Below are positions 1-41,619 of a stretch of DNA of 41,619 nt, one piece after another. The notes beneath the pieces are model-generated. The model was given only the letters and a program-made list of their open reading frames with translations, did not search any database and was not told where the DNA came from. The stretch spans positions 1 through 41,619 of the forward strand of contig NW_021835229.1 in the NCBI RefSeq assembly GCF_006345805.1. The letters are read 5' to 3'. The position numbers and the translations under genes are program-made. The stretch is from Octopus sinensis (taxonomy: Eukaryota). Within the stretch, counting starts at the first letter, position 1, and every line of letters begins with the position of its first letter.

Positions 1-46
<46 letters not shown>
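1..46. repeat. (TAA)n microsatellite
   Basis: Pure TAA run at the window start; a second TAA-rich run at 539-624 flanks the other side of the 47-538 element. Confidence 0.95.
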
Positions 47-47
<1 letters not shown>

Positions 48-538
48 TCGTGTACATTGTTTCGTCTTGGTATAAAAGATGGACTACGGCAAATATTCTA
101 CTCAATACCACAGATTTGCTAGTCAGTTGTTCCACCTTAACCAGTTGAGCATGTCCCTTAGTGGCTGATGACATGTGCATCTCTGATCCCGAGCAGAAGT
201 AGTGGGGGAGCATCATAGCCATGTGTTGAGAGGAATTCTTGGAGGTTTGGATAATTCACCTCTGGAAACATGGGTGTTTCGTTCAACATTCTTAAACAAA
301 CCTTATTCAAGGACCTTTTGAGCGGGATGGGCTACACAACCTGAAGAAAATTCCAACTGGGCCCTTAACTACAAGGTCATGCACTGTTTGTCTTGATATG
401 AGATCACCATGTCACGCGTAAATGGTTGTGATGCATATGCCTGGTGTACATGCCTGGTGTAGTCATAATGGGTATACTGGGCTTTGGTATATTTTACCCC
501 AGTGTCACTTTGATGGCATGCACTGCGCTCTCACTCAA
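47..538 (+). mobile_element. Interspersed repeat embedded in (TAA)n (family A), probable non-autonomous retroposon
   Basis: Homologous to the reverse complement of 6235-6618. Ends ...GCTCTCACTCAA followed by (TAA)n. Orientation inferred from that tail. Confidence 0.7.
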
Positions 539-563
539 AAATAATAATAATAATAAAAAAAAA

Positions 564-597
<34 letters not shown>

Positions 598-1103
598 TAA
601 TAATAATAATAATAATAATAATAACGAGCAAAAATAACAGAAACGTTGGGCTGCGTACATTTATGGTAGAGATTATATATTTTTCAAGGTCTGCAGCTTT
701 AAGCTTTTCTATGCCCATAACTCCTTTCTAGTTGGAGCTTTTAAAAAAATTCGACTTTGATAGCGCAAAGAGACTGTCATTTCGGAAGAGTTCCACAAAC
801 AGAATGAAAGAGGACGGACGGGATGAAGCGCCAAAGTGTTGCAGGCACAAACCGATGGAGAGGGAATGAGGGTGGGGCTATAACTGATTCGGGTTTGTCT
901 TTTGTTTTTTTGTTGTTTCTTTTTGTTGTTGTTTTTTTTTTTGGTTTTTCGAACTTCGAGTCATTTATTTGAAAAATAACATAAAATAAAATAAAACACC
1001 GTGAAAAACATGTCAAGGTTGATAAACGCCTCTTTCCTCACGTTTTTTTCCCCTTGCCTGAACATGAAACGGACTGCTTCATTAAACTGGTCCTTTTCGC
1101 TTC

Positions 1104-1104
<1 letters not shown>

Positions 1105-1142
<38 letters not shown>

Positions 1143-1170
1143 GTCATCATCATCATCATCATCATCGTCG

Positions 1171-1205
<35 letters not shown>

Positions 1206-1287
1206 GTCATCGTCATCATCATCATCATCATCATCGTCATCGTCATCATCATCTTCATCGTCATCATCATCATCATCATCATCATCG

Positions 1288-1337
<50 letters not shown>

Positions 1338-1520
1338 GTCATCATCATCATCATCGTCATCATCACCACCATCATCATCGTCATCATCATCATCATCATC
1401 ATCATCGTCACTATCATCATTACCACCAAAACCAACATTTATCCTCATCATCAGTCATCATCGTCATCATCATTGTCATCATCATTATCACCACCACCAC
1501 CACCATCAGCAGCATCGCCA
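1105..1520. repeat. (CAT)n/(CGT) microsatellite, ~400 bp
   Basis: Directly visible; source of the poly-H/S/D/M ORFs. Confidence 0.95.
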
Positions 1521-1714
1521 TCTTCTATCAGAAATCTCCTCTCCTACCTATCATTTGGATTTCTGGTTCAACAAATTGATGATTTCATTAAATTTCATTC
1601 CACCATTCTGTTTTGTTTTGTTATTTTATTTTTTTTATTTTTTTGAATTTTAAGATTTTTATTATTGCCTATTCCGTGTGCTTGCATTTCTGTGTTTGCA
1701 TATGAGTAGGTGCT

Positions 1715-1719
1715 TGTGT

Positions 1720-1762
<43 letters not shown>

Positions 1763-1889
1763 CGTGAGTACGTGTGTGTATGCGTGAGTACGTGTGTGTA
1801 TGCGTTGAGTGTGTGCATACGTGAGTGCGTGTGTGTATTTACCACCGATTGTTTTTTTAATTCAACTTCGTCTTGTGGCTATTACGCAT

Positions 1890-1946
<57 letters not shown>

Positions 1947-2164
1947 TTGCTGCTGCTACTACTACCTCTATTATTACTACTACTACTACTACTATTACTG
2001 CTACTACTACCTTTATTATTACTACTACTACTACTAACTACTACTACTACTATTACTACAACTGTTTTTATTATTATTATATTTTCACTATTACTAACAT
2101 AACCATGATCACCACAATATATGCAATAACAGGAGTTGCAATAGCAGCAGCAGCAGCAGCAGTG

Positions 2165-2222
<58 letters not shown>
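1715..2222. repeat. Cluster of (TG)n, (CTA/CTG)n and (GCA/GTA)n microsatellites
   Basis: Directly visible. Confidence 0.9.
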
Positions 2223-2829
2223 ACATTGAGATTTTCTGGCGAGGTTGATTTTCTTAATAGCCAGGAAATGAGGAGATGCAGTGATGGTCATACCTTTACA
2301 CAGAGCATTATTGCCACAGTTTTAACCGTCCAAACATCGATGTGATGGTCATGGTCACAATGTATTTGATTATTAGATCATTTGATCGATTAGGTTTGAT
2401 CTGGGGCTAAACAATACCTATCCCCCACATCTATTACCAAAAAGAAGTCATGGCCATCATCCTCTTCATCATCGTCGTCGTCATCTCATTATTGTCATCA
2501 CCATCGTCATCATCATCATCATCATCATCAATTACATCAGCATCATCGTAGTCGTCATTAACAACAGCCCCAATACCAACAAAATCATCGAGAGAGATAC
2601 CATGAGTTACTTGACTTTCTGGATTTTCACATCGCACCACTATCATTTTATAAAAGCATGCGTCAGACAGCGTGCTTCTGGGTTTCCTGCAGTAGGAAAA
2701 AGACGTGATGGTCACGCCTTGAATGCTTTGATTAAAGATATGCTTGGTTAAAGTCTGACCTGAGTTGAAACAATGACATCAACAATAACAGCAGAACTAG
2801 CAAAGGAGCATATATACTGACGATTGTTT

Positions 2830-3003
2830 TACTAGGAATAGCAGCTAGGTATCCTTTATAATGAATCTTTTTCGTCTTTATACAGAAAGGAGACGCTGGA
2901 CAATGTAGTCCTAGATAGACTGTTACTGAATAAAAGACGAAGCGTTCACGGATGGAATGTCCTTGATCATAAGTCTACACAAGCAAGGCTGACTTGGGGG
3001 TTA
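2830..3003 (+). mobile_element. Old diverged repeat (family F); related copies near 2250-2415, 2600-2790, 4440-4592, 22760-22935 and 7890-7960 (-)
   Basis: Shared degenerate motifs AAAAGACG..GATGGTCA.G..TGGAATG, TTTGATCAT and CTGGGG.TAAACAA across copies. Confidence 0.5.
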
Positions 3004-3349
3004 TATAAGAGCAGTTGCTCAGTTCCAATGGATTCTTTCACCCAAAGGAAAATACATAATTGTTATAATTAATTCAGTACTAATATGATATAATGAACCA
3101 GGAAATTTTAATTGATTATTTCAATTACGCCCTTAATGAGAAGAAAGAAAACAGAGCTTAATTATCCATTGAAGTAAAAGACAAAGGACAAGAGAAACAA
3201 TTACAAATTTTTAATCAAATCTAATTAAAATAGAATGCTAATATGTAATGGAGAAGTATTCTGATTTTTTTTATATGGCCTAACACATGGATCCTCAAGC
3301 ATTTTTTACATATGGACCCCCACCACAATTACTGTTTTATCCTATCCTT

Positions 3350-3747
3350 CAAAATTCATCTTTTGTTATTCACACATTAACTTGTGTAGGTGGAACTATG
3401 GAAAATGATACAGAAAGAAAGTTAGTTGTTTCTTGCAATACACACCAATACATACGATGGCCTTCCATAAACAACCTTGCCCGGACTTGTACCTCGGAGG
3501 GTAACTCGTACATCTAAAGCAAAATGTTTTCAGGGGCCCTTCAAATATTACTGTAAATCCCCAATTTACTATTTTTCCTGCGTGGATCCTCTTTCATTAC
3601 TATTTTATTCCATAGCAATTCGATGTTTATAAACTAGTTTTATAGATATTTTTTTCAAAATTCATCTTTCGATATACACACATTGTGTAGGTCGAACTAT
3701 GTAAAATGTTGGAGAAAGAAACCGAGCTATTTCTTGCAATAGACACA
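3350..3747 (+). repeat. Diverged ~95-bp direct duplication (3350-3445 and 3656-3747) within a decayed DNA-transposon-like region
   Basis: CAAAATTCATCTTT...TTGTGTAGGT.GAACTATG.AAAATG...TTTCTTGCAATA.ACAC occurs twice; repeated TGGA(T/C)CC motifs nearby. Confidence 0.6.
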
Positions 3748-3909
3748 TTAAAATAAAATAAAAACTTTTAATAGACTCTTAAAATAATACTGTGGATCCT
3801 CAATTGCTGGCGTGAGTCACCCCGCAAAAAAATCTGATATGAACCATTGATCTAATATTACAACACTATGTCGCAAGTCAAGGGAGACAACCAGTTTAAT
3901 ATTCTTTAT

Positions 3910-4247
3910 AGGAGACCCCCTTCGGTCATGAATGACCATGGGATTGCACCTAGAAAGTTACCCTCCGAGGCACAAGTCCGGGCAAGGTTGTTTATTGAAG
4001 ACCATCAGTCGCCCATGCATACCAGTCTCGCCTCTCCACGCCACTGATGTTATCCAAGGGAAAAGCAAAGGCCGATACAGCTTGGCACCAGTGATGTCGC
4101 ATCTCATTTCTACAGCTGAGTTAACTGGAGCAACATGAAATAAAGTGTCTTGCTCAAGAACACAACACGCAGCCCGGTCCAGGAATCGAACTCACAACCT
4201 CACGATCGTGAGCTCGACACTCTAACCACTGAGCCATGCGCCTTCAC
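3910..4247 (-). mobile_element. tRNA-derived CORE-type SINE (family B), full length
   Basis: Minus-strand head GTGAAGGCGCATGGCTCAGTGGTTAG (A box) and GAGTTCGATTCC (B box); CORE-like TTCTTGAGCAAGACACTTTA; 12-bp TSD AATATTCTTTAT (3898-3909, 4248-4259). Confidence 0.9.
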
Positions 4248-4786
4248 AATATTCTTTATGCATGCAAATCATCAATACTAAAATGGCCAGTCGAATAAAT
4301 CGACAACATTATATAACGGGTACCTATTTTATCCAATCAAAGGGCTGAAAGATAAAGGCGGCTCTGGTGGGATTTGAACTCAGAACTGAGGAAAATAAAG
4401 TTAAATATGTTGAGAAAGGTATTTGTTTTCCCAATTCCTACCCTATAGTTTCTTATTAAAGGAAGGGCGCGTTAGATAGCGTAGCCCTAGTTATGCCTGA
4501 GGAAATAACGGGATGGTCATTGGTGGAACGGTTTTGATCGGTCCTGTTTGTTTAGGGCGGTCTCGCAATAAGCGACAATAACAATAACAACAACGTCTTC
4601 TCATGCATTATGCACCACTGGTGTCTCTCAAATTTCAGAACTGTAGCGAAGTAAATTGCCTTTTGATGACGTCAGTAAAGCCTTTGACTGGATTTCGCAT
4701 GAGAACCTTTAAAACTAAGGTCCCAACACACAAAGCCTACGTCTTTGTCCTTGGCTGCCTCTTTCTCTTCCTTCTCTCTCACTCTC

Positions 4787-4829
<43 letters not shown>

Positions 4830-5019
4830 ACTCTCTCCTTTCTCTCTTAATTCGAAAGATTTCTCTTCAGGTTGTCCCCCATTCAACGCTTTCTTCCTCT
4901 GGCACATGACTGCGGGAATCAGAGATGAGTAAGACGTGATTTTTCGCGACGAGAAATCGACTCACAATGTAATGAGGCTTAACTGAACGCAACAAGCAAG
5001 CAATGCTGTTGCTGCTGTT

Positions 5020-5684
5020 GATGATGATGATGACGATGACGACGACGACGACGACGACGATGTTGTTGGTGGTGTGGCGGTGGTAGTGGTGGTGGTGGTG
5101 GTCGTCGTCGTCGTGGCGGTCGTGATGGTCGTCGAGGTCGTGGTGGTTTGGTGGTGATGTCGATGATGACGATGATGATGATGATGATGATGACGATGAC
5201 GACGACGACGACGACGACGATGTTGTTGGTGGTGTGGCGGTGGTAGTGGTGGTGGTGGTGGTCGTCGTCGTCGTGGCGGTCGTGATGGTCGTCGAGGTCG
5301 TGGTGGTTTGGTGGTGATGTCGATGATGACGATGATGATGATGATGATGATGACGATGACGACGACGACGCGACGACGATTTGGTGGTGTGTGCGGTGTA
5401 GTGGTGGTGGTGGTGGTCGTCGTCGTCGTCGTGGCGGTCGTGATGGTCGTGGAGGTCGTGGTGGTTTGGTGGTGATGTCGATGATGACGACGACGATGAT
5501 GATGATGATGACGATGACGACGACGACGACGACGACGATGTTGTTGGTGGTGTGGCGGTGGTAGGGGTGGTGGTGGTGGTCGTCGTCGTCGTCGTGGCGG
5601 TCGTGATGGTCGTGGAGGTCGTGGTGGTTTGGTGGTGATGTCGATGATGACGATGATGATGATGATGATGATGACGATGATGAC
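5020..5684. repeat. Higher-order tandem repeat: ~4 copies of a ~160-bp unit built from GAT/GAC/GGT/GTC triplet blocks
   Basis: The unit end GGTCGTGGTGGTTTGGTGGTGATGTC recurs at ~5161, 5321, 5479 and 5642. Confidence 0.9.
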
Positions 5685-5807
5685 AATAAGGAGGAGGAGG
5701 AGGAGGAGGAGGAGAGGGTGTCTAATGATGGCTACAACGGGAAGACAACCGCTACGCCACGACTACCACAACCACACGACAATAGTAACGAAAATTATTT
5801 CTTCATT

Positions 5808-5937
5808 TTCTCCGAAGTCGACTTTGCCTTTCATCCTTTCGTTGTAGATACATTAATTAGCAGTGAAACACAGGAGTCCATATAATTGACTAGTCCCCTT
5901 TTCCCTAAATTTCAGGCCTTGTGTCTTCAGTAGAAAG
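5808..5937 (+). mobile_element. 5'-truncated family D SINE
   Basis: GTCGACTTTGCCTTTCATCCTTTCG core and AAATTTCAGGCCTTGTG tail shared with full copies. Confidence 0.75.
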
Positions 5938-5951
5938 GGTTTATTTATTAG

Positions 5952-6164
5952 GGTAGCGAGCTGGCAGAATCGGTAGCACGCCAGGCGAAATGCTTAGCGG
6001 TATTTCGTCTGCCGCTACGTTCTGAGTTCAAATTCTGCCGAGGTCGACTTTGCCTTTCATCTTTTCGGGGTCGATTAAATATGAGTACCTCTTACGCACT
6101 GGGGGTCGATGTAATCGACTTAATTACTTCCCCCAAATTTGAGGCTTTGTGCTTCTAGTAGAAA
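5952..6164 (+). mobile_element. tRNA-derived SINE (family D, Meta-domain-like core)
   Basis: Head GG..GCGAGCTGGCAGAA, B box GAGTTCAAATTC, core GCCTTTCATC.TTTCGGGGTCGAT; many copies in the window. Confidence 0.9.
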
Positions 6165-6234
6165 ATATTATTATTGTTGTTGTTGTTTTGCTGCTGCTGA
6201 TGATGATGATATTGTTGTTGTTGTTGTTGTTGTT

Positions 6235-6617
6235 GAGTGAGAGAGCAGCGCATGCCATCAAAGTGACACTGAAGTACAAATTTATGTCTTCCCGTCTGAT
6301 AAGGGTACACAGGCACATGCATCATGTGTGCGCGACATGGTGATCTCATATCAAGATAAAACAGCACATGACCTTGCAGGTGCGGGCCCAGTTAGAATTT
6401 TCTTCGGGTTGAATAGCCCATCCCGCTCAAAAGGTTCCTGAATAAAGTGTGTTTAAGGATGATGACCAAAACACCCATATTCAAACCCCAAAGAACTCCT
6501 CTCAACGCATAGCTATGATGCTCCCCCACTACTTCGGCTCGTGATCAGAGATGCACATATCGTCAGCCATGACATGCTCAATTGGTTAAGGTCAACCAGA
6601 ATATTTGCTGTAGCCCA

Positions 6618-6618
<1 letters not shown>
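6235..6618 (-). mobile_element. Family A element, second copy with internal deletions
   Basis: Reverse-complement match to 47-538; flanked by (GTT)n and (TTA)n. Confidence 0.7.
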
Positions 6619-6619
<1 letters not shown>

Positions 6620-6655
<36 letters not shown>

Positions 6656-6701
6656 GTTATTATTATTATTGTTATTATTATCATTATTATTATTATTATT
6701 A

Positions 6702-6740
<39 letters not shown>

Positions 6741-6813
6741 CATCATCATCATTATTATTATTGTTATTGTTGTTAATATTATTATTATTATCATCATCAT
6801 CATCATCATCATC

Positions 6814-6845
<32 letters not shown>

Positions 6846-6861
6846 CATTATTATTATTATT
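6620..6861. repeat. (TTA)n/(CAT)n microsatellite
   Basis: Directly visible. Confidence 0.95.
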
Positions 6862-6863
6862 AG

Positions 6864-7074
6864 GGTGGCGAGCCGGTAGAATCGTTAGCATACCGGACAA
6901 AATGTTCAGTAGCATTTCGCTCGTCTTTATGTTCAGTGTTCCATTTCCACCGAGATTAACTTTGCTTTTCATCCTTTTGAGATCGATAAGATAAGTACCA
7001 GTCGAATACTGGGGTGTCGATGTCATCGACTAGCCCCCTTCCCCCAAAATTTCAGGCCTTGTGCCTATAATAGA

Positions 7075-7077
<3 letters not shown>
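6864..7077 (+). mobile_element. Family D SINE
   Basis: Same head, core and tail as 5952-6164; runs into (AGT)n. Confidence 0.85.
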
Positions 7078-7118
<41 letters not shown>

Positions 7119-7121
7119 CGT

Positions 7122-7404
7122 AAAAAACGACGAACTTTTCAAGCCTAGCCAGGTTCATGGGCCCAGTTTCCCGGTTTCTGTGGCGTATGTGGACGGGACG
7201 CCAGTCAAGAAACAGGAAGTAAGAGTGAGAGAAAGTTGTGGCGAAAGAGTGCAACAGGGGTCGCCACCACCCCCTGCCGGAGCCTCGTGGAGCTTTTAGG
7301 TGTTTTCGCTCTATAAACACACACAACACCCGGTCTGGAAATCGTAACCGCGATCCTCTGACCACAAGTCCGCTGCGCTAACCACTGGGCCATTGCGCCT
7401 CCAC
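7122..7404 (-). mobile_element. tRNA-derived SINE (family E)
   Basis: Minus-strand head GTGGAGGCGCAATGGCCCAGTGGTTAG (A box), degenerate B box; sits within an (AGT)n tract. Confidence 0.8.
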
Positions 7405-8106
7405 AGTAGTAGTAATAGTGACACTATAAAACCAGAAAAAGATTACTGCTGCAGCTGCTGCTGTTACTACTACTGCTGCTACTGGTAAGAATATAACGTG
7501 GATTTATATTTTTTCAAATGACTTAACAGAAAAGAAATAACCTCAATAGAAGAATACGAAAAAAAACACTATCAATAAATAAATTAAAAGACGTAATTAA
7601 ATCATTCTCTTGGTGGACCAGAAATGAAATTCAGTTATTGGATTCAAAAATGTTATTCTGTTCTCCACTTCCTCTTTGCCTCCTCCTTCTCCTCGTCTCC
7701 TTTCTCCTCCTCCTCTTTCGCCTACGTCATCCGTCATCCATTTTATATTTAAGCACTTCGATAGTTCTCAAATAGTGAAAATAACAATAGCTTTTAGAAT
7801 TCTCCAGAATTGGTGAGTAGCATTTTGCGAAAGTAATTTCCTCCTTCTCGTTGAGTACTAATTATTGAATATGAACGTGGGCAGTTGTTGTTGTTGTTGT
7901 TCTCGTTGTTTAACCCCAGGTCGATTCTGGTGGTGCAGACATGTGATCAAGAGCATCATATTGGTAATCTATCTCTATGTAGGATGAGTCCCGATCAACA
8001 TAAAGTCGGATTACTAACATTCGTCGAGCTTTAGAAATCTGCAGAATTTTTGCGCATGAAAGCATTGACAATATTGTTAACAAGCACACACACACACACA
8101 GACAGA

Positions 8107-8262
8107 TATGTAGTTGTGTGGTTAGAGAATTTCTTCCCAACCATACAATTCCGGATTCCGTCACTATGCGTACCAACTTGGTCAAATGTCTTCTATTGTA
8201 GCCTCGAGCCAACCAAAGCCTTGTGAGTGGATTTGGTTGACGGAAACTGATAAAAGTCGTCG
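8107..8262 (+). mobile_element. Family C SINE, diverged 5' half
   Basis: CCAAAGCCTTGTGAGTGGATTTGGT.GACGGAAACTG matches full copies. Confidence 0.75.
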
Positions 8263-8264
8263 TA

Positions 8265-8300
<36 letters not shown>

Positions 8301-8306
<6 letters not shown>

Positions 8307-8420
8307 ATATTTCGGAATGGTCATTTTGCCAGTTTAGCCAAAAAAACACACGCACTATAACAATATCTGTTTCAACACACGACTTCACATAAAAAATCTT
8401 GCACAACAAATACTTAAACG
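8301..8420. mobile_element. (TA)n-embedded repeat; related copy at 34749-34855
   Basis: Both share TATTT.GGAATGGTCAT at the left and ATATCTGT..TTCAACAC..TTCACAT.AA.AATCTTG at the right; both flanked by (TA)n. Confidence 0.6.
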
Positions 8421-8448
8421 TATATATATATATATATATATATATATA

Positions 8449-8570
8449 GGCGCAGGCGTGGCTGTGTGGTAAGAAGCTTGCTTCCCAACCACATAGTTTC
8501 GGGTTCAGTGCCACTGCGTGGCACTTTGAGCAGGTGTCTTCGACTATAGCCTCGGGCCGACCAAAGCCCT
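8449..8570 (+). mobile_element. Family C SINE, 3'-truncated
   Basis: Head GGCGCAGGCGTGGCTGTGTGGTAAG, B-box-like GGGTTCAG. Confidence 0.8.
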
Positions 8571-8974
8571 GTTCTATGTGTACACGCGGGCGGTATTGCA
8601 GTACTAGTTACTCAATATTAATTATAGAGATTTTTCTATAAAAAATATTCGAGAAAATATTCTCGCATGGATATCGTTTGTTGCACAATATTTGCGTGAT
8701 TGGTTTTCGCTACGTCAAAAATATAAAAGAAATGTTTTATATTAATCAGAAAAGACGTTGTCTCTTTCAGATGAACAAACAAATAAGTAAATTGCCATCA
8801 ACTTCTCTAGAAAATATTAAATACCATCCTTAGAAATATCTCTGCCTCAGCCTGCGTCGCAACAGAGAAATGACATTTAGATTTTGGTGCTAACAAATAT
8901 AACGCATAGAAACTGAGCATATTAATGAATATGACGGTTATTGTGTTTGTGTATTAAGTGGGTGTATGTTTGTG

Positions 8975-9032
8975 TACACACACACACACACACACATATA
9001 TAAATACTCAGCCACACATGCGCATATATATA

Positions 9033-9111
<79 letters not shown>

Positions 9112-9215
9112 GCGTATGTTTGTTGTGTGCGTGTATATATATATACATGTATGTGCGTATATGCGTGTATATATATATATATATATATAATATATATATA
9201 TATATACACGCACAC
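8975..9215. repeat. (CA)n/(TA)n microsatellite complex
   Basis: Directly visible. Confidence 0.9.
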
Positions 9216-9232
9216 ATGATATATATCTCTAT

Positions 9233-9573
9233 GTGAAGGCGCATGCCTCCGTTGATAGAGCGTCGAGCTTACGATCGTGAGATTGTGAGTTCGAATCCCG
9301 GACCTGGCTGCGTGTTGTGTTCTTGAGCAAGACACTTTATTTCACGTTGCTCCAGTTCACTCAGCTGTAGAAACGAGTTGCGACGTGAGAGGTGCCAAGC
9401 TGTATCAGCCTTTGCCTTTCCCTTGGATAACACTGGTGACGTAGAGAGGGGAGGCCAGTATACGTGGGCGACTGCTGGTCTCCCATAAACAACCTTGCCC
9501 CAACTTGTGCCTGGGAGGGTAACTTACTAGGTGCAATCCCACGGTCAGTGTCGTGACCGAAGACGGTTTCAGC
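9233..9573 (+). mobile_element. Family B CORE-type SINE, full length
   Basis: Homologous to 3910-4247; 12-bp TSD ATATATCTCTAT (9221-9232, 9574-9585). Confidence 0.9.
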
Positions 9574-9600
9574 ATATATCTCTATATTTATACATATTTA

Positions 9601-10486
9601 GGATCTTTTCAATTCTGAAGCCAGGACCACAGATCTTTCTACTTAACTAAATATTCTGAAACTTCGTATGCTGATAGAGTCTAGCAAAACAAGACACAGG
9701 TTGGAACTAGTTTATTGAGAAAAATCTATTTTATGACTTTAATCGTAGATTAAAACTGCGAATTTTAACCAATCAGATTGTTGTTTATGTGTAAAACTTG
9801 ACTGCATTCTATTAGTGTGACGGAGAGAAAGCGCTTTTGTGACGTACTAACGTTCGGAAAACTGTACAAACACAGAGAACGTAACGGCAGACGAAATACG
9901 GCTACGCATTTCGCCCGGCGTGCTAACGTTTCTGCCAGCTCTTTGCTTTTTTAATATTAAATTTCTTGCCTTTTGCACCAAATAAATACAATAAGTGAAA
10001 TGAAACGCATTAGCTTAGAAACGAAATCTTGTTAGAAGCCTCGTCACTGAGATGCCACTTCTAATAGCAAACGAAAGCAAGTACTAACAGAATGGAAACA
10101 TTTTCAATTTAATACATGTGGCTTATTAACTAGTTTTAAATATTGTTATTAGAAGGTGGCTGACTATAGGATCCTGGAAACATGAGTACGTTAAATAATT
10201 AGAAGGAGATTTCACGGAGATATGCGGCTTGTTTACATTTAAGATGTTTAATACGTCACCAAATTGGTGGTCGAGACGGAGTAAATAAAATAAAGCCGAA
10301 TGACGGAATATCATTGGTTAAAATTCTAATTATTAAACAACGTTAAACTTAGAAGTTACAATTCCGTTTTCATTCTGGTTTACAATTAAGTTTACTTTTG
10401 ACACATTCTACCAGTATACGAAGTTTCAAATTGTTTGGTTCAGTAGGAAAAATTTGAAAAAACTGGCTTCAGAATTGAAAAGATCC
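9601..10486. mobile_element. Merlin-like MITE
   Basis: 24-bp TIR GGATCTTTTCAATTCTGAAGCCAG; 8-bp TSD CATATTTA (9593-9600, 10487-10494); subterminal inverted AAACTTCGTAT motif; contains a family D SINE head at ~9877-9941 (-). Confidence 0.85.
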
Positions 10487-11179
10487 CATATTTATATATG
10501 AACTGTTTATGTGGGCATTATATTTATATATTTATGTATATATAGGTATATATGTATGTGTGTGTGTGTCTGCGTGTTTATACACATATGTGCATGTATG
10601 TATTTGTATATTTATACACACACTCACACGCTCATTCTCTCTCTCTCTCTATCTATCAATCTATCTATCTATCTATCTGTCTGCCTGTCTATTTATCTAT
10701 CTCTGACATACACAATATTATGCCCAACACGTACATAATACGAGAAGTGAAATAAATTTACTACAAAGCTTTTCTATGGATGAAACAAGAATTTAAACGC
10801 ATTCTTTCTACAGTACTAATGTACGAAAATGAGTAGGGAAGTTTCCTGATGGGCCGTTTCATTTTTTCTTGACCGTTCTTCAGGGAAATCATAACCAGCG
10901 TCGCTCTCCAATTATTTGCATAAAATACCCAGCTCATATATAAGGCAGCTATAAATTAGATAATCACTCTTGTGGATAGCGTGATATGCTATCCACAATA
11001 GCGTGGATAGCGTGGTAGCGTGATATTGACATAGTTACGTTTTTGATAGTCCTTCGTTAATTAGAAGATACCGCTATTTTATGAACAACACGCTGCATAA
11101 AGCTGAATTGCAATATATTTAAATATTACAAATCTTCGCTGTAAATAAAAATAAAAATGAGAGTAGATTTTTTTTTCTA

Positions 11180-11320
11180 TACATTATTTACATTCGACGG
11201 ATATTTGTCCTCAATTGTTTGTTGTTAACACAACGTTTCGGCTGATATACCCTCCAGCCTTCATCACATGTCTTGGGGAAATCTCGAACCTTAGTTCTCA
11301 TTCCTAAGATTCTTTCTATG
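11180..11320 (-). mobile_element. Penelope-like pseudo-LTR fragment with degenerate hammerhead motif
   Basis: Homologous to 22166-22300. Minus strand reads gTGATGA-A-GGCTG...CAGCC-GAAA-CGTT-GTGT (11228-11271). Confidence 0.65.
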
Positions 11321-12499
11321 TTGTTGATGTGCAGAAAAAAACTATAAGGCGAGTCTTCTAACGGACTATTCCACGGTTTGTTGACCGCTCCTCAGAGACG
11401 TACTCAGCTTCCTACCACAATCAATAACTTAAAGCATTATAAAAAGCAAACGTTTGTGTATGTATGTGTGTTTGTATGCATATTCTTGCCTTTTAATGTT
11501 TCAATATAAGAAAAGTTTGAGTAGATCTCAATTCTTTGTACTAATTTTATCGAGCGTACAAAGCACAAAATGCAAAGTTGACTTCGGTATAAAAGGTCCT
11601 CACTTGTAGGAACCAAATACCACATTTTTTCTTTTATTCACCAATTCTACAATTCTTCACCGATATTTATATTTCGAGCTTCCGCACGGTTTCCACCAAC
11701 CAATTTTCTTCAACAAAGCATTAGTTGACACAAGGCTAATGACACAAGGCGAATGACTAAGAGAGGAGCCAACCACTCAAGGTGCCGCTGAATGGGTTTA
11801 CCTTTTAAGCAATAAGGTTATGCCTACATCCTCTCGTTCATTCATTCATTCGTAGTTGGTTGGTCGGTCGGTCGGTCGGTCGGTTGGTTGGCCGGTTTGT
11901 TGGCCGGTTGGTCGGCCGGTTGGTCGGTTGGTTGTTTGGTATATATTATATTCGTGAAGTAACGCATGCTGATACTGGTCACTGAGTGGTATCCTCAAAC
12001 TTGGAGACCAGACCCCAATGATTGTAACAGGATGAACATCTCCGCTAAAGGCATCCTATGTGCCAGGTGGTGATGTTAAACCGGGTAACGGATTAAGTTT
12101 ATGACCCAAGTTTGTCACAGCTAGGTTTGAACTCAGAACGCAAAGAGCCAGAATGTGCGTTACAAGGCATCCAATTCCACCAATCTGGCGTCCTTGAAGA
12201 ACACCCTAAGGATTAAAATGAAAGTTGGCCTCGGCGGAATTTGAACTCAGTACACTGTATCATAGCAAATATCACAAAACATTCCGTCTGACGTGCTTAA
12301 CAACTCTGCCAAATTTGTCGTTTGTTGTGATTCAATGAAATCTGTTTAGGCTGTGTTTATCAGCATCAAGTATTTTGCTGCTGCAGTTGCTGTTGTGACT
12401 GCTCTTGCTGCTGTGGTTGCTGTTGACTGTTCTTGCTGCTCTTATTGCTTATGATGCTACTACTATTTTTGTTGTTGTTGTCGTGTCGTCGTCGTCATC

Positions 12500-12549
<50 letters not shown>

Positions 12550-14643
12550 TTGTTGGTGAATGTTTTATAAATATCTACCATATTAGACAATTTCAAGAAT
12601 ATAAGTGACGTCAAATTGCTGCCTGACTACAGAACCATTTAAAGCTAATTTCGTGAGCATTGAAGCGATTATTTTCCTCCTTTTTTTCCTTTCTTTATTT
12701 TTTTCTATTTGCTTTGAAACTGTAAAAATAAGTAGGCACAGCTTAGAGACCAACTCGTTCTAGCGTTACCGCTTGCTTTTGTCAACAATATCAACTGATT
12801 GCTCCCTATTCAGCCGTTGGAGCTGACTTCTGATCAAATCAAATTAAATTGTCTTGCTTTAGAGCCGATATCAAAAATCAAAACGAGGTTCTGAGTTTCT
12901 ACTCCTTTCTCTCACTCACTCTTCTATCTCTTTCTTTCTCTGTTTTTCTCTCTGTGTCTCCTTTTCTTCAACGGTCGTTATTTTAGCTTAGGAAGATGAA
13001 GCAATACGAAAAATGGGAAGCTAAAAATAAACAAAACGCATGCATACATGCAAACATACACAAAAGAGAAACTCTTCCTTTCTTCTTCAAAGGTCATCGA
13101 TTTACTGACCGGTCTCACACAAAAGCTACATATTCCCTCTGGATATGGTCATTATATGAGAAGAAATCCAATGCTGCTCAATGGGTGTGCTTAAATATAA
13201 CTAACAAAAGTAAGAGAGCCAGTTATTTATAATGGCGGCTATATTGGGCTGAAAATGGTGGCCAAGACGTAGAATTTTTTGAGAACAATCCTATTTCGAT
13301 TTTTAGGTGATTGCAGTTCACTCAGTTTAGCTTCCTAATGGTTATTGGAAAGGCATGATTGCCACACAATATCATTTTTCACTCATGAATCTGGATTACA
13401 TTTAAACATTGAGTGAAAATTAACTACAACTGTTCACAGTTTTATTGATTTTGGTCATTGCACTATGGCCATGCTGGAGCACAGACTTTAAATGGAATAG
13501 CCCGAATACACCGATCTCTACCTCAGAATTTAATTATTGGCTAGTACGCTCATTTTATTGATGCGAAATCGATGGAAAATCAAAGTATCGATGGAAATCA
13601 AAGAAGATCTCGGCAGTATTTGAACTCAGAACGAAAAGGTTCGTAACCATATAACACAACATTCTACAATCATTCACCATCAACAATGTAGATTCGTTGT
13701 GAAGCGAATTTCTGATAGCTTTGGTTCCCAGCTGGAGTTGTTACGTTACACTTATACCCTGAATGTATACAGGAAAGCATGAACATCATAACCAGTTGTG
13801 TCACGTATACTGAAAGAAACGCTACCTTATTTATAGTCACAAACCGACGGAATTCAAACACCCAATTGCATCCAACTTTCTAACGGTTATTTAGTACCCA
13901 TAAGATATACTATAATTATTTACACGTCACATTTAAATTTCCTGGATGATTTCTAAAATCTATTGGATTGCTAGATACCAGTAAAGACTAGATCTTTGTA
14001 TGAGGGTTCAATGAAGGCATCTCCTGGGGTATGTTTCCATTTACTTTTACCAAATCCACATAAGGGCATATTTTTCTTTAATTATGAAACATACAGAAAG
14101 AAAACTTTTGACAAACAAAATATGATGACGTAATCGACAGGCATGAACAAGACCACCAATGACTTGGTAAATCAAAAGCAATAAATATATGGGCATCTTT
14201 AGGATACGATTAGGCAATCGACCAGTGGCAACCGGACAAATACTGAATCGATTAATGAAAAGAAAAAAACAACAATGATGAAAGGAATAACAGTGAAACT
14301 GACCAATAGAAGCAGAGCAACCGACGAATTAGCAAGTGGAAAGATAGATAGATAGATGGCTTACAATTAGCAAGTGGAAAGATAGATGGTTTACAAACTC
14401 CACAAAAACACTTAAATTGATTAAGTAATATGCGTGCCTAAGAGTGTATGCGTGTGGGTGTATATATATGTTCGTACGTATGTATATGTATGTATGTGTG
14501 TGTATATATATATATTATATATATATATATATGTATGTATACGATATACTTCTACCGTTGTGAATTTAGCGCTCGTTTTCAGCTGTTTTTTTTTCTCATG
14601 AGTTTGATGAGGCGAGTTACATTTTAACTCGAGACACAGTAAG

Positions 14644-14706
14644 ATCCACTGATGAGAACTTAGACTAAATTAAATTAGTCAGAGTTCAAAATCACGTGAT
14701 ATGGAT
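14644..14706 (+). ncRNA. Type I hammerhead ribozyme motif with a G12A lesion
   Basis: ATCCA-CTGATGA-GAACT[GACTAA/TTAGTC]AGTTC-aAAA-TCACGTGA-TA-TGGAT; stems I, II and III all pair. Confidence 0.7.
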
Positions 14707-14821
14707 ATGTCTGTTACTTCATTTGTGAGTTTGCTCTCACTAAGATAAGGTGCTTTTCTCGCTTCCTCTCATTCGTCAACTCATTGAGTTAGTGGTTTTT
14801 GTGGTTTTTGTGGCGATGGCA

Positions 14822-14862
<41 letters not shown>

Positions 14863-15048
14863 ATTATTCATTTGCTTTCGCTCTTTTTTCACTCGTTCTT
14901 CCTAAAACATTTCATTCCGTTTTTGAATTCAATGGTTTTCATAGTGTTTCTTTCTTCTTTCTTTTTTTTTTTTTTTTTATTATATGTAAACCCCGACACT
15001 TTATGTCTGCCTGTGTACCTTTGCCCTGGTAAAAAAATAAAAGAAATC

Positions 15049-16150
<1,102 letters not shown>

Positions 16151-17235
16151 TATTTGTCTGTCTCTCTGTCACTCTATCTTCATCCCTCTACCCTCAGCCT
16201 CTTACTTCCATTCTTCTCATATCCTATTCTAGGTGTCGTATTTATTCTCCCACCACCATTCAAAGCTACTCTTTCTTCTCTTCTCTAACGACCAATTTCT
16301 ATTAATTTGACATAGCAATAGAAAGAAAGAGGGGGAAAAGAAAATGAAATTAATAACGCTAGTAAAAGAAAGCAATCCTGTTTGCCTGCAGCATAGGAAA
16401 TCACTTCAAAATTGAAACAATAAATAGAATTGTTTTCACAAGTCTTTGCCGCTCATATGAAAGAAGAACTGCAAAGTCTTCAGTTTTCTTTATAAAAGAT
16501 TTACTAACATCCGGCGGCGTAACATTTCTCTTTTATTTCATTTACAGAGTTATCGCCCGCGCCGTTTACTAAACATTTTATTTATTTGTTTATCTATTTA
16601 TTTATTTATTTATTGGTTTATTTATTTATTGTTTTGACCAGCAATACGTGTGTTTTGTTATTTTTATACTGTCTTCCCTCTAACACCACTATCACCATAA
16701 CCACTCGTTTCTTCCTTTCAACTATTTAAATATGTTTTCTTATTACAAGCACATATATATGCACACATATTTATATACACTGTACATACCTACACACATA
16801 CACAAAGAAATACATACGCATTTGTACACACACACACGTACACACACACATACACGCACATATATACATGCATATATTTTATATATATATGCGTATTTGT
16901 GTGTATATATAAATATATATCTATATATATATATGTATGTGTGTGTGTTTGTTAGTACGTGTGTGTCTCTTTGCGTGTGTAGGGGTGTATATGTGCATGT
17001 ATATATGTGTGTCTGTGTATTTGTATCTATATTTATATATATACACACACAAACATGTATGTATGTATATATATATATATATATTCATATTCATATATAC
17101 ATATTATTATATATATATATATATTCATATATACATATTATGCAAGAACATATATGCATGTATATATACATACATACATACATACATACATACATACATA
17201 CATACATACATACAAACAAACAAACATACATACAT

Positions 17236-17528
17236 ATGCTCAGGGGTTAAGGTGTTGCACTCACGATTGCGAGATCGTGGGTTCGATTCCCAGACCGGGC
17301 GTTGCGTTGTGTTCTTGAGCAAAGCACTTCATTTCACGTTGCTCTGCGATCTCTTCAGTATCTGACATGTGTCACCCCGTTGCACCTGTACAGGTAATGT
17401 CGATTTGATGGAGGGAGGGAGCTAATGTCTGTACAAACATTTGATCATTATAAACAAATCATGTGTGCGGTTGTTCGGTAAGAAATTGTCAAATCCTCAT
17501 ACGTCGTCTAACGACGGGAGAGTCCGTC

Positions 17529-17530
<2 letters not shown>
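17236..17530 (+). mobile_element. tRNA/CORE SINE with a family B-like head and a different 3' tail
   Basis: GGGTTCGATTCCC B box and TTGTGTTCTTGAGCAAAGCACTTCATTTCACGTTGCTC as in family B, then unrelated sequence. Confidence 0.8.
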
Positions 17531-17571
<41 letters not shown>

Positions 17572-18599
17572 TGTGTGTGTGTGAGTGTGTGTGTTCTCAA
17601 ATTTCCTTTTTCTCCCCTCCCTTTTTAACCGTTTTCTATCACTTTCTATCTCTCTATCTCTCTCTCTTTCTCCTCTTTCTCTTTTTCTCTCTCTCTCTCG
17701 TCAATCTTTCTTTTCCTGCACGGACGCTCAAAAGACTGGGCGTTTTTTATATCTCTCTTCACTCTTTCTCTTTTCAAAGAAAATATTTTTCCCTGCGTTC
17801 ACTATTTTCCTATCGTTCCGGTCTAACGACCCTCCAGGTTTGTTTTCGTTCGGTTTCCTTTTATATCTCCAATGTCCTGTTTTTGTGCCCACCTTTGACC
17901 CTCCATAAATCCTAAATTTTATTTTAGAATTTATAGGAGCAACTGTCTTTGAAGACTCATATTGTCGTTAAATGCTCGAAATGAGGAGTAGATAGACAGC
18001 CAACAATTGTGTTTACTTATCCTGTTTTCCATTTTTTCTCTCGTTGTTTCCGTATTTAACTCGTTTGTTTACGTATTTCATGTTGTTTGCACAGTTTGTG
18101 ACGTCCTGTACCTATATATGGATGGTAAATCAAATTAATACGCTTGTCAATATTATCTGGTGGTTGTCTTTTGAGATGTGACATCGATCCTCATTTGTTA
18201 CTGAAAGAACCCTAGTTACAAATATTCACATACTTCCCTTGTACACGCATGCACATACACATATATAGAGAGTTGAAACGCTGTTTGATTTTTCTTTTCA
18301 GTGCTGAATGATCACCATTCTACTTCCATTGCACACACACACACACACACAGACACATTCACTTACCTCCCTTTTATATACACACACAGAGTTGAAACGC
18401 TCCCACTATCAGTTTGCCACCACCCCTTCTTTTCTCATTCATATGTTGTGACGGAGAAGAACACAAGAGTATTATAATGGTAGATAAATAGGGACTGCAT
18501 ATAAAATTGTTAAAATATTTTGTTTATTGTAGAAATATAACACATTTATTGCACATGAAGTTTAACATAAAATCTTATGCGGAACTCGGTGGGTCATAT

Positions 18600-18762
18600 G
18601 GGCCCCGCTTGAGACAAACTGAACAAGAAGGACAGGTACTGTCTATCTGTCTGGCGCTTTTGGCGAAAGAAGTTGTGTGGTGGACTAGATTGAAAGCGCT
18701 AAAGGCAAAGCTCCTTCTTCTTTGATCAAGCCCTCATCTTGAGCTTTTTCCAGTTTCATTGA
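18600..18762 (+). mobile_element. Old Tx1/L1-like LINE ORF2 C-terminal fragment
   Basis: EGQVLSICLALLAKEVVWWTRLKAL aligns with [25 protein letters not shown] of the 27478-28204 element. Confidence 0.7.
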
Positions 18763-18783
18763 GTAATGAGGGATGTTCTGCTT

Positions 18784-19280
18784 CTCTTTTACTCTTTTAC
18801 TTGTTTCAGTCATTTGATTGGGGTCATGCTGGAGCGACGCCTTTAATCGAGCAAATCGACCCCAGGACTTATTCTTTGTAAGCCTAACACTTATTCTATC
18901 GGTCTCTTTTGCCGAACCGCTAAGTTATGGGGATGTAAACACACCAGCATCGGTTGTCAAGCGATGTTGGGAGTGGAGACAAACACGGACACACATACAT
19001 ACATATATACATACGACGGGCTTCTTTCAGTTTCCGTCTACCAAATCCACTCACAAGGCAGTTGACAAGAGGTGATGGGAGAGCAGGCACAAACACAAAG
19101 ACAAAGACACACGCATACGATATGCTTCTCTCAGTTTCCATGTACCAAATCCACTCACAAGGCTTCGGTCGGCCTGAGGCTATAGTAGAAGACACTTGCC
19201 CAAGGTGCCACGCAGTGGGACTGAACCCGAAACCATGTGGTTGGTAAGCAAGCTACTTACCACACAGCTACTCCTACGCC
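18784..19280 (-). mobile_element. Family C SINE, full length with a ~105-bp internal duplication
   Basis: Head at 19280, (GTAAAAGA)n tail at 18784; block 18953-19060 repeated in diverged form at 19061-19163. Confidence 0.9.
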
Positions 19281-19770
19281 TTCTCAGCAATTTTATTGGA
19301 AGATAGATGAACTTGGCGAGCATGGTCGGACGAGACAGCAAAACCGTTAGCACGTCGGACATTCATATGCGGACTAGATGATTTGGGGAGTATCGCTGGC
19401 TGCATTTCGCAGCAATGCCTCTGCTCCAGTACCCAGAGCGTAGATGGACAAATTAACGCAGGGAATATTAAGAGAAGCCATTTTGATAAGTGGTTAAGTG
19501 TTGTTTACACACACATTTCTATATATATATATACGTGAGTAAGGGCATAAATATATAAATATATGTGTGCAATGTAGATATAGGTAAATATATATTTGGA
19601 CGGAAATGTGCAATGATATATGGATATTACATTTATAATAATGAAGTCTATAAATCCTATAAATTTCCTCATAAAAGCATTTTTTTAAAAACTTTTATAA
19701 TCGTTAATAAGATATTCGGTATCCTACATCCTTCCACCAGACTATTCCAATGTACTTACCAATGTATGTA

Positions 19771-19802
<32 letters not shown>

Positions 19803-19975
19803 AATCTATCAACCTATATGCGTGTGTGTGTATTTGTGTATCTATATGTGTGTGTGCATTTGTGTACGTATGTATATATCTACCTATATCTATGTAGCTA
19901 GCTTTCTCTCTCTCTCTCTCTCTCTGTATACACACACACACACACATATTATATATATATATTATATATATATAT

Positions 19976-20022
<47 letters not shown>

Positions 20023-20027
<5 letters not shown>

Positions 20028-20111
20028 CTAAGCAATAAAGGGTTTAGCAACGAATTGCCTTACCACATACGTAAGGCAATTCGTTGCTAAACCCTTTATT
20101 GCTTAGTATTA
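20023..20111. repeat. Perfect 41-bp inverted repeat with a 7-nt loop
   Basis: 20023-20063 is the exact reverse complement of 20071-20111. Confidence 0.95.
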
Positions 20112-20206
20112 CTTAAATTTTCCTCAATGAGGCTTTTACATGCCGAAGACTACTTGGTGTAATTGATAATTATTCCAAATTAATTAATTTCACCCTCATT
20201 ATTCGG

Positions 20207-20265
<59 letters not shown>

Positions 20266-20984
20266 GTGCATGTGTGACTCTGTGTATGTGTGTTTGCATA
20301 TGTAGATGCTGGGAAATATCTACATGTCTATATAAATAAATATATATGTGTGTATGTGTGTATGCATACATATATACTCACAGACGCACACTCACACATA
20401 CGTAAAATGTGATTTAAAACTCCCTTTGGCATTTAAATATTGTTTATCATTAGAATACAAGAGACGCCTGAATCACACTGCTAGTATATATGTATCGTGT
20501 GTGTATGTGTGTCTAGTGTGTGCGCGCGCCTAAGCGAGTATGCGCGTGCACACGTCTTCGCGACCCAGCATATATGTATGAATATAAATAAACGGATCTG
20601 CACATATATCCGCAGTGAATATAGTTGCTGCTGCTGTTAGTAACGATACAAGTAAAAAAAATATTATCAGCTACTTCATTACTGGCACTGTTTCACTTCT
20701 TTTGTATAGAATGAATTATATCTTTGCCGACAGCCATATATATTCTCTTCAAATTTTCTTTTCTGACACTTAGTGACCGCACAAAATTTACAATTATATG
20801 TTGTGTATGAAGTGTGATGGTTGGAGGGTTGTTTCTGTCTTATGGGTGTAGACACAGGCGTAGGTGTGTGCATGTGTGCATGTGCGCACGTGTGTGTGTG
20901 TGCAAGTAAGTAAGAGTAATTATGATGTTATAAAGAACTATGTACTCTTTCTAAGAAAGAAAGAACTAAATGCGTTTATTGTGC

Positions 20985-20996
20985 GCGTGTATATAT

Positions 20997-21038
<42 letters not shown>

Positions 21039-21115
21039 GTATATATGTATGTATGATGTGTATGTATGTTGTATATTGTATGTATATGTATGTATATATA
21101 TGTGTGTATATATAC

Positions 21116-21153
<38 letters not shown>

Positions 21154-21195
21154 AATATACATATATATATAATGTATATACACTATATATATATG

Positions 21196-21231
<36 letters not shown>

Positions 21232-21285
21232 ACTATATATATATATTATATATATTATATATATATATATATATAATATATACAT
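20985..21285. repeat. (TA)n-rich microsatellite
   Basis: Directly visible. Confidence 0.9.
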
Positions 21286-22153
21286 TTAAGCACATAGTTT
21301 CCTGTATATCTGTGTATATCCACTTATGCACGTGGTATAAGTGTGTATGATATGTGTGTAATATATAATGTTTGTATGCCTGTGATTGTTTGTATAAAAA
21401 GAAAAGGTTGAAAATGTAGGGTGGGAGCAAAGATATTTTTGTGTTTACTTAACCGGTTTCAATATTTCATGATTTTCAAAAGTAGTTTGATATTGTGAGA
21501 CGTGGAGCTGTGTCATATTCGTCTTAACTCTACCTAAAATCCTAAATTTTCTTTTGTTTTAATGAATATGTGATGGCTTAAATTGCTATCAGTTGATGCA
21601 CTGATTTGTTGGATGAATCTAGTCGCGAGCCAAAAGTTAAGGCTGCATTGGACTAGTGAGTGTGGCATGAGAAAGCGTGAGGAAGAACGGCATGTTATAT
21701 CTGCGTATTCGGTCATGTGTCAGTAAAATAAACAACAAATTGACAGAATAGCCGAAAATGGTGAAGTAGCTTATTGGCTTGTATACGAGTCACAGTATGT
21801 TGTGTATATGGCTTATATGCACACGCACATATACATACATACATACATACATGCATACACATATACATACATACAGACAGACAGACAGACACACAGACAC
21901 ACACACACACACACACAGATATCATTATGGCCCTCACTTTTCTTCAACGCCTCTGGATCTTTCTACCGCTCCCAGGAGCCTCTGATCTAATGTAAAGATA
22001 AAAATAACAAGCAGCAATTCACAAGTTAAACGTGATACGCGTATAACAAAGAATATATTTTTCAAAAGTTCTCTCCTAAAACCACTCTTAAGGAATACTG
22101 TCTCAGTTCTTCCTAAATGGCTTTGAAAGAAATGCTTCAGAAACAACCATTGA

Positions 22154-22307
22154 ATTTACATTATTTACATTATTTACATTCGACGGATATTTGTCTTCAT
22201 CTTGTTTGTTGTTAACACATCGTTTCGGCTGATACACCCTCCAGCCTTCATTAGGTGTCTTGAGGAAATTTCGAACCTGGGTTTTCATTTCTAAGGTATT
22301 TTTCGTC

Positions 22308-22346
<39 letters not shown>

Positions 22347-22516
22347 GTTGTTGTTGTTGTTGTTGTTGTTGTGTTGTTGTTCAGGTCACTGAAGACACCT
22401 GATGAAGGCTGGCGGGTATATCAGCCGATAAGTCGTGTTGACAACAAACAAGATGAAGACAAATATCCGTCAAATGTAAATAATGTACATAATTCCTCAT
22501 CTCGTAAATATAGAAC
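22154..22516. mobile_element. Palindromic Penelope-like element with a hammerhead motif in each arm
   Basis: Arms 22166-22261 and 22392-22487 are inverted copies; hammerhead motifs at 22215-22258 (-) and 22395-22438 (+). Confidence 0.7.
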
Positions 22517-23125
22517 ACACCATTAAATTTCTTCTACAAGCGCTGTTTGTATTTGCTTATTGTGTGTTATCGTATTTAGAAATCAATGACGGACAAAATG
22601 CGCTATGAAACTACGAAAATAATGCATTTATAAAGAGGATATACATTCTTTGGGAGGTGTACAGCACTCAGCTAGTATATACACTCTCGAAATATGCACA
22701 CTTGGACAGGTAGTTTTACCTAGCTGACTCTACTATATAACTAGAGGAAAAATCGCTTGCTTTGCTAGAAATAGTAGCCAAATTTACCCGAAGTCATTCT
22801 TATACTATCTTGAAGACAGAAGAACATTTTGGGTAGTATATTTGCAGTCACATTTTGTTAGATAAAAGACGGATAATGGTCACCACAGCAATGTCTTTCA
22901 TCTTCTCAATCAGAACTGGTGTAGGTTAAACAAGAATAACACTAATATGTTATGGGAGTTGAAATCAGATTCTGTATATATAAATTTAAGTACTGACAAC
23001 CACTGTCTGGTGCTCTACGATATTTTTTGTTTTTGTTTGTTTTTATATAAGTGTTTATCAAGCGATAATCAGTATTCTGTTGAATTAATTTTAATAATAA
23101 TTTCTTTTTTCTTTTTTTCCTTCAG

Positions 23126-23244
23126 TGTTATGATTGGTGGCTCGATGAAATGTACATGAAAGTACAACTTCCGCTTCCAGTCAATTCCAATCCAGGAATG
23201 GTGTTTCCTAAAAGACACTTCGCCGACCAGAATGCTCAATTAAA
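23126..23244 (+). CDS. ChAT: Internal coding exon of choline O-acetyltransferase (choline/carnitine acyltransferase family)
   Basis: Polypyrimidine tract + TTCAG acceptor ending 23125; GTAAGT donor at 23245. 119 nt, phase 0 to phase 2. Translates to CYDWWLDEMYMKVQLPLPVNSNPGMVFPKRHFADQNAQL, matching the recalled ChAT segment (NW)xxxWLxxMYxxxRxPLPVNSxPxxxF...QLRFAA. Confidence 0.88.
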
Positions 23245-23467
23245 GTAAGTCACCTTCAACCTTTCTTTTCTTGTTATCACGTTGATCTCTAACACAAGCA
23301 TGGAGATGGGGTGTGTATACGTAGCTCATCATATCAACCGCAGTACATGACTGGTACTTACTTATTGAGTTCCGGAAGAACTGAAAGTGAAGTCGAGCAC
23401 AAAATGTAAAAAGCTGTAATTTAAATGCCACTAGGTAATTTTCTCAGCGCGCTACCGTTTCTGCAAA

Positions 23468-23998
23468 TTATTTCTTACTCAAGGCTTTCGCTCCTAATGG
23501 AGCATAGGCTATTGGCGACTTTCCTGCACCGTTCTCGACTCTGGGTTGTCTCCTGGTTGTAAGATGAGGAGTCGGCCTTGTAGCTTCCTTTCGGAGTTTG
23601 CTGTACCATGTAAGGCTTTCCTCTTCCTGATTGGTTTTGAGTTGCCATCGATGCTTCTGTAACAATTGTGTATCTATACTGCTTTTTTTTCTAGGTAGGG
23701 TTGTGTTGTGTGGACGCCCCCAGACGATGAAGTAGACTAGCCAAATACGTAGATATAGAGGGAGAAGTCTAGACGTCAGGAGAAGAGAAGAGTAGCGGTG
23801 AGAGTGTAGATTAGAGTTGAATAGAAGTCATCCAAACGTGCGACATAACAGTGGCGACGAGGATCGTGTAGCTCACACAGCCACTGTGTAGTATTGTGAC
23901 ATAACAAGTTGTTAGTCCTATACAAACCCATTATTACCTCTGAAAAGAGGCGGCCCGCGTTACTCTGATCTCTATCCTTTGGCCTGTCCAGTACTCCT
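23468..23998 (-). mobile_element. Internally deleted RTE-like LINE derivative, interrupted by an LTR remnant
   Basis: Minus strand gives QSRERCRKVANSLCSIRS (RTE-type DRxxWRxxVxALC end) and W...TWYSKLRKE; GGGTTG|TTAGTCC rejoins across 23704-23911 and resembles RTE 5' UTR motifs. Confidence 0.5.
23704..23906 (+). mobile_element. LTR retrotransposon remnant
   Basis: TGTTGTG...CATAACA termini; PBS-like TGGCGACGAG right after the first CATAACA (~23850); second GACATAACA end; flanks GGTTG/AGTTG (4/5 TSD). Confidence 0.55.
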
Positions 23999-24589
23999 AC
24001 TAATATCTAATTGTAATACTTCGATTAACGATGACTGTCCACACACTTACTATGTAATGTCTCCTTATAGGTGTCATTAACAACTAATTCAAGAAATTTG
24101 ATAGTTTTGATGTAGAATAAAATACGAAATTTCCTCAACGTCAAAATGACTCAAACTAACTGTTATTGGCGTGTCTCTCCCCCCCCCCATATACCACTCC
24201 ACTCTTTTGTTCTCTTCCTCCGGGCATGTTGAGGATGCATACCTGTGCATATACATACTTATGTGTGTGTCTGTGATTGTTATAAGTTGGGTAATGTGTT
24301 AGCTGTGTCACTTCCATTACAGCACAGTTTCATCATTGTGATTACTCAAACGTTATGCGTTTGAATACAACACATATCATCTAGATGATCCCCAACAGTG
24401 ATATTGTGAAATAATGGAGTTGTAACTAACGTATTATACTCTTTAATACATAGATAATCCACTCTACAACACTATCGAATTTTCTCGCTGTTTTTGTTTT
24501 GTCCCCAGTAAACGTGGGCGTGCGGTGTGTATAGCAAAATGAATGTATGTACTTATAAACAAGAATATATACACGTATACACACACCAC

Positions 24590-24662
<73 letters not shown>

Positions 24663-24665
24663 GAT

Positions 24666-24710
<45 letters not shown>

Positions 24711-24869
24711 TACAATATATATATAACGTATATATGACACATAGTGTATACACACACATACATATATATAAACTAAAAGCGTAAATACTTTTCCTTCTAT
24801 TTTCCCTGAGCGTAAATCTAATACACGTTGTTTTTCTACTCCCTGTTTTTTTGGCAATTTTCGCACGAT

Positions 24870-24958
<89 letters not shown>
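24590..24958. repeat. (TA)n and (GATA)n microsatellites with a ~100-bp non-microsatellite insert
   Basis: Directly visible. Confidence 0.85.
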
Positions 24959-24959
<1 letters not shown>

Positions 24960-25460
24960 GTGTGTCTTACATATATCCACTTCCTCGTGTGTTGTTTACA
25001 ATTATTTTGTTGTCGGGTCGGCGTAGTATTGTAACAAATTACCAACCGACAACCACTCACTTTTATTTCGTCAATAGTAATTACGCAGTCTTTGTCCAAT
25101 ATTAAAGTCATGGCTACATCTCTTTTTTTTTCCTTTTTGTTTGTTTTTATTTTTGCCATGAAAATAACTACGCTGAAAAAAAAATATGAAGCGAGATGTC
25201 AGTAGGCATTCTCGTCTGTTTAATATAAAATTGCTTTTGATGAACGATTTTTTTCTCTCAATTGCTACTTATTTTCTTTGATCTAAGCGGTTTGAAAATT
25301 TTCGTTGTTATTATTTTTCTAATAATATGATGACACTTGAACATACATCATTGATGTATTCTAGCTGTTCTATTTCAAAATTCATATGGAGAAAGAATCT
25401 AAAATATTTTTCTATTCTTTCACTCATCCTTCAAGGATTCTAACTTCAAATTAAAAACAA

Positions 25461-26096
25461 GGATCTATTTTTTTCTTTTGAACGGCAGACAATTTCTAGT
25501 TAACTAAACACTTTAAAACTTCGTATACTGGTAGAATGTGTCAAAACATTTTTTTCTCTTGCTTTCTTGAGAAAAGTGTAATTTGTTGTTTACGTAGTTT
25601 AATTTTTCGAGTTTATAACCAATCCTATGCTCTCTTTGAGCTAAAATCATTTGCTGCGTCTAAAACTGAGACAATATCCTGTAACTAACCCTAAACCTCC
25701 CCCCTAACCCTAAATTTTTTTTCTTAATCGTTAAAGTAATTTAATTGTTACGCGTGTAAAAAAAACTAAAGCAATGGAATTAAATTAATTTAACAATTAA
25801 GAAAAAAATATTAGGGTTAGGGTTAGGGTTAGGGGGGGAGGTTTAGGGTTAGTTACAGGATGTTATCTCAGTTTTAGACGCAGCAAATGATTTTAGTTGA
25901 AAGGTGGTAATCGATTGGTTAAAATTGCCGAAATGCTCGAATTTTCAGACGAAGTATCTTACAAACTATAGAATTTTCACAATAAAACCAAGAGAAAATG
26001 ATGTTTTATAAACACATTCTACCAGTATACGAAGTTTAAAAGTGTTTAGTTAACTAGAAATTGTGTTGACATCTGCCGTTCAAAAGGAAAAGATCC
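25461..26096. mobile_element. Merlin-like foldback MITE with ~285-bp imperfect inverted arms and internal TTAGGG repeats
   Basis: GGATC...GATCC termini; TSD AAAAACAA/CAAAACAA (7/8); the arms mirror each other almost to the centre (~25745-25780). Confidence 0.85.
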
Positions 26097-26274
26097 CAAA
26101 ACAATTCTTCAGCGTTTGCTCTTTTTCTTTTCGATGTAGTTTTGTTAAAGCGTACTAAACTAGGATTGTACAAGGATAGAGTTAATATTCGTGCGTAATT
26201 TAATATACACACTTATATGCACATATGTGTGTTCCCCTGTGTGTATGAGTGAGTGTGCGTTTGATTATGTGCCT

Positions 26275-26428
26275 GCTTGCGTCCCTAAGCTTATCGGTTC
26301 AGCAACTAGACCTTCAATATACTAAATCCCAGATTGATACAAGTCCTAGGGGCGATATGATTCGACAAAAGTCGTCGAAGGAAGAACCTTCGTATGGCCG
26401 TAGTCCAGTGACTGAAACCTGTAAACAC
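26275..26428 (+). mobile_element. Diverged 3' half of a family C SINE
   Basis: CTTA.CGGTTC.GCAA, AAGTCCT.GGG.CGAT and TGACTGAAAC motifs. Confidence 0.6.
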
Positions 26429-27231
26429 ATTAAAGTAGATTTATGAGAGTATAGTATGTATGTACGTACGTATGCATGTATGTACGTACGTATGCATGTA
26501 TGTACGTACATACGTATGAATGTGCGTGTATGTATGAGTGTGTATGACATACATACATGCACACATACATACACACACACATACATACATACATACATAC
26601 ATACATACATACATACATACATACATACATACATACATACATACATACATGCATACATATACAAACACTGAATGTATATATGTATATATATGCATGTATA
26701 TATATATAGGTATTTAGGTAGGGTCTCAAGAATGAGAAGTTAATGGAAGTGACAGAGAGAAAAATAAATATGAGAATAATAATAGAAGATATATTTTGCT
26801 AAGATTTGCCATTATTTACTACGAGAATAATTGAAAGAAAGCAATTTAGGTCTCTCTCTCATTTCCCCGTCTCTTCCTCTGACCGTCTCCTTCTCCAGTT
26901 ATCTTCCTCTCCCCCCCCCTCTTTCTTTCTCTGTATGTATGTATGTATGTTTTCGAGTGCGAACATACGAGCGCGCCTCTGTGAATGTTAATATTTATGT
27001 TCACGAGTTGTGTGCTGAGAAAATTAAAGTGTGAGCGAGACGACGGCAGATTATCTGGCAAAATGTCGACCATTTATCATCCTCAATCACGTCTTCCTTT
27101 ACGCTTGTTTCCCTTTCATTGTCGATATCATTCATCATCAACATCGCCATCGTTGTCTTCGTCGTCCTCTTCCTCACCGTCGCAGTTGCCATCTTTGACG
27201 TCATAATAATAATAATAATAATAATGATAAT

Positions 27232-27427
27232 GGTTTCAAATTTTGTCACAAGGGCAGTAATTTGGAGGGAGGAGATGAGTCAATTACATCGACCCTAGTG
27301 TTCAACTGGTACTTATTTTATCGATCCCGAAAGGATGAAAGGCAAAGTCGAACTTGGCGGAATTTGAATTCAGAACGTAAAACCGGAAGAAATGCCCGTA
27401 TGCTAATGATTCTGCTGGCTCGCTGCC
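27232..27427 (-). mobile_element. Family D SINE with an alternative tail
   Basis: Core AAGGATGAAAGGCAAAGTCG; GGTTTCAAA end shared with 40706-40918. Confidence 0.85.
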
Positions 27428-27471
27428 TTGGCCCACGAATAGTCAAGAAGGAAAACGAAAAGATAGATAGA
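27428..27471 (+). pseudogene. R4/Dong-clade restriction-like endonuclease remnant, part 1
   Basis: Encodes (G)PRIVKKENEKIDR, matching the DxRIxxKExEKxxKY motif; continues at 28387. Confidence 0.65.
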
Positions 27472-27477
27472 TAGATA

Positions 27478-28204
27478 TGTTTCTTTATTAGCCACACAGG
27501 GCTGCACACGATAGAACCAATACACAAGTAGAGCTTTCTTTTGAAGGTATTAAAAAAAAAAAAAAAAAAAAAAAAAGGAAGGGGGAGGTTCGATCAAAAG
27601 GGATCGTAAAAGGAGAGAAAGAGGACAAAAATAAGGGGGGTTAAAAAAAAAAAAAAAAAGGGGGGGGAGGAAAAAAAAATGATCAATAGGGATCGTTATC
27701 ACAGAATGTCAATATGAAGTGTAAAGGGGAGGACAGGTGAGGTTTACCCGTGGAAAGAAAAGCCTGCGGAAAAGACCACGGTAACCTCGGTCATGAAGTC
27801 ACATTTTATTTCTTTTTTTTTTTTTTTTTTTTGCAAATAAGCCAACTCTCTGTTTTCGATTTCTGGGTCATAGGACTATGCTCAAGGTGGCTTCGTCATT
27901 CATACGTGCCATTCTTGCTACATTCACCCATCTTTTTTTAAAAACTTCGCTAGAAAAAACTTGCCTCTCTACTCTCACTTTCTTTTCAAGTGGTACTTGA
28001 AGAAGTTGATGGAGATTGACCAGAGAGGAAAGTGTTTGTCTCCAATCCTTTCAGACGCGTCCACCAGATACATTCTTTCGCCATAGCCACAAGGATGATG
28101 AAAATAGCTCTTCCTTCCCGTTTGAAGGAAGGAGGCGTGACAATATTGACGATAGACTCAGCTGATAAACCGACTCGTCCACAACGTGACAGCAGTTGTT
28201 CGAC
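27478..28204 (-). mobile_element. 5'-truncated Tx1/L1-clade LINE (ORF2 C-terminus + 3' UTR)
   Basis: Minus-strand VEQLLSRCG...[12 protein letters not shown]...; with two 1-nt frameshifts it continues [16 protein letters not shown]...FKKRW...SIVL* (stop 27868-27870). T-rich 3' UTR ends AATAAAGAAAC; flanked by GATA repeats. Confidence 0.75.
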
Positions 28205-28233
28205 AGATAGATAGATAGATAGATGGATAGATG

Positions 28234-28308
<75 letters not shown>

Positions 28309-28309
28309 G

Positions 28310-28386
<77 letters not shown>
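28205..28386. repeat. (GATA)n microsatellite
   Basis: Directly visible. Confidence 0.95.
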
Positions 28387-28387
<1 letters not shown>

Positions 28388-28700
28388 ACCCTCTAAAGTA
28401 CGAAACAGCCCGGCTATGGAAAATGAAGAAGGTGAAGATAGTTCCAATTATTGTTAGGTCCTTGGGAACAGTATCAGAAGGCATCAAGAGGAATATAAAG
28501 GAAATCAGAATAGAGTGTCCAGTAGAACTGATACAAAAGGTTTGCCTCCTTGGCATGGCCAGAATAATCATGAAAGTATTAGATAGCTGAAAAGAACGAA
28601 TAGCATGGTACCGTTGGTTGTTGGAAGTAAGTCTGTTTTGCATGCAAGACTCCAGGAGCTCCAACAAAATCTGTGAGAAAGAGAAAATAATAATAATAAT
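28387..28700 (+). pseudogene. R4/Dong-clade LINE 3' end (endonuclease C-terminus, 3' UTR, (TAA)n tail), part 2
   Basis: 28387-28590 reads [67 protein letters not shown], with typical LW...VPIxxGxLG...QKxxLLGxA motifs; ends in (AAT)n. Confidence 0.8.
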
Positions 28701-28971
28701 ATTCCGTTCCTCTTTCAATAATATCATTATCGTTATTACCACCATAAGCGATTGTAGCAATATCAAAATCGTTGTCCTCCTCCTCCTCATCATCATCATC
28801 ACCGCCACGACCACCAGCACCACCACCGCCGCCACCGCCGCCACCGCCGCCGCCGGCAGTATCATCAGCAATAGAAATTTTGGCATCTCTAATAACGCGA
28901 ATATTTTCCTTGTTTTCGATGCGGTCATAATTATTGGTGTTACTGTTGCTCTTGTAGCTGTTGTTGATATA

Positions 28972-29450
28972 GGTGGTGGTGGTGGTGGTGGTGGTGGTGG
29001 CGGTGGTGGTGGTGATGGTGGTGGTGGTGGTGGTGGTGGTGGTGTTGATAATGATGATGAAGATGATGATGATGATGACGGTGATGACGACGACGACGAC
29101 GACGACGACGACGATGATGATGATGATGATGATGTTGATGATGATGATGATGATGAGGAGGAGGAGGAGGGGAGGAGGGGGAGGAGGAGGAGGAGGAGGA
29201 GGAGGAGGAGGAGGAGGAGGAGGAGGTTATAATATTACACTTGCTGTGGCTGCGGTTGTGATTGTGAGTAATAATTGCTACCGATATTGTTACTATCACT
29301 GTTGCTGTCGAAGTTATTGATGAGAAGCAGCCGTCCTATGACAGAAGAGGCAATAGAGAGAGAGAGGGGAGAGAAAGAGAGAGGGAGGGAGATGGGAGAG
29401 GGAGAGCGAGGAGAGGGGGAGAGAGGGGAGAGAAGAGAGATATATGAAGA
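28972..29450. repeat. Compound (GGT)/(GAT)/(GAC)/(GGA) microsatellite and a downstream GA-rich tract
   Basis: Directly visible. Confidence 0.9.
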
Positions 29451-29767
29451 GAGAATGATGGCGCTTAATGAACAAACACCAAAGCAAGAAAGAGAAGCGA
29501 CGAAATAAATGGCTGTCATATTTTTTTCAATAATATTTTCATTGAAGACATTGTTGATGGTCAAATATTGGGACCAAAGGGCAAGCAATGTGGTTAATGC
29601 CGTCATAAATTAAACACCATCTTCCTCCTGCCATTATCACAACCAATCATATTAAGATGTAGGTAAATGTCGAACAGTGTAGGAGAGACATAACTGAATT
29701 GCTGTAGTGTTGGCCACAATGGCGCACAGGTTTCACGTTCAAATCGACAGTAGGCGTCTTATATAAA

Positions 29768-30169
29768 TCTTTATATATAAAAGTGAAGTTGTGTGAGTGT
29801 CTGTCTCCTACGATTTAGATTCCTAACTACTCCCACATTTTGCGGTGCAGTGTAACCAAAAGCGGGTATCTTATAGTCGTGATTCATATCGAGCCCTTCT
29901 GGGTATTAGCGCGCGTCTACGATGAGTCTACGATTTAAAAAAAAATTTACCATAAATTTTTCCCATTTTTAATGCATTTTTGGCATATATAAGTGAAGTA
30001 ACTCTCTAAAAATTTATTATTAAATCTCAGAACGTAAAAAGCTACAGTAACACTCCCCCCCCCCTTTGTGGTTAGCCATATTGAGATGGCTATTATACTT
30101 TACATCTCTAAAAATGCTTATATGGTTATTTCCCTTACAAACCCGAGCAACGCCGGGCGATACTGCTAG
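29768..30169 (+). mobile_element. Non-autonomous Helitron
   Basis: 5' TC start (TCTTTATATATAAAAG), subterminal GC hairpin CCCGAGCAACGCCGGG (30142-30157), 3' CTAG end, inserted between A and T with no TSD. Confidence 0.85.
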
Positions 30170-30198
30170 TGTAATATATAAGTATTCTTAATTGCATA

Positions 30199-30437
30199 AA
30201 GGCGGCGAGCTGGCAGAAACGTTAGCACGCCGGGCGAAATGCGTAGCCGTAATTCGTCTGCCGTTACGTCCTGAGTTCAAATTCCGCCGAGGTCGACTTT
30301 GCCTTTCATCCTTTCGTGGTCGATAAATTAAGTACCAGTTACGCACTGGGGTCGATGTAATCGACTTAATCACTTTGTCTGTCTTTGTCTGTCCCCTCTA
30401 TGTTTAGCCTCTTGTGGGCAATAAAGAAATATATAAA
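30199..30437 (+). mobile_element. Family D SINE with an AATAAAGAAA tail
   Basis: Full head and core; 16-bp TSD TATTCTTAATTGCATA (30183-30198, 30438-30453). Confidence 0.92.
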
Positions 30438-30663
30438 TATTCTTAATTGCATACGCTTTAGCTTTCCTAATTTTTAGGAATATGTAGTTGATACTCTTGT
30501 AATATTACTTATCACGTGGATTCTCTCTCTCTCTTTCTCTCCCTTTCTCACCCTCCCTCTGTATCATTATGACTCATAAGGCTGGTCACCAGGTTTCCAT
30601 GGAGTGTAAGTGACCGAGATCTCAACATTCCCTCTGAAATGAGCGGCGCTCCGTTGTAACATT

Positions 30664-30826
30664 CAAGGCCTGCAATTTTGATGGAAGGTGGCAATTCGAT
30701 TACATCGACACCAGTGCTTGACTGCTACTATATTTCATTGGCCCCGAAGGAATGAAAAGCAAAACAGATCTCGGCGAGAGTAAAGCATGTTGTTCGACGT
30801 GCTAATGGTTCTGTTAGCTCACCGCT
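30664..30826 (-). mobile_element. Diverged family D SINE; other decayed minus copies near 4285-4390, 12200-12312, 13540-13640, 23330-23466
   Basis: CGATTACATCGAC, ATGAAA.GCAAA and GATCTCGGCG motifs; three of the other copies retain TTTGAACTCAG. Confidence 0.65.
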
Positions 30827-31008
30827 TTATTCCATGGAGAGAGAGATACCATCAGCTACAAGACACTGGAATAAGTACTAGCCCTTAAAAGCTTTAGAGG
30901 GGGTAGACTCTTTGGATATAATTTTTATAGTATACGAAATGCGACCGAGTAGTCAGATGTTTCGTTAGGTTGCAGATTGAACTCAGATCGTCCCTTAGGT
31001 GAGTCCTG

Positions 31009-31433
31009 GAATCTTTTCGGTTTGAACGGCAGTTTTTCCTAGTGGTGTCATATGAAATTGTCACCCATAATTATGACCCTAGTATCGCTCTACTGCATTT
31101 CAATCTATTTTAGGGTTAGGGTTAGGGGTGGGAGAAGGGTATCTTTTTTTCTTCACAAATGTGAATAAACCCAATCTGTTTCTTAAACGAGGGACATATT
31201 CATACATATTCATACAGCACAGAATGTTTTCACCTCAATAAACGTCATTGATTGGTTGAAATTGCAGAAATTGAAGAAAATCAACAACAAATATCTTACA
31301 AACTGTAGAATTTTCTCAATAAAGCCAAGAGAAAAAGATGTTTTATAAACACATTCTACCAGTATACGAAGTTTAAAATTTTTTAGTTACCTAGAAATTA
31401 TGTTAAAAACTGCCGTTCAAACCGAAAAGATCC
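31009..31433. mobile_element. Merlin-like MITE
   Basis: TIR G(A/G)ATCTTTTCGGTTTGAACGGCAGTTTTT; 8-bp TSD GAGTCCTG (31001-31008, 31434-31441); internal TTAGGG x3. Confidence 0.9.
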
Positions 31434-33196
31434 GAGTCCTGCAACAGATTGGTGCATCGATACAAAAGAAAACAAATATCTCAAACACTTGCTGTTTTAT
31501 AAAACTGGGATAAGTTCCAACACACTACAGTATACGATAGCAAACGTAAAATTAGTCAAAGTAAGAAACTGGTAAAATAACTTCACTGCAAACAAAAATT
31601 ATCATCACGTGATCCGTTTTACACTCAGCCAAAAAAAAACAAGTAATAATGATTTCTTTTGCAAGAATCAATACGATGCTATTTCAAGCAAGGGTGATAA
31701 ATAGTATTAACTGACATCTATCTACATATTTACGTATGCATACATCTTATGTCTGACATTTCATAATTCAGTGATTAGATTCATAGACCACAAATTATAC
31801 AAACTTGTATCCTGCTTTGCCCAAGGTTCATTAACCTCAAATGAGATGGAAATTGTATCCTGCTTTTCCAAAGGTTTATTTACGATATTAAGAACTGAAA
31901 CAATTCTGTCCATGAACTGTAACCGAGGATATAGCGCTAGAATTTGACTGCACCCGATAGATGCTCGGTAAAGCATTCACGTTTTATATCACCCTAGGCG
32001 AGAGTTGTAAGGAGAGCATAAAATCGCTAAAACCGTCTTATTATGTCATATAGCTATTTTAACCTAATTATTCATTAAGATTCTATAAACATAATGTTGA
32101 TTGCAGAATATGACCAAAAGTGTATCACCAAGGTCGTATATTTCTAGATCGCATGATGTAACCGCAAAACAAAATACAATGTTATATATAACATTGTATG
32201 GATTGTTATGAATTTAATTTTAGATTTTTAAGAAAATTAATAATGATGGAATATTCCAAAGAAAGATTGCTTCAAATACAATTCAGACTTGGCGGAATAT
32301 CCAGTAAACAAATTTTCAGACTACTGTGAGTCTACAAACACTATAGTTTCCTTTGTGATAAATAACTGACACTCAAATAAATTGACAAAAATATTTCAGT
32401 ATTAATAAAATAATGTGGAAATTTCTTGGTTTTCTCTTTAGAAATAATAAAATCTGTTATCTACCGACATCCAGCAACGTCCAAGAATATGGTATACGAA
32501 TATAATTTCCTAGAGTCCAGACAATTCGATGTTTCACTCGGTAACTTAAACCTTAAAATCTATTCACATTATATCTCTTTAGCAAATTAAGAGTAAAAAA
32601 TCCAGTCTGCATATTACTGCACCAAGATGATGGATTCTATTATGGGATCATCCTGAGCACTCCCACATAACTGAAGGTAGACTAACAGATTACAAAAAAT
32701 AACAAGAGTGAACTGTCAGGAGCAGTCCTTCAAAAGGCCCCGTAAAAACAAAGCGTATATGGTGACGTACACAAAAAGCGCGGCAATTGAACGAAAAATA
32801 ACCAAGTACAAATAAGTGATTAGAGTGAAATTGCCGGATGAGGTTTATACGGAAAACATTAAATGAATATTAATAGACAAGGAAAGATATGCTAAATTAA
32901 AGGAATTGTTCGGGTTAAACATAGACCCATTAGGAGTGGAGATAGCGTATGATGCCCTACCTCCAGTCGTGGACTATGACGATTTGAAACCGTATATAAA
33001 CTGGTAAAATATGTAAATTTTAATATTATAAAACAGGAAAAAGAAACGGAAATACTACACACGTGCTACCAAGAAAAGAAGATATAAAAACTTTGATAAA
33101 AAACAGTTAGATGGTACTGCTCGAGAATGGGGTTCGAGTATCATTTATTTATAATTCATTTTCATTCATTCTTTTATGTTTTATGTCCCACTTATG

Positions 33197-33601
33197 GGAT
33201 CTTTTCGGTTTGAACGGCAGTTTTTTCTAGCGGTGTCATATGAAATTGTCACCCATAATTATGACCCTACTATCGATCTATTGCATTTCAATCTGTTTTA
33301 GGGTTAGGGTTAGTTAGGGTTAGGGTTAGGGGTGGTGGAAAGGGTATTTTTTTTCTTCAGAAATGTAAATAAACCCAATCTGTTTCTTAAACGAGGGACA
33401 TATTCATACGGCACAGAATGTTTTCACCTCAATAGACATCATTGATTGGTTAAAATTGCAGAAATTGAAGAAGAAAAACAACAAATATTTTACAAGAGAA
33501 AAAGATGTTTTATAAACACATTCTACCAGTATACGAAGTTTAAAAGTGTTTAGTTACGTGGAAATTATTTTAAAAAACTGCCGTTCAAACCGAAAAGATC
33601 C
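33197..33601. mobile_element. Merlin-like MITE, close relative of 31009-31433
   Basis: TIR GGATCTTTTCGGTTTGAACGGCAGTTTTTT; 8-bp TSD CACTTATG (33189-33196, 33602-33609); internal TTAGGG array. Confidence 0.9.
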
Positions 33602-34093
33602 CACTTATGTTGTCTGTCCTTGTACAGTCCTCTCTGTTGTTCGGGTCTTTGTGCCTAATAAAGAAATAGTAGTTGACGGTGTTAGTTCGACTGTGTACGT
33701 TAACCGTCTTAGTTCGACGTGTGTTAATTTAACAGTCAGTAGTTATATAGTGAAATACTGAATATCGTTTTTACGTTCAGATAGTACGGAGTGCGTTCTG
33801 TGTTAATATATATTATTCTGCAATAGGTTATTTTTAGATAAACGCAACCAACTATTTATTTGTGTAATACCCACTTGTGTCGTATATGTCCCCAATACAA
33901 CACCATAACAACCCATCATATATACACGACATGCTCTTCGTAATTTTCAAGATTTTGCTCAGCTAGAAGAGAAGAAGAGATTGAGATTATCGGTGCTATA
34001 ATGACATCGTATTGCTATACATACGTGTATACATACATATATATATATAATATATATAATATATATATAATATATTATATATATATATATATA

Positions 34094-34126
<33 letters not shown>

Positions 34127-34140
34127 TATATATAAATGAA

Positions 34141-34672
34141 ACGACGAATTAACGACGAATTACAATATTCCTTTATTTTCGACATATGTTTCGAAGGCTG
34201 CATATTCCTAATTTCGAAGGAATAAGGGGTGCATTATGCCGCCTTTCATCAAGAAAAACAAGGAACTTATGTCAGCATCAAGATGCACAAAAACGTTTAG
34301 ATGACTGCCCACACGGAGCCCATAGCGATAATGTGTGGGCAGTCATCTAAAAGTTTTTGTGCATCTTGATGCTGACATAAGTTCCTTGTTTTTCCTGATG
34401 AGAAGGCGGCATAATGCACCCCTTTTTCCTACAAAATTAGGAATATACAGCCTTCAAAACATATGTCGAAAATAAAGGAATTTTGTTAATTCGTCGTTCA
34501 ACTCCATTCTTTCATTTATTTGTATTTAAAAAAACACACAAATTTCCACACGATAGCACGTGATCTCTGCCCTAGGCATGTAGCTTCAACCGTGTTTTTC
34601 TGACGTGAATTTGCTACCTAGGTATCGGTTAACCGAATTATCCATAATAAGATAATTCATTCAACTACTCAA
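34141..34672. mobile_element. (TA)n-embedded palindromic Penelope-like element with two hammerhead motifs
   Basis: Arms 34151-34314 and 34333-34498 with an 18-nt spacer; hammerhead motifs at 34176-34257 (-) and 34390-34472 (+). Confidence 0.75.
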
Positions 34673-34729
<57 letters not shown>

Positions 34730-34879
34730 TCTATATATATATATATATGTTGTTGTATTTGGGAATGGTCATGTAACATGTCTATCCTAATTAGAACATA
34801 TCTGTGTTTTCAACACGGTTTCACATCAAGAATCTTGTTGCAAAATGAATGAACTATATAAACGTATATATATATATAT

Positions 34880-34923
<44 letters not shown>

Positions 34924-35026
34924 TATATTATATATACATACATAATACATCATACATACTAATACATAAATACATACATACATACATACAACATACATAC
35001 ATACATATATAAATATATAAAATATA

Positions 35027-35196
35027 ATTAGAGATGATACCACTATTATGCAACTCAAACAGTGATAGACATAAACCAAAACATAAATATAGTGGTTTTA
35101 TCTCTAATATATATTTTATATATTTATACTGTGAAATTTGATTTAATACTAAAATGAACTTTTCCCTGTAAGTTTGGAGTTATACTCCCTAATATT
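35027..35196. mobile_element. (TA)n-embedded repeat with an inverted end; related copy at 38959-39156
   Basis: Both start ATTAGAGAT.A.ACCACTATTA and end TTTTCCCTGTAAGTTTGGA..TCCCTAATATT; 35027-35046 and 35089-35108 are inverted (18/20). Confidence 0.7.
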
Positions 35197-35230
35197 ATTA
35201 TTATTATAATTATATATATATATATATGTG

Positions 35231-35281
<51 letters not shown>

Positions 35282-36669
35282 CATACATACATACATACAG
35301 AGAGGAAGAGATGAAGAGAGCAGAGAGAGGGTGGAGAGAAATAGTAGAGACAGAGACAGAGAGAGCGTCATCGTTGAACACAAAAAATAGCTGTACAATG
35401 TCTGTATAGCAGCGATAACCTCAATCTCTTCTGCTCTTCCAGCAAAGCAAAATCTTGAAAATTACGAAGAGCGTGTCGTGTATATAATGATGGGTTGTTA
35501 TGGTGTTGTATTGGGGACATATACGATACAAGTGGGGATTGTAATTTGTGAAGTGGTGTACATAATGCTCTTTGAAACAGATGCGTGGAAAATGATCGGC
35601 TGCAATAGTGGATGTTATGTGCATCTATATAGTTTTTCATGTCTGAATGATTGTGTGCACGTCTGTCCGAGATTGCGTCTGTGTGAGTCGGTGAGTGTGT
35701 GTGTGTGTGTGGTGTGTGTGTGTGGTGTGTGCGTGTGTGTGTGTACGTGTGTATGTACGTGTGTGTGTGTGTGTCTGTGTGTATGTCAGTGGATGTGAGC
35801 AAACACACATTAACGTAGGTGCCATTCAAATTGACTGTGCAAAAGAGCATATACACGTAATTACGTCTTGTGCAGGCCTTTTAGTGTATATATACATAGA
35901 CAGATACGCACAAACACGTGCAGACACACACATATGCACACCACACACACACACACAACACACATACAGACATACACAGACACACACACATATATGCATA
36001 TACTTTCATACAGATTTATGTATGTGCATTTGTATGTTTGCTTATATATATATATATATGTGCCTCTGTGGTGTGTGTGTGTGTGTGTGTGCCTGTCTGT
36101 GTGTATGCATACATGAATACATGTGTGTGTGCATGTGTGTGTATGCATGAATGTATGTATATATATCATAAACCTTGGTGAATGTATTTATGCGCGTGTA
36201 TAAGTACGCGTTTGTGGTTTGTGTGTATGTGTGTGTGCATGTGTGTGCGTATGTGTGTCTGTCTGTTTGTGTGTGTGTGTGTGTGTGTGGTGTGTGTGGT
36301 GTGTGTGTGTGTGTGTTCAACGTCAGTCTAATTGACTGCGTCACGTGTCAGCAATAACAAATCACCGTTGAGAATTGCGGTCTCGTGAGAATGACATGGC
36401 GACCAGAAATGCGCTGCGAGACGTCTGACAAGCAAAGAAAGCGGATAACTGAGACGCTTTGTTCGCTAAGAAACGTAACAGCGGACAGTGACGATGAGAG
36501 AGGTGATGGGGAAAGGAAGATGGCCCCAGCCGTAGTGAATCAGACAGTTAAATAATGCCAGTATTCATTCTAAACTGCAGCAGTTAGAGTGTTCTGCGTT
36601 CATACTCTTCGGGTATTTCTTGTTGTGATCTGGTTTGTGATCTGGTTTGCATTTTGTCATCTCTGTCTG

Positions 36670-36736
<67 letters not shown>

Positions 36737-36986
36737 GTCTGTCTGTCTATCTATCTCCCTGCCTGGCTCTCTGATTGTCTCTCTATCTGTCTCTCCATCG
36801 TGTTTCTCTAATGCATAAAATGAGAGAAAATTTTAAGGATCTTTTGGACGTTGACTGATGAGGAACTGGCTGCGAATTTTCTGTTGTCTTTGTTTTTTTT
36901 TTTTAAATACATACATACATATATACATACATACTATATAATTAGGGTTCAGCAACGATTTGCTTCACCACAACCTTTATTATTAT

Positions 36987-37079
<93 letters not shown>

Positions 37080-37744
37080 ATATATATATATATATATATA
37101 TATTAATACACACACATATACATACACACACACATACATATATATGTATATATCTACTCGTACATTCACATACGTAAATATATAAGTGCATAACTAATAT
37201 ATACTATTGATATATTTACATACATCTTATATGACGATTATGTGTATATCGACGAATAACTTGATACATAGGCAAGTGTTTATATATGCATAAATATTTA
37301 CGCATACATATGTGCAAATCTACATAAATAAATATATGGATGCATACATGTATATATATGTGTGTGTGTGTGTATACAATATATAGTATTACATGTAATG
37401 AGGAAAGGCAGATAAACAGTTAAAGAAGTGAAGGTAAGTACGAGACGATGATTATTGAAGACGCGAGAAAATTTAGAGTAAAAGAGATGAATTTTTGAAT
37501 TTGAACCTATAGTGAGGTGTGTGTAGAGAACGACATGTGTGTGTGTATGTGTGTGTGTGTATAAATTAATCAGTTGTAGGATCCGTTAGAATCAAGGTAT
37601 TTTATATTCAGGTCACCAGGACAGGGTGGAGTTTAACCCATATGTACACGTAGCACATACATATCTATATATCTCCATATGCATACACGCATGTAGGTTC
37701 ACGATTCAATGCAAGTTCTAGCTCCAACATAGGGAAGGTGTCTG

Positions 37745-38200
37745 CATAAAAAAAGAACACGAATGGGTTTAAAGGTTCCTTACAGCTGTTTCAGATGCAT
37801 TGTTATAGATGAATAGTTCAATTACAACGATTACATCATTAACAAGAAACCGTTATCATCAGGTGGACTAAAGAGAACAGAGAAGACACGTGGGATGGAG
37901 AGTAGCTGAAGAGGTCACAGGATGTGTGACGAAAGATTTCTAGGCAAAGGATATAAAATAAGAACAATGATAAATCTGAAGGGGAAAATGAATATATAGT
38001 GCGTGTATTTATTCGGTGAAAAAGAGAAAAAAAAGAAAAAGAAAAGGGGGAAATGTCCATCACGAAACACAACATTATCTGTTTCAACATACAAAAGCAC
38101 ACATCAGCATCTTGCAAAACAAAAATACATAACGATTAAAATTTAGTTAGGAGGGAAAAAATTACAAGATCTAGAACAACCCTATCTGTTAGCCGTGTAA
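37745..38200. mobile_element. Possible Penelope-like remnant with divergent degenerate hammerhead cores
   Basis: Plus strand CTGAAGA-G-GTCACA..TGTGAC-GAAA (37906-37934); minus strand CTGATGA (37856-37862) ... GAAA-CAGCTG-TA (37781-37792). Confidence 0.4.
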
Positions 38201-38220
38201 CTATATATATAAATATATAT

Positions 38221-38623
38221 ACTCTTTTGCTCTTTTGCTTGTTTCAGTCATTTGACTGCGGCCATGCTGGAGCACCGCCTTTAATCGAGCAACTCGACCC
38301 CGGAACTTATTCTTTTTGTAAGCCCAGTACTTATCCTATCGGTCTCTTTTGCCGAACCGCTAAGTAACGGGGCATAAACACCACCAGCATCGGTTGTCAA
38401 GCAATGCTAGGGGAACCAACACAGACACACAAACACACACACACACATATATATAATACATATATACGACGGCTTCTTTCAGTTTCGTTACCAAATCCAC
38501 TCACAAGGCTTTGGTCGGCCCGGGGCTATAGCAGAAGACACTTGCCCAAGATGCCACGCAGTGGGACTGAACCCGGAACCATGTGGTTGGTAGCAAGTAC
38601 TTACCACACAGCCACTCTGCGCC
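38221..38623 (-). mobile_element. Family C SINE, full length
   Basis: Collinear with 39689-40098 and 18784-19280. Confidence 0.9.
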
Positions 38624-38662
38624 TAGATATATATATATATATATTAATATATATATATATAT

Positions 38663-38706
<44 letters not shown>

Positions 38707-38765
38707 TATTATAGATATATATTATATATATATAATATATATATATATATACTATATATATATAT

Positions 38766-38796
<31 letters not shown>

Positions 38797-38811
38797 ATAT
38801 ATATATATATA

Positions 38812-38858
38812 GGCGCAGGAGTGGCTGTGTGGTAAGTAGCTTGCTAACCCAACCACAT
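38812..38858 (+). mobile_element. Family C SINE head only
   Basis: GGCGCAGGAGTGGCTGTGTGGTAAGTAGCTTGCT within (TA)n. Confidence 0.8.
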
Positions 38859-38877
38859 AAATATATATATATAATAT

Positions 38878-38935
<58 letters not shown>

Positions 38936-39490
38936 TATATATATATATATTATATTAAATTAGAGATAAAACCACTATTAGGCAAAATCATACAATGAAA
39001 AACTTAAGCCAATACATAAGATTAATTAATTTATATTATTTTAAATATATATCAGAATTATTAAAAAAAGATAATTAGTATAATATTTTACTATAAAATT
39101 GGATTCAATCCTAAATCTGATTTTTCCCTGTAAGTTTGGATTTATTCCCTAATATTTTATTATATATATATATATTCACATATACATATACATATATACA
39201 CACACACACATGTGTGTGTGTGTGTGCATGGGTAGATACGAGTCTTATGCATACGGAAAACCCTATTTTTTCTCCATCGAGGACTTATATACCCTGATAT
39301 AGGACTATTTTCTTTAGTCATTACACGGTAATTGTTTGTAAGCTTTAAGCTTATAACACACACACACGTATATCATATCAGTATCATATGCATAGAGTAC
39401 ACACACAACACACACACACACACACACACCACACACACACCACACACACGACGGTATTCTGAGTAATTTTTGCCATTTACTCACTCTTAG

Positions 39491-39687
39491 AGGCAGTAGA
39501 TTAACAGAATCTGGACAAAGTATTCACGATATTTGTTCCGGCTATACTCTTCTCAGTTCAACGCCAACGGAGTTTCACTTTACTCTTTATCTTCTCCGCG
39601 GTCGATAAAATAAAGAACCAGTCTAGTACTGAGATCGATCTAATTGACTGTCCCCATAAAATATCTGGTCATATGCCTAAATTAGGA
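39491..39687 (+). mobile_element. Diverged family D SINE
   Basis: GGTCGATAAAATAA..ACCAGT core and a degenerate tail. Confidence 0.6.
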
Positions 39688-39688
39688 A

Positions 39689-40098
39689 CTCTTTTACTCC
39701 TTTACTTGCTTCAGTCATTTGACTACGGCCATGCTGGAGCACCACGCTTAGTCGAACAAATCGACCCTAGGACTTATTCTTTGTAAGCCTAGTACTTACT
39801 CTATCGGTCTTTTTTGCCGAACCGCTAAGTTTTGGGGACGTAAACACACCTGCATCGGTTGTCAAGTGATGTTGGGAGGACAGACACAGACACACAAACA
39901 TATGCACACACACATAGATACATATATATGTACATATATACGGCGGGCTTCTTTCAGTTTCCGTCTACCAAATCCACTCACTTTGGTCGGCCCGAGGCTA
40001 TAGTAGAAGACACTTGCCCAAGGTGCCGTGCAGTGGGACTGAACCTGGAACCATGTGGTTGGTAAGCATGTTACTTACTACACAGCCACTCCTACGCC
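39689..40098 (-). mobile_element. Family C SINE, full length
   Basis: Same head, internal CA/TA tract and tail as the other copies. Confidence 0.9.
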
Positions 40099-40445
40099 TA
40101 TGCTATTAATCTCATCTTTAAACATGGAACGCTCCTTCATTTATTATAAATAATAAAGTTACTATAGAGACTGGATTATTTCTGATAGACAAACCAATTC
40201 ATAATGAAGAGATATGGAAGGGACAATTCTCTAAAGTAAAAAGAGGTTAAAGGTCAAACATATTGCAATTTCTAATGTCCAGTGTCCTTTATTAAATGGA
40301 AAACTTCATGTTTATTTATGGAAGGAGCATCATTTTTTAATCATATTATATCCTTTGTTTACATTTAATTATATAATTAATAAATCGATTAGTTAATTAA
40401 TCATTGAAACATTCCTAATGAATCTAGTAATAATTTATTATTATT

Positions 40446-40651
40446 GAGCTGGCAGAATCGTTAGCACGCCGGGTGAATTGCTTAGTGATATTTCGTATGT
40501 CTTTACGTTCTGAGTTCAAATTCCGCCGATGTCGACTTTGCCTTTCATCCTTTCGAGGACGATAAATTAAGTACCAGCAGAGTACTTGGGTCGATGTAAT
40601 CGATTTACTCCCGCCTCACAAATTTCAGGCCTTGTGCCTCCAGTAGAACGG
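40446..40651 (+). mobile_element. Family D SINE
   Basis: Head, B box, core and AAATTTCAGGCCTTGTGCC tail. Confidence 0.9.
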
Positions 40652-40705
40652 ATTATTATTATCATCTTCATCATCATATATTCAATAAGAAAGAGTTATA
40701 ATATT

Positions 40706-40918
40706 GGTTTCAAACACTGGTCTAAGACCAGCGATTTCGGAGGAGGGGAAAGTCGATTACATCGACCCCAGTGCGTAACTGGTACTTAATTTATCGACCC
40801 CGACAGGATGAAGGGCAAAGTCGACCTCGGCGGAATTTGAACTCAGAACGCAGACATGTACGAAATGCCGAGAAGTATTCTGCTACGCGCAGTAACGATT
40901 CCGCCAGCTCACCACCTT
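40706..40918 (-). mobile_element. Family D SINE with an alternative tail
   Basis: 18-bp TSD AGAAAGAG(T/C)TATAATATT (40688-40705, 40919-40936). Confidence 0.9.
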
Positions 40919-41153
40919 AGAAAGAGCTATAATATTAATTTTGATTAGGTATTTTCCATATCAAAGTGAGATTCCTAAGACTGTTTCGAATCCAACGTAG
41001 AACTCTTATACATTCATTAATGTTCTTGAATAAGAAAAGAAAAAAAAGAACTCTTATCTCCGATCTAATATGAGTGTATTTGTCCACTTATATATATAGT
41101 ATACAAACAAACATTACATATACATACATGTTTATATAGATATATATGTATAC

Positions 41154-41241
<88 letters not shown>

Positions 41242-41619
41242 ATGTATGTATGTATCGAAAGATAAGAAAGAGAAAGCAAAAGTGAAGGAAAGAGAAAAGT
41301 ATGGAGACGTGCTAAGTATGTAAGATGCAAATATGTATGAATGCTATGTGTTTGTATGTAAATTGTTCATATTTTATATGCTTATATGTGTGCCTATATG
41401 TATGTGTGAATTTTGCTGTTGCAGTGATTGGGGTTATGTGTGTGGCGATAATAAATCTCGAGACAATTTATGTAAAAGCCAATTTTCGGTAATGAATGTC
41501 CTTCATAAATCAATATGTTTGTGTAGATATTCATACTGCTGCGGTTTTTATTGTGAGAAAATGTCATACGATGCGTCGGAGAGCTTAGAGCTGCTGTCCT
41601 AATTGACAACTCAATTAGA

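What the first reader, a model, noticed from the sequence alone, without database searches (positions are those of the whole stretch)
34151..34498. ~350-bp palindrome carrying back-to-back hammerhead ribozymes with an expanded, branched stem II
Seen: ~165-bp inverted arms. The right arm reads TTTTC-CTGATGA-GAAGGC[~42-nt insert containing the hairpin TTCCTA/TAGGAA]GCCTTC-aAAA-CATATG-TC-GAAAA. The left arm (minus strand) keeps GAAA but has TTGATGA and lacks G10.1. The two-arm consensus is a complete type I hammerhead with a palindromic stem III and a GUC site. Known: Penelope-like elements carry type I hammerheads in their pseudo-LTRs, often acting as dimers, and form inverted pLTR arrangements. 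Inference: a short non-coding, (TA)n-associated, ribozyme-bearing retroposon family that may be uncatalogued.
Basis: partly seen in the sequence, partly recalled or inferred. Interest (0 to 1): 0.75.

Follow-up and report, generated by a model that had tools for sequence, protein, structure and literature searches.

The report
Back-to-back Penelope retrotransposon ends
This palindrome is two short ends of an abundant protein-coding jumping gene joined head-to-head, each with a mutated and likely crippled self-cutting RNA motif; the arrangement is routine, but the parent family has an unusually long ribozyme stem and lacks the zinc-finger linker thought to aim such elements at TA repeats, where it still sits.

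Summary
The palindrome and both hammerhead motifs are real, but this is not a non-coding retroposon family. 34131-34676 is two short end copies of a Penelope-like element (PLE) joined head-to-head at 34333 inside (TA)n; only the right copy carries a 153-nt tail. Long relatives encode one ~900-aa ORF: telomerase-like RT plus C-terminal GIY-YIG nuclease with Hydra-clade motifs. The motif occurs 8,122 times in the genome; 38 of the first 100 listed places lie in such divergent pairs. This layout is published for PLEs, and this scan found it before on other DNA. The ribozymes lie on opposite strands, so they cannot dimerise in cis; both are damaged (G12A; C3U plus lost G10.1). Stem II is a long unbranched helix with compensatory changes, not a branched one. 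Not found in my searches: this 12-bp stem II with a further hairpin, a 153-nt tail, and loss of the CxCX5C linker in 20 of 20 copies while 64 of 66 ends still abut TA-rich repeats. Verdict: new variant of a known kind, modest interest.

The parts
34028..34134 (.). (TA)n-rich microsatellite, left side of the target
34131..34333 (-). Inverted short end copy of the element, ending at the short 3' end (no tail); small local duplication near its outer end
34176..34257 (-). Left hammerhead motif; C3 changed to U and G10.1 deleted; GUC site 34183-34181
34333..34333 (.). Head-to-head junction of the two 5' ends (1 shared base; 5 with one mismatch)
34333..34523 (+). Direct short end copy of the element up to the short 3' end
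34390..34472 (+). Right hammerhead motif; G12 changed to A at 34456; long stem II 34402-34455; palindromic stem III 34459-34466; predicted cut after 34467
34524..34676 (+). 153-nt one-sided tail; in the tandem relative L058 the matching segment ends about 43 nt before the ORF start
34674..34748 (.). (TA)n microsatellite, right side of the target

Best explanation
The palindrome is a single insertion made of two short end copies of an endonuclease-bearing Penelope-like retrotransposon, joined head-to-head in a TA repeat, and it was likely built by the element's RT-nuclease priming once from each nicked target strand. Shown: identity of the arms with the element's end, the linked ORF in long relatives, the two fixed 3' ends about 155 nt apart, the one-sided tail. 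Inferred (about 0.6): the protein nicks both strands of (TA)n, starts reverse transcription at two internal RNA sites (one gives the short end, the other the tailed end), each copy runs to or near the 5' end of the RNA leader, and the two 5' ends are joined. Inferred (about 0.6): in intact elements the hammerhead cuts the element RNA as a dimer through its 8-nt palindromic stem III, perhaps helped by the element's protein; the long stem II is a conserved part of it. In this locus both ribozymes are passengers and likely crippled.
For: Arms match the family end at 92-96% against L070. Long copies carry RT then GIY-YIG in one frame of up to 923 aa; the AlphaFold model (mean pLDDT 79.4) has telomerase RTs as its first 4 Foldseek hits, best E 6.5e-9. 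L058 shows inverted copy + pLTR + ORF + pLTR, unit 3,678 bp, the layout described in PMC8557442 and PMC3846280 (passages). Among the first 100 listed motif places, 19 neighbours lie within 5 kb and all 19 are divergent. Of 15 divergent pairs with both motifs seen, 13 have one short and one tailed end, 1 has two short ends, 1 was unclassified, 0 have two tails; an anole PLE protein nicks and extends both strands and starts at two internal RNA sites that bound the tail (PMC11167929, parts 1-2 read). 64 of 66 ends abut TA-rich repeats against 13% background. Structure: 90.5% of 545 cells paired, 43 cells with two-sided change against 19.9 +/- 3.4 shuffled; stem II has 7 of 12 pairs with two-sided change; the centre of the stem III palindrome is UA 13, UG 5, CG 4, always self-complementary; two copies of L083 co-fold through that palindrome with the core-proximal part of stem II kept. 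G12A slows a hammerhead about 10^6-fold (PMC2553840 passages).
Against: Pfam found no family in two full ORFs and GIY-YIG only at E 0.011, below cut-off; no relevant PDB sequence match; Foldseek TM-scores are low (0.26 of the query). Two of the five structure measures were not above shuffles (pairs with two-sided change 145/500; pair types 310/500), the shuffles ignore relatedness and the 22 rows come from few subfamilies. RNAalifold recovered only stem II, and none of 7 monomer folds gave the three-way junction. The distance windows for 'short' and 'tailed' ends were chosen after looking at the data. PMC3846280 reads such head-to-head junctions as self-priming on an antisense template instead. 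No cleavage or expression was shown.
Confidence: 0.85

Rival explanations
1. A short non-coding ribozyme retroposon (retrozyme-like) that copies itself as a 350-bp palindrome using a PLE protein in trans.
For: Most copies seen are short, and 7 of 31 unselected copies start 56-96 nt upstream of the core, with only 1 of 31 between 140 and 420 nt. Animal retrozymes are argued to derive from PLE pLTRs (bioRxiv 10.64898/2026.07.22.740005, part 1 of 5 read).
Against: Junction positions and spacing differ from pair to pair (105 to 4,604 nt between motif starts); 17 of 31 copies run on 420 nt or more upstream (one of them on a weak alignment); the same end follows the ORF; retrozymes are defined as tandem direct repeats, and none of the 19 close neighbours is same-strand.
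Confidence: 0.07
2. Same element, but the inverted arm arose by self-priming or fold-back of one cDNA or an antisense template, not by priming from both target strands.
For: Proposed for rotifer PLEs from junction palindromes (PMC3846280 passages).
Against: Both arms keep one of the two normal 3' ends and 13 of 15 pairs have one of each; the junction here shares only 1 base.
Confidence: 0.3
3. Assembly artefact (fold-back chimera).
For: No contig in 4 public runs was listed as bridging this junction, which proves nothing for a repeat.
Against: The arms differ at 19 of 193 columns with separate changes from the family, only one has the tail, and the pattern recurs across the genome.
Confidence: 0.02

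Closest known systems
Hydra clade of C-terminal EN+ Penelope-like elements, incl. Hydra-1_Obim (Octopus bimaculoides) and Penelope-13_HM (Craig et al. 2021, PMC8557442; section 11, passages and supplement parts 2 and 58 read)
   Same: RT then GIY-YIG; DKT; RW after the N-terminal helix; no CCHH; CxxC and CxH around the conserved E and N; (TA)n target; type I hammerhead near the 3' end; Penelope-13_HM also has an inverted 5'-truncated copy with the hammerhead on both strands.
   Different: No CxCX5C linker (0 of 20 copies, against 9 of 9 Hydra rows shown in the text of Fig. S7); 122-160-aa Asn/Ser-rich linker instead; RWL or RWL-like rather than RWK; unit about 3.7 kb against under 3 kb; stem II about 12 bp plus an inner hairpin (54-55 nt between core halves) against 3-7 bp and a short loop in the listed Hydra hammerheads; by eye a different family from Hydra-1_Obim in both protein and ribozyme.
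PLE minimal hammerheads (Cervera and de la Pena 2014, PMC4209133; parts 1-2 of 4 read)
   Same: Type I, short stem I, palindromic stem III suited to a dimer, mostly solo copies from truncated PLEs, and opposite-strand pairs 100-700 bp apart are mentioned.
   Different: Helix II there is 6-8 bp; here about 12 bp plus a 30-nt apical part, which falls outside a short-loop descriptor.
Inverted pLTR with one-sided tail (PMC3846280 passages; PMC11167929 parts 1-2)
   Same: Head-to-head inverted pLTR, tail on one arm, two RT start sites; Asn-rich inserts between RT and EN are also described in rotifer Penelope.
   Different: Tail is 153 nt here against 30-40 bp, and lies before the ORF start rather than inside the ORF.
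Metazoan non-LTR retrozymes (part 1 of 5; PMC7229834 seen only in the search listing)
   Same: Type I hammerhead in a short non-coding repeat.
   Different: Those are tandem direct arrays without an ORF; this is the end of a coding element in inverted pairs.

Membership tests
EN+ Penelope-like elements | Single ORF with telomerase-like RT | tested here: met
   ORFs to 923 aa; first 4 Foldseek hits are TERTs; Pfam silent
EN+ Penelope-like elements | GIY-YIG endonuclease in the same ORF | tested here: met
   Aligns with the EN of homologs and of published Hydra rows; Pfam GIY-YIG only E 0.011, below cut-off; not searched by fold on its own
EN+ Penelope-like elements | pLTRs, partial tandem, inverted 5' copy, one-sided tail | tested here: met
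   L058 layout; 13 of 15 pairs one-sided
EN+ Penelope-like elements | Hammerhead in the pLTR | tested here: met
Hydra clade | C-terminal EN without CCHH; CxxC and CxH beside conserved E and N | tested here: met
   No CCHH; CxxC in 18 of 20, CxH in 19 of 20
Hydra clade | DKT motif and RWK motif | tested here: inconclusive
   DKT present; RWL where Hydra has RWK
Hydra clade | CxCX5C zinc-finger linker before the EN | tested here: not met
   0 of 20 copies against 72 of 76 scored homologs and 9 of 9 published rows
Hydra clade | Insertion into (TA)n | tested here: met
   64 of 66 ends, background 13%
Hydra clade | RT phylogeny inside Hydra | tested here: inconclusive
   Tree of 8 family rows and 37 unnamed or auto-named homologs holds no published Hydra sequence and no outgroup
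Type I hammerhead ribozyme | CUGANGA and GAAA core, stems I-III, UH site | tested here: met
   Family: 33 of 38 copies with intact core, pairing. The two window copies each fail the core (G12A; C3U and lost G10.1)
Type I hammerhead ribozyme | Self-cleavage after UH | not testable with these tools
   Only contigs were on offer
Non-LTR retrozyme | Tandem direct units, no ORF | tested here: not met
   0 of 19 close neighbours same-strand; ORF linked

The most novel reading that the evidence does not exclude
A prolific Hydra-like Penelope lineage has replaced the zinc-finger linker with a disordered Asn/Ser spacer and still targets (TA)n, so the linker is not what aims these elements at microsatellites; its long, covarying ribozyme stem II is a conserved extra domain, possibly the handle by which the element's own protein switches the ribozyme on. 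Thousands of copies with two fixed 3' ends make both points directly testable.
Probability: 0.35. Interest if true: 0.5.

Novelty: new variant of a known kind. Interest (0 to 1): 0.3.

Why it matters
The locus itself is ordinary PLE debris. The family matters modestly: PMC8557442 ties the Cys linker to (TA)n targeting and calls the role of PLE hammerheads unclear. A lineage with at least 8,122 motif copies, intact ~900-aa frames, no Cys linker, two RT start ends 155 nt apart and a long stem II offers a natural test of both. It also shows that short-loop hammerhead descriptors and Rfam miss an abundant class.

Tried and rejected
Rfam on the whole window: no hammerhead among the rows shown; the MIR172 hits at 34263-34384 are below the gathering score and reflect the palindrome. 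Pfam and PDB sequence searches of full ORFs: nothing useful. Sequencing runs: no RNA holder listed; contigs of 4 DNA or unlabelled runs cover the arms and tail but no listed piece bridges the junction; 4 runs guessed to be RNA hold family pieces, but RNA status is a guess and contigs show no ends, so neither expression nor cleavage was tested. Naiad clade rejected: the EN is C-terminal. Literature searches: octopus + hammerhead ribozyme, octopus + Penelope + transposable elements, PLE + microsatellite + zinc finger + linker + GIY-YIG (0 papers), Penelope + twin priming + inverted, type I hammerhead / long stem II / retrotransposon: none of the listings or passages read described this family, but the library lacks most subscription papers, Repbase and Dfam. 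A 2017 paper on dimeric PLE hammerheads (recalled) was not held. The word 'octopus' was my guess from genome size and repeat content; no tool named the host. The look-up of earlier findings by sequence gave one unrelated hit.

Full report
Observation. The window holds inverted arms with 174 of 193 columns identical. The right arm has the hammerhead core at 34395, a 54-nt stem II region, AAAA in place of GAAA, CATATG, the GUC site at 34465-67 and a 5-bp stem I. The left arm on the minus strand has U at position 3 and lacks G10.1. Rfam listed no hammerhead among the 150 of 157 rows shown.

Family. The right arm found 2,214 candidates in the window's genome; 40 were scored and gave 51 matches, most at 94-97%. 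A pattern drawn from the family alignment matched 8,122 places, with 0 for the reversed control.

Parent element. Walking upstream in loci L012, L019 and L032 gave an RT and then a GIY-YIG-type nuclease on the same strand. A search with the RT gave 11,988 candidates, 150 scored, with open frames up to 923 aa. Twenty of these were fetched; 19 showed the hammerhead pattern downstream of the ORF (L073 did not match). L058 is inverted copy, pLTR, ORF, pLTR with a 3,678-bp unit. An AlphaFold model of its 902-aa protein from a 79-row alignment (mean pLDDT 79.4) has telomerase RTs as the first four Foldseek hits. Pfam and PDB sequence searches missed the RT and gave GIY-YIG only below cut-off. The motifs match the Hydra clade as described and aligned in PMC8557442: DKT, no CCHH, CxxC and CxH around E and N, (TA)n. 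By eye it is a different family from Hydra-1_Obim. In a quick tree of 8 family rows and 37 of the first 40 homologs (P0007, P0032, P0033 left out), the family is one branch (support 100) next to four homologs, one named from Argonauta hians; no published Hydra sequence or outgroup was in the tree.

What the locus is. Against L070 the left copy covers the element end on the minus strand to 34333 and the right copy starts at 34333; the 18-nt spacer is the left copy's extra 5' sequence. The right copy continues with a 153-nt tail to 34676; the left stops at the short end. Both sides are (TA)n, so a target duplication cannot be read. Among the first 100 listed motif places, 19 neighbours lie within 5 kb and all are divergent. 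Of 66 copies, 41 end at the short end and 23 at the tailed end next to TA-rich repeats, 2 were unclassified; background 13%; the distance windows were set after looking. Of 15 pairs with both motifs seen, 13 have one end of each kind, 1 two short ends, 1 unclassified (L003, which has the tail). This is the published PLE pattern of an inverted pLTR with a one-sided tail (PMC8557442; PMC3846280), and Cervera and de la Pena mention opposite-strand hammerhead pairs 100-700 bp apart.

Mechanism. In vitro an anole PLE protein nicks and extends both target strands and starts reverse transcription at two internal RNA sites that bound the tail; ribozyme cleavage needs the protein and is not needed for insertion (PMC11167929). 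The simplest reading here, inferred, is one cDNA from each strand, one from each start site, joined at their 5' ends. In 31 unselected copies, 7 start 56-96 nt upstream of the core, 1 between 140 and 420, and 17 at 420 or more (one on a weak alignment); the window's copies start 62 and 81 nt upstream. This hints at a preferred RNA 5' end, a lead taken from earlier notes of this scan. Since these copies run through the whole ribozyme, their template was not cut there, or was re-joined (inference). Self-priming on an antisense template is the published rival.

Ribozyme. On 22 distinct copies the structure pairs in 90.5% of 545 cells with 43 two-sided changes against 19.9 shuffled, and falls to 33-51% when slid; but two of five measures were not above shuffles and relatedness is not controlled. 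Stem II is about 12 bp with 7 pairs changing on both sides, then an internal loop and a hairpin whose 4-bp core is 93% paired without two-sided change. RNAalifold found only stem II and no monomer fold gave the junction, as expected where stem III needs a dimer: the 8-nt palindrome keeps a self-complementary centre (UA 13, UG 5, CG 4) and two L083 copies co-fold through it. Such palindromes are known (PMC4209133; PMC3088659 passage). In this locus the motifs are on opposite strands, a transcript is predicted to be one long hairpin, G12A costs about 10^6-fold (PMC2553840), and C3U with loss of G10.1 is expected to be damaging (inference; not measured in what I read).

What differs from the known. 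The Cys linker is absent in 20 of 20 copies, replaced by 122-160 aa with 0-1 Cys and 31-52% Asn+Ser, predicted disordered (residues 633-760). It is present in 72 of 76 homologs that the script could score, of 120, in the two closest homologs by eye and in 9 of 9 published Hydra rows shown. PMC8557442 links this linker to (TA)n targeting, yet this family keeps that target. Plain AT preference of the nuclease could explain this. Asn-rich inserts as such are known in rotifer Penelope. The tail is 153 nt against 30-40 bp. Listed Hydra hammerheads have a stem II of 3-7 bp. Because one defining Hydra feature fails, I file it as a Penelope-like element of a Hydra-like lineage, not as a Hydra member.

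Verdict. Real, explained, mostly known; this scan has reported the same kind of pair in other genomes. New variant of a known kind; interest 0.3. Whether the family is already in a repeat library could not be checked; no tool named the host.

Noticed in passing
window 33866-34018 and 35387-35540: A 153-bp sequence in inverted orientation on both sides of the insertion, 90% identical, found at only these two places in the genome; probably a local inverted duplication, unexplained.
   Followed up: partly
window 14644-14705 (+): Another hammerhead-like motif of a different family: CUGAUGA, long stem II, AAAA in place of GAAA, palindromic CACGUG stem III, 5-bp stem I.
   Followed up: no
window 22254 (-) and 37906 (+): Two more hammerhead-like cores with 6-bp stem II, the first with a changed core, probably remnants of other Penelope families.
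   Followed up: no
L032 1637-5156 and 5092-8611: A 3.5-kb tandem duplication at 99% identity that includes the element, its TA run and some flank; segmental or assembly duplication rather than a PLE tandem.
   Followed up: no
L007 and L010 flanks: Frames that look like a GIY-YIG nuclease with Cys-rich motifs of another PLE type lie next to these insertions; family label is my recall, not tested.
   Followed up: no
family proteins, residues about 488-557 of the L058 model: A second disordered insert between the RT thumb region and the WFxxPF block, absent from most homologs.
   Followed up: no
window 33298-33331: Short interstitial TTAGGG array about 800 bp left of the insertion.
   Followed up: no
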